Source of the DNA: Dicyema japonicum
Lineage: Eukaryota; Animalia; Dicyemida
DNA length: 64,000 bases
Assembly (NCBI GenBank): GCA_011109175.1
Contig: RDEW01000070.1
Coordinates: 62,001-126,000 of the forward strand
Reading direction: 5' to 3'
The position numbers were made by a program, and so were the translations under genes. Below are positions 1 to 64,000 of this stretch, piece by piece. Numbering within the stretch: position 1 is the first letter of the stretch; each line of letters begins with the position of its first letter. Below the pieces are notes generated by a model. That model was not told where the DNA came from. It worked only from the letters and a program-made list of their open reading frames with translations, and ran no database searches.

Positions 1-639
1 GACCAAGAATATACTAAGCTATTATTTCATACTGGCAATGCCAATCATGTCTCTCTCTTGAATGAACGACTCTCTTAACTCAACGTTTTCCCTCCGATAA
101 TATTCTTTAGATTATCCAATTCTTATTGAGCTGATCTCGAACCTGACTTATTCTCGAATACCGCTTATTAGGATCGCTTATTAGGATCCCGTGTTTGTTC
201 AGATTATCACTTGTTTTGAAAAATCTATATTCACCGATAACCTTGAAGACAGGATATGCCTACTGTGCTTCGCCTCATGTACACTTAGTATATCCTATAG
301 CGAAGGATAGAGAAATCAATCACATCCGGAGAATAAAAAATCATCAATAAGTTTTCTTTTAAGGGCATTAGAGTTTACATAAATGAACATGAACAACAGA
401 AAAAAGTATATAAGAAAGAATCATTGAAGATGCCAGAGATGCGTCGATTGTGGGGCATAATACTCTCCAAATTGTCAGAAGGTGGAATCTGTTCGCCTAT
501 GAGGATTCTCTTGATAGAACTGTATCCTGGAAACATCAGAAGAGAGTCAAAAGTTTCTCTTCAAATGAACCGACCCCCCCCCCAAGCGAACAAAGTATCC
601 ACCATTCCATAGGACAAACGCCTAGTTTATTTGCATCTG

Positions 640-935
640 TAGCGGACATAATAAGGGAATACTTTCCTTCGTTCTAAGCAGCAGGAGGAGTTGATGGACT
701 TCGTCCCGAATATTTCAAGGACCTCATTTATAATAAAACAGGTAGCTCTGGCAACCGACTTGTCTCAACAATCACCAAACTAATGAACAGAATGCTCTCC
801 TGGAAAATGCCAGAAACAATTCGCTACATCGTGTCCTCTGCCAAATAACTTTTGGTTAGAAGGAGGAGTCCAACCCATTCTGGTAGGTTCTGTTTTCAGT
901 CGCTTAGCGTCAAAACTACCGGGCAGGACAGTTCT
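640..935 (+). mobile_element. Decayed CRE-like non-LTR retroelement, N-terminal part of RT
   Basis: Translates to AAGGVDGLRPEYFKDL...GVQPILVGSVFSRLASK, matching GGIDGLRPGHIKDL...GGVRPIAVGNYFRRLTAK at 51257-51625; contains stops. Confidence 0.75.
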
Positions 936-1116
936 CCCCGTCCTTTTCGAACACCTGATGAAGGTTGTGAAGAGATAATTCATGTTGTGTGGACGTTTGC
1001 ATGTAATCCTGTAGAATTGCTAGTCTTACTCAGTGATCGAAAGTGATGGATAATTTTTTAGAGGTCGTATTATATGTCGCCCATATAAAATTATGTTTTG
1101 TTGGACGCTAAAAATA

Positions 1117-1322
1117 TCTATATACTAAAAAACTAGTTTTTCTGTCTGTCCAGAAAAGTTGACCAGTTTAGCACTTTGATCTATATAATAAAATACTAAA
1201 TTGACAGCGAACACAACACATTCTAATAACTAAAAAACAAATAACCTTTTTCCACTAAAATTAATAAGCGAAGTGAACTGGGCAGCATAATATTTCCTCA
1301 GGAGCTGGCGGCTGTCAGCTAG
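1117..1322 (+). mobile_element. Possible non-autonomous Helitron-like remnant
   Basis: Two A|TCTATATA starts (1117, 1180), the first followed by (CTGT)2, and a short hairpin before CTAG at 1319-1322. The base after CTAG is C, not the expected T. Confidence 0.25.
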
Positions 1323-1810
1323 CGAACAGCACAGCCACCTCTTATAAATATAATGAATTTTTTTAACACAAAAATTAAGTAAAGTTAAACTTTGAGAGAC
1401 AGTCTAAATACAATAGGTAATGAAATAATAAGCTGAACTATTCCATTGACTCTTTCATCACTCACTCAACTCTTAGGCAGATTCCTTAGAAAGAAAGCCT
1501 TTTATTTCTTAACCATATTCTACCTTAGTGGTATCAATTGTTTTCTGGTCCTTATTCAACTTTGTTTCGAACCTTATACGGAGGGAAAACTTTATAGTGA
1601 ATAGCCTGAATTTTACATAAAAGATAATTATAAGCATTACAGTAATTTAGTTAAATATTTTGTAAAATTACTGGTAAAATTACTTTTTTTTTAATGAGAA
1701 TTAAAATCACAATTATATTAGTTCAAAGATGAAAACGAATTTAATTAAAAAAATAAATAAATAAATATTTAATTTTATTAAATTAAATTTAATAAATTCT
1801 TAATATAAAT

Positions 1811-2532
1811 ATGAATCATTTAATAGGTCAGGTCATATTTAATTTCTTTTTAGTTCTTTTCATCAGCTTAATCGTCTTAGAAGAGGATGTGATTACTTGG
1901 GAAATAAAAAACTCTTGGAATTATACTATAGCATTGATTGAGGGTCATATATTTTTAAAACATTATTCAAATGGAACTGTAAGCAAAATTTTATTTTTAG
2001 GTTGTAATTCATAAATTCGACAGAAGTACTACGCTTGAAATGATAGCTATCAATATTACAAGTAACTCAAAAGTGAGTCAATTTTATGTCCATGGTATTT
2101 TGACCATGGGAAAGATTGAACTTATATTAAAATTTTTGGTTAAAGCTCTTACATACACAATAGAAGAAATTATAGTTATAATAAACTTTAGTAAGTATTT
2201 TAGGTTTAATTTAGATGTAATCCTATCTCGAAAGTTTAACATCACTCAGTTCTTTGACAATTCTTGTGAAACTGATGAAGTAGAGTTGATTAATAAAGGC
2301 TTTTATCTCAAACTGGAATATATAAAAGTTCAACTTTTAAGATATGATGGGTTGAATATGCCAAGTTAACTTTAACTAATCTTAGAGCTTAATTGTGACT
2401 GGACACCTATGCCCGAAGATGTTAGTGATGAGAGAAGCTAAATCTTTATAACTACTAACAGTTTCGTTCCTTCATACTAATAAATGGGTTGGGAGAATTC
2501 TAGTTTAGTTGATGTGAAGTCTCGTTGAGACT
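1811..2532 (+). CDS. Signal-peptide protein with predicted LAMP-like luminal domain, family copy 1; 3' end unresolved
   Basis: Removing GT-AG introns 1827-1853, 1979-2000, 2191-2214 and 2365-2385 joins ORFs 1811 and 2040 into one frame: MNHLIVLFISLIVL...SCETDEVELINKGFYLKLEYIKVQLLRYDGLNMPKLNCD. The C-x35-C spacing and KVQ motif resemble the LAMP C-terminal half. Confidence 0.65.
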
Positions 2533-3239
2533 AAATTTAAGTTTTTTTCTAAATTAGCTGATTATTTTCTTAGGATAAATCCTTTTTTACCTAAACCAAG
2601 TAAATTATCATAATTAAGTAAAATTTCAATCCAATTTGTTGGTAATCACTCTTCTCTAAATGAGCTGAATTATATTTAATATTATATTTAATAGAGTGTA
2701 AAGCTCGATTATTGAAATTTTGATAATTAGTTCAATCCTATTAGAAATTGTGAATACGATCCTGGGATGACTTCAAATTCGTTCTACTTGCAAAAATATT
2801 GATAACTTAATATTTCTTGGGTTAGGTTTTGTTAATTTATGTTAAAACGATTTGTTTCAAGTCATTAGAGAACTAACTACATATTTAATCTATAAAAAAT
2901 AGGTCATGTGAATTCTCTATCTAAAAACTATCTCATTTAAATTATTACTTATTAAAATTACCAGTAAATTTGCTGAGATTTATCAGTTTCTCCATTCTTG
3001 TCGTGCGTCTTATCCTTGGTAATCTACCAAAGCGTCGGACAGTGTATTTGATCTATGCTGCTAATTCAAATTGGTATAGGCACTCTCAGAGCAACAGTAT
3101 AATGCCTTGGCATATATCTTTTCAATATTCGGCTTAAGATAAAGTAACTTTCCTGTCTGGGTGGTGACATTTATGAACTTGCAAATGATAATTTTTATTT
3201 AGGAAAATATGTTACCAAAATAAAACTCGACAAAAAAGA

Positions 3240-4105
3240 CTGAGTTCATTTGCCAACATTCGCCTAGGAACTTAGAAAGTGATAAAATCACTGATGGATT
3301 ATTCTAGAAAAAATCGAAAAAAATTGAAGCAGATCGTTAATTAATTGGCTTAAATTTTTTTCAGTATTCTTGGGTTTATTAAATAATTAACTGGATATTG
3401 GAAGCAGTCGATGGAAGCAGATCACTACCCTGCTGAACTACTTGCTTACTTGATATAGCAAGAAGGAAAAAAGGATAAGATTTTAATTCTGAGAGCAATA
3501 ATTTGAGAATTTAGTGAAAACTAGGTCATGTACAAAATTCCGAATTTTTTTATGATAGCCACAGCCAAAAATCTCTTAAAGACGTAAAAGTCTCTTACTG
3601 TATAAGGAAGATCAAACACATCTCCCATATGACGCAACGATGAAGAAGTATGTTAATACTTTCTTTGAACACGGTGGACTTGAATGAGATTTCATGACAG
3701 TGTGTGTTCGGAAAATACAATTGGAGTCTAACTCTTCATTAGGAATATGAATAATAGTTAGGGAAGATAACATTTTGTCCTTTTCGAGTTTATGTGGCTC
3801 TGGATCTTTAAAATCTCTGTATTCTCTATCCACTTGACAGGAAAGATGACCTTATTGTCTTCAAAACATCCTAGTTTGTTTAAATCCGTTATACTGTCTT
3901 ACTAGTCCCCACTCGTTTAGATTTTTTAGTTCTAACTTTTCGCACCAGTGGAGCTTGAATGACCAGGCTGTTTACTCAGAGAATATCTATCGAGATACGC
4001 CTTCGAAGCCATCCAGTCTCAAGTGGATCCTTGATGACCCTTTTGATCATTGACCCGATCCGACGAACTAGATCATCCTCTAGTGAGTTTAGGATTCCTT
4101 ACGTC
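3240..4105 (-). repeat. Dispersed ~860-bp repeat ending in a CRE-like REL endonuclease C-terminus; second copy at 24466-25330
   Basis: Collinear match to 24466-25330; minus strand encodes WLRRRISIDIL-like C-terminus, followed by ~700 bp of shared sequence with no recognisable product. Confidence 0.8.
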
Positions 4106-4204
4106 TCAAAGGCATTTTGAAAAAGCTTCGGGAAGAAAAAAGTGCTCGAAGATGATTTCTGTGAAAAGAATTTAACTTTTCGAGTTCCTGCCTGTACATG
4201 CACA

Positions 4205-6038
4205 TTATTATTATTATTAGCACTTTCACGAGAGCCATAATATTTATAGCCCCGCATGTGAAGCAAAAATATATTAGTTAGGTTGCTCCAAGCTCTTCTG
4301 TTCTTTGCTAGGTCCCTCAGTGAGTCCAAATCGTCACCAGATGCCAATGTTTTCCTCACGGCTTTCAGATCGTTTTGTAGAACGACCGGGAGGGTAGTTC
4401 TCGGTCTTCCACGAAAGCGTTTTACATTGGAGGAGTAGTAATCTTCCATTGCGATGTTCGGAGGGGATATCGGGTCCAACCTCAGGACGTGTCCATAAAG
4501 TCTCCAACGAGAGCTAATGATCTCGTGGCTTAATGGTTTACAGTCACACTTATTGAACAGTCCATTCCGCGAGATCTTGGATGGCCAGGACATTCCAGTT
4601 ATGTTTCTTAGATGATTCCTGTGAAATGAGTCTAGCCTCTCCAATTCCTCTTTAGAGGTGGCCCAGGTCCCAGAGTTGTATAGTAGAATTGGTTTGATGA
4701 AAGTGTCGTATAACATAATCCTTTGTTTTATGTTATATCCTTTCCGTTTTAGCCAAAGATTTTTAAACCTTTGTAATACCGCATTTGCCAATGTTTTTCT
4801 CCGTATGATGTCTTCGCTATCTCCTAGTAGTGAGCCAAGTTTCTTTATGTGTCTCCATTTTTCTTCGAGTGAGTTTTTCATTCTTCTTGTCTCTGTCCGT
4901 TCTGTTTTTTCCCTGTTCACGGTGAGAAACCATTTCTCAAGTATATCTGGTGCTCTTTCTAGTACATGTTCCAGGAGTTTTGTTAGATAGAAGGATTTGA
5001 ATCATTCTTAGACTCGATTCGTCAATAAACCCTTCCAGCACTGTCATCAATTTTTTCCTGTTAACTGAGTCAAAGGCATTTGATAGATCTATTCCCAGAA
5101 TGTGGATGGCATTGCAATATCTTTGATGTGTTGCACATCTCCATTTGTGACTCCAGACTGCATCAGCTGTTGATCTTCCTTCTCTGAACCCACTTTGACT
5201 TTCGGGTAGGTATTCATAGGCGGGTCCTTTTATTTGTTCCAATACAATGTTAACTAAGACTTTCCGTAGAGAATTTGATAATATAATAGGTCGTAAGATT
5301 TCAACCGGTCCTTTGGGTTTATTGGGTTTTTGTATAGGTATTAGTAATCCCGTTCCCAGGGCCAAGGTTGAGTTAGTTGAAAACATTTCATTTAGTAGTG
5401 TAGCGATTTTTTCAAAAAGGGGGTCAGGCCCGTATTTCAGTAATTCTAGATTTATCGTATCTGGTCCAGGGCTTCTGTTATTTTTTAGTTTTTGACATGC
5501 TGTTTTTACTTCCAAAATTGAAATTGGTTCTTTTAAAGGTCTAGGCTTTCCTTTGAATGGGGGGATTGCTGTAGCCACATTAAAAAGTTTCTCAAAATGT
5601 GTTGCAATTACCTCCGCTTGCTCGTCAGTATTCAGTAATGTCTTGCCATTTTTGTCTTTGATGATTATTCGTTCCTTCAGGTTTTAGTGGCGTAGTAAAC
5701 GAGCGGCCATATACATTTGTGAGTTATCCTTTAGTTTGGATACTTCATTGATTTTGCGAAGAAGTTCTTCTTGGTGAAGTGTCTTGTTCAGTTTCCTGAT
5801 TTTTCTACGGATTTGGTCCCTCAACTCCTGAAGGACTTTTCTCATGTTATAGTCTTTTTCGATTAGTTTTTTTTGTATGGATTTCCTTTAACTCCTTTGC
5901 TAATTCCTTTACTAGTTCTGTATGTGTCGTCAGACCCTTACTGGCCATCTCCCGCGTGCCGAGGTACTGGCCTGCTGCATCGTTTATTATATACTTCGTG
6001 TGATCCCACGAAATTCCTACTGTTTGGTCCTTCAGATA
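4205..6038 (-). mobile_element. 5'-truncated RTE LINE with 22-bp TSD and (AAT)n tail; RT motifs 4-5 deleted
   Basis: ORFs 4937-5578 (RT0-3) and 4099-4920 (RT6-7 plus C-terminus). TSD agttcctgcctgtacatgcaca at 4183-4204 and 6039-6060. No QGD or YADD motif at the ~4985 junction. Confidence 0.93.
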
Positions 6039-6563
6039 AGTTCCTGCCTGTACATGCACACGTACTGGCATTATATAATAGGATTGGCCTCACTAGGGAA
6101 TTGTATAGCCTCATTCGAGATTTAGGGTCAAGCCTTTTGTGCAGAAGCCAGGTCCTCTTCATTTCGTTGTAAGCGACCGTAGTTAGAGTCTTTTTTTGTG
6201 TTATATCTTTGGTGTCACCGAGAAGGGATCCTAGTTTTTTTGATCTACGCCAGTGATCATTGGTCCTTTCCTCGCTTCTCCACTTCATCCGCATATGCAT
6301 TATGCTCGTTCCTTATCCGATATGAGGCTTCAAGTCTCGTAGAGCTGCCTCCAGATAAATAATAAACAAATTCGGGGATAATTGATCTCTTTGAGGGGTA
6401 CCAATTGTCACTTCAAATGTACTCGATAAAGCTTTCCCAGTCCTGACCATAAACTTTATTTGTCAAGAGTGTCTTGACCATACTAATCCTTGAGCCTTCC
6501 AAGAAATGCTCTGATATTTATAGCAACTTGTTCCTGTTGACGGAATTAAAGGCCATTGACATG

Positions 6564-7017
6564 AAAACGGACGAACAAAACCTTGACTCCTTTCACAGAA
6601 GGCAACTTCGGTCTCTCTTGGGACTAAAGTGGCCAATGCGTGTAGGGAGTGAAAATTTATATAGAAGATGCGGTTCCGGACCTCTGAGCACCATGATCAT
6701 GAAGGCTCGCTGGAGATTGTTTGGCCATATTCTCAGATTGGGACAAGACATGTCAGCAAACATCTTCATGGAAGAATACTTCGATACGTCAGGGGAGAAG
6801 TTCAGAGGTCGTCCAAGAATAACTCTTCTGGAAGTCCTTAATGGTGACCTGAGATCAGTAACCAGACTACTAAAGGACGGTGAAGACCTTAGTACTCTGC
6901 GGCACTTGGCATCGGACAGGAGGGGATGGGAAAGGCTAATTAAGAGGATTGTTCAGACGCGGCACGAATAGAATTATAGTTTATATGATTCTATGTAGTT
7001 GCTTATAATAATAATAA
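6564..7017 (+). mobile_element. RTE 3' fragment inserted antisense into the old RTE, 7-bp TSD
   Basis: LDSFHRRQLR..RWRLFGHILR..RGRPRITL; (TAA)n tail; tgacatg at 6557-6563 and 7018-7024. Confidence 0.88.
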
Positions 7018-7239
7018 TGACATGTAAATCCCCAGAATGCTTGTTGTTATTTTAATTTTTTGAACAGTCGCAATTTTCCATTTGTGGCTCCGTACATCTG
7101 ACGTTGATCTCCCATTGCGGAAGACACTTTGATAAACCTTGCAATAATCACAACGTCATCTGGTAAGTAATTATTTCATAGAATTTTTCCAGGATAGAAA
7201 CGATTTTATATTATTTATTTAATTTTTAAAAAAATATGC

Positions 7240-7935
7240 AAGTAATGATTTTAGCTTACTTGGCCTGTAGACACTTCAAAGTGAATTATTCGGTAGTTGC
7301 TTGGTAAGGTGGAAAGGTTGGGTTTGCCCGCTAATATGTAAGTTTGCTAAAGCTGGAGGATCACATGACATTACTTTGTTCTAATGAAAGAGAATAGGAA
7401 CTGAGAAAAGTAAGGGACAAATACCAGAAAGACCCAAGTTCATAATTCCATTAGTTGGAAGGTTCCAGGCATCTAAGATGCTTCTGAGTTGATTAGTGAA
7501 GCCTTCACCAAGGTTTCAGTAGAATCGGATAGTACTGCGGAATCGGATTGAATTATAAGACTCACACACAAGAAATAGAAGAGAGATAAGTCAAGAACGT
7601 TTATATGTCTTAGAATAATTCCCTTGGATTAGTTTATCTTCTATAATAAAGTGTGAGTTATTCCTATACAGGGGTTTATTAAAGAAAATGTTACTACTCC
7701 TTTGCTGCAGGACTGTTGTGTGTTGCATGGATGATGTCCACATTTTAAGTGTGCGATTTAACTTTGACGGACTTCAAAGCAGCAGTTCTAAAGTCCTGAA
7801 TTGCATTATTTTGTTTTCGAAGGCCATATTTATTGAATGACCTCAAACGTACAATCTATGTAAACCTTGCATAAATTTCCAAAGAAGGAACTCAGGGAAA
7901 AACGTCTAATGTGCCAAAAAAATACTTCCTCCAAT
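7240..7935 (-). mobile_element. Penelope-like RT relic carrying an old SINE-A copy; paralog at 29240-30050
   Basis: Collinear with 29240-29935. Degenerate SPLS..FMQ, VDII and QPFHLTKQLPNNSL*SVYRP motifs resemble Penelope RT4-7. 7420-7690 resembles the SINE at 28885-29202. Confidence 0.55.
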
Positions 7936-8289
7936 ACTCTATTAATTTTAGTAGGTAAAATGTAAATCTTTTAGATATATAGCTTTTTATACTTTAATTT
8001 GAGCATTTTTTGATAAATTAAATTTTATTTAAGAAAAAAAAGAGAATAACTGGTCACATAGAGGCTGCCCTGACTGCATGGTAATTCCCTCTGGTGAGCG
8101 AGATTCAATTAGCCAGTAGCGCTCAAGAGGGTCTCCTGTCCTTTTGTTGGTTTATGTCCCTTATAGACAATCCGGTTCCGCAGTGAGATGTTCAATGTAA
8201 GTTTATTAGATTTCCCTCTGACAACTTTAATCCTTGGAGACTACACCAGTATCTTATCTCCTCCATATAAACACTGAACCACATAATAG

Positions 8290-8610
8290 CTGGTTGCGCC
8301 ATGGTGCTTCGTGGCTAATTGGTTGAAGTTTCTGTTTTTTCGTCTGTTCCTCCTCTCTCTTCCTATTAGAGTGCCGTCATGTGATCCATCTGTCTAGGTG
8401 GCGCCTAGTGATAGGAGGCACGAAAAAGGATCATTTCTCTCTCCACTCCACTAGAGGCGTTTCCACAACTGCAAATAAGGATGTTTTTTACCTTTTATGC
8501 TGATTCCGGATGGACATTTTTCTGTAGAATGGAAACTGGATACACTTAATTAGTTGTTTACTTTAACTACGTTATCGGTGTATCCTGGGTAAATATATAA
8601 TAATAATAAT
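8290..8610 (+). mobile_element. SINE-like interspersed repeat, family B (~300 bp)
   Basis: Matches 33678-33990, 34670-34860 and 44550-44845; shared core ctaggtggcgcc..ggatcattt..ccacaactgca..ggaaactggatacacttaattag. Confidence 0.8.
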
Positions 8611-8668
8611 TGACCACATGAAATAACATGAAAAATAAAATGACGAATTTATTATTAATTAAATTAAT

Positions 8669-9535
8669 TTATTCAGAAGTTAATGATTTATTTGAGTTAA
8701 ATAATCTCGCTTTTTTCTTATTCAAAAAAATAATGATAGCAAAAATGGCAATCCCAATTAGCAAACAAGTAAGTATAAAAATCAAGATAGCTCGAAGATT
8801 CAACAAAGTTTTATGTGGAATAATCGAATGAGACGTACTCGAGACAGTTGTTTGCAGTTTAGTCGATTTGTCTTCGATAATGGTCTTAGTATGTGGAGAA
8901 CTGGGTAATTTTTACCTATTTTATATTATAAAAAAATACGCTTCCTGATAAAATCCATAATTGTGCCGTTGCAAAAAAATTGTGCTTTCAATTTGGTAAA
9001 TTCAACATAAGTTTTGTGCTGGAAATAAATCCTTTGTTTGTCACGACTATAGTAATTTCCAATTTCAGAAGTCATATTAACACTCTGTGTGTACAAAACA
9101 ATAATTCCTAAAAGAAACTCTAAAGCGCTACCCTTGCTAGATTCAAATTGTATACTCAATTGAAATATTTGGAATGTATTTCCGACTAAATTGACATCAA
9201 TATAGAGAGAATAATTGCCACTCTTCAAATAGCAGACACACAGATTATTCGAATAGTCCAATAACTGTAAAGTAGCCTCGTTAAACTGGAATGTAACAAG
9301 CTACTACTATATATGTATGGTTACTTTATTGTTTCGCCAAAATGATAAAGTAATTATGCCGCTAAGAACTGCAAAAACTTTATGGTCGATCTGCAAAATC
9401 CACATTGGCACAGGAGAATTGTGAATTTGCATTGTATCTATCCTTATTTCTGTAATTTCCCTTATAGATATGACTATAATTAAAGATGGGGCTAAAATTA
9501 AGTGTCATCAATTAACCTAAAAACTGTAGCATCAT
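8669..9535 (-). CDS. Type-I membrane protein: signal peptide, LAMP-like domain, S/T-rich stalk, TM helix, short basic tail; one frameshift near 8900
   Basis: Four tiny introns at the same positions and phases as copy 1. Contains TSEIGNYYSRDKQRIYFQHKTYVEFTKLKAQFF and ends AILIFILTCLLIGIAIFAIIIFLNKKKARLFNSNKSLTSE*. Confidence 0.65.
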
Positions 9536-9814
9536 TTATTCAAACAATGTGGAATAAACTATTTTAAATAAAAGTTATTAATTTGATTTATAAAATCTTT
9601 ATTTTAATAAATTAAAATATCGTTATTTAAAAAAATGAAACAAAATGAATATTTTTGGGAATATGGGGATCAATCAGTACATTGGGAAAAATAAACTCCT
9701 ACTACAGAAATCAGCTACTGTCGCTGACGAAAATCAGGATTCTAAAAAAGTTTTGTAAAAAAGGGATTACGGGATATGGAATTCACATTTGATCGATTTG
9801 AATGTCAAAACAGA

Positions 9815-10020
9815 GAGATGGAAGTTATTTTGACATATCTTAAGAATGAACTAAGCAGTTCCGACAAAAAAATGCTATGGAAGTTCCTTCCAGATCTGTT
9901 CTGAATATTACAGACGTCCTCGCTACTCTCTCCCTATTGCAATTCCGAAGATCTTGGGACTGTAAAAAAAACTCAAAAATGCAGACGACCTAGATGTTCT
10001 TCGAAAAATCGCCTTCTGAA
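9815..10020 (+). mobile_element. RTE 3' fragment; similar copy at 17480-17700
   Basis: RWKLF*HILRM..RPRYSL..DLDVLRKIA; near-collinear with 17480-17700. Confidence 0.7.
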
Positions 10021-11559
10021 AAAGAGAATGAGGCATATAACTTTGATGATTATCTACGTTTTTGAAAAGCCACGATGAGATAACTTTCTTTTAGTTGCGT
10101 TTTCCAAAATAATAATAATTTTTTACAGATAGTCCTTCAAAGATCCCCGCTATCCACGAATTTTCAAAAAAAGAGATATCACCCTTGTATGCAGTGTGAT
10201 ACTATCTCTCAAGTCCATAGAGGAGCAATGGAATGATCGTACGCGAAAAAACAATTAAAAATATTTCAGTTTCGAGTTTTCTCATACATGAGATCGCATG
10301 GTGTGCTATATTCCTTCTTAGCTTAAAAACGTATAACGTACTCCAGTTTTCTTAAGAGCTGTTCCAAGAGTCTTCAGAGATTTTACAGTATTGATTTTTC
10401 ATAAATAGGTTTGTTGACAATCTTACTCACTTCGTCAAAATTGCATTAATTTTCTTTCTAACAACTTTAATATTTGGAGACTGCACCAGTCTCTCCTCAA
10501 ATTTGCATTTAGTCTCTTCTTTAATCATACTCGATCTCGACTTCTCAGACACTAGTAATTTGTCTGCTTATATAAGAGATCTTGTACTTTGTGATCTCGG
10601 AGACTGTAAACCGGCCATCAGTACGTTGAAGAATAGAGGGTTTTAAATGGATCCCGGCGTAGGATAAACGGAACGTTTTCTGAGTCATGAGTCAGTAAGG
10701 ACGAAAACCATTTATAAGGTTTGGTGGCAAGAAATCTCCTTTACAGTTATTCTTGAGAATCTTCAATGCACCGAAATAAGAGTAATTGTCTGTAGGACGA
10801 AGGGAGAGGAAGCTTTATTGCTGACCCGATACAATTCAGCAGAGTTAGTGAGTTACTCCCAATGATCCCAAAGGTTCCCAATTAAAACTGTCAAAATTCA
10901 AGATTTCTTTTTTTCAAAAGTCACTCACTGTATGTTATTCTCATTGGTTGGCCCAAGATATAGTCCCAGATCACCTGTCACGTGCTTTTCTAACACTAAG
11001 AAACTGTATTTGAACAATGAATAAATAATAATTTAAATAATAAAAACTTACTATTTTTGCAAAACAGCTTATAGAAAAATACATTGTTTGATATGCAGCC
11101 ATTTATCACTCTACCGAAAGAATACAACCTAAAAAGGCATAGCAATTAATCATCGATCATACAATTATTTCGAAGGTATAAAGCTGCTTATTAACCAAGA
11201 AGGTCCAATGCGTGTTTCAACGCTTAATGAATTGCGAAAAAATTTGATTGTGTTACAGACCCATTCATAAGAAAAATCATAATTACTGCATCAGTTTCTG
11301 CAATCTATGAAATCAGCAGAATTCTTGCAATGACTGGAAAATAATTTTGCGATGGTGATTTGATCAAGCAATGGAATGTAAAAAAACAAAAATTATTTGT
11401 CCATATAATAATCGGAATGTAAAAAAACAAAAATTATTTAGAGATATTTTATTAACTAGAAATACTGTTGCCGAACACATTAATAAAATGTCTGAATTTG
11501 AACCACCAATTAAAGTCTCAATTGTTAGAATTCTACAATTTTTCAATAGATGAAGCAGT

Positions 11560-12850
11560 CGAAGTTGTTGTGCAATCCTGATTTCAATATTTTCCATGAT
11601 TGGCCTGACAAGTCTGTTCTTTTCCTCAGTTAGACCTTCGTACAATTTCTTCCCAATGGATAGCTTGATCGCAGCTGTCTTGTTTTCTCTAGTGCAGCGA
11701 CGATCCTCTCTCGAGGGGTTGTAGAACCATACCTCGCTTCCGTAAAAAAAGTCATTTATGAATCACATTCCGAAAGACAAAGACCATGGTATAACCATCC
11801 AACTTTAGACTTCTAGTGCAGAACATCCTTAAGGTATAATCCTCTCCCATCTACTACAAGCCATAGGTATTTCAGGGATGAAATTCTTGGTATGCGAATA
11901 GTGTAGGGCTCTTCGTGATGCTTACTCATCTTGCTTATCTGTAAATAACTGGATTTTCCGTGGAGAATCTCAGGGTTCTCCTATCAAACCAATCCTGGAC
12001 TTTGTCGACAAAAGCTCTTAGTCGCCGCTATACCCTCAAGACAAATTCAGGATTACGATGTCATCAGTGTATATCATCAGCTTAGTCCTGACGTCTAGCG
12101 GTGACGGAAAATCTTCCATAAATACGTTGAATAACTGGGGTCTTAAAATAGATTCCTGCAGTACTCGTGAATATCTTCCTCAATATACCATCAGAATATC
12201 TTCCAGCGACGACCACATAATATATCCTCACAGTCAAATAGTCCTTCAACCATAGGAATATTTGTTTAGATATCTTTGATCTACAAGTTGACAAAATAAG
12301 GCTTCGTGCCATTAACTGTCAAACGCCTTCGAGTTGTCAAGGCAAACATGGCTTAATTGGCTTTTCTTCTCAAATGCATTTGTAATTCCGTAATTTAGTA
12401 AGTAAATACAAATACAATCCGTTCCATAATTTTTGATGTAGAACATAGGCTTATTGGTCTATAACAAGAGGATCCTTTTTCGACTTTCTAGGTTTGAGGA
12501 TCATTTCACAATAGAACGCTTCCATAGCGGAGGAACATATCCGAGCTTAAAACTCGAGTTATACATCTTTTGTAGTACAAATAGTAGTTCATCGGACATT
12601 TCTTTAAACATAGTCATGGGAGTGATGTCGAATCCAGGAGTCTTGTTCTTGTATAATATCTTTGTCTAAATATCTTTGTCTCCTCTAGGTGGGTATAACC
12701 TCTCGCCCCTCTTCTTAATGTACTCAGAAAACATCAAATACGCGAACTCTAGGAAATATGAATGCGTCGGATGCAGTGATGTCTGAGCTCGAATCACCTT
12801 GGTCCAAATTGAAGAGAAATTGGAAGAGAACGCTTTTCGCTAACCTCTTA
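11560..12850 (-). mobile_element. Decayed Jockey/I/CR1-type LINE reverse transcriptase
   Basis: KNKTPGFD..YRPISLCS..SKAFDS*WHEAL..VLQESILRPQLFNVFMEDFP..LMIYTDDIVI across frameshifts. Confidence 0.75.
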
Positions 12851-14249
12851 TGAAAATACACATTTTTAATCAAAAGTAATATTAATGATGAATAAAATAA
12901 AAATTTATTATTTTAATTATTAAAATAATATTCGGCGGGTTAAAAACTGTTTTCTGTAGTGATTATTGTGATAGTTTATAACAAATGGGCAAACAAACCA
13001 AAACAAGAGCGACAAAACTACAATTGACCATGAGGGCATAAAAGTCACAGATGCGGTTGAGGCTTTGGAGTACACTGAGAAACCAGACTATGATGTATCG
13101 AGTGATTCTGAAGAGATGACGTCTAAGACCTCAAAGGTGCTTGTGTGTCAGTGTTGGAGGTGGTAAAACCTCTTCGACCGAGTTTAAGCTGAACATGGTG
13201 GAGGAGTCCCAAGACACGGAGGGTGACATGACATTTGAGACTGAGTCTATAAATACGGCCGATTATTTGATGATCATCCTTCGGCTGATATCAGTTGATT
13301 GCTATATATATTTTAGAGAAGGGGACAGTGTTTATAACAAACTTCCGTATTACATGAAGCGTAATGTTGAAATTCAGGTTAATACAGAGGCTCTTTAGAA
13401 AAACATATGATTATTTTCTTTACCCATTCGAGTTGTTTTTATGTTGATTGTGTATAAGTTGTTATTTTTGTCCTAGTTTAATATGGGGTGGTGGGGTGTT
13501 TACTAGCTTTATTAGTTGGAGGTTAGGCTTTTGGTATTTGTTCACGAGGTTTATTCAATGTGGATGTCTGAAAGGTGAGTATAGTTTGGGGGAAATATAC
13601 CGTCATTTTTGGTTTTAGAAATTTTAGTTAAGTGTGACGTCCCTCGTTTCTTGATTTGTTAACTTTTGAGGAAGATCCAAGAAATACCTTTTGATGACTT
13701 AAAGATATGATGTTTTTATTCACGAGAACGACGGAAGATGTTTCTACGCAGTGATTTAGAGCATTATGGGGTCGGATTGGTTATTTATTTCTCAAAAGTG
13801 ACTATTAATAAAATTCATTGTTCGGTACCAAACTAATGTTAATCGGGACAAATTTATTATCGATCTGTACAATTCTAGTACTTTCTTTGTCCACAGAAAA
13901 ATCTTACATAAAAAAGAAGACATAAAGATACTTAGAACTCGTAGATATTATTTCAATGAAAACACATCCATTAACTATCAAAGTCGAGTTATGTTCTCAG
14001 GTGAATGTATTGAATAAGGGCGATTTGGTATGCAATACGGAGGATCAATCGATTTGGAGTGATTTCATTGATAATCAACAAAGAAAGGATTATGTAATCA
14101 GGGATTGATTTCAATTGTATCTACGAGAGATATTTATAGCATGAAGGTCCATGGTCACATAAATAGAGACAAAAAAATAAAACATCAAGTCCTTGCAGTT
14201 GTGGGTATCCCTCCGGTGGAATGGGGGAGAGCAAATGATCCGCAATCTT

Positions 14250-16600
14250 TTCAGCCTGGATACCATTGTAAAAACAAAACAAATTATCGCGTAATCCCGA
14301 TGGGTGCATCAAAGCCCTCATCTTGGTCTAGTGTTCTTTTCTCTAACCCACAAACAATTAACGGAGGCGCATCCTTTTTACAAAGTTTAGTTTTCGGTGG
14401 GAAAGGAGATGATGTTGTTCACATGTTTGCTGAAGGTCATTGGGGATCTGTGACCCTAGTATTTTGGTTGTATTGTATAGGAAATTGTTATCCCATTAAA
14501 GTCAATGTAGGAACCGAATTTTTTAATCTTCTATTAGAAGTAAAAATCATGGAGTACAACTTTTCAGGACTTGTGTGTAATTGGTTCCTCGTAAGCCAAC
14601 AGTTCAGGTTGTCTAGTAACTCTTGTAGTTGCCAGGATTAAGTAGTGAGCATAAACAAGGAGCAGAGTATCGTCACTGCTGAGGGAGGGCATGTCGCTCA
14701 TAAAGAGGTTGAAAAGAATGGGTGAGAGAGGGGATCTTTGCGGACCCCATTTGCAGAAATTTGATGACAGAAATATTGAATGTGAAATTACTCTGCCTCT
14801 TCGTCCGTTGAGGAAGTTTGCAGGCCAAATTTTCAAGTTTTTTGAATGTTAGAACCATAAATCTTCCTGGTGAGCTGTTTCCTCGGTATCGAGTCTAGAG
14901 GGAACAAGAAAAGAGCTTTCATGTTGACCTTGGGAAGAAGGCTAATGGAAGAATTATCTGAAGGAGGAAGATAAACGCCTAGGAGGAAGATATCAATTAA
15001 GTGTGTGAATAAGATAGAGGTTTTCATGAAGAGAACCAAGTCCGAAGCTCTTACATTCAGACGAGGTTTAACTAAGAAGGAAAGGGAAAACAGGCTAAAA
15101 ATACTACACCCTCTAGAAAGATTTTGAATTATTACAAATAACAGAAGCACCCTGGAGTAGGTTTCAAGAAAGAAACGTTTCGGTGCAGGTGACTGCCCAG
15201 ACAATAGGTTTTCCGACTTCAAAGGTTTTCCGTCACGCCTACATGAACAATTATTCGAGCATGGATGGGTCTAAGGCGGCGTCCAAAGCTTGCCTAACGA
15301 CTTTGTTCAAGCCCATGTGTCTGGGAGATCAGCCTGCACTTTTCATACTGGAGAGAGGGTGTAGGCAAAAACAGCACGAATGCGACACACAGACTTTTAT
15401 TCCCAGTTATAAAGAGATCCCAATCCGGGCGTATTCATCATCCAGAAAGGTATTCTAAACTCCATTAAGAAAGGCGTTGAGCCAGGCAACGGTCTCGGAA
15501 GACGCCCCGACAACAAAGAGACACGGCGATGTTGGCTAGATGACACTAGAAGATCTTCAAAAGAATTCTGACATACAGCATCGTCCAAACCAGTTAAGAA
15601 CATGGAAGGTTGGGAGAACTGATTGGTCAATAGAGAATTCAGAGAGGGAATGTAGAATTCTCTTGACAAGGGTGTTACAGGCTATTAGCGATGAGAGATA
15701 TAGGGAGAGAAATATGTAGTGTTAAGAAATCCAAGCCCTCCGAGTCTCTCCAGCAGAGTGGCTTGCTTCCACGAGTAATCCTCGAATAGGACGTTGAAGA
15801 TACGCTCCACTGTCGAACGGAAGATGCCGTCAATCTGTGCGAGTTAGTCACACTGTGTGAAATAAGGAGCAAGCCTATCTACATTGAGGCTGTTCTTTAA
15901 AAGGAATAATGACGTATGCACGTCAAGTAGACACAAACGGTCTAGAGTCTAAAGTTTCTTCAAGAACTCTCATTTTTCACGTATAGCTCTCCCCATTGCA
16001 TGTGTGGTATTTGGGATTTATGGAATATAAGGTCTTCATCGAACGTGGAAATACTTCTAGATAGTAAGTTCGCGAAAGATGACAGTATTTGAATACTTCT
16101 CTTCTTAAAGTCCACAATTTTTAAGATGAAACATTAAGGATAGAAAATTGTTTAAATTTTTTTCATTTTGGATAAAACTGCTATAGAATCCAGGCCGCAC
16201 GAGAGGATTTTTAAAAAGAAATATCCTCTCCAAAAGGGTTTTAATCTTCAATGACATTTGCATTGGCTGATTCCAGTAAGAGTACAACATAATAAATTGT
16301 CCAGGTTTGGCTGACAGTCTTGTAAAGGAGGCAGGGAGAGATTGGTGGCACTCCAGGCTTCCCGTCCGTGCATTATGTCTAGGTCAATTGAGAAATCGGG
16401 TAGGGATTGTAGAATCCTCCTGACCAAAGGTTCACAGGCGGTGAGTGTAGACAGATTTGCAAAAAGTGAGACGTCCAAAGTACGACGGATTACAAGACCC
16501 CCAAATCTAACTAAAAGTGTAGCTTGCTTCCATGTAGCATCGTCGAATTTGACATTAAATATTTGTTCTTAGATCTGAGGAAAGACAAATCAAAATGCTC
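14250..16600 (-). mobile_element. Heavily decayed Jockey/I-type LINE ORF2 (APE remnant plus RT)
   Basis: NFLNGRRGRV..GPQRSPLSPILFNLFMSDMP..LLVYAH at 14564-14836; weak APE-like remnant at 16250-16480. Confidence 0.6.
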
Positions 16601-17899
16601 AAATTGCTCTAGTTGGGAATAGTACGGTGCTTTCCTGAGTAAATAAGCGATTCTCTGAATGTTAAAACTTCTATTCATGAGGAATAGTGCTGTGAGTCAA
16701 GTATTTGTAATCTATCCAGCGATTCGCATAGGAGTTGTTTTTTGTCAAGGAGTACATGCTTCATCACACTCCTGATGATCGGGGATCCAAGAAATATTAA
16801 TTCGTTTTCAGGGGTCGAACTCCCACCAGGAAACTAGGAATAAAATTTTGGAACAATTGAAGAGATGTCATCGTCGGGATCACGTGATAATTAGTTTGGT
16901 TTTACCGTGGTTATTTAGTAGAAGTCGACGAGGCAGCCCTTATAAATGGAACGTCTATCAATCATTTATATTTAAACGATGCGGTTCAACTGAGTGGCTT
17001 ATGAAATCCTTAGGAGATGCGGCCTCGATATTATTGAGCGTAATTCCGAGATGTGTAATCAGGGACTCTCGCACAAAGAATTCTCTAAATTACGATAAAA
17101 GATTATGTCTATTGTTACCATTACCGATGAGGAACAATTTATGATTTAGAACTGCCCAATATCGATTATTTGTCATATGAATAAGAAAATTTCGAATATT
17201 GGTTGGGACAAATAGTTTTCCGAGCTGTCGGAATCAAGAGTTTTCATAATGAAATCTTAACGGTGGATTTGGTCAGGGAAAGGAAGGAAGATCTAGCCGT
17301 AATTTTGATTTTACGTTCGAATCATCAGTATTTTGATATAGCATCCATATGGTATTCTGCTTATTGGCAAGGTCTTTCACCGTGTACATGTCGATAGGAT
17401 TTTCTCATGTTCTTTCAATAGATGCAGGGTGGATCTTTTTGAGTATTGACAGCTTTACAATATCCAGGTCGAATTTACTGTGAAAGAGAGAGATGGAAGG
17501 TATTTGGACATATCCTAAGAATGGACCAAGCAGTTCCAACAAACAATGGTATGAAAGCTACTTCCAGATCAGTTCTGAATACCACAGACGTCCTCGTTAC
17601 TCTCTCCCTATTGCAATTTAAGAAGATCTTGGGACTGTAAAAAAGAAACTCGAAAATGCAGACGACCTAGATGTTTTTCGAAAAATCGCCTTCTGAAGGA
17701 GATCTGTAGGTATGTTTTCTAGTTATGCATCCAGATATTCTTTTAATGCTAGGGCCTCTCTGATTGACTAATTAAGGACTCCAAATTATAACGTCTAGTG
17801 TTGGGTTCTGTGGTTCTGTTCTGTGGTTAGGTTTCCATTTTGTTCTTTGTAGTGTCATATATCTCTTAAAAAATCTAGCAATAACAATTTTGTGGTCGC

Positions 17900-18245
17900 T
17901 GTCGATCCACCATAAGCTCGTGCATCAAGTATGACCTCGATCCTTTCTGTCAGCAGATGATGTAATCAATTGGTTGTATATGTTTATTACTCGCCCTTCA
18001 GAATTTGTTCTATAACCCGACCACGTTGATTTATGTCTGGCTGGATGCATGAAAATTGTATTCCATAAAAATAGGTTGTTCGTTTGACAGAAGTTAGCTA
18101 TTAGGGTTCTCAGAAGATCTCTTTTCTCCCTACCGTGCCATCCCATGAATGTCTCATCGGATATAATTTGGGTGCCAGCTTTTGCATTTAGATCTCCTGC
18201 AATCATTACTAATGTTGCGAGAACATGCTTGGAGATGACGGCGAA
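17900..18245 (-). mobile_element. RTE-type APE endonuclease fragment
   Basis: MIAGDLNAKAG..FCQTNNLFLWNTIFMHPARHKSTW..IYNQL. Confidence 0.8.
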
Positions 18246-18399
18246 AGACAAAAAGAATCCGCTTTTATCTTCGCCAGAGTGGCAATTATTTTTCGTGGTC
18301 CTTATTCAACTTTGTTTCGAAACTCATACAGAGAAAAAACTTTATAGATGATATGTCCTCTTCGCCCACACCATCTTGTTTCTAGCCCTCATTGAACAT

Positions 18400-19000
18400 C
18401 ATCCAGGTCGTCTGTTGTCACCAATTTACGACTGATTGTTTCGTAATCATTTTTTAATAAAATTTGAAGTGTATTATTGGTCTGCCTTGAAATCCGTGAC
18501 TTCCGGCGCAGTAGAAAAATTCTTCCATTATCCTGTTACAGGGCGTAGTCGAGTCCAGTCTAATAATATATCCAAATAGTTGCCATCTCAATAGAAAAAC
18601 GTCAATGCTAATTGGTGTTGATTTACATATAGCATATAGATTCTCGATTGAAATTTTTCTTGGCCAGAAGATTCCAGTCAATTTGCGCAGTTGGCTTCTG
18701 TAGAAAGTATTTAGCCTATCTAAATCTTTTTTTGAGGTTCACCATGTTCTGGAATTGTATATCAGTATTGGCTTGATAAACGTGTCGTATAGTCTGACAC
18801 AAAGTTTCAGAGACACATGCCTATTTCTTATCCGGATATTGAACATTTTTTGAAGTACATGGTAGCCAGCATTTTCCTTTAATAAATATCTTCGGCGTTA
18901 CCTAGTAGTGAGCCGAGTTTTTTTTTGTATGTCTCCAGAGTTGTTCATTTCTTGACTTGACTGGTAGTCCATTTTTGCAATGTTTATGTGCAGGTTCCAT
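18400..19000 (-). mobile_element. RTE fragment (RT7 and C-terminus)
   Basis: KKLGSLLGNAEDI..WPRKISIENLY..RWQLFGYIIRL..QGRP. Confidence 0.8.
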
Positions 19001-19019
19001 TTATTTAAAATTCAACCCA

Positions 19020-19600
19020 CTTTATTTAACCAATAATAAAATGTTAATATTTAATAATCAACAACCTTCCTCGTCTGCCTGTTCGCCAGCCTCCTCAGAC
19101 AGGTTCGATTCTGGTTGCTGAAACAACTCCGAGAGCGCCTTGTCCAATTGAACCCTCTGCGCATATGGTATCTCCGGGCTCTGCCTCCTATACTTCAGTG
19201 TCAGGCTTTCTAGGGTCAGCTATAATACAGTAGACTGTAAATAGGCCTGGAGCTTCCTATCTACCCCCAACTGCTTCAGATATCCCTTGTGGTACTTTGT
19301 TGCAATTTCCCACGTCATTACTATTGGAACAACAAGAACCTTGCAACCAAACATCTGCCCCATCTCTTTTGCAAGCAAGTCATAATTCCTTTTTTTCTCC
19401 ACCTCCACAGTCTCAAACGGTCTTGAGATGTAGTACCAACCTCTTTGATAGGGACTTGGTCAGACTCCTCATCGTGTACTACAATGTACGGTTTATGTGC
19501 TTGACTAGCACCGAAGAACGGATAACACTGTTTACCTTAATTTGGACCCTGGTGTTCTTTACTACAGATTGCACCTTATGAGTCTGCAAAGGCGGCTCAA
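19020..19600 (-). mobile_element. R4/Dong-like REL-endonuclease retroelement, 3' fragment
   Basis: EVEKKRNYDLLAKEMG..VPIVMTWEIATKYHKGYLKQLGVDRKLQAYLQSTVL; homologous to 59985-60830. Confidence 0.8.
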
Positions 19601-19768
19601 TGGCTCCAAACAGAGAAAAAAAGCAGTGGAGACATGCTATCTCCCTGTAGAATTCCCCTCTTGAGTTTTATTTTGCCTATCCGATCATTTATTTAAAATA
19701 CTTTTATTTTTTCTTAATAATTAAATATTTAATTTTTTATTAATTTTTAATAAATTCTTAATATAAAT

Positions 19769-20310
19769 ATAAATCATTTAATAGGTCAGGTCATATTTAA
19801 TTTCTTTTTAGTTCTTCATAAGCTTCATCGTCTTACATATCAAAGTGATAACTTGTAAATACAAAGAAAATAATAATACTATAGCAGTGATGATGGGTTC
19901 AATATCCGTTAAATATTATGTACATCGAGGAGTAAGCAAAATTTTATTTTTAGCAAATAATTTATAATTTCGACATAAGTGCTTCGTTTGAACTTTTGAA
20001 AGTCCATGATTCAAATGACACAATGAATTATGATATCTATGCTTATTTGACCATGGAGGAGTATCAAATTTTATTTAAAGTTTCGACTACACGTTATTCA
20101 TACACAATACATGAAATTGTAGTTACAATAGGTTCTGGTAAGTATTTTATGTTTAATTTAGATGTGTTCCTTGTTAGGAATATTTCAAATAACTCAGTGG
20201 TTTGACGACTATTGTGAATGTGATCTAAAGAGGGCGAAACAAAGTTTCTAAATTGTATAAATTCAAATTTACATTAATGAGAGGTTATGAGTCGACAAAG
20301 ACAAGTTAAC
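19769..20310 (+). pseudogene. LAMP-like family copy 2 (start ATG>ATA, frameshift, stops)
   Basis: Collinear with 1811-2385, with the same introns. Confidence 0.75.
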
Positions 20311-21821
20311 TTTAAAAAATTTTCGTTATATTAAAAGTGAATTGCAGTGTTTTTGAAGATATTCTATCTATACTGGAAATTACCACCACTGTAGAATGTT
20401 CAATTTTTGTATTTCTGGTAAACTGTAGGCAAAATTTTCATCAATAAAGCTTAAACTTTTTCGGAATGATTTAAATTTTCGTTATATTGAAAGTGGATTG
20501 AATTGCGGTGATGTTTGGAGATATTGTATTCAATTCAATATAAAGAGAAGCCACGAAGATTCCACTCTAGATTCCACTTGTCTTGTGTTTACTTAGTATA
20601 AGATTGTTAAAATATGAATAGTACATTGTAGACTTGATTTAATTTATTAAGTTTCCTTTTCATAAAGATTACGGGACTAATCCATCTCTGGGCTTAGAAA
20701 AGTTTGAACTCCCATACAATGATCCTGTGACTGTCGTTTCAAATTTTTCAAAACAATTTTGTCAATGTTCAAAATAGTGAAAGTTCTGTGACGAAAATCC
20801 ATTCTATAAACTTCGAATAGTTAATTGTGATTAGCTTTCAATCTGTGAAATAATTGATCAATTTTTTGAAGTTGATGGAAGCTGTCAAAGTTTCACCAAT
20901 AGCTCTGTTTAATCTATGGCTTGCGACATATTATTCTTGAAAATAATCATACACATAAAAAGACAAATCAATTTGGGATAAAAAATAGTCTGAAAGAAAA
21001 ATATAGCCAGAGAATATAAACAGGGATAAATCAGGTAGTGAAAAATAATCCATATTCATAGGTTACCAAAATGTAAAACATATATTAGACATTTTGATAA
21101 AAACCTTCAACACTATATGATTTATCCGATAATATAATCTTCAAGAAATCGAATGATAATACAATACAATAGATACTAAAAAATACAATGACATAAAAAA
21201 GCTACCGACCACAAGAACGTGGCGACGTCATTCCTAATAATATGACAATGTATTAAAAGGTTCGCCATATTGCAAAAATATTTTTGGAAATAAATAAGTA
21301 TTAAATTAAAATAAATTAATCCAAATTGACTAATTTAATTTATAAATCTAACTATAATTTATGTTCTGGGTGGGGCCATCTAGTGCTATGTGGATAATTG
21401 GCTGAAGATTTCTATTTGTTTTGTCTCTTCCCCCTCTTTCCCTTCATATTAGAGTCGCATCATGTGAAGGAATCTTTGAGAGTCTACAGCGAAGAAGTTA
21501 TGCATGTCCACGTTTGTTGGGTGTTTCAAGTCAATTCTCACTACTCCATATAGTTTTCGTGATTTTGCTTTAGATCTCCCAGTGGTGTTAAAACTATTTT
21601 TAGTGTCTTCGTGGTTTTTTGAGATTATAATTTAGTTTTAATTTAAAGTAATTTATTACAAAACAATTAAAAATAGCCAAGCTGAAATAATTGAGTGGCT
21701 GTATTCCCTGACAATTACGAGAGAAATCCTTTGAAGCAGCCACTCTGTTTTCAAACGCTCGTTACTTTAGAAATATTTAATTACTAAAATATTGAACTTT
21801 ATTTGAATTATTTAATAAATA

Positions 21822-22870
21822 CAATAATATTGAACATTTTTTGAAGTACATGGTAGCCAGCATTTTCCTTTAATAATTATTTTCGGCGTTACCTAGTAGT
21901 GAGCCGAGTTTTTTTTTGTATGCAAGTCATAATTCCTTTTTTTTCTCCATCCACAGTCTCAAACGGTCTTGAGATGTAGTACCAACCTCTATGATAGGGA
22001 CTTGATCAGACTCCTCATCGTGTACCACAATGTACGGTTTTTGTGCTTGACTAGCACCGAAGAACGGATAACACTGTTTACCTTAATTTGGACCCTGGTG
22101 TTCTTTACTACAGATTGCACCTTATGAGTCTGCAAAGGCGGCTCAATGGCTCCAAACAGAGAACAAAAAGCAGTGGAGACATGCTATCTCCCTGTAGAAT
22201 TCCCCTCTTGAGTTTTATTTTGCCTATCCGATCATTTATTTAAAATACTTTTATTTTTTCTTAATAATTAAATATTTAATTTTTTATTAATTTTTTAATA
22301 AATTCTTAATATAAATATAAATCATTTAATAGGTCAGGTCATATTTAATTTCTTTTTAGTTCTTTTCATAAGCTTCATCGTCTTAGATATCAAAGTGATA
22401 ACTTGGAACTTCAAAGAAAATAATAGTACTATAGCAGTGATGATGGGTTCAATATCAATTAAATATTATGTACATCGAGGAGTAAGCAAAATTTTATTTT
22501 TAGCAAATAATTTGTAAATTCGGCAAAAGTGCTTCGTTTGAACTTTTGAGAGTCTATTATTCAAATGAAACAATGAATTATGATATTTATGCTTATTTGA
22601 CCATGTAGGAGTATCAAATTTTATTTAAAGTTTCGACTACACGTTATTCATACGCAATACATGAAATCGTAGTTACAAACGGTTCTGGTAAGTATTTTAT
22701 GTTTAATTTAGATGTATTCCTTGTTGGAAATTTTCAAATGACTCAGTGGTTTGACAAATATTGTGAATGTGATCTAATAGTTTTGAAAGAGAGCGAATCT
22801 AATTTTCTCAAATTGTATCAATTCAAATTTATATTAATTATGGGTTATAAGCCGAATGATGCAAGTTAAC
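21822..22870 (+). repeat. Local segmental duplicate of ~18830-20310 lacking ~18933-19374
   Basis: High identity through the RTE piece, R4-like piece, AT island and LAMP-like gene; the deletion junction at ~21922 fuses the RTE and R4-like fragments. Confidence 0.9.
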
Positions 22871-23030
22871 TATAACTAATCTTAGAGCATGAGTGTGACT
22901 GTAGACCTAAGGCCAAAGATGATAGGGAGAAAAGCTAAATCTTAATTACTACTAACAGTTTCGTTCCTTCATACTCATAAATGGGTTGGGAGAATTCTAG
23001 TTTAGTTGATGTGAAGTCTCGTTGAGACTA
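22317..23030 (+). pseudogene. LAMP-like family copy 3 (start ATG>ATA, one in-frame TAG)
   Basis: Frame otherwise intact: NHLIVLFISFIVLDIKVITW..YLTM*EYQILFKV..TQWFDKYCECD..KHECDC; same four introns as copy 1. Confidence 0.75.
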
Positions 23031-23181
23031 CATCTATGTTTTTTTCTAAATCTCAATACTAATTTCAAAAACTTTCCACTTTAATCATTTTAGGCACTAA
23101 TTCAAGATCCCAGAGATCCCGGAGATAGAGAACAATGGGAGACAGACAACGTGGGTAAAAATCGTTTAAGCGATATCAGAA

Positions 23182-24420
23182 GAACAGCAGAAACGTCGTT
23201 TAACCGAATTGAGAATACATGCACATGAATGCGGAATCACTAGAACACCATATCAGTCGGTTGACTGAATTAAGAACACATGCACATCAATGCGAGATGA
23301 AGAATAAGCAGAACAGCATATCAGTTGGTTAACTGAATTGAGAACACATGCACATCAATGCGGCAGACGAATCAGTAGAACACCATATCAGTCGGTTAAC
23401 TGAATTGAGAACACATGCACACCAATGCGGGCAGACGAATCAGTAGAACACCATATCAGTCGGTTGACTGAATTGAGAACACATGCACATCAATGCGGGA
23501 TGAAGAATAAGCAGAACACCATATCAGTCGGTTAACTGAATTGAGGACACATGCATCAATGCGGGCAGACGAATCAGAAGAACAGCAGAAACGTCGTTTA
23601 ACCGAATTGAGAATATACGGGATGAAGAATAACTAGAACACCATATCAGTCGGTTGACTGAATTGAGAACACATGCACATCAATGCGGGATGAAGAATAA
23701 GCAGAACAGCATATCAGTTGGTTAACTGAATTGAGAACACATGCACATCAATGCGGGATGAAGAATAAGCAGAACAGCATATCAGTTGGTTAACTGAATT
23801 GAGAACACATGCACATCAATGCGGGCAGACGAATAGTAGAACACCATATCAGTCGGTTAACTGAATTGAGAACACTTGCACATCAATGCGGGATGAAGAA
23901 TAAGCAGAACACCATATCAGTCGGTTACTGAATTGAGAACGCATGCACACCAATGCGGGCAGACGAATCAGTAGAACACCATATCAGTCGGTTAACTGAA
24001 TTGAGAACGCATGCACACAATGCGGGCAGACGAATCACTAGAACACCATATCAGTCGGTTGACTGAATTGAGAACGCATGCACACAATGCGGGAGACGAA
24101 TCAGTAGAACACCATATCAGTCGGTTACTGTTGAGAACGCATGCACACCAATGCGGGCAGACGAATCAGTAGAACACCATATCAGTCGGTTGACTGAATT
24201 GAGAACACATGCACAACAATGCGGGATGAAGAATAAGCAGAACAGCATATCAGTTGGTTAACTGAATTGAGAACACATGCACATCAATGCGGGCAGACGA
24301 ATCAGTAGAACACAATATCAGTCGGTTAACTAAATTGAGAACACATACCCAATAAGTCCAGGCTGTTCAAGACACAGAAGAGACTCAGCGTCGTTTGTCT
24401 AATAATTGAAGCACGCGACA
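23182..24420 (+). repeat. Tandem array of 18 units of ~68 bp derived from a 23-aa STPR-like coding repeat
   Basis: Unit gaacaccatatcagtcggttgactgaattgagaacacatgcacatcaatgcggg plus a variable 14-nt end. Adding one A gives ESVEHHISRLTELRTHAHQMRAD. A further degenerate unit (DTEETQRRLS) lies at 24360-24420. Confidence 0.9.
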
Positions 24421-25149
24421 AGCTCTCCACAGATGCTAGACCATGTGCACGCGGAACGTGCTCTGACCGAGTTCATTTCCTAACATTCGCAGAACTTAGG
24501 AAGTGATAGGATCACTGATGGATTATTCTAGAAAATAATTGAAAAAAATTTGAAGTTAGGATCTTTTAATTAATTGGCATAGATTTTTTTACGTATTCTT
24601 AAGTTTATTAAATAATTAACTGGATATTGGAAGTTGTCATGGAAGCTGATCACTACCGTGCTGAACTGCTTGGCTTGCTTAAGCAGAAAGGAAAAAAGGA
24701 TAAGATTTTAATTCTGAGAGCAATAATTTGAGAATTTAGCGAAAACTATGTCAAGTGCAAATTTCGAATATTTTATGATAACCACAGCCAATAATCTCTT
24801 AAAGAATCAAAGGCCTCTTACTGTTTATGGAAGATCAAACATATCTCTCATATGACGCAACGATGAAGAATATGTTAATACTTTCTTTGAACTCTGGATT
24901 TGAATGAATTTCATGACAGTGTGTTCGTGGAAACTACAATTTGAGTCTAACTCTTCATTAGGCACATAAATAATAGTTAAGGAAGATAACATTTTGTCCT
25001 TTTCGCTTCCTTGTGACTCTGGATCCTTGAAATCTCTGTATATCTATGCATTTTACTAGGAAGATAACTTTTTATATTCGGAACATCCTAGTTTTTTTAA
25101 TCCGTTATACAGCCTTACCAGTCCCCGTTTTTTAGATCTTTTTTACTAA

Positions 25150-25860
25150 CTTTTTGCACCTGTGTGCTTGAATGGCCAGGCTGTTTCCTCAGAGAATATC
25201 TATCGAGATACGCTTTCGAAGCCATCCAGTCTCATGTTTATCCTTGATGACCATTTTGATCATTGAGCCCATCCGACGGACTATACCATCCTCTTGAGGG
25301 CCAAGGATTACAGACGTCTCAACAGCAAATGTGATAAACAGATGATCTTCCAAAATGTTTCGGTATTTTGTTTCTTTTCTTATCCTCGGCTTGCTTAGAA
25401 GCATAATTGGTTCCTAAGAATCAGGTATTCAAAAGGAGTTGTTGAGGAACATTAGGTTATTTTCGAAAAGTTCATCACTCCGTCACTCTTAACCCCATTT
25501 TATGGATAGCTTTAATGTCCTGGCATTTATTTATTACCTCCTCAGTATCAACTGGTTGGAGACAAAATATATAGTCCCCAACTAAGTAATTTCAGTTCCA
25601 CAGTCATTGTGAAACGCATTCATCTCTGGCATCACGTCTTACATATTTTCCATTGTGGGAACCCCATTAGTGGAGTAGATAAAGCAAGAGCTTTTTTATG
25701 CTCACCAGACATTCTTTTATCAGGTAGACCATATGAAGATTTTTTTAAAAATCAAAAAGGCATAGAGCAGAAGAGAATCCTTTGGTTAAGTAGGTAGCAG
25801 TATGGAAACTGAACTCACTGCTAATCACAACAGCAATAATCTCAACGTCATCTGGTAATT
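25150..25860 (-). mobile_element. Decayed CRE-like element (RT remnant to REL endonuclease)
   Basis: ETKYRNILEDHLFITFAVETSVILGP..WLRKRISIDIL (ORF 25189-25404). Confidence 0.7.
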
Positions 25861-25899
25861 ATTTCATGGAATTCATCATAATAGTTATAATTTCACTCT

Positions 25900-26712
25900 T
25901 TCAGCATTCACATAAACCTCCGAACTAACTTGTTCCAACCTTTTCAATCGTAAGAGAGTTTCCTCAACTCGTCCAGGTCTTCTTTACTTCTTAGACGTTT
26001 GTTCACGAGCTTTAGATCTCCGTCAAGTGTTTCAAGTAGTGTAATACGCCAATGTCCACGACAGCACGGTCCCTGTCTCATGAAGTAGTCCTCCATTGCT
26101 ATGTTTGCTGGAGCACCCAAATCCATACGCAAGATATGTCCAAATAGCCTCCAGCGCATATCAGCAATTTCTAGACTCAGTGGACCCGTGCAACATCTCT
26201 TGTACAGCGATTCCTTTTTATTTTTGATGGCCAGTTCAGTCCTAGTAGGGATATAAGTTGTCTTCGATGGAAAGAGTCTAGTCCAAGTTGTTCGGTTTTG
26301 GACGTTCCCCAGGTCGATGAATTGTACATTAGGATCGGCTTGACAAAGGCTTCATACAGTATCAAACGAAGTGATGTACAGGATCGTCGTTCGCCAATCC
26401 ACTCTTTCTTCAACTTGTTTATCGTTGTCCCTTACCTTTCTGGCAATATCTTGAATGTCTCAAAGTAAAAAGCCAAGTTTGTTTTTTTCGCCATGTTTCA
26501 CTTGATCTGCTTACCATTCTCCTGATTTCCACAATGTCAGTTTTCGCGGTGTTCATTCCAAGGAACCATCGGTTCAGCTCATCAGTTGCTACCTCGAGTT
26601 GTCGAAGTAGAGCCGATTTGTCTTTTGACACAAAGTCGACGTTGTCCGCAAATACAATTTCGACGATGTTGTCATCATAGAACTTCCAAAGATTTTGCAA
26701 TGCCGCCTCCAG
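25900..26712 (-). mobile_element. RTE fragment (RT5 to C-terminus)
   Basis: YLEAALQ..IVFADNVDFVS..WFLGMNTAKT..LDSFHRRQL..RWRLFGHILR. Confidence 0.85.
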
Positions 26713-26845
26713 ATATCATGAAATTTTTCCAGGATATAAAAAATTTTAATTTTATATTATTGATTTAATTTGAAAAAATAAATTAAATTTTAAATAAAAT
26801 AATTTTTAGTTTGAATTACGTTGTTCGTTCTCGTATGTGAAATTC

Positions 26846-27493
26846 ATGGAACAATTGTATTCAAGAGGTGAATATTTAAAAAATCACGTTGCAAGTCAGC
26901 TAGGCGAATTTAACCACAAAACAAGCTCAGACAACTTTACCTTAATAGAAGTAAATTACATATATAAAATTTAGTCAAATATAGTAGAACTTGACAATAT
27001 CACCATACAAATGTCACAAATTCTTAGGGAAAACCACCTCAGGTCTCGTTCTCATTGGGTTGAAGTTTATCATCAATTTTCACAAGATCTAAATTTAATA
27101 AAAATGAATTTTTCAAATTTAAAAAATAATAATTAGTAATAATAAATAATTTTTATATTTTAGTTTCGGAAGATCTGATAAAAATTCAATTTATTGTGGT
27201 GAACCTAAATCAAATGGCGTTAATGAATTTTATCCCATAAATAGAACAGATCCTTTAAAAACAATTAACGTCGACTTACAGAACATTGAATTAATCAGTC
27301 GATCTTCCTTATCTGCTTGCATGAGCAGAATGATAATTTAAAGCGCATTGGTGGAAGAATTGATGCTGTTGGAAGAATCAGTTCACTCTCATTAACTGTT
27401 ATTGGGTGGATTGAACGTGCTAGATTTACCAATAAAGTTATTATTACTGTCTGTGTGACTATTGTGACTGTTTTATTTGCTTATATTTTGTGA
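26846..27493 (+). CDS. GOSR2: Membrin/GOSR2-like Qb-SNARE (two tiny introns; one 1-nt frameshift near 27317)
   Basis: About 200 aa spliced: MEQLYSRG...SSLSALHEQNDNLKRIGGRIDAVGRISSLSLTVIGWIERARFTNK followed by a C-terminal TM helix; matches membrin LGLSNTVMRLIEKR..DK. Confidence 0.75.
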
Positions 27494-27774
27494 TTCACTC
27501 ATTTGTTCATGTTTCAGTGGCAGCAGTTAGTAATTACTTAAGGTCATCTATGTTCAAAGTACTATTCCGATATTTGGAGATGTCTTTTTTTACAAGTCAA
27601 ACGTGAGACTGGTTTACTTACACCTGTCTCTGATTAGCCAGGACAGTCCCGTAATGTCTCGGATTATCATATTTATTATTAGTAATTGTTGATTGTGATA
27701 ATCAAAAATCTTTAGTAAAATTATTAAGTTATTAAAAAAATAATCGACTTTCTTAGTTAATTTTAATAATTGGA

Positions 27775-28135
27775 GAAAGACCTAACGGGATGACCCTTTT
27801 CCGTTTCACGTCTGGAAGATCTTTGGCTGGGACCAACTTGTGTAGACACGTTCTCAAGCACGAATATTTTCAAATCGGTTCAGACACCTGGAGCAGCTGC
27901 TTCGACTGCAGAAAACATAAAAATAAAGAAATATTCTTGCCTCGGGGATCGCTACCGATTTACTCCTGTTGCGACCGAATCATCGGGACGGCTGAGTTCT
28001 TGCGAGAACTCGGAGGAATGCTTGCCAGAATGAAAAGGGATCAACGAGAAGGGTTAATGGCTAAGACAAAAGATTGGAATGGCCATATTTTGAGGGAACT
28101 CGTCGCAATCCAGCAGCAGGCTCCCTCAAATGACA
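27775..28135 (+). mobile_element. CRE-like 3' fragment (subfamily 2)
   Basis: Collinear with 61605-61985, with several deletions. Confidence 0.85.
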
Positions 28136-28269
28136 TTTGTTTAATTGTTAAAAATTATTTTGTTTTTAAAAAAAATTAATAAAGATATTTTTGTTTTTCT
28201 GTGAAAATTTTATTGTCCCGTAAAAGTCCCTGGTTTTTATTATCAAAATCAATAAATGTCTTGCAAAGA

Positions 28270-28670
28270 GGGCTTACAGTGTAACGGAGTGTTGGATTTG
28301 TGAAGATCATCGACCCGGACCTACGCTCTGGAGGCCCTTATGAGACTAGACTCCAGATCACGGGAAGTTGGCCCTGAAAATTCAGGCAGCCGTCCTGTAC
28401 GTTCATGCGCGGGCACGATGGAAGAACACGGGCAAAGATGAGTCTCTGTTAGAATGCATCGGGATCACGTGATAATTAGTTTTGTCTTAGGATCGTTAAA
28501 TAAATAATAAAATAAATAATGTCTTGGATTTCTAGAATAATAAAGTGGTAGGCCTATCTAAACGTTGAGTTTATGACTCACCGTTTTTTATCGCTCCGTG
28601 GACGATGTAATAAACGAAACGATTAGTTCAGGAAAAAATCCTGTCTGACAATAGTCGTGTATCTCCACAC
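28270..28670 (+). repeat. Possible solo-LTR-like repeat; related pieces near 16870, 30140-30280 (-) and 44130-44300
   Basis: Starts TGTAAC, ends ..CCACA, has AATAAA, and shares cgggatcacgtgata or ctttgcctgatg with the other loci. No TSD found. Confidence 0.35.
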
Positions 28671-28884
28671 CAATCATATGCATACCCAATGTAATTATTA
28701 TAGCTTGTATGATTCTATAATTATTGCTAATATTACTACTTCGTGTAGAAGGATACTCGAGAAATTTGAAAAACCTATATTTTCTCGTCAGAATAGCTGA
28801 CTTACCACCATCAACTTATCCAACAACGATCTATACAAAAAACCTCATTAATATTCAAAATTTACTCCCAATATAGCACTTCTA

Positions 28885-29202
28885 ATAATAATAATAATAA
28901 GCCTTTTCACGAGAGCCATAGTATTTTATAGCTCCGCATAGGCAGGACACACACTTTATTTAAGTAAAGAACAGTTAATTTTAACTAATCGTAGAACCAA
29001 GAATGATATTCACTTCTTTTTTTCTTTTTTGTGGGGTGTCCTTTCTGACAATCCAGTTCCAGTGAGTATTCACTGATGACGGCGTCACTCGTCAAACCAT
29101 TTCTGCCGTAGATGCGTGAACCTTCCACCAGGTGAACAGCAGCGAGATTCGAACCCATAGCCTAAGCCACTTAAGCCCGAACCTAACCACTAAGCCACCC
29201 GG
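28885..29202 (-). mobile_element. Full-length tRNA-derived SINE (family A) with RTE-type 3' tail
   Basis: A box TGGCTTAGTGG (29197-29187), B box GGTTCGAATC (29155-29146), tail atggctctcgtgaaa shared with RTE 4205-6038, (TTA)n end, TSD atagcacttcta at 28873-28884 and 29203-29214. Confidence 0.92.
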
Positions 29203-29239
29203 ATAGCACTTCTATTTACATTCATATTTTTATTCGCTT

Positions 29240-30050
29240 CACTTGGCTGTAGTCACCTCCAAGTGAATTATTCGTAGTTACTTCGTCAGGTAGAAAGGTT
29301 GGGTCTGCTCGCTAATATGTAAGTTTGTAAAAGCTGGTGGATCATATGACATTACTTTGTTCGAATGAAAGAAGAAAGGAACTGAGAAAAGTAAGGGACA
29401 AATACCAGAAAAGCTTAAGTTCTCAATCTCGCTGCTGTCCATTAGGTGGGAGGTTCCAGGCATCTACCCAATGCTTCTGGTTGACGGAGTGACGCCTTCA
29501 CCAGTGTTTCATCACTCCGGAATCGGATCGTATTATAGGACTCACACACAAGAAAAATAAAAGAGCGAGAATTCAAGAACGTTTAGATGCCTTAGAATAA
29601 TTCCCTCGGATTAGTTTATTTTTTTAAATAAAGTGAGATCTGCCTATACTGGGGTTTATTAAAGGAAACGTTACTACTCCTTGGCTGCATGACTGTTGTG
29701 TGTTATATGGATTATGTCCAGATCTTCAATTTTAACGGCCTTCAGAGCAGCAGTTCTAAAGTCCTGATTTTAAAACCAATGATCTGCATTATCTTGTTTT
29801 TGAAGGGTTTTTTTGAATGATTCAAACTTACAATCTTGAGTAAACCTTGCATAAAATATCCAAAGAAGGAACTCAATGGAGAACGTCTATTTGTGCCAAA
29901 CAAATACTTCTTCCAATAGTCTATTACAGACTTCCGCTTACGAAGAGAGGTGGAGAAGTATACCCACCATCTTCCAATTTCTTCACACGTTCTATATTCG
30001 CGACTCACTTCAATCATAGACGGAAGAGTTTTTATGATGGTAATCATCAT
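29240..30050 (-). mobile_element. Penelope-like RT relic with embedded old SINE-A (29410-29670, +)
   Basis: IKTLPSMIEV (RT3-like), LFGTNRRSPLSSFFGYFMQGL (RT4-like), DLDIIH, QPFYL. Confidence 0.55.
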
Positions 30051-30403
30051 CAGTGGAATTAGTCAGGAAAAAGTAGGAATATTTTCATACTAAACTTTAT
30101 AATTTTATTTTTTATTAAACACTCCAAGACCACTGTCAAAAATCAAAACTATCTATCACGTGATCCCGATATGTTCGAATAAGTCCTCTTCTTTGCCTGA
30201 TGTTTCCTTTCTCGATCCCACACATACGTATCAGGCGGCTGTTTGAGGTCCCTTGAGTCATCCCGGATTCTAGCCATATTAAATTTATAATTATAATTTA
30301 AGTAAATTAAGTCAATAATTTATATTATTTTTTATTCTTAAATTATTAAATTTAAAATAAATAAACAATAATATTGTCATACTCTAATCGTATTGACTTT
30401 TCG

Positions 30404-31560
30404 AATTATCATGGATATTTGTTATTTTGGTTAAATCAAGCATACTTAAGAGAAATGGCTGACGCAGTTGAATTGAAGGAAATGAGTCTGACACAATTAA
30501 AGAAATATAAAATCCAGCAAATCTTCGAATTACGGGAAATGAAGGACAAAATCAGAGAGTGGGTTAATTGCAACTCTGTGGATTTTGAAAGTCTTCAACT
30601 GAAGGGATCCAGTGAAAGCATCTCTGAGACAAAACTTGATAAATATTTTGGTAACAGAAATGTCTGGGGATCTCTCCGTCAAAGGATTCTTGAGACCTAC
30701 AAAGGACAATCTCTCGAAAACGAAGATCTGATCACTGTCAAAGCAATATTCAAAAATTTAAACAATTTTTTGAAATTTCGAACGGAAATTGACGCTTTTC
30801 TTAAAAATGTATTAAACAGTGCATGAAAATATTCGAACGTGCTCGAATCTCTTTCAGAGGTAAGGAATTCACTAAAGTGGACTCAATTCTTCAGATTGAA
30901 AATGTAATTTATCAAAAAGAAAGGAAATTCTGGAAAAATGCCGACAAATCAGCAAAATAATCAGCAAACGGTTGAAATTGAGCAAAACTGTTCAAATTCT
31001 TTACCTCCCAACCCTCAATGATGAAGGTGATCAGAAGATCTCTTAAATTGGCTGTTATTTTAATTAATTCCACTGCAAATATTCTTCACATGAGAATATG
31101 TCGAGCAAAAACTTGAAAATGAACTTCAAACTGCAAAAAATGATCATTCAAGTCCAACTTTGAATATCGTCGCTGCAACAGCGCTTCGATTACGACTGAA
31201 GCGAAACGTTGTTCCTCCGTCCATCGACTCAGAACATCCAAAGCCAGCGGTCGTGATAAAAAACAAAGAACAGTTTTTAATCAATCAAGAAATTACCGTC
31301 AATCTCATCTCTGGAACCACTTTCGTCTAAAAAACTCGTTCATTGCAACAAAATGACGTTGACTGATGAAGTCTGGAAAAATGAAATCGCCCTGAAATCT
31401 GTAAGCTTTCGATTTATTTAGGCTAATAAAAATGTTGGAAAATTAGAAAGCACTAAAAAGTATTATTTTACCAAGAAAATCGAATCGTTGAATAAACAGA
31501 ATTATATTTACAGATATTATCAGTACAACAGAGAGAATTCGTGTTGTAAAGGTTAAGTTG
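30404..31560 (+). pseudogene. Unidentified helical or coiled-coil protein gene, 3' part disrupted
   Basis: ORF 30374-30826 (MADAVELKEMSL...) continues in fragments with GTAAG donors but has several stops. Confidence 0.35.
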
Positions 31561-32211
31561 ATTACTTCAGTTTAGAAAACATACGTAAGGATCGATTTAT
31601 TATTATAAAATAATACTATTTTAATGTCATTAATATTTATTGATTATATAATTATATAAAAATTACTTATCTTGACAGTTCTGGTTACTCGATCGAAGGT
31701 TTCTCGGTTAGCTCTCTTTGTCCGTTCTATTATATTGGGCGTCATAGGGTCCAGGTGGCGCCCAGTGGCTTGATGGTATGAAAAAATGTCAGTTGTTATC
31801 CTTTACTTTATTTGAGAGGTTACTATAACTGCAATGACTGAATGCTGTCTTCCTGTACCGGCGATTATAGGTGTGTGTAATGTTGGAGATCCCTCTATAC
31901 CGCAATTTTGGGAATTGGATGCATTTAGTTAGTGGTCAACTTCTGTAAAGATTTAAATTTCATTTTTCTGAAAAGTCAGAACTGGCAAAATTAGACAGGA
32001 AATTATGTATGACAAAGAAAATCCTTGGGTTATGTATGACCAAAGAAAATCATTAAATGTGGTCAAATTGCGGTTTTTCTATATTCGAATTTTCTTGAAT
32101 GGATTAAATTAGGTTCCTTTGGATTAAGGATAGGGTTAGAGACACCCATAAACTGTCCAAATTGTCTAGGGAATATTAAAGTTATTTGAGTTGTGAGGGC
32201 TTTGTGCAGAC

Positions 32212-33510
32212 CAGTGGTTTCCAAATTTATTCAGGTCATCGCCCCTTTAACAAACTTTTAAAAAATATCGCCCACTGGGAAAACCTATATGGCAACGAGT
32301 TGGAAATAAAAAATTTAATAATTAATGTCACCAATGATGTTGCAAAAAGTTAGACACAAGTTTCTCAATATTTGGGTTCATGTTTGTGAGCCTAATTTGT
32401 AGATCTCCTTTTTCGACAATGTCCAAGCGGTTTCTCCTGTCAGTAATTAGCTGTGATGAATACTGCCTCTCTCAACAAAATAAGAAGTGGGGAAAGCAAT
32501 AAAAAACAATTTTGATTTTTTCCATAACATAGGATATTTTTCAGGAATATCTTTTTGTAACCAAAAATCTTGATACAACCGGTGTTTAATAGTGGGTTTA
32601 ATTTCAAAATCGTTTTTTAACACAATTAGTTCTTCTTGAACAACAAGATTCAACGTCATCTACATTCTGAAAGGGGTCTATCCAATCTTGAACTTTGAGT
32701 TCACATAAATCTTTGAAACGTCCTTTCACATCTTGTTCAGAAGTGATCAAATGTTCAATATAAATATCGAAATCATCTTCAGAAAGTAAGTATTTGAGAC
32801 CGTTGAGACGTGGAAATTGGATTAATTTTTTCTTACCAATATTCCTACAAAATAAAAGTTGTTTCGAAATAAAAGCAGAAATAAGTGACTTTGCCTAAAT
32901 TAATTTAAAAAATAATACCTTGATTAAATTAACATCAGCAAATTGTAATTTCACATCAAGTTCATTAAATTTAGCAAAAATATCCGCTAAGTAACTGTAC
33001 AATAAGTGTGACTGTATACCATTAAGCCACGAGATCATTAGCTCTCGTTGGAGACTTTTTGGACACGTCCTGAGGTTGGACCCGATATCTCCTCCGAACA
33101 TTGCAATGGAAGATTACTACTCCTCCAATGTAAAACGCTTTCGTGGATGACCGAGAACTACCCTCCCGGTCGTTCTACAAAACGATCTGAAAGCCGTGAA
33201 GAAAACATTGGCATCTGGTAACGATCTGGACTCACTGAGGGACCTAGCAAAGAACAGAAGAGCTTGGAGCAACCTAACTAATTCTCTTATATTTTTTGAT
33301 GCACATGCGGGGCTATAAAAATTATGGCTCTCGTGAAAGTGCTAATAATAATAATATCCGCTAAGTAAGCCACATCATGTTTAACGGATTCTAGTTCGGA
33401 GCCGATTTGAGAAATTATACAACAGTGCTGAAAAGAGCGAAAATCCGCGCCAAACAGTCGCCCTTTGATAACCACCGTACTTCAGTATGTTTAATAGTCG
33501 TTTAAAATAT
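32212..33510 (-). mobile_element. Buster/Charlie-type hAT transposon, 3' part with terminal inverted repeat (TIR)
   Basis: HTEVRWLSKG, AYLADIFAKFNEL and FPTSYFVERG motifs; CAGTGGTTTCCAAA terminus at 32212. Confidence 0.88.
32995..33352 (+). mobile_element. 5'-truncated copy of the RTE at 4205-6038, inserted in the hAT transposase
   Basis: Near-identical to 4205-4560 (reverse complement); TSD aatatccgctaagtaa at 32979-32994 and 33353-33368. Confidence 0.93.
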
Positions 33511-33677
33511 TTATCATTTTCAATACTTAGAAAAAGATTTTTAAAGAGTTGTATTTAATTTGATTAAATATTGAATATTATATTGACGAATTTTTTTATT
33601 TAGTGTCTCTTGCTCCATTGTTGGATAATACAAATACACCGTTTAAAAATACAGGTTCACCATAATTTAATTTTATT

Positions 33678-33990
33678 AACCCCGGATACACGAAGAAAGA
33701 AGTTAATGTAAACAACTAATTAAGTGTATCCAGTTTCCACTTCTACAGAAACAGAGTACATCCAGAATCAGCACATAAGGTAAGACGTCCATTACATGCA
33801 GTTGTGGAAACCCCTCCAGTGGAGTGAGGAAGAACAAATGATCTTTTTTCATGTCGGCCTGGCACTGGACGTCACCTAGACAGGTGATCACATGACGCCA
33901 CTCTAATAGGAAAAGAGAGAAGAACAGACAAGCAAGCAGAAAATTTCAACCAATTAACCACGCAGCACCACATGGCGCCACGCGGCTATC
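33678..33990 (-). mobile_element. SINE-like family B, apparently complete copy
   Basis: Head tagccgcgtggcgccatgtgg; end gtgtatccggggttaataaa, as at 44550. Confidence 0.8.
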
Positions 33991-34669
33991 GAAATAATGA
34001 AATTTTATTATATTAATTAGATGTATGTTATAAATTTTACGAATAATTTATTATTGCCCCCGATAAACGATTACTCATAAACGCCTCCTTTGAATTTCTT
34101 ATCGCTCACTTTGGGAAACTCTGGTCTAAAGTCTAGAGTCTCGACTAGCTAATTAGATTACTGGTGGACCAGTCGAGAAATACTAGAAACTTGTTAGAAG
34201 CTGGGATCTCAAAATAAGTCGTTTTTAACAATTATCACCCTTTCGGTACTGTTTGTCCTTTTCCTTGTCTTTTATGGGTCAAACCACTTGGAGAATTTTT
34301 TTACGTTTTACGAGTGCAAATAATGCTCCACCATTAAGGCCGTGTAGTCTGATTTTAGCTTTGGTGCTGATGTCAAATACTCTTAGAGCCATTATTATCA
34401 GTAAAGACCAAAAATTACCAAATTAAGTAGTTAATCCAGACCTCTCTCAGTTGGCTCCTTATCTTGACTCAGTGTTTTCCCTAGATCCCACGCAGTTTCT
34501 GTAGTCTTGTTGTGCAGACGATATCTCGCGCGAGAACTGTGCACCAGTCAGTCCGACTAGAGTCTCAAAGCGCAGAATGGTCTTTTAAGATAAATTTCTT
34601 AAAATAAAATTTAATTTTTTGATTATCTTTGTCACGTGCTTGTATATGACTGCAGTTTCTCGGATCATC

Positions 34670-34860
34670 GAAGTTTTCTGTTTGCTTGTCTGTTCCTCCT
34701 CTCTCTTCCTATAAGAGTGGAGTCATGTGATCCACCTGTCTAGGTGGCGCCCAGTGCCTGGCTGGCACGAAAAAGGATCATTTTCTCTCTTCCACTCCAT
34801 TGGAGGGGTTTCCACAACTTCAAGTACGGACGTATTACCATTTATGCTGATTCTGTCTGA
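34670..34860 (+). mobile_element. SINE-like family B, partial
   Basis: Matches the core of 8320-8510. Confidence 0.8.
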
Positions 34861-35303
34861 CGATGATGTATAAAGGATACATTAATGGCACGTGTCAGTA
34901 TAGGTCATCTCAAACATTAGATTATAACCTGTTTTGGAAAGTATAAGCACAATTTTTGATTAACTGTAAGTACAATCTGTGGTCGATAATCGGTGACGTC
35001 ATAACATGTTTTTACTTTTTAGCGGCCCATGGACAGTCGATTACGCGGTCTAAGCTGTGGGTTTGATTCCTACATCGTTATCCTCTGTGGGTTTGGCGTC
35101 TTTGTGTCAGCTTAACTCAGGGACATTCAGTTCTTGTCCGGCATCCAAAAAAGGTCTTTCTTTACTTCAATGAAGAAATTCCTGCAATGGGGGATGCTTG
35201 GAAGGTATATTTCGGTCTCAGACCTTGAGAACTGAATAAATTTTTTTTTATTTTGAATTATTTTTTATTTTTTTATAAAATTATTTTAACAATTTAACAA
35301 ATG

Positions 35304-36290
35304 TCAGTTGAGGAAGCCTGCTGCGTGGATTGCGAACGAGTTCCCTCGGAGTATGGCTATTCCAATCTTTTGTCTTAGCCATAACCCTTCTCGTTGATCC
35401 CTTTTCTTTCTGGCAAGCAATCCTCCGAGTTCTTGCAAGAATTCAGCCGTCATTGGACCAACGGCTCCCGATGATTCCGTCGCAACAGGAGTAAATCGGT
35501 AGCGATCCCCGAGGCAAGAATATTTCTTGATTTTTAGGTTTTCCGCAGTCGAAGCAGCTGCTCCAGGTGTCTGAACCGATTTAAAAATGTTCGTGCTTGA
35601 GAACGTGTCTATGCAAGTTGCGTCCCAGACCAAAGATCTTCCAGACGTGAAGGGGAAAAGGGTCATCCCGTCAGGTCTCTTCCCATCTCCTCGATCAAGA
35701 CCCACTGGTTCAAGCTGTGCTGGGAAGCCTGAAGCCTTCAGAGCTCTGACGATCACATCATTCAGAGCAGCATGACGTGGTCCCCTTCTGGCGCTTCTTC
35801 TTCAGGACAGCGGGTGCAATCCTTTCGCATCTACTGTTTTCCTGCATCGGCATCGGTGCTCCTGGCAAACGTCTAGTCCCAGCCTTTGTCCGATTCCAAT
35901 CCTCAAAGAATCGTCGTCCAAAAAGGTCCCGAGGTTTGGACAAGGTATTGCACCAAGCCATGCTCCACTCCCTCTACTTGAAGCTGACACCAAACAAGCC
36001 AGACGATGTTGATTTGCTTCTTTTTTAAGGTCTTCCAAAATTTTGGAGCAAACAATGTCATCCCAATTTCTTTGCTTCGTTGTGTCTTCTGGGATTTTGA
36101 GTCCGGACCCGTTCCATTTCCGACAAGCTTCGTCAAATGACTCATTCCAGCAAAGTTCAATTGTGTTATGAAGAACTTGCCGTGTCAAATGGCTGCAGCT
36201 TGAGAGAGACGATAGGTATGCCGGGTACGCAACCTCCAGCGCCGATCTCATTCCGACACCCCCAAATCCAGAGGGAAGCTTACATTGTTA
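35304..36290 (-). mobile_element. CRE-like non-LTR element (subfamily 2): post-RT region, CCHC and REL endonuclease
   Basis: CRCRKTVDAKGLHPLS; DGKRPDGMTLFPFTSGRSLVWDATCIDT; WLRQKIGIAILRGN; highly similar to 60960-61976. Confidence 0.92.
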
Positions 36291-36407
36291 CTTTCGAATT
36301 ATTTTAAAAAAATTTAGCGAAAAATAAACATGTCTTCCTGGATAATATTGACTACTTTCTATGATATTTCTTTACCTCTGTTTCTTTTCTTACCTTGTTC
36401 TACTAGA

Positions 36408-36465
36408 GCAGGGGCTCCCAACGTAGGGTGCGATAAAAAATTTAGGGGGTGCGAGATTTTAAAAA
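36408..36465 (+). mobile_element. Isolated hAT-like terminus
   Basis: CAGGGGCTCCCAAC resembles Buster/Charlie TIRs; no partner end found. Confidence 0.35.
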
Positions 36466-36469
36466 TTTC

Positions 36470-36960
36470 TAGTTAATTTTTTAAGAGGAAATCTTTTTCA
36501 AATTCTAAAAAAACCATTTATTCTCAAGAAGTTTTCCAGCCATAGCTTGATGTTTGGGTGTAAGTTCGAATTAAAAATCTTTTGCGTTAGGAGTTCCCTC
36601 GGAACAAAATCAAAGGCCTTCTGTATGTCGATGGATACTAAGGCCGTCCGTAAGTGTGTTCTCATGCTGAAGTTGTCAGTAATAAACTGGGATATAGAAC
36701 TTAAATGAGTCGTTGTAGAACGGTCTGCCCTGAAACCATGTCGAAAGTCTGGTAGATGTAGAACAGGAGAGATGCGCAGTAACACAAGCTTTTCCAGTAC
36801 TTTTGATAAAACACAAGTTATTGAGATGGGGCGGTAAGAAGAGAGAACGTCTTTTGGTTTTCTGGGCTTTAGGATAGGCGTAATCAGGGAGTTTTTCCAT
36901 ATGTTAGGTAGCGTATGGTAGTTGATAGAGTCGTTGTACAGTCTAACTATGTAAAACGTG
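36470..36960 (-). mobile_element. Jockey/I-type LINE RT1-3 fragment
   Basis: SYRPISITCVLSKVLEKL..FRHGFRADRSTTTHL..SIDIQKAFDFVP. Confidence 0.85.
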
Positions 36961-38158
36961 CAATTTATTCATTTTATAGTATAATCAATGACTATTCAAT
37001 GACTTACTAATTTTTGTTATTGTGAATTGCATTAATATGGCATGTTCACTATAGAGAGGGTTGACTGTACGACAATCGATGGTCTCTAAGGCCCGAATGT
37101 TTACTATGTGAAGCTACATTCTCTAGCGAGAATATGAAACCTTCAAAACTGACGCAACACTTTCTAAATAAACATGGTGGATCTGATATAGTGGCAGTGA
37201 GAAGTGATTCGCAATTAACTCTGAATTCCAAAAGAATAAAATCCCAATGTACGGATTACACACTGTTTTTTTCATCGTTATGTATTAGCTGTTAATCAGA
37301 TGTTAACATATTTAGACTCCAAATGCGATAATATAGTCGGATGATATCGACTTTGTTTCTGATGACGTGTAAACCCTTTCTTCATCACGCTCTTAGCAAA
37401 CTACTAAATTTTTTTCTTAAGGGTGTCTAACATTTAACCAAAATAAAGCCGAATACACTTATATGCTTATTGCTGAACGCTCTCATGCTGAGACGTGGAG
37501 AAGGCATAAAAATCGGCTAACTCCTTGCCGATTCTAAAGATATTACTCACAGACTATTTCGCACAATCCGAGGAAGCATTTCTGGAAGGTGAAAACCTTT
37601 ATTCATTAAGAGCAATAGCTAGCAATAGGGGTGCTTGGAAGACGATATGTAGTATGATACTGAGTGTAGCACAGGAAAAATTAATTTATGATTTTCCCGG
37701 TTATCTAAGTGAGTGTTATCTATTCTTTTGACCCACTTCACTGAGAAGTCTCACGATTGAAAGGACTAGACATTTAAGAATGAAGTCTTAGCATAAAAGT
37801 TTCATAAAGTGTAAATGTCAGAGATGGCACTTTTAATAAAATATACTGTATGAAAATGACCTCAGTCAACTGAGTGATCCGAGACACACAAGGGGGAGGT
37901 TGATCACGGCAGGCTGGTACTACTCTTCTCATTTAAAGTTGTAATGTTTCTAAAGAGAGGGTAACAAGTTGGGTGATCTTAGTCACAGGAAACCAATGAC
38001 ATTATCGAAGAGAAAGAAGATAAATTTTAACCAATTAACCACACACCACAAGGCTTATCTCATTAATATAATAATGAGTAAAAATAATTGCAAAATTTAA
38101 TTTTAATAATTATTATAAAATTATTAATTTAATAGAAAATAATTATAAACATATTTAA

Positions 38159-40157
38159 ATGGCTGACGATGCGTTGAGTAGAATAATATTCAACCAACTC
38201 GTTTTACAGAGAAAGACAGTAAATAATACATATTCTGACATAATAATACACTGTAAACTACAACTAACATTTGGCAGATAATGAAGCTATAAAGACAATC
38301 AAACAAACGACCATAGAAAATGACGACCTTATAAAAGAAAACAACCTTCTTAAAGCTAAAATTGACGACTGCGAACAGTTTATCGCTAAAAAGTCATTTT
38401 CTTGTAATCTCCTAGTGTCGGAAAAGAAGACTTTGAAGATCTGCAACAAAGAGAAGCCGCCATGAGGGAAGAAAACATCTCAGTTGATGATGACGTCATT
38501 TTAGTATTCCAAGCAAATAATCGAGCTCCACTCAAAGATCGATGTACTGAAGGAACAGAATAACAAGGAATCCTCTGAATACAAGGAAGTCATCCACAAC
38601 CAAGAAAACCAACTAACTCGACTTTCAGAACAGTAACTTAAAATTAAGCATGTGGGTAGGCTTGGGGAACTTACTTTTTTTCAATGATGAATACAGGATT
38701 AAAATAAATGAACTTCTGGACCAAACTAAAAGAAATCAAGATCTCTTCAATGTGAACACATATGGTTTATTAAAAAGCAATTGGAGAAGGAGAAAGACGA
38801 TTTGATAACTCAGCTCAGTTCTAAAAATGAAGAAGTTATGAATTTGAGGGAAATTATCAAAACGGTTGAAATTCAGCAGGGTTTAATGGAGAATTTCGTC
38901 AAGAAGTAATTTTTATTCTTATTAAAGAACAAATAGAAACTTCGATAACCTCAACAGAATCAGCCCTTTTCGATTCGAGGTGAGATTTTATTTAAATTTT
39001 GAAAAATAATAAATTTAAAAAATTTTATAAAATAGAGCAAAATTGTCAAAACTGAAGGATACAAAGATTTCACATAAAATTGTAGATGATTCTTTTACAA
39101 CTAGAACGTCCATAACTGCAGTGCCAACTGTGTGACATTGTGCGGAAAGGACATTCTAGTTGGCTATAATAATGGCTTTATTGACCGGTATAAGGTCACA
39201 AAATGTATGTCCTACACTATTAACCAAACAGCTGAGTTTACCCCAAAGAAGACCTTCAGTGGATGCAGTCTTGCAGTGAATGCTCTAGCAGTGGACGGTG
39301 AGATGAAATATTTGGCTGCTGGAAGCAATGACTTGAACCTTAGAATTTGGAGTTTTGAGGTCAACAGGTCGATTGTGAGGTTTTTCTTTGATCTTTAGTG
39401 CACGAATACCCACAACTCTAAAGTCATGGCTGCCACGTTTCTGAAGTTTCATACATCTCCAAGGGTCGTTTCAGGATGTCGAATTATTAAATTATTGGAC
39501 GTAAGGAAGTCTCAGAGTTGAAATCTGTGTTTTCACGTTTTGAGACATTTACACGTTGTTTGCTGGCTCGACTGTAATTGACCTGCTGGCCGTGGACTCA
39601 TCGGTGATCATCTCCACTCATTTTGACAAGAGTGTCCGCACGTGGGACACAAGAGAGAAGTCGGCTCTTAAAAGTGATTGCATTATTCTTGATGAGAAGA
39701 TCACAGGAGCCGATATTTTTTCAGGTTTGTGTTTTACTGATGAAATAGAGTCCCACGTGATTTGTTCTCTTCAAGGAAGAAGTCTTGTCAACGTTGATCG
39801 AAGGAACTGGACTGTTGTGGGGATGTACAGGTTTGGCATTCCATGTTTTAACTCCCTTTAGCGCTGACGATTATTTTGTGGACTTTCCCTACTCCAAACC
39901 ACGTGTCAGGTAAGACTGGTAGTCAGTGATAGTCCATGTGGCCAGTTTTTGGCTTCTGGTTCCAAGGATGGATCGATTTATGTGTGGGACACTAATACGG
40001 CTGAATTGGTTAGTAAATGGGAGACGTCTCAGCCAAATTCGAGGTTTTGCATGTTAGATTATTGGTAGTAGTGGAGTATCCTCCGTTGTTTGGGTCTCCT
40101 GTGGGTAGTGGCTTGATATCAACGTATCTTAATGGTGACGTGGTTATGTGGCATTGA
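38159..40157 (+). CDS. ATG16L1: Autophagy protein ATG16L1 (coiled coil plus WD40 repeats), many tiny introns, two apparent 1-nt indels
   Basis: N-terminus IFNQLVLQRKTVNNTYSDIIIHYNE matches the ATG5-binding helix; WD40 motifs LAAGSNDLNLRIW, STHFDKSVRTWD and LASGSKDGSIYVWD. Confidence 0.88.
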
Positions 40158-40429
40158 CTGCTCATTTTTGATATTTTTCTTTGTGTAATAATTCAACGTG
40201 GTTTTTAACTTGTTGATAATGATTGTGTCTTTCATAAATATTTTACATGAGTAATTAATATGAAAATTCAAGCCTATTTTCAAGCATACTTAGTTTAAAG
40301 TACTCTTCGTTTCCCATAAGGCTTTCGCGTCTGCTCCCCTATTATGCTCCCCTATACTTAGGCTTTCCTTACCGTATTCCTTCCCGACTTCTCCGTTCAC
40401 TCTGGGATCTTTTAATAGCAGAAGACTTA

Positions 40430-40910
40430 AACAACCTTACAAGAAACACCAACTGGCATGCGATCTAACAAAATATGACATCTCTGTCTGCTGTCTACAA
40501 GAGACAAAAACGACCGTACAATGAACAGAACTGTTTGGCAGATTCCACCTTTTTACCCTCCCACCGGTCTGCTGATATTATGGTTTCGGATTTTCAGTCC
40601 ATCAGAGTCTGATTCGCTGTGTTACAATAGTGTGGGCAGCATCTGACATTATAATGGAAATGGCGGACACCTAGACTACCTAGAGATTAACAATGAGAAC
40701 AAACCATCGTTAGGAAGAAGACCCAGAGTCACTCTACCCGTGGCTCTGAACAAGGATCTTAATGGAATTGGAAGAAAACTTAAATGTGCAGAAGACCTAG
40801 AAGATCTAAAGACAGATGCGCAAACTAGAGGGCGATGGAGATGCCTAGTGAAGTAGATTTTGAAACGTGTGACACAAACGGGACCTTAGTTATTATAACG
40901 CTCTTGGGTT
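40430..40910 (+). mobile_element. Internally deleted RTE relic (APE start joined to 3' end)
   Basis: YDISVCCLQETK followed by GRRPRVTLPVALNKDL. Confidence 0.7.
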
Positions 40911-41185
40911 CTGTGAAAGTGCTTTTAAGAATGAAACTACGATAAAGAGAACGACATTCCCAGAGAGGTGTCAACCACTCAACCAACAAAGGAATACCTA
41001 TTAGTAAATCTACTGATTAGTAATCTGAATTATGTCAATTCACCTTGAAATTTGAATTTTATTCAAATTGTAATTTTTTATTTTTATGTTAAAAATATTA
41101 GTCATTTAAATTATAGATGGGTTGTGTTTTGCCGTTAATGTTTCAATTTAAATTACGTTATTCGTGATTCATTCCGGGTAGAATT

Positions 41186-43509
41186 ATGGAAGACAGTGAT
41201 GAGTCGTGTTGTAAACTGAATCTGTTTCTCGCTGATTTTGACTCAAATTATGACGACGATGGTCGACCTAATCCTTCAAAGGGAATCCGTCCTCAGAAGG
41301 ACAATCAAAGCACGATGGAAGAAGAAAGTGATAGCGATGACTCATTGGCTGAATTGAACCTTTTTCTGACCGACTTTGAGTCAGAGTTCAACCAAAAAAG
41401 TGACCGGGAAGATCCCTCAGAGTTAGTCGATCCTCAAAGGAGGAAGTTGTCCAGATGATGAGTGTCAACCAGAGGAAGGTCTCCCGTTCAGAAATGGTAT
41501 TCTGTTAGCTTTAAAATAGACTCATTTTGAGAAAGGCCTGGACCAAAAGACCATCAACTACAAAGCCAAGTGGAAACAGATTTCGTCAAAATTGGATACA
41601 ATTCAAGACCCTTGGGAAGATTTTCCCGATATTGAGGTCGCGTAATTATGTCAATGACAGGTCAAGGAGGTCACTCGATATCGTTACAGTCCTGATACTA
41701 ATAAATGGACGGTTGATCATATTCAAGTAAAGATGGAGGATAAGGTACTTATTCGAGGTATTTCTAGCCCTTTTCTCATGGATCAATGCGGGAATGCTTC
41801 AGACTGTAAAATTTATTTTTTGTAATTAATTATTATTTTTATTTAATTAAAAATATAATTATTTTTAGGAAATGCTTAACAAATTTTACAAAATGCAAAG
41901 ATTGGAGGAATTGCGTGGCTAAGCGGTATTTGGACTTTGCGAATGTGGAGACGTACAAGAATGACGTCATCATGCAGGCTGTGGCGAAAAGGTGGAGTGA
42001 AATGTACAACAGAGCGAATCCACCTAAAAAAGTAAAATTAAATATTTGAATCAGATTGACATGGTGCAGCTGAACATGATCGAATTTAATCAGGAAAATC
42101 GATTTTACCACATCGAGCCGTTTATTATGGGGGACTACGTGAAATATAACTCAAACTGCGGCTTCGTGAACAAATGTAAGAGAAACACTCCTCAGGTTTC
42201 CTTGAAAATATATTTTAGGCGTTTTCTCACTTCACATTCGAGAAGTCGGGACACAAACTGATGGTCGTGGACATTCAAGGGGTCGATGATTTGTACACGG
42301 ATCCTCAAATCCATACACACGACCTCGGGCAATTTGGAGATGGGAATCTGGGCATTCGTGGAATGGCGCTCTTCTTCCAGTCCCACGTGTGTTCTTCGAT
42401 ATGTGTTGCCTTGGGATTAGAGAACTTTGACTTGACTGACTCAGAATTGGACAGAAATCAGCATTCTTATGTGGTAATTTGAATATTTATTGTGGATTGG
42501 TACCCCACTTACTGTGGCTAGTTTGGACAGAGATCTATCAAATTCTGAGTCGTCTGCTCTTAAGGACGGGTACTTGGTTTGTTCTCCAGTCAAAAATAAA
42601 TTTTTGAACGTAAACAGACCAATGTGCAATCTATCTGAATGTTCTGGTGATGAGGTTACAATTAAATATTTATTTTTTGTTAACAATTTTATTTATTTTT
42701 ATAAATCAATTTTTTATGTTTAGAATGATAGTTCCCACGTTACTATCTTGGGAGTAATTCGACGAACGAGGCTAATTTGATCGATAATGGCACAGAGGTC
42801 TCAGTGTTATCTAAGGTAGAGGAATTTAATCAACGTGTGTAGATTCACCACCAACTCGCATTATATCACCAAATGGGACGCTTCACTGATTCTTCAGTTG
42901 ACTGGATAGCCTATGACTTCCATGAGAATATTGCTGCTAAGCTTGGCAACCCCGAAGCGATGGAAAACCTCTCAAAGATCTACTTGGACTTGATGATTAC
43001 TGACTTTAAGCTCAACGACATTCTGAACCCCCAGGTCCCCGACTTCTTTTATTTCAGAGGACTCTTGAAGATCTTAAAAACTTGGGAGTTGAGTTCATGA
43101 TTCGCTGCGCGGAAACTTTCGGTTCCCTTTTCTGTTTAAGACACGTGGCTCACTGTTGGCTGGAGGGTTCTGGGCCTGGTAAATTAAGGTTGATGGTTGA
43201 CTGATGTGTTAGTGAGAGAAACTGGAGACGTGCTGCCGACTGTCTGGAGACTTTGATTATGAGCGGGACAGAGGAGTTCTACGAGGAGACACATTTGCAA
43301 CTGTTCAGAGAGAGGGTCGAGCTGGCTAAAGTCTACATGGTTGGGGGATTTGGAGTTGACGTTGATAAGAGACGTGCAGGCATGCTTACTAGTTTATTGT
43401 AGGCCAACTCTTTACTGAGGCTGCCAATGAAGCTATTAAGATTAATTATGTAGAGTTGGCTATGAAGTATTTTTCTTTGGCAGAAGAGTGCCAAGTCGAG
43501 GAGCAATAA
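41186..43509 (+). CDS. EEF2K: Eukaryotic elongation factor 2 kinase (alpha-kinase plus SEL1-like C-terminus)
   Basis: Spliced: QDPWEDF..PFSHGSMRECFR..VAKRY..KYNSNCGFV..TPQAFSHFTFEKSGHKLMVVDIQGVDDLYTDPQIH..FGDGNLGIRGMALFFQSHVCSSIC; ends AEECQVEEQ*. Confidence 0.96.
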
Positions 43510-43967
43510 GCTGTATCGGTGGTGGTTAACTATTTTTTAATTAAACTGTGAAATTTACTGGTTCGCTTGTTAACCACGTGTAAAGCCTTATGTGCGTAAT
43601 GCATCACCAATTTTTATTCTTTTCTCGTTCTCTCCCTAACTATCTACCTGTACTAGATCATGAGTTAATATTTTTGAATTCATATTGTACACGTGTATAA
43701 GAAATTTCAACCTTTGTATGGCCATCGTTGCAACTCACTTGCGTGGGTCGATACAGTAAAAATTGCCAGCAGACAACGAAAAGGGAGCAGAGTTTTTTCT
43801 GAATGGTTATGAGATTATCTTCATGATCCCCATTTTCGTAAGTTCCGCAGTCATCCGATTCTAATGTTTTCCAAATGTAAATCCTTATCAAACGTCACAT
43901 TCAGGATGTTTGGTATAACTGTAAAAGCCACATCGCTAATCGTGGTCTTAGGCCCGTTTGTTTACAG

Positions 43968-44030
43968 ACTATCAGGCCTTACCTGACATGTGGTTTGGAC
44001 TAGGGAAAGTCCACAAAATAATCGTCACCA
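43968..44030 (-). repeat. Inverted ~60-bp copy of an ATG16L1 exon with its splice donor (39865-39925)
   Basis: tgacgattattttgtggactttcccta..tgtcaggtaag is shared. Confidence 0.85.
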
Positions 44031-44549
44031 CAAAAGGGAGCCTAAACAAGGAATATTTTTAAAGATGTAAATAAGATTTTTTCGATATTTTGTAGGTAAT
44101 AATAAAAATAATAACACCAGAGACCACGGTTACACAAACTAACTAATCAAGTGATTTCAGCACGCTCTAGCAGGGACCTTATCTTTGCCTGATGCTCGTC
44201 CCCACACAAACACGCATCGGTCGAGTGATTGGACCTTCGCAGTCACGACGGCGCGTTCCGTAGTTCATTCTTATCAAGGTTTTTAGAGGCATTGGTGGCT
44301 GGAGTTCTCCAAGAATCCAGCAAACGTTATTTTGGAGGCTCTTTTCCGGCTAGCCTCAATCTTCAAAAACATTCGTCCAAGAGATGAGTAGACCCCATAT
44401 GCCACATGCATAAAGATGAATGGTTCAATGAATTTTTTATACACAGTGCTCAAAGCAGAATGCTTTCCGATCTTCCATAAGCCTGTGATGGCATTTCAGA
44501 ACATTAGTTTTTTTCGCAATTTGTAATTACGTTTAATTAATTAATTTAT

Positions 44550-44845
44550 TAACCCCGGATACACCGAGAAAGAAGTTAAAGTAGACAACTAATTAAGTGT
44601 ATCCAGTTTCCACTTCTACAGAAACAGAGTCCATCCGGAATCAGCATAAAAATAGGACGTCCATTACATGCAGTTGTGGAAACCCCTCCAGTGTAGTGGG
44701 GAAGAGCAAATGATCCTTTTTCGTGCCGGCCTGGCATTGGGCGTCACCTAGACAGGTGGATCACATGACGCCACTCTAATAGGAAAAAAGAGGAGGAACA
44801 GACAAGCAAGCAGAAAACTTCAACCAATTAACCACGCGGCTATAA
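44550..44845 (-). mobile_element. SINE-like family B copy
   Basis: Collinear with 33678-33990. Confidence 0.8.
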
Positions 44846-45149
44846 TAATATCAATAAGTAATTACGTTTAGGTGACAGCACTTTTTGTGTAATAACACGG
44901 TTATTTAATATTAATCACTTTCACTTGATTAATTATTTTATTTTAATAAATAAGTATTTTAAATTATTTTAAACATTTCATGTGTTATCTTATCTGCAGT
45001 GTTATTAAACTCTGCTATATTATTCCTGTTTTAAGAGGCATTTGAGATATAATGCTATCGATTTGCAGGCACATTTAAATTATGTCCCCTTATTTTATAA
45101 TCCAATATTTTTTAAGTCTTATATATTAACTACTAAAAGTGATCTCTCA

Positions 45150-45840
45150 AGGTCCCTGGTAGTAAACCCAGACAAAATGGAAAGAACTAGAATATCCCGT
45201 TGCACCACGAGAAATGAGGAAAGGTTGAGAACATGCAAGAAAGTTGGATCTCTCTTCGGAAAACTTTATTCACAAGAAATTTCTGGCTGTCGCTTCTGTC
45301 AAAAAATTTTAAGCGATCTGGATGCGACGAAAGTTCATAGGCACTCGCCTTCGAATTCGGTTGTACAACTTTTTTATCGAACCAATTCTACTTTATAACG
45401 CGGGGATCTGGGGACTAACCACCAAAGAATTGGAAAACCTCAACTCTTTCCACAGAAAACAACTGCGACTTCTTCTGGGAGTCTACCGGCCAACGAGCTA
45501 TAGAGAATACTCAAACACAAAGATGGGAATAAAGGTGCTTCTGCGAAATGGCAGCTTTTTGGACATAGCCTAAGAGCTTCGGAAATGGCACCGGTAAATC
45601 AGGCCATGGAATCATACTTTTCTGTATTAAACAAAACAACGCATCGAGGTCGACAAAGCACTCACTTTGATAGGAAGAAAACTGAAAACAGCAGAGGATC
45701 TGGATGATCTGAGGGCGGATGCGAGAAACATGGGAGGATGGAAACGACTCAAAGAGCGTGTCCAGAGATGCATGGCAAAAGTGGAATCTCAAATTAGTTA
45801 ACTTTGCTGGTTCTGCGGACATTGCTATTAATAATAAAAT
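45150..45840 (+). mobile_element. RTE 3' fragment
   Basis: KKVGSL..RLYNFFIEPILLYNAGIWG..LNSFHRKQLR..RGRQ. Confidence 0.85.
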
Positions 45841-45859
45841 TAACTAGTGTAACAAGAGC

Positions 45860-46480
45860 CTGATGGTCCTTAGTTCTAGTCTCGCTGCTGAACATTCTGG
45901 CTTACGGTTCCACGCATCTACGATGCTTTTGCTTGATCAGTGAACATTCCATTGCGGAATCGGATCGTCTACAAAAGGACTCACTCCAAACAGAAAAACG
46001 AATTGAAGAACATTACCAGGTTCTCCTCTACGATAAGTTATGATAACTGTTCTTTACTTAAAAGAAAGTATGTGTACTCCCTGGAAGGAGCGATAGCTAA
46101 TTTGGCTCTTCGTAAAGTGCATAAATACGCGAGAATGCCCATTTATCGCTTTCACACCATGGATAATTCTTTATGTAAGATATTGCAACAGATCTGTTTG
46201 AATAATTTTAGTGATAATTACGAATCCCAGACTCATTGAGAAAAAAAATTAACATTTAACATCTAATCAAATACATCCAGTTCCACAATCGCTGAGATAC
46301 AAATAATTTTCAAATCTCGCTGTTGTCAATTCTGACCTAAAGTTCCACGTGTTCCTGGATTGACGAGTGGAGCCGTCATACGTGATACCTTGGGGAACCA
46401 GATCGTCTACAGGAACTCACATAAAAAGAGATATAAAGAAATTCCTTGACCAATTTTTAACGATTAGTTAACATAACTGT
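45860..46480 (+). mobile_element. Two degenerate SINE-A bodies (45860-46080 and 46305-46480)
   Basis: tctcgctgctg..ggttccacg..ggaatcggatcgtctaca..ggactcac matches SINE-A. Confidence 0.65.
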
Positions 46481-46637
46481 TCTTCTCTTGACATGCTACA
46501 AGAATTGGATCTTATTTATTTATTATTTTTTATTTAAGAATTAGGGTTCTGTGAAGTTATGTTATTATTATTAAAAATAAAATAAAATTATGCAAATATT
46601 AATTGAATTTAAAAACTGTTTTGTGGACTTTTAATTC

Positions 46638-49373
46638 ATGTCGGAAGATGCCAGTCAAAATAAAATTAAGTTCATCGAAATAAAACTCAACCGTGACCTC
46701 TGCAAAAGTACTGATTTTCCCACCCAGGAGTACTATTATGAAGATCTCCTAGCCTCACAAGTAATCCACAATTTTGACCCAGATCGATAACCCAGAGGAA
46801 TTGGAAACTCAGAGCACTAAAAGGAAACTCAAAGAGATCAGTGTCTCAAAAAAGCTGCATAAAGAATTTGTAGAACTAATATTCACTAAAGAGCAAAATG
46901 TTGGTCGAAAAGGGAATCAGTGAGCGGGAGGCATTAATTGAAATGGAGAACTTCTCCCACCTTGGAGACGGCTACGACAAGTCAGACCCTTTCATAGACG
47001 ACGGAGAAATTGTAGACTAATTCATAATTAAAGTTCGATGAGTGCATTCCCACGAACCTGAGGACTGAAATTGGGGGGTTTTTCATTAACGAAGGCCCTT
47101 TGGTGATCTCCTCAACTGACATGGGAAACGGTTCTAAGCCAAAGGCCAAAAAGAAACGAGAGAACCCTCCAGAAACCTCACCTAAGATTCCCAAACTACG
47201 TGCTAAGTTTTATGGATTTTAATTTTTAGAAAACTAGATAGAGATTTAACTCTCCCCCAGTTTCTTAATGGCTACATTGAGAAGTGGTACAATCTTATCG
47301 GCTACACAGCTAATCTGACTTGTGGAACCACGTGGGATGGGGAGACGGACGCTTTGGAGGCTATTTTTCCACTTATACCTCCTTCGATGGAGAGAGCCGT
47401 CAACAAAATGATTGAAATTTACTTCCCCCATAAAGAAATTTCAATTCTTGACGAATTTGTTGCCGAGTCCCCACAAACACGTGTGCCATTAACTGCCCTC
47501 TGTCCACAAAACTCGTCAAATCAGCCTCCCTTAAATTCAGATGACTCTAAGAGCGCCCCGTTGGAATCTTCAGTGATCTTTATTTCGCACGACGAACCTC
47601 CCCACTTCGAAAAACCGATAATTTCCGTTCTTAATCGATTTTTAGAGGTATACCAACCTAAAATATAAAAAATAGAGAATGGACAAGAAACGTGCTCAGA
47701 GTAGATTGGACGGTCCCCGAAGGCCAGACTACGAGGATTCTAAACTCTTATTAGTGTTTGATGTTATCTAATGCTAGTCTTTATGCTAACTGTCGCCGTT
47801 TTGGCTTGGGGACTGAACAGTGGGAGAGCATATTGGAGATTGTGGCGACCGGCTTAAATATGGGGGGAGATAGAGAGGAAAAGTTGTCGAAGTTGAGTGA
47901 TTATTTGGACGACGTGTCTAAGCACTTTTGTGGAGGGATTGATAATGTGTTGATTTTGAAGTTTGTTGGAGATGGTTGTGTGATTGTTTACTGTCAGAAA
48001 CGTTGAAGATTGAGATTAAAAGGGCAGAAGTAGAGTGTGATGATCAGAGTGGAAAGAAGAAGGGAGCTGCGAAGGTTATTATCCCTGAGAGACAAAAGTA
48101 TTTTTTGTTATTTTTTATTTTATTATTTTTTCGTAAAAATTATTTATTTAATTTTAAATATTTTATTTTTTGTTGTACTTTTATAAATTTTTTATGACTA
48201 TAAATTAAAGTATGTTATATGTCAGTAATACACAGCGTAGTGATATAGAATTTGCGCCCTAAGCGAGGGTGAAATGTCTAATATCTCCTATCTTCTATTA
48301 TGAACAATTTTGTCAACATCGCCTTAGATTTTTTATTAGTATTAGGAAGAGTTATATTTACTCGTTTTATTCTTTTATGGCTGCCCGTTTAATTTTTAAG
48401 GAATAGTGCAACGAAGAGCTATTAGCGGTTTGAATGTTTATTCGGCATTTTATTTATTTTTCTTGTATTATATTTAATATTTAAAATTATTTTTTAATAT
48501 TTTAGTATTTTTTTGTCAATAAACATATATTTTTAGGAACGTGATAAAGACAGTATTTGTACTGTTTTTCCTGGCTATAAAGATCGACAAATTGTCAGGT
48601 GCTACCTTCCTAATGCACATGAATACGTTCATTAAACACTTTGTCTCTAAACTAGGCGGATCTAAAGCTGGCCTTAACCAATCGTAGTAGTCTCACTAAC
48701 TTATAGGTTGCTCCTCTCTGCTTCCGAATTTCCTCTTAGGAAGATTAAGAAACTCTTTGGTACTCCGAAACCTGCCAAGATTCCGATAGAGGTTGTGAAA
48801 CTTGAGAAGCAACCCGAGGAAATTCAGATTCCGATAGAGGTTGTGAAACCTAATACCCAACTCATGGAAGTTCAAATTGAGAACAGAAACGCGGAAAATC
48901 CTATGGATTTGAGTAAAGAAAGAGAGGAAGTCAAAGTTATTGATAAAATCTCAGTTTCTCAGCCAAATCATCAATTTGCTAATCAAAGCGAATCTTCGTC
49001 TTTGTTTACGCCGCCAATTCCTGTGAATATACGAAAAACGTGGCGTCCCCTAGAAATTTCTCATCCCCCTAAAACTCAACAAATGAAAAAAACTTTAGTA
49101 ATCCCCCAAAATCATGATCGGTCCTTCGTCAATTTGTTGAATTATTCCCCACGTCGGCATTTTAGACCGAATTATCAGATGGGAGAACTTCATCAGAGGA
49201 TGGATATTATTCCGAATGACCACAATTGGAGGGGGTTCGGAAACTTGTATGGCCAAGGGAGGTTTAACAGTCCCGATGTGAGATTTCAAAATGGATCGAT
49301 ATATCAGTGGAATCCTAATTTGTATAGAGGACCTGATAACGGGAATTTTTATAGGAGATCTCAATTTGAATAA
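46638..49373 (+). CDS. UBN1: Ubinuclein/Hpc2-family HIRA-complex subunit
   Basis: HRD motif GDGYDKSDPFIDDGEI|FDECIPTNLRTEIGGFFINEG. Splicing 48098-48536 and a 23-nt intron joins ORF 48708-49373 in frame. The 3' join is less certain than the HRD exons. Confidence 0.85.
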
Positions 49374-49439
49374 CCTTTCGATTATATTTTCATTAAATAA
49401 ATATTTTTTTTTTTTAAATCAAAAATTTATTAACAATAA

Positions 49440-51630
49440 AATATTATTTATTAACTATGGGTGAGAGCGGCTGCTGACATCACGGAGTAAGCGTTTCCGC
49501 GAATAACAGCGATACCAATTTTTTGCCTCAGCCAGACCGCTTCCCGCACGTCTTTCTTGCGGTGGGCCAATTTTCCCCCGATTTCCTTTAGGAAAGAGGC
49601 TGTAATACTTCCAGCCGCACCAGACGTCTCGATTGCTATCGGTACAAAACGGTAGCGGTCTCCAATTTCGCCATATTTTTTAATCTTGATTTTTCGGCCA
49701 GATCGGCTGCCGATCCAGCAGACTGCGCCGAGCTGAGCATCATCGAGTTCGAGAAAGAATCCACAACAGTGCAGTCCCATACGAGCGATTTTCCCTCAGT
49801 GAACGGAAAGACAGTTAACCCATCCGGTCTTTTCCCATCTCCGCGGTCCAATCCCACAGGTTCCAATACTGCCGGGAAGCCTGCCGCTTCAAGAGCTCGC
49901 AAGACAATGTTGTTCATAGCAGCATGGCGGGGTGCTCTGCCCGCACTCCTTTTGCACGAGAGCGGGTGCAGCCCTTTGGCATCGACGATCCCTCCACAGC
50001 GACATTGGTGTTCGACGCAAACATCAGCTCCCAGGCGTTGTGCGATTCCAATCCGAATACAGTCATCGTCCAATAGGGTCCCCAGGGAGGAAGACGGGAG
50101 TGCATCCAGCCACGCTCCGCTCCCATGGTTGGCGGCGGACACGAGGCATGCAAGACGATGCTGGTTGGCCTCAGACTTTAGCACGTCGAAGATATTCTTG
50201 GAGTAAATATCATCCCAGTCACGTTGCCTCGAAGGATCGTTCGGCATATCCAAACCAGTTTCACACCATTCGCAACGAGCTTCGTCGAAGACTTTTTCCC
50301 AAGAGAGTCCGGTTGTAATACGTAGGATTTCTTGGACCAAAAGGCTTCCACTTGAGAGCGATGACACATATGCTGGATAGGCGATCTCCAGCGCCGACCT
50401 GAGACCCGTTCCTCCGAGGCGTGTAGGAAGCTTGCATTGGTTCCAACTCGGCGCATCAAACTGGATGTTTAGAAGTAATTCAGCTGATTTTCTCAATGTC
50501 CTATCCAGTGACAGGAGGATGTCACGATGTTTGAAGCAGGGAGAACATCGGAGAGCATATAGGAGTTTGGGCAAGCCGATGCTATTCTTCAAAAGGAAAA
50601 CGCTGTATGACCATCGAGTAAGGAAAGTTTCTCCGTGACTCTGGAGAGTTCATCCTCTTTTGTTTGTAGATGGCTCCGCAGTTCCTTTTCGTCAAGTGGG
50701 CACCCAAGAAAGTATGTCCGCTCCCTGGGTACGACAGTAATTCCAGGTAATACCGAGTTGAAAGACTCGACCACGTTGATGAAATCACTCTCCGAGTATG
50801 TGATATTTATTAGCTCCGATTTCTTTATGTTTATCTCAAGTCCGAGGTTTCGTAGTGCTGGCACGGCATGTGACAGAACGTCGTGTACTTTTCTCCACGG
50901 CCCTCCAATTGTGGCGTCATCAAGATACCAAAGGTTAAGTTGTGTGTTTATAGAGCGGACAATTTCATCGATGGCCAGAGCGAAGAGTAGTGGACCAAGT
51001 GGGTCTCCTTGTTGAACTCCGGTCTCCGAACAGATAATCTTGTCCCCGAAAACCAGTGAAGAATTTGTTCCGTAAGCGAGGAAGACAAGTGGAATAAGTT
51101 CCGGGGCTCGTTTGCTTGTAGTTTCGAAAATTTGATCCCTCCTCAATGAATTGAAGGCATTGCAGATGTCCAGCTTGACCCCAATGTGTGGGTTTTGTTC
51201 GTCATTCTGTCCAAAAAAACACCTCGCAGCATGCACTGCCGCCTCGCATCCGTTCCTTACACCAACCCCCAGTTGGAGGGGGAAAATTCTTCAGATATTC
51301 TCGGAGAGACAATGCTGCATGCAATTTTCGCTGTCAATCTTCTGAAATAGTTGCCGACTGCGATGGGGCGGACCCCACCTTCAGGTTTTTTGAAGGCCAA
51401 TAAATGTGCACTGAAGAGGAGCTCCCTTGCTTGGGGAGGAATATCTCCGTTCAAAATACGCATAACCAGTTTTGTAATTGATTTGACGAGGTTGCAGCCA
51501 GCTTCTGCAGTAGCCTCCGCCGTAAGATCTTTGATGTGACCCGGCCGCAAGCCATCGATGCCTCCACTGCTACTCGCCGCAAAGGACGAAATGCCGCGTC
51601 GCACTTCGCCTTCGGTGACGGTCATCCTTG
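49440..51630 (-). mobile_element. 5'-truncated CRE-like element (subfamily 1): RT, CCHC and REL endonuclease, nearly intact
   Basis: KLDICNAFNS, GVQQGDPLGPLLF, WYLDDATIG, DGKRPDGLT and WLRQKIGIAVIRGN in four ORFs separated by apparent single-base shifts. Confidence 0.95.
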
Positions 51631-52934
51631 AAAAAATAAATATTTTATTTATTTTTGTTTAGAAATCTGGATTTTATGTGATTTTTAATTGTCGAGATTT
51701 TCTTATTGGTCTGTTTGGTTGTCAGTTTGATGGTGGTGTCTTCATTTATGAATCACTAGAAGATGGAAATTACCGATGGGCAATGCTCAATTCAATCTTA
51801 TTGCTAGTGGTCTTCTGAATTGTTGACTGGCGCAAAGATTGCGTGTATATTCGATTCGAACTTTACCGGAGTTCTGTTAGGCAATAAAAAACTGGGAGAA
51901 GTTTTTCTTTAAAGGTGGTTTTCCAAGAAGGTTGAAATTATTTGCATTCTTCTACCTCAAAAACTATCTCCACGGTCCAAAGCTCTTGTATAGTCTAAAA
52001 TGTTCGCCTGCCTTTGAGCACGTGACAGCTTCATGTTTATACATTGATGGATTTTGTTAAAAATATTTAAAAATCCAGTAAAACGAATCGGGTTGGGATC
52101 TGTGCAAACTCTCCACCGTCTGGGGTGATATGAGTCATTGGTCAGGAACATATATTGCTCAACCAGATTAATTGTTTTTGTCCAGTTACTTCATCTCTGA
52201 GAAATTCTCTTTCGACAAGACACTTTTTGATCTTCTTGTTTATCCCCAATACTGAAAGTCATATACATCAAGGGATGAAATTTTAAGAAAGGTTAAACCA
52301 GCTAATTAGGTGATCTCAGCATCAAATATCTCCAGATCTCTCTATGATTGTTCCGCCAGCGATACAACTGCTTCTCGGAAGTGTCTTCTGTTGTGTCTAG
52401 GGATGATATCGAGGTTAATTACCTACTTCCAATGACCCCATAGGTTTCTCAGACTATCGCTTCAAAAATGGCCTGTCTACTGAGTTTTCGTATTTTGACC
52501 TTTACAAGGCCAATTCTCGGTGAATAGCTGTTAGTTCAAGGTTTGAGGGAGATGAGCCATCCACAAAAGTAACGTCCCAAGCGAGGCATTTCTAACCCTT
52601 CTACTGTAAAAGAGTCGTCCCATATGGGATTTTGTTCGTAGAATCAATCTCGGTGACTCCAGCTGTACATGATACTCAACGACCTCAAGTACTCCTGGAA
52701 TTACTTCATTTATTGCGGTGTGACTCGGGCTCCAGTAAGTGAATGAAATCCTTTAACGTCAACCATCTTCCCGTATCTACACCGATGACTCAAAAGTGTT
52801 CCGACCAATGCACAAGGAAGAATCCTGAACCACATGCCTCTCACACTTGTAGATGTGAAGGTTAGGCATGTTGATCTTATTTAGACGAACTTTTAAAAAC
52901 AATTAAAAATATTTTATTTTAATAAAAATTTAGC

Positions 52935-53171
52935 AATCGAGACGTTCGGTGCGGCCGGAAGTATTACAGCCTCTATCCTAAAGGAAATCGGAGGGAAATT
53001 GGCCCACCGCAAGAAAGACGTGCGGGAAACGGTCTGGCTGAGGTATCGAATTGGTATCGCAGTTGTCCGCGGAAACGCTTACTCCGTGATGCCACCAGCT
53101 GCTCTTTCCCATAGTTAATAAATAATATTTTGTTGTTAATAAATTTTTCACATTAAAAAAAAAAAAAAAAA
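52935..53171 (+). mobile_element. CRE-like subfamily 1 3' fragment with poly(A) tail
   Basis: Matches 49440-49630; A-run at ~53155-53171. Confidence 0.9.
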
Positions 53172-53849
53172 TAAAAATTTTATTAAAAAAACAATTTTAA
53201 ATTAAGAAGACTCTCTAATCAGATTCCACGTGCAGATAATTTATGTGAACAGATATATTCAGAAAGTCAATATATGAATGATCTTGTGCTTCCAGTTGCT
53301 AAAACCTTGAATGAAATATCAATTTGTAAGCAATTTATGACGATTTATTATAAGGATTAAAGACATGAGGAAGTGATATACTAACAATATTGGAAACATT
53401 ATGTTCTGGTCTCCTAGTTAGACGAGGTCGAGAATTCACATTTATAAAATGAGGCAAAATGAAATTTTTTTGAGATCAAGTCAAAAAATATTAATTAATC
53501 GTTAATTTCTGTTAACCAATTGAAAACAGATAAATCGTTGCGGTCTTCAGAACCGACTTTAGGCATAAGGCAGTTTTCCGCAAGTGGGCCCATAATGAGA
53601 TAGAAATAACACTAATAATTTAAATCCGGGTTGAAGACAACAAAGGACCGGTCCTCAAGATAGAAAAGGTCTTCATTTTTATTTCTTAAATATTTTTGGA
53701 ATGAGATTTTGGGGATCAATTCGAAGTTGTGGATCGCATGTCTCCAAGTCATAAGATAAAATACGTAACATACTGGCGCTCAGATGAGCTTGAACCAATT
53801 TTCTGAACCCTGACTTTTTACATCTCTTCAGCATTCCCAGTGTTTTTAC

Positions 53850-54110
53850 CAGCCTTGGAGCATCATGAATTTGTGTCGTACGTTTACGGAATCATTCCCC
53901 AGACGCTGTGAAGTATTCTTCCATGATTGTTGGGAGCATTTCTACAACGTGGGCAAACTGATTGCAATGCGCCTATGTGACTAACTTACTTATGGTTCTG
54001 TGGAATATCTCTCATATAACGCTTCCTTCTTCACCCTCATTGGCCATTTCAGTACTAAGAGGGACCGAAGTCAAGCCCCTCCTCTTAGAGCTTTGAGATT
54101 CCCCATGCGC
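53850..54110 (-). mobile_element. Decayed RTE 3' fragment
   Basis: SLLVLKWPMRVKKEALYER..MEEYF, like 6564-7017. Confidence 0.6.
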
Positions 54111-54789
54111 CCGAATTATTAGATGAGTTAATATAAAGTAAACACTGCAATTTCATGAGGGAAGTAATATAAACGGTAGGGCTTGCCTACCGACTTGTAT
54201 CACGAATCTAAACAAAGGGTCATCTCTGAAGATGTCTCAGATACTTTAGTGCGGTTTTTGAAACGTCGTATAAGATTTTCGAGAGTTTCGCCAACCTTGC
54301 ACATTTTTCCTTGCAACCATAGAGGAATTGGCATACGAGGACTTATCCCGTACAAGCTTTAGAGCAAAATTACTCGTTTTCTCAAATTTCTTTAAGACTT
54401 CTTTTTTTGAGTCACACCATATTTTTAAACCAATAATTTTGCAAGAAGTATTTCGGAGTTGTAGACATAAACAAAGGTCTCCAACTCGAGCTTTAATTTT
54501 TTAACTCAGAACAGAGCGTTCGTGCTTTTTTTCTTTAGCATTATTTTCCATAAAACTACCTCCAACGTCAATTAGGAGTGACGGTGATCAGAAATAACGC
54601 CTATGCAATCCTGGCCTCTTAAATAAAAGACTTTTGTTTTCCTTTTTTTACAAAATAATAATTAAAAAAATATATAACAGTAATTATGAGTAGCTATTAA
54701 ATTTTTAATGTTAATTATGTCAAACATTAAAAATATATTTATTGTACTTTACAGTCGTCACAGGTTAATTTTTAAATTATTCTTCATTA

Positions 54790-55210
54790 ACAGCATGAAA
54801 TCAGTAATCAAGATCAAGTGGCCTAAGAAGATCTCAAACAATGACCTCTACTCGAAGTGCAAATCTGGTATACTATCCGAGGAGATCTTCAGATCAAGAT
54901 GGAGTCTCTTTGGACATATCTTACGTCTAAATGCTCAAGTACCCGCGAATATCGCCATGGAAAACTACCTAATGCATACGGGAGCCGGTTTCCGTGGAAG
55001 ACCAAGAGTCACACTCCCAACTATTTTGAATGGAGACCTGTCGGCTGTGGGACTGAAGCTCACTTCCGCAGACGACCTAGATACCTTAAGGGAACTGGCA
55101 CGAAGTAGAGGGTCCTGGAAAAGGCTGATAGAGAGGATGGCTAGAAATACGGCACAAGGGAGGCTTGATTAATTTTATGACTTCTCGGGAGTGCTTTAAA
55201 TAAATAATAA
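54790..55210 (+). mobile_element. RTE 3' fragment
   Basis: IKWPKKISNNDLY..RWSLFGHILRL..RGRPRVTLP; AT-rich tail. Confidence 0.88.
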
Positions 55211-56029
55211 TACATTAACAGCATGCATTTATTACTACAATACGACCCTGGATTAGGATAGACGCCAGTTCACGCATTTTATGAGTTTTTTTAATCAGCA
55301 TTTTGGCTGAGTAAAATGAAAACGAAAATTTTGGGGTACCGTAAATTGTGCGGCATCAATTTCTAATCTACATTTCGCGCCTAACCACCTTGTTTCATTG
55401 CAGTCGTTTATGTCGATCGCCACGATAAATGCAAGTGGGTCACTGAAGTTGTCTAATATTATAATGCCAGGATACATCCTGTTGAACTGGCGATTCGGTT
55501 TAACTGTGGCGATAGTAGAGGATCGGGTGAAAAGAAGTACCAAGTCTATGACTCTCTTTCTAAGAAGAGAAAGGTTTTTGAGGAAATATAGAATTAGTTA
55601 AAATTCTACGACGCTCACTGAATTTGTGTACGACAAAAGACCATCCTACCAATGGTCTTGGACAAGGACCTCAAACAGATTGAGAAGCAAATCAGAGATG
55701 AAGAGGATTTAGATAGACCACTGAAGATTGCTTGTGGCCAGGAACATAAACGGTTTCTCGGTTGCACATGATTTGCCATGACCACAACATTAGTGATAAT
55801 ATTGAGTGGCTTGAAGCACATGATGCTCATATATTGAATTTTTATTTCTGCCAAAAAATACAACTCCCTACATGTAACCGTTAGATATGGGGATATTCGA
55901 GACCTTCAAAGATTATTATTCCAATTCCAAATCCTTAGTCAAATTCAGAATATTGAAAATTAATTTAAACAGTATATTTTAAATAAAATAATTAATTATA
56001 ACAAAATGAAATAAATAAATAAAAAATAA

Positions 56030-56415
56030 TCTCAGTCGACATAATCGACGTTGCGTCTTCTCTAACGATTGCAACGTAGTTCAACTGGAGAAGCCACTGG
56101 GTCTCACGTGTGTCGTGGATTTTGAGTGTAACCAGACGTACCAGCTTCTTGCAGAATCCAAGGGATTTCCCACTTATTCCTCCAGTGGTCTTAGCTACAA
56201 TGGGACAGAACGTGAATCTGTCTAACAGCACTTCGTATTTTTTCCTTGACCTTATTAGCTATCCCGATCCCAACAATGTTGAATGGACAAAGGGCATTGA
56301 TGAACGCAGAATATCAATAAGTTACAGAAAGATTGTAATTCCGACAGGCCGTTTTCCTTCTCCTCTGTCAAGGCAGACCGGTTCCAATATGGAAGGTAAA
56401 AATAGTTCATTTTAA
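56030..56415 (-). mobile_element. Decayed CRE-like REL endonuclease fragment
   Basis: LEPVCLDRGEGKRPVGIT..KKYEVLLDRFTFCPIVAKTTG..QWLLQ. Confidence 0.75.
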
Positions 56416-57129
56416 AACTAATACTTTGTCAGGTAATCATGATTATTTAAGAAATCTAAAAATACGTATTTTTTCTGGCAGTTGATTCGTATTTTTCGTT
56501 ATTAAAAGTGAAACACAAAATAAAGTTTAAAGACCGCAGTCCTAACTGAGTGACTATTTCCTTCAGAATTGCACGGAAATCCATTTTTTTATTACTAGCA
56601 ATATAGTCACTTTAATTATCACCCAATACAAGTGATTTCTGATAGATAATCTTCCAAGTTCTTTCTCTCTCATCACAGGAGAGATTTAACTGAAGAAATA
56701 ATATAAAAAATACAGTCGACACTCGCAAATTGGCCATTTTTGGTTTTTCAATTTTGTGGCCAATTTGAAAAAAATCAATAAATTTAAAAAACAGTGAACA
56801 AAGAATTTTTTAGAAAATGCCTTAAATTAAAAAACGAATTTATGTTTTATTAAAATAAAATTTAATTCCTAAATGTTTTTCTTTGCTTCGATAATTCCTG
56901 CTTTGTACTTTCTCATTAAAGAAATTAGAGAAACTTCATGTTCATTCTCAACATTGGTTAAGAGTTCCCTCCATTGCAGCTAATCTAACTAAAATATATT
57001 TTTTGTCTACGTGTCTTATTTTTTCCGATTCTTGTTCACTATTTTCTGAATATTCTGAATAATTTTCAATTCCATTAAATGCTGCCTTGGTAGGCATTAT
57101 TCAGAAAACTACCTAGAAAATTGATTTTT

Positions 57130-57790
57130 CGAAAAAACGTGACTGGGATGATATTTACTCCAAGAATATCTTCGACGTGCTAAAGTCTGAGGCCAACCAG
57201 TATCGTCTTGTATGCCTCGTGTCCGCCGTCAACCATGGGAGCGAAGCGTGGCTGGATACACTCCCGTGTTTTTCCCTGGGGACTTTTTTGGACGATGACT
57301 GTATTCGGATTGGGATCGCACAGGGCCTGGGAGTTGATGTATGCGTCGAACGTCAATGTCGTTGTGGAGGATCGTCGATGCCAAAGGGCAGCATCCGCTT
57401 TCGTTCAAAAGAAGTGCAGGCAGAGCACCCCGCAACGCTGCTATGAACACTATCGTCATGCGTGCTCTTGAAGCTGCAGGATTCCCGGCAGTGCTAGAGT
57501 CCGTGGGATTGAACCTGCGGAGACGGGAAAAGACAGGATGGATTAACAATCTTTCAGTTCACTGAGGGAAAATCGCTCGTATGGGACTGCACTGTTGTGA
57601 ATTCTTTCTCGAACTCGATGATGCTCAACTCGGCTGGATCGGCAGCAGATCTGGCCGAGAAAATGGCCCATCGTAAGAAAGACGTGGTAAGGTCTGGCTG
57701 AGGCAACGAATTGGGATTGCAGTTGTCCTCGGAAACGCTTACTCCGTAATGTCAGCAGCCGCTCTTTCCCGTTATTGTTAATAAATAAAT
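57130..57790 (+). mobile_element. CRE-like subfamily 1 3' fragment with internal deletion
   Basis: Collinear with 49440-50225 (reverse complement). Confidence 0.9.
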
Positions 57791-59018
57791 TTTATTTTTA
57801 AATAAAACGAGTTATTCTAAAAAATAATATTAATCTAATTAAGGTAATAAATTATCTAATGTCAAATCTGCGTGATTCAAACGGATGCTGATTATCTCAT
57901 CGAATAGTAATAAACGCCATATAATGAATTATTGAATGTTAATAGCGCACTAAGGTCTTCTGTGTTCAAACAATGAAAGGAACCGTATCATGTCTAAATT
58001 CGAGAGAAATATCTACATTTTTGGTAGAAGTGTTATAACCAATTATCAAAGGATTGGGATATTTGCTCCCACTTCGACTATGAAGAAATCGTGAGAAAAT
58101 AGGAGTGGACAACTAAGAGACCTATTAAGTTTACTAACGTAGCGTATTTTAATTAGTTATTTAATTAAAATTTATTTTTTAATTTTTTTATAAATTTAAA
58201 TTGACAAATAAAAGTTAAAGTTTTTGAGCAAAAATTATGTTTGAATGAGAAATAAACCAGCAACGTCTTGTATGTCTCGTAATCGTATTTTTCATTAAAA
58301 AAAGTAATTTTTAAGAAAATTAAAATTATACGGCCGATTAAGTTTTCAAAAAAATCAATTTTTTTTAAATTTAGTAAAGTTTGCTAATTAACATTTTTTG
58401 AAAAATTAGCAATTTTTGTACAGAAAAAATCACTAAAAGGAACTGTTACCTCAACACTTTAAGCACCTAAGGAAATTTACTGTTATCCCCATTTTTTAAA
58501 TATTCACAAATTATTAAGTCCTCCAATTTTAATGAATCCTAATTGGTTGCTAAATTAACTACTACGTACGCTAACTGCCTAACTTGAATAATCAATGACA
58601 AGTAACTTTTCCGTAAACTATTATCCAAACCATGGAAATCACTCCCCTCTTCTTAGAGAATTGAAAGTTCTTAGAATACTGCAAACTTATTGTATGTGTC
58701 CTCATTCGAGTAATCCCCCCTTCTCTGATAAAATAGTCATTTTCTAAATTTATCAAATGCACAATCAGGTTGTACTTATATCTGACGGTCAATACATACA
58801 ATCATGATATTCGAATTTTATTAGTGCTGCTCGTATACAGAGACTTGTAGACTAGTTTTTATCAAATCGTACATTATAAGGGCATAGCAGACATATTAAT
58901 GTGTATGTGCTTTTAATGTCTTTTTAATTGAATTTTCAACAGCCATTAAGTCGCAGTGCGGGCCAAGCATCAATCACGTATGATTTATATATATTTTTGA
59001 CGGACAAAAATCATTTCA

Positions 59019-59976
59019 ATGTCAGTTGTTCCATTATTTGATGGAGATGAACAAATGACGGGCGATCGCGTATTGAGGCACAATTTAGTCAAAAATGCCA
59101 TTTTAAAGTTTACATAAATCTGTATTTTAGTCATCCCTTTTTTCCGCTACTTTTTTCGATTTTTCAAACCTGCGAGCTGGCTTTCAAATCTTCACTGCCA
59201 AACTCCGATGTGTGTTCAGTCAAATTATTGGACAATGAAATAAAAAACTACTTGCTAAAAGTACACCCCTTTATTTATGGCAGTTTAAAAACAACAATTA
59301 TCACAAATCAAACTTCCAAGTCGATATCCTGGTATGTTCCATTAGTCTGACATTTATCAATACTGTTGTTATCATTAATAGATAATCCAAGCATTGGACG
59401 TGCTAAGATGCCATTTGTTCGAATTACAAGAAGTTTAGTTGATTTTAAAAAAGCAGATCACAACCAAGGCACAGATCTTCTCCAAAAAATTTATCGAAGA
59501 AATCAATTATATAATGACTGAGCATTTCAGAGAACCAGATATGACCGTCCAGTCTGGGTTTAACCAATATCCTTCGCCAAAATTTGCCTGTGAATCCCAA
59601 AACCAGTCAAAGTCAAAGAAACGAGGAATATTTCCTAAAGAAGCCGTCGATAAACTCCGAGGATGGCTTTACCATCACATTGAGGTACCAGGTTGAATTT
59701 CTTGATAGCACGCATACCCAACCGAAGACCAGAAACGACACTTATCTATGGAAACTGGACTTTCAATCCTCCAAGTCAATAATTGGTTTAAATTTATTTT
59801 ATTTTAGGTTCATAAACGCCAGACGAAGATATCTCCCACAAATTTTGCAACAACACCACAAACAACCCCAATACTATTCACCCGAGACTACTATACTTAC
59901 CCCTACATGTATTATCCTAACCAATATAATAACTAATACTTTATTAAATAAATTTTACATAACTTTTTTTGACTAG
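59019..59976 (+). CDS. MEIS: MEIS-class TALE homeobox protein (MEINOX domain plus divergent homeodomain)
   Basis: [33 protein letters not shown]; [23 protein letters not shown]|[26 protein letters not shown]|FINARRR; introns of 21-24 nt plus one of ~50 nt. Confidence 0.88.
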
Positions 59977-59984
59977 CCATTTTT

Positions 59985-60830
59985 TAATCTCACTTTATTT
60001 AACCAACAATAAAAAGTTAATATTTAATAATCAACAACCTTCTGTTCGGCAGCCTCCTTAGGCAAGTTCGATTCTGGTTGCTGAAACAACTCGAGAGCTC
60101 CTTGTCCAATTGCCTTTTATACTCCAGTGTCAGGCTCTCTAAGGTCTGCTTTAGTACAGTGGACTGTAGATAGGCCTGAAGCTTCCTATCTACCCCCAAC
60201 TATTTCAGATAACCCTTGTGGTACTTTGTTGCAATTCCTTACTATTGGAATTGGAATAACGAGGACCTAGCAACCAAGCATCTGCCCCATCTCGTTTGCA
60301 AGAATGTCATACTTCCTCTTTTTCTCCACCTCGTTTGCAAGCAGATCTTGAGACATAATGCCAACCTCTATGATAAGGACTTGGCCAGACTCCTTATCGT
60401 GTACCACAATATCCGGTTTATTCTGCTTGACTAGCACCGAGGTACGGATAACACTGTCTACCTTAATTTGAACCCTGGTGTTCTCTACTACAGATTGCAC
60501 CTTATGAGTCCGAATACCATACTTATTGCATAGTAGAAGATGAAGACTCCTTACTACCTCGTTATGCTTCCACACATACTCGTGTAGAGCATCGATCCGC
60601 ACCAAGTGGCTAAATGATCAACCGACATGCTCCTTGACTTACAATGGGGACATGTATTTGTTGATCGACCCCAAAAAATATTGCGGTTTTGCATATACGT
60701 GTACAGCGCTCCAATCGAGTGAGTTGTCACCGTATTTTAGCCATATTGTCGACGACTTAAGGTCGACATGCGGGTTGTCCAATGCTCTGAAGAGGACCTT
60801 ATGAAGGCTTTTTGACAAGCCTTATTATTA
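59985..60830 (-). mobile_element. R4/Dong-like retroelement 3' part (CCHC and REL endonuclease)
   Basis: NRNIFWG..CPHC..VDHLATWC..HNEVVRSLHLLL..NKPDIVVHDK..IEVG..EKKRKYDILANEMG. Confidence 0.85.
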
Positions 60831-60959
60831 ATAAATTAAAATTAAATTATTAATTAAAAAAATTAAATTTCAAACCACAAATGGTAGAAATCCGTATGTA
60901 TTAAATAGAAGGGATTTTAGCATTACTTGGCTTTTTTTTATTTAATTTTAATTATCACT

Positions 60960-62030
60960 AATTAACGTCCGCTTCGACGAACTTGGTTGGAAACAATGCA
61001 AGCTTCCCTCTGGATTTGGGGGTGTCAGAATGAGATCGGCGCTGGAGGTTGCGTACCCGGCATACCTATCGTCTCTCTCAAGCTGCAGCCATTTGACACG
61101 GCAAGTCCTTCATAACACAATTGGACTTTGCTGGAATGAGTCATTTGACGAAGCTTGTCGGAAATGGAACGGGTCCGGACTCAAAATCCCAGAAGACACA
61201 ACGAAGCAAAGAAATTGGGATGACATTGTCTGCTCCAAAATTTTGGAAGACCTTAAAAAAGAAGCAAATCAACATCGTCTGGCTTGTTTGGTGTCAGCTT
61301 CAAGTCGAGGGAGTGGAGCATGGCTTGGTGCAATACCTTGCCCAAACTTAGGGACTCTTTTGGACGACGATTATTTGAGGATTGGAATCGGACAAAGGCT
61401 GGGACTAGACGTTTGCCAGGAGCACCGATGCCAAAGCGGGAAAATAGTCGATGCGAAGGGATTGCACCCGCTTTCATGCAGAAGAAACGTCGGAAGGGAC
61501 CACGTCATGCCGCTCTGAACGATGTGATCGTGAGAGCTCTGAAGGTTACAGGCTTCCCATCACAACTTGAACCAATGGGTCTTGATCAAGGAGATGGGAA
61601 GAGACCTGACGGGATGACCCTTTTCCCCTTCACGTCTGGAAGATCTTTGGTCTGGGACGCAACTTGCATAGACACGTTCTCAAGCACGAACATTTTTAAA
61701 TTTGTTCAGACACCTGGAGCAGCTGCTTCGACCGCGGAAAACCTAAAAATCAAGAAATATTCTTGCCTCGGAGATCGCTACCGATTTACTCCTGTTGCGA
61801 CCGAATCATCGGGAGCCGTTGGTCCAATGACGGCTGAATTCTTGCAAGAACTCGGAGAATTGCTTGCCAGAAAGAAAAGGGATCAACGAGAAGGGTTATG
61901 GCTAAGACAAAAGATTGGAATAGCCATACTCCGAGGGAACTCGTTCGCAATCCACGCAGCAGGCTTCCTCAACTGACATTTGTTTAATTGTTAAAAAAAT
62001 TTTTGTTAAAAAAAAAAATTTTTAATTATT
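60960..62030 (+). mobile_element. CRE-like subfamily 2 copy, 5'-truncated
   Basis: Highly similar to 35304-36290; short AT/A-rich tail after the stop at 61976. Confidence 0.92.
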
Positions 62031-62479
62031 AAGGTTAGGACTTTTACTGTAGTAATTGGTCCTAGGTTTGATTCTCTTCGTTGCTACTTGAACGAAGGTC
62101 TCTATTTTCTCTGTTCCTTATCTCCCATCGTTTTATTAAAGTGGCTTTATGTAACGCCCAGTGGCGGATAACACGAAAAAAGAATCATTTGCTGTCTCCT
62201 ACTTTATTAGAGGAGTTCCCGCAACTTAAAGATTGGATGTGTTCTGCTCTATTCGTTGGTACTGAATGAACTTGTATATGCTATTGGAAGGACTCTCTAA
62301 TTCTGCGACCGGGAGAACAGAACACATCTAATCGGCTTTCAACTATCAACTTTCTCAATGAACCCGGAGCAGTTAGCTTAGTGATTGATTGGTCAAGTTG
62401 ATAGTGTATCTCTGGTGCACAGTGGCATAGCTCTAGTAGACTTAAGTCTTCATCCCCTCAAAGTGGATATAATCCATCA

Positions 62480-62710
62480 TCTTCTTTTTAATAAAGAGAC
62501 ATCAGATACGACAATTTTCGGATGTTAAGAAACATCTGATGTACTAATGTCTGTCTGGGTTAGATTCCAAGTCGCCCAAATTGGAGGACCGTGATCTGTT
62601 TTTAAGGTTCATAAAGATTCACGTGAGACTAGATGGCTTTGAGAGCGTATCTCGATAGCTATCGTCAGAGCAAATAGCATGACCATTCAAGCTCTTTTTT
62701 AACTCCTAAT
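62480..62710 (+). mobile_element. Decayed CRE-like REL C-terminus
   Basis: RERISIAIVRANSMTIQ-like translation near 62640-62695. Confidence 0.55.
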
Positions 62711-64000
62711 TGAAACCTGAAAACTCTTTTTAGGTAGCTTGTTGACTGATTTAACAAAAAAATATTATTTAAAACACGTCTTCAGAATAGTCATTTCGAT
62801 CACTACGTGTCTTATTTTGGTCGTAGTTCTCATTTAAATTGGCAAACTTTACACTGTAAACTCCTTGAGAGGGCCTACGCGGTGCAGTTAGCCTTGTTCA
62901 CAGGCAGCTGTCAAAAGTACAGATTGAAACATCTTTTATACAAATTATTAAATTTAAGTGTTGGTTGAGTGGTTGACTGGATCAAGTGAAACCCAACCTA
63001 GTCGGGGAACGCAAATGAGCTTTTAACTTACTGAGTGGATTAAACTTCTCTAATAATGTCTGTCTTCAACGTACTCTCAGTCTGTCTATTCTATCCCGTG
63101 GACGGCCACTATGATTTGCGGACGCAGGGGAAAGACATGGAGAATACTGATAGAACGGATAGTGAAGAGCAATAAACAAGTGGAACCCTAAGGATTCATA
63201 TGCTTATGGGTGACCCTGGAGTGCATTAAACTAACTAACGATATTTAAGTTTATTCTATTAATTTTCGCCATAATGCCTTAGGATATGCAATATTTGAAC
63301 TCTCTCCTCTTTCGACCTCTTCTAACTTGGGGACCGGTTCCATGTGGTATTTAGCCCCGTATTTATATCATAATGATCATTTTGCATAATTATGAGCCCA
63401 CGTGAGGAATTATTTATGAAATTTATTTTAATATTAAGGTTTCTGCGTCAGATCATGGATTTCCCTATTCAAAGATCTGATGTGAGTTAACTGCCAGGTT
63501 ATTAAAAAATTAAAAAAGTCATCTTTTGTGTAAATGTCGTAATAAAAAACTTCACAACAGTTATCTTAGAATTCAACAGATTGTGTTTTACAAACAGATT
63601 TTACAGGTAGTTAAGACGGTCTCGCTAAGACTATGATGTGCATCGGTCGATGAAAATCTAGCAATCTTACAACTGAGTCATCCCTTTGTATTATTTGAGA
63701 ATAAATAATAATTTTATGTAAATTAACGTATATCTGAGAAGAGTATGAAGGAGTCTAACTGACCGAACGCGGAAGTGAACCCAGAACAAGTTAATGTAAC
63801 GCTCAATCAGTTTAAGTGTTTAACTCTATTAAACTCCTATTGATATTCAATTGAAAAATTACAAGTAAATTTTCTCGAATCCGCCATTTATGACATTGGC
63901 CGTCTTTTGAGTGAGTGAAATCAATGATGTCATTAAAGTGAATGGAGGGAAAATAGAATCATTGAGGTGCAGAAAAAAAATTTTAAAATTAAATAAATAT

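What the first reader, a model, noticed from the sequence alone, without database searches (positions are those of the whole stretch)
1811..2532. Hypervariable surface-protein family: introns conserved, exons diversified
Seen: copy 1 (1811) and copy 3 (22317) have near-identical introns (27/27, 22/22, 23/24 and 20/21 nt), start region and signal peptide. The mature exons differ at most residues (EEDVITWEIKNSWNYTIALIEGHIFLKHYSNGT vs DIKVITWNFKENNSTIAVMMGSISIKYYVHRG). Where the amino acid is shared, the codon is almost always identical. Established: that pattern (dN>>dS, introns slower than exons) marks diversifying selection in host-interaction and antigen gene families. Inference: this is an uncharacterised variant surface-antigen or host-recognition family of a parasite.
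Basis: partly seen in the sequence, partly recalled or inferred. Interest (0 to 1): 0.85.

Follow-up and report, generated by a model that had tools for sequence, protein, structure and literature searches.

The report
Fast-evolving secreted protein genes, frozen introns
A tiny-intron parasite genome (probably the octopus parasite Dicyema japonicum) holds one intact and two dead copies of an orphan secreted-protein gene; the part coding for the mature protein changes about four times faster at amino-acid-changing sites than at silent sites, while the signal peptide, micro-introns and untranslated ends stay almost identical, as in venom genes.

Summary
Three + strand copies exist: c1 (1811-2441), c2 (19769-20325) and c3 (22317-22938). 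Between c1 and c3 the four 21-27 nt introns match at 92/94 bases and the 3' UTR at 98/104. The exons match at only 61-73%, and the proteins at 36%.

A pairwise maximum-likelihood codon model on the mature region gives dN 0.80, dS 0.19 and omega 4.2 (p = 2e-4). None of 120 null simulations reached that omega, and it survived every trimming I tried. Silent and third-codon sites are about four times more diverged than introns plus UTR.

The switch from conserved to variable lies at the predicted signal-peptide cleavage point and at the stop codon. That points to selection on the mature protein.

- Only c1 is intact. c2 and c3 have ATA instead of ATG. c3 has an in-frame TAG. c2 has several frameshifts and lacks its 3' end.
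- No membrane anchor is present, so the protein looks secreted, not surface-bound.
- The likely host, a cephalopod, has no antibody immunity.
- No homologue turned up among 1.84 billion representative proteins, and there is no Pfam match.

This is a new, orphan member of the known "accelerated evolution" kind (venom PLA2, three-finger toxins, conotoxins). The scan noted similar patterns on other DNA of this genome, but not at this locus.

The parts
1756..1810 (+). Copy 1: conserved AT-rich promoter-proximal / 5' leader block. The last 25 nt are identical to copies 2 and 3.
   Evidence: Homology of c1 to c3 begins at 1756/22263; alignment A1.
1811..1826 (+). Copy 1 exon 1, with the ATG and the first 5 codons of the signal peptide.
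   Evidence: Spliced model gives an open 178-codon frame. 15/16 identical to c3; the one difference is ATG v ATA.
1827..1853 (+). Copy 1 intron 1, 27 nt, GT-AG, phase 1. It is in frame and stop-free, so it could also be read through as signal-peptide coding sequence.
   Evidence: 27/27 identical in all three copies. ORF 1811-2014 reads through it.
1854..1978 (+). Copy 1 exon 2. The first ~26 nt code for the rest of the signal peptide and are conserved. The rest codes for mature protein and is diverged.
   Evidence: Divergence starts at codon 15.
1979..2000 (+). Copy 1 intron 2, 22 nt, GT-AG, phase 0.
   Evidence: 22/22 identical in all three copies.
2001..2190 (+). Copy 1 exon 3, mature protein.
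   Evidence: 68.9% identical to c3.
2191..2214 (+). Copy 1 intron 3, 24 nt, GT-AG, phase 1.
   Evidence: 23/24 against c2 and c3.
2215..2364 (+). Copy 1 exon 4, mature protein, with the first conserved cysteine.
   Evidence: 74% identical to c3. Cys128 aligns with c3 Cys125.
2365..2385 (+). Copy 1 intron 4, 21 nt, GT-AG, phase 1.
   Evidence: 20/21 against c3.
2386..2441 (+). Copy 1 exon 5 coding part, with the second conserved cysteine. The tail is hydrophilic. Stop codon TAA at 2439-2441.
2442..2554 (+). Copy 1 conserved 3' UTR block, containing AATAAA.
   Evidence: 98/104 identical to c3. Homology ends at 2554/23051. No unusual RNA fold, z = 0.55.
19716..20325 (+). Copy 2, a decayed pseudogene. 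ATA at 19769-19771 in place of ATG. A 2-bp deletion in exon 2. Indels of +1, -10 and -1 in exon 4. Intron 4 degenerate. No homology beyond it.
22263..23051 (+). Copy 3, a recently inactivated copy. ATA at 22317-22319 and an in-frame TAG at 22606-22608. Otherwise the frame is kept and all indels against c1 are multiples of three. Stop codon at 22936-22938.
19367..19715 (+). Upstream flank shared by the c2/c3 tandem duplication (partner 21914-22262). It includes a TE fragment. I used it as a near-neutral yardstick.
   Evidence: Block 19367-20323 v 21914-22883 is 92.6% identical. About 4 substitutions and 2 homopolymer indels in ~400 nt of flank.

Best explanation
This is a lineage-specific (orphan) gene family of a tiny-intron animal, most likely the dicyemid Dicyema japonicum. 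It encodes a small secreted protein of about 160 mature residues. The protein has a hydrophobic N-terminal signal, four N-glycosylation sequons, two conserved cysteines and no membrane anchor.

The window holds one intact gene (c1) and a 2.5-kb-spaced tandem pair of dead copies (c2, c3).

Shown: after duplication, the segment coding for the mature protein accumulated amino-acid replacements about four times faster than silent changes. The changes are spread evenly as point substitutions and in-frame indels. The promoter-proximal block, signal peptide, micro-introns and 3' UTR stayed nearly identical.

Inferred: this is positive diversifying selection on an extracellular protein that contacts a changing partner, such as host renal epithelium or innate recognition molecules, or possibly conspecific recognition. 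The non-coding parts stay the same because the copies are fairly young and because those parts are needed for expression and micro-intron splicing. Redundant copies are lost by pseudogenisation, in a birth-and-death pattern.
For: Gene model:
- c1 gives an open 178-codon frame across four GT-AG introns of 27, 22, 24 and 21 nt.
- c3 keeps the same frame apart from one TAG, and all its indels are multiples of three.

Selection:
- GY94 maximum-likelihood fit gives omega 4.16, dS 0.19, dN 0.80 and LRT 13.7.
- 0 of 120 simulations under omega = 1 reached the observed omega.
- Omega is 3.9 after trimming around gaps, 5.5 without the worst-aligned patch, and 6.1 and 3.2 in the two halves. All give p < 0.02.
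- Codon position 1 is the most diverged: 82, 56 and 50 differences at positions 1, 2 and 3.

Boundaries:
- Divergence begins at codon 15, right after the hydrophobic signal and inside exon 2. This holds for c1-c3 and for c2-c3.
- Divergence stops at the stop codon.
- So the variable unit is the mature protein, not 'the exons'.

Non-coding conservation: introns differ at 2/94 and the 3' UTR at 6/104.

Spread: mismatches are evenly distributed, with dispersion 0.9 v 0.75 and P = 0.18.

Protein features: the only hydrophobic segment is N-terminal, there are 4 sequons per copy, and 2 cysteines align.

Orphan status: no Pfam match, no word-based hit, and 0 HMMER hits in 1.84 billion representatives.

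Precedent for the same pattern: three-finger toxins (PMC2474615) and conotoxins (PMC10561478).
Against: - There are only three copies, giving one effectively independent long comparison. No site or branch models were possible.
- Two of the three copies are dead and share the ATA. Yet their mature exons differ at 43/462 positions, against 6/585 for flank, exon 1 and introns 1-3 together. That is awkward for pure selection unless their 5' part was recently homogenised.
- dS (0.18-0.19) is about four times the intron/UTR divergence (0.04). 'Young duplicates' alone therefore does not explain the frozen non-coding parts.
- c1 and c3 share no alignable flank beyond the transcription unit, which leaves their age unknown.
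- There is no expression, splicing or localisation evidence.
- The signal peptide is judged by hydrophobicity only.
- The structure model is unusable, with pLDDT 41.
- The organism was not identified directly.
Confidence: 0.55

Rival explanations
1. A mutational process aimed at the mature-protein coding segment (a 'targeted mutator', as once proposed for conopeptides) raises substitution and indel rates there. It spares the signal peptide, introns and UTRs. Selection only filters the result.
For: - Silent and third-position divergence is about 4 times that of introns plus UTR in c1-c3.
- In the start-less pair c2/c3, mature exons carry 43 substitutions plus 4 indels in 462 nt. Flank, exon 1 and introns 1-3 carry 6 substitutions plus 2 indels in 585 nt (p = 1e-10).
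- The c2-c3 changes fall almost evenly on the three codon positions (14, 11, 18) and include frameshifts, which selection cannot favour.
- A mutator has been proposed for conotoxins (PMC10561478).
Against: - No known mechanism could recognise a signal-peptide cleavage point inside an exon.
- Omega of about 4 cannot come from mutation alone.
- Kappa of 1.7 shows no deaminase-like spectrum.
- c2-c3 divergence rises from 5' to 3' (0%, 6%, 8%, 15%, and 24% in intron 4) and includes intron 4. That fits a regional history, such as 5' gene conversion or a chimeric 3' end, better than an exon-specific process.
- The counts are small.
Confidence: 0.12
2. Exon segments are swapped in from other, unseen family members. 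This would be cassette exchange, gene conversion or ASSET-like segment switching. The conserved introns and ends serve as homology anchors, so the exon differences are imported rather than accumulated in place.
For: - The pattern of conserved introns and signal peptide with unrelated-looking exon segments is what was described for viperid three-finger toxin genes (PMC2474615; PMC2711939).
- c2 loses all homology after intron 4, so rearrangement does occur here.
- The scan's notes report larger clusters of fast-evolving, mostly broken glycoprotein genes elsewhere in this genome (unchecked).
Against: - Mismatches between c1 and c3 are evenly spread point differences, not blocks.
- Divergence runs right up to the splice junctions. 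Homology-dependent exchange with 21-27 nt anchors would hardly allow that.
- At c2/c3 differing sites, c1 agrees with c2 17 times, with c3 12 times and with neither 13 times. There are no runs.
Confidence: 0.08
3. One reading: a variant surface-antigen repertoire used to evade host immunity.
For: Omega > 1, glycosylation sequons, several copies, and a probable parasite genome.
Against: - There is no TM or GPI signal and the C-terminus is hydrophilic.
- Only one of the three copies is intact.
- The likely host is a cephalopod: LINE relatives are cephalopod proteins, and GC and repeat content fit D. japonicum. Cephalopods have no antibody-based immunity (my own knowledge).
- No evidence exists for switching or exclusive expression.
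Confidence: 0.08
4. Nothing adaptive is going on. This is a decaying pseudogene family under relaxed constraint, and the contrast comes from alignment artefacts and AT-rich composition.
For: Two of the three copies are broken. The exon alignment contains gaps and one poorly aligned patch.
Against: - Relaxed constraint gives omega of 1 at most. The observed 4.2 exceeded all 120 simulations run with the same composition, and it survives trimming.
- c1 keeps 178 open codons in DNA that is 63% A+T. By my estimate from base composition the chance of that is about 4e-6.
- c3 has one stop where random sequence would give about 12, by the same estimate.
Confidence: 0.04

Closest known systems
Accelerated evolution of snake-venom gene families: Crotalinae PLA2 isozymes (Nakashima et al. 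1993, recalled from memory, paper not held) and viperid three-finger toxins (PMC2474615, PMC2711939)
   Same: - Nearly identical signal peptides.
- Introns and UTRs more conserved than the mature-protein exons.
- Mature proteins only ~30-60% identical.
- The cysteine scaffold is kept.
- dN is at or above dS.
- As I recall for PLA2, intron divergence is about a quarter of silent-site divergence, the same ratio as here (0.04 v 0.18-0.19).
   Different: - The protein is an orphan with no venom context.
- The organism is a ~30-cell parasite without glands.
- The introns are only 21-27 nt, so the conserved islands are tiny.
- Changes are evenly spread point substitutions, not the block 'segment switches' (ASSET) described for 3FTx.
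- Only three copies were seen, and two are dead.
Conotoxin gene superfamilies
   Same: The signal sequence is conserved within a superfamily. The mature peptide is hypervariable, with accelerated and mostly non-synonymous substitution. A raised silent rate in the mature region prompted mutator hypotheses (PMC10561478).
   Different: - Conotoxin genes have long, TE-rich introns and a propeptide.
- Here the introns are micro-introns and no propeptide is evident.
- The mature protein is about 160 residues with two cysteines, not a small disulfide-rich peptide.
Fast-evolving LAMP-like membrane glycoprotein gene cluster noted elsewhere in this genome (scan note s1-390221), and the neighbouring minus-strand gene at 9535-8669 (s1-393302)
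   Same: - Small glycosylated extracellular domain.
- Signal peptide split by a phase-1 micro-intron after 5-6 codons.
- Intron phases 1, 0, 1 are shared with the 9535-8669 gene.
- Many broken copies amid TEs.
   Different: - No sequence similarity by BLASTP or profile comparison.
- No Pfam Lamp match.
- Copies 1-3 lack the S/T stalk, TM segment and basic tail.
- The fold could not be tested (pLDDT 41).

Membership tests
Accelerated-evolution secreted multigene family (venom PLA2 / 3FTx / conotoxin type; an evolutionary mode, not a homology family) | Signal peptide conserved among paralogs | tested here: met
   The first 14 codons carry 3 nucleotide differences, of which 1 changes a residue besides ATG/ATA. 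Divergence starts at codon 15.
Accelerated-evolution secreted multigene family (venom PLA2 / 3FTx / conotoxin type; an evolutionary mode, not a homology family) | Introns and UTRs more conserved than the mature-protein exons | tested here: met
   Introns 92/94 and 3' UTR 98/104 identical, against exons 367/504; p = 7e-14.
Accelerated-evolution secreted multigene family (venom PLA2 / 3FTx / conotoxin type; an evolutionary mode, not a homology family) | dN/dS at or above 1 in the mature region | tested here: met
   Omega 4.16 with LRT p = 2e-4; 0 of 120 null simulations reached it; 3.2-6.1 in subsets. This is pairwise only.
Accelerated-evolution secreted multigene family (venom PLA2 / 3FTx / conotoxin type; an evolutionary mode, not a homology family) | Structural scaffold (cysteines) kept while the surface changes | tested here: inconclusive
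   Two cysteines align (c1 C128/C164 with c3 C125/C162). The fold model is too poor to map surface against core.
Accelerated-evolution secreted multigene family (venom PLA2 / 3FTx / conotoxin type; an evolutionary mode, not a homology family) | Expressed and secreted product acting on another organism's molecules | not testable with these tools
   No RNA or protein data are reachable. The gene is absent from the protein collections.
Variant surface antigen repertoires (VSG, var/PfEMP1, Giardia VSP type) | Membrane attachment (GPI signal or TM segment) | tested here: not met
   The only hydrophobic 19-residue window is at the N-terminus. The last 25 residues have mean hydropathy -1.1 (c1) and -2.1 (c3). 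No conserved downstream exon exists.
Variant surface antigen repertoires (VSG, var/PfEMP1, Giardia VSP type) | Large repertoire of intact alternative genes | tested here: inconclusive
   Three copies lie in 64 kb and one is intact.
Variant surface antigen repertoires (VSG, var/PfEMP1, Giardia VSP type) | Switching or mutually exclusive expression under host adaptive immunity | not testable with these tools
   No expression data. The probable host group, cephalopods, lacks adaptive immunity (my own knowledge).
LAMP domain family (Pfam PF01299) | Sequence match to the Lamp profile | tested here: not met
   No Pfam family at E <= 10 for the c1 or c3 pieces, other than chance-level hits.
LAMP domain family (Pfam PF01299) | Beta-prism LAMP fold | tested here: inconclusive
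   The AlphaFold2 model of exons 3-4 is all-beta but has pLDDT 41. I ran no fold search because the model is unreliable.

The most novel reading that the evidence does not exclude
A mutational process confined to the mature-protein coding segment, sparing signal peptide, micro-introns, UTRs and flanks, operates in this genome. It also acts on copies that can no longer be translated. The two start-less copies c2 and c3 differ about seven times more, frameshifts included, in their mature exons than in about 585 nt of flank, exon 1 and introns. Silent sites of c1-c3 are about four times more diverged than introns and UTR.
Probability: 0.1. Interest if true: 0.85.

Novelty: new member of a known kind. 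Interest (0 to 1): 0.5.

Why it matters
Dicyemids are among the simplest animals, with about 30 cells, and live only in cephalopod kidneys. Almost nothing is known about the molecules they use at the host interface.

A secreted orphan protein with whole-domain omega of about 4 is a concrete candidate for such a molecule. It also shows that the 'venom-gene' mode of evolution, with frozen signal peptide, introns and UTRs and a racing mature protein, occurs in a glandless micro-parasite with 21-27 nt introns.

The micro-introns make the contrast unusually sharp. Islands of 22 nt with 100% identity sit between exons with 27-39% mismatch.

If many paralogs exist, the family could help with an old question left open for venom PLA2 genes and conotoxins. 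Is the excess of silent change over intron change due to constrained introns or to a targeted mutator? The dead copies here offer a natural control.

Tried and rejected
- **Homologue searches.** Word-indexed searches with the exon 1-2 ORF and with the exon 3-4 read-through piece found nothing. A HMMER profile of the copies against 1.84 billion representatives gave 0 hits. Pfam gave nothing. Exact-ORF look-ups gave nothing. So no further paralogs or transcripts could be fetched, and site models were impossible.
- **Structure.** An AlphaFold2 model of the contiguous exon 3-intron 3-exon 4 piece, with a 4-row alignment, gave pLDDT 41. I ran no fold search on it. The full spliced protein has no reference and I did not type it into a tool, so it was not folded.
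- **'Distant fourth paralog' at 9535-8669 (-).** There is no similarity by BLASTP or hhalign. Only the intron phases agree. I rejected it as a demonstrated family member.
- **Neutral yardstick for c1-c3.** The same TE fragment lies downstream of both copies (3238-4109 and 24465-25322, 84.5% identical). The spacers do not align, so these may be independent insertions. I did not use it.
- **Conserved 3' UTR as a structured RNA.** Folding gave z = 0.55, and Rfam gave no hit in the window.
- **Intron 4 derived from a SINE tail.** The 19/21 match at 28974-28994 covers only 23 nt, with E = 0.02 within the window. I treat it as chance.
- **Block-wise segment switching.** Rejected on the dispersion test.
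- **Ciliate-type genetic code, with TAG read as sense.** Rejected. c1 and c3 both end at the same TAA, and the genome is animal-like.
- **Myxozoan origin, the other animal group with introns under 30 nt (PMC13644364).** Less likely. The nearest named LINE RT relatives are cephalopod proteins, and GC of 37.2% with a heavy repeat load fits D. japonicum. It is not formally excluded.

Full report
**What is there.** A BLASTN of 1700-2600 against the window finds three + strand copies. They lie at 1756-2554 (c1), 19716-20224 and beyond (c2), and 22263-23051 (c3). A three-way alignment shows the same four GT-AG micro-introns in each.

Splicing c1 at introns of 27, 22, 24 and 21 nt gives an open frame of 178 codons from the ATG at 1811 to the TAA at 2439-2441. 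The same model applied to c3 keeps the frame throughout, and every indel against c1 is a multiple of three. However, c3 reads ATA where c1 has ATG, and it has one in-frame TAG at 22606-22608.

c2 shares the ATA. It also has a 2-bp deletion in exon 2, indels of +1, -10 and -1 in exon 4, and a degenerate intron 4. It has no homology beyond that point. So the window holds one intact gene and two dead copies.

The 27-nt first 'intron' is in frame and free of stops. It may instead be signal-peptide coding sequence.

**Checking the observation.** The 3' UTR block is 98/104 identical and the 25 nt before the start are identical. Exons are 367/504 identical in a nucleotide alignment and 61% identical in the codon alignment. 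The proteins are 36% identical.

| Comparison, c1 v c3 | Mismatches | Test |
|---|---|---|
| Introns v exons | 2/94 v 137/504 | Fisher p = 1e-9 |
| Introns + 3' UTR v exons | 8/198 v 137/504 | Fisher p = 7e-14 |

None of the four introns has another match within three mismatches in the 64 kb window. The only exceptions are the paralogs and one 19/21 match in a SINE tail. Shuffled sequence gives none.

**Is it selection?** Nei-Gojobori counts for the mature region give dN 0.63, dS 0.27 and omega 2.3. Codon position 1 is the most diverged. I wrote a pairwise Goldman-Yang maximum-likelihood model with F3x4 frequencies. It gives omega 4.16, kappa 1.7, dS 0.19 and dN 0.80, with LRT 13.7 against omega = 1 (p = 2e-4).

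In a parametric bootstrap under omega = 1, the largest omega in 120 replicates was 2.2. The result holds under every variation tried:

| Variation | Omega |
|---|---|
| Other codon-frequency models and gap penalties | 3.5-4.6 |
| Codons within 5 of a gap dropped | 3.9 |
| Worst-aligned patch dropped | 5.5 |
| First half | 6.1 |
| Second half | 3.2 |

All the subset tests give p < 0.02. Relaxed constraint cannot produce this.

Mismatches are spread evenly, with an index of dispersion of 0.9 against 0.75 under permutation (P = 0.18). The divergence therefore consists of point substitutions plus small in-frame indels, not swapped blocks.

**Where the boundary lies.** The change from conserved to variable is not only at splice sites. 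Inside exon 2, the part coding for the hydrophobic signal is conserved. The first divergent codon is codon 15, the first residue after the hydrophobic stretch. This holds both for c1-c3 and for c2-c3. At the other end, divergence stops at the stop codon.

The variable unit is thus the mature protein. That argues for selection acting at the protein level rather than a process that recognises exons.

**Introns against silent sites.** Non-coding transcribed parts differ at 8/198 positions, or about 0.04. Several measures of silent-site divergence are higher:
- Silent sites at codons with the same amino acid: 5 differences over 28.3 sites, or 0.18 (Poisson p = 0.006).
- Third positions of codons with identical first two positions: 10/56 (Fisher p = 0.0013 against 8/198).
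- The model-based dS: 0.19.

So introns and UTR are about four times less diverged than silent sites. Either the non-coding parts are constrained or the coding part mutates faster.

A generic tiny-intron constraint is an unlikely full explanation, for three reasons:
- The four introns do not resemble one another.
- They have no look-alikes in the window.
- A 2026 survey found the splice signals of D. japonicum and myxobolids reduced to 'GTa...AG', and it notes that introns at conserved positions in different animal species show little or no sequence similarity (PMC13644364).

It cannot be excluded without a genome-wide calibration. One unchecked scan note reports near-identical 22-nt introns in unrelated genes.

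**The dead pair.** c2 and c3 sit in a tandem duplication, 19367-20323 against 21914-22883.

| c2 v c3 segment | Differences |
|---|---|
| Shared upstream flank (~500 nt, partly TE-derived) | about 6 substitutions, 2 homopolymer indels |
| Exon 1 and introns 1-3 | 0/89 |
| Mature exons | 43/462 substitutions, 4 indels |

The exon excess gives p = 1e-10. Of 36 differing codons, 32 change the amino acid. The changes fall about equally on the three codon positions and on both lineages.

Both copies lack ATG, so this exon excess is the least well explained observation. Three readings remain.
- Both copies were alive while diverging, and a recent gene conversion of about 380 nt spread the ATA and erased neutral differences. 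That tract would run from -320 to the end of the signal peptide, and it contains no substitutions while the 100 nt further upstream has four.
- Divergence is regional, rising from 5' to 3' (0, 6, 8, 15% in successive segments and 24% in intron 4). On this view c2's 3' part has a different history.
- The mature region has a raised mutation rate.

The counts are too small to decide.

**What the protein is.**
- The only hydrophobic segment is N-terminal.
- The C-terminus is hydrophilic.
- Each copy has four N-x-S/T sequons.
- Two cysteines align between c1 and c3.
- No conserved downstream exon exists that could supply a TM segment.

I read this as a secreted glycoprotein, not a surface-anchored one. 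It has no Pfam match and no word-index relatives. A HMMER profile found no hit in 1.84 billion representatives.

The AlphaFold2 model of exons 3-4 is all-beta but unreliable (pLDDT 41), so I ran no fold search.

It shows no sequence similarity to c1-c3.

**Organism.** Earlier agents of this scan named Dicyema japonicum. I did not verify that directly. Several observations are consistent with it:
- Introns of 21-27 nt occur among animals only in myxobolids and D. japonicum (PMC13644364).
- The window has 37.2% GC and is full of LINE fragments. D. japonicum has 36.7% GC and 49% repeats rich in LINEs (PMC6736024).
- The nearest named relatives of a LINE RT in the window are cephalopod proteins, at 44-47% identity. 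Cephalopods are the host group of dicyemids.

**Comparison with known systems.** Conserved signal peptide, introns and UTRs around a racing mature-protein region is the classic 'accelerated evolution' pattern. It is known from snake-venom PLA2 genes (my recollection of Nakashima et al. 1993; the paper is not held). It is also known from viperid three-finger toxins (PMC2474615; PMC2711939) and from conotoxins. For conotoxins, a raised substitution rate in the mature region led to mutator proposals (PMC10561478).

The present case works like these. It is not homologous to any of them, and it differs in three ways:
- The introns are micro-introns.
- The divergence is diffuse rather than block-wise.
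- The setting is a glandless micro-parasite.

The scan's notes list similar patterns on other DNA of this genome: s1-406380, s1-390221, s1-343638 and s1-319460. They do not cover this locus, and I could not check them.

**Verdict.**
- Diversifying selection on the mature protein is supported by one robust pairwise test.
- 'Surface antigen repertoire' is not supported.
- This is a new, orphan member of a known evolutionary kind.
- The open question is why silent sites, and the exons of dead copies, outrun introns and flanks.

Noticed in passing
window 50589-51236 (-), also 4937-5578 (-): These are LINE reverse-transcriptase ORFs (Pfam RVT_1). The best named relatives of the first are cephalopod proteins (Octopus sinensis, Acanthosepion pharaonis) at 44-47% identity. 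Cephalopods are the host group of dicyemids. This could reflect host-parasite LINE transfer or database bias. No near-identical self hit appeared, so this genome's proteins are not in the collection.
   Followed up: no
window 9535-8669 (-): This gene has a signal peptide split by a 25-nt phase-1 intron, a 24-nt second intron, an S/T-rich stalk, a TM segment and a KKK tail. No GT-AG choice for its last intron (8939-8916, or extending to 8901) brings the TM exon into frame. It is either a frameshifted copy or uses a non-canonical splice. It has the same intron phases as copies 1-3 but no sequence similarity.
   Followed up: partly
window 28974-28994: A 19/21 match to intron 4 of copy 1 lies in the tail region of the SINE at about 28885-29202. 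The E-value is 0.02 within the window, so it is probably chance.
   Followed up: partly
window 3238-4109 and 24465-25322: The same repeat fragment (84.5% identical, same orientation) lies downstream of copy 1 and of copy 3. The spacers between gene and fragment do not align. These are either independent insertions or a rearranged old duplication.
   Followed up: partly
window 23175-24346: A 68-bp satellite with about 17 units and 87% matches starts 124 nt after the end of copy 3.
   Followed up: no
window 18836-19584 and 21827-22130; also 59991-60510: A TE fragment lies upstream of copies 2 and 3. It is longer at copy 2 (19018-19584) than at copy 3 (21915-22130), and a third copy lies at 59991-60510. 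The tandem duplication carried it along, with a later deletion or insertion.
   Followed up: partly
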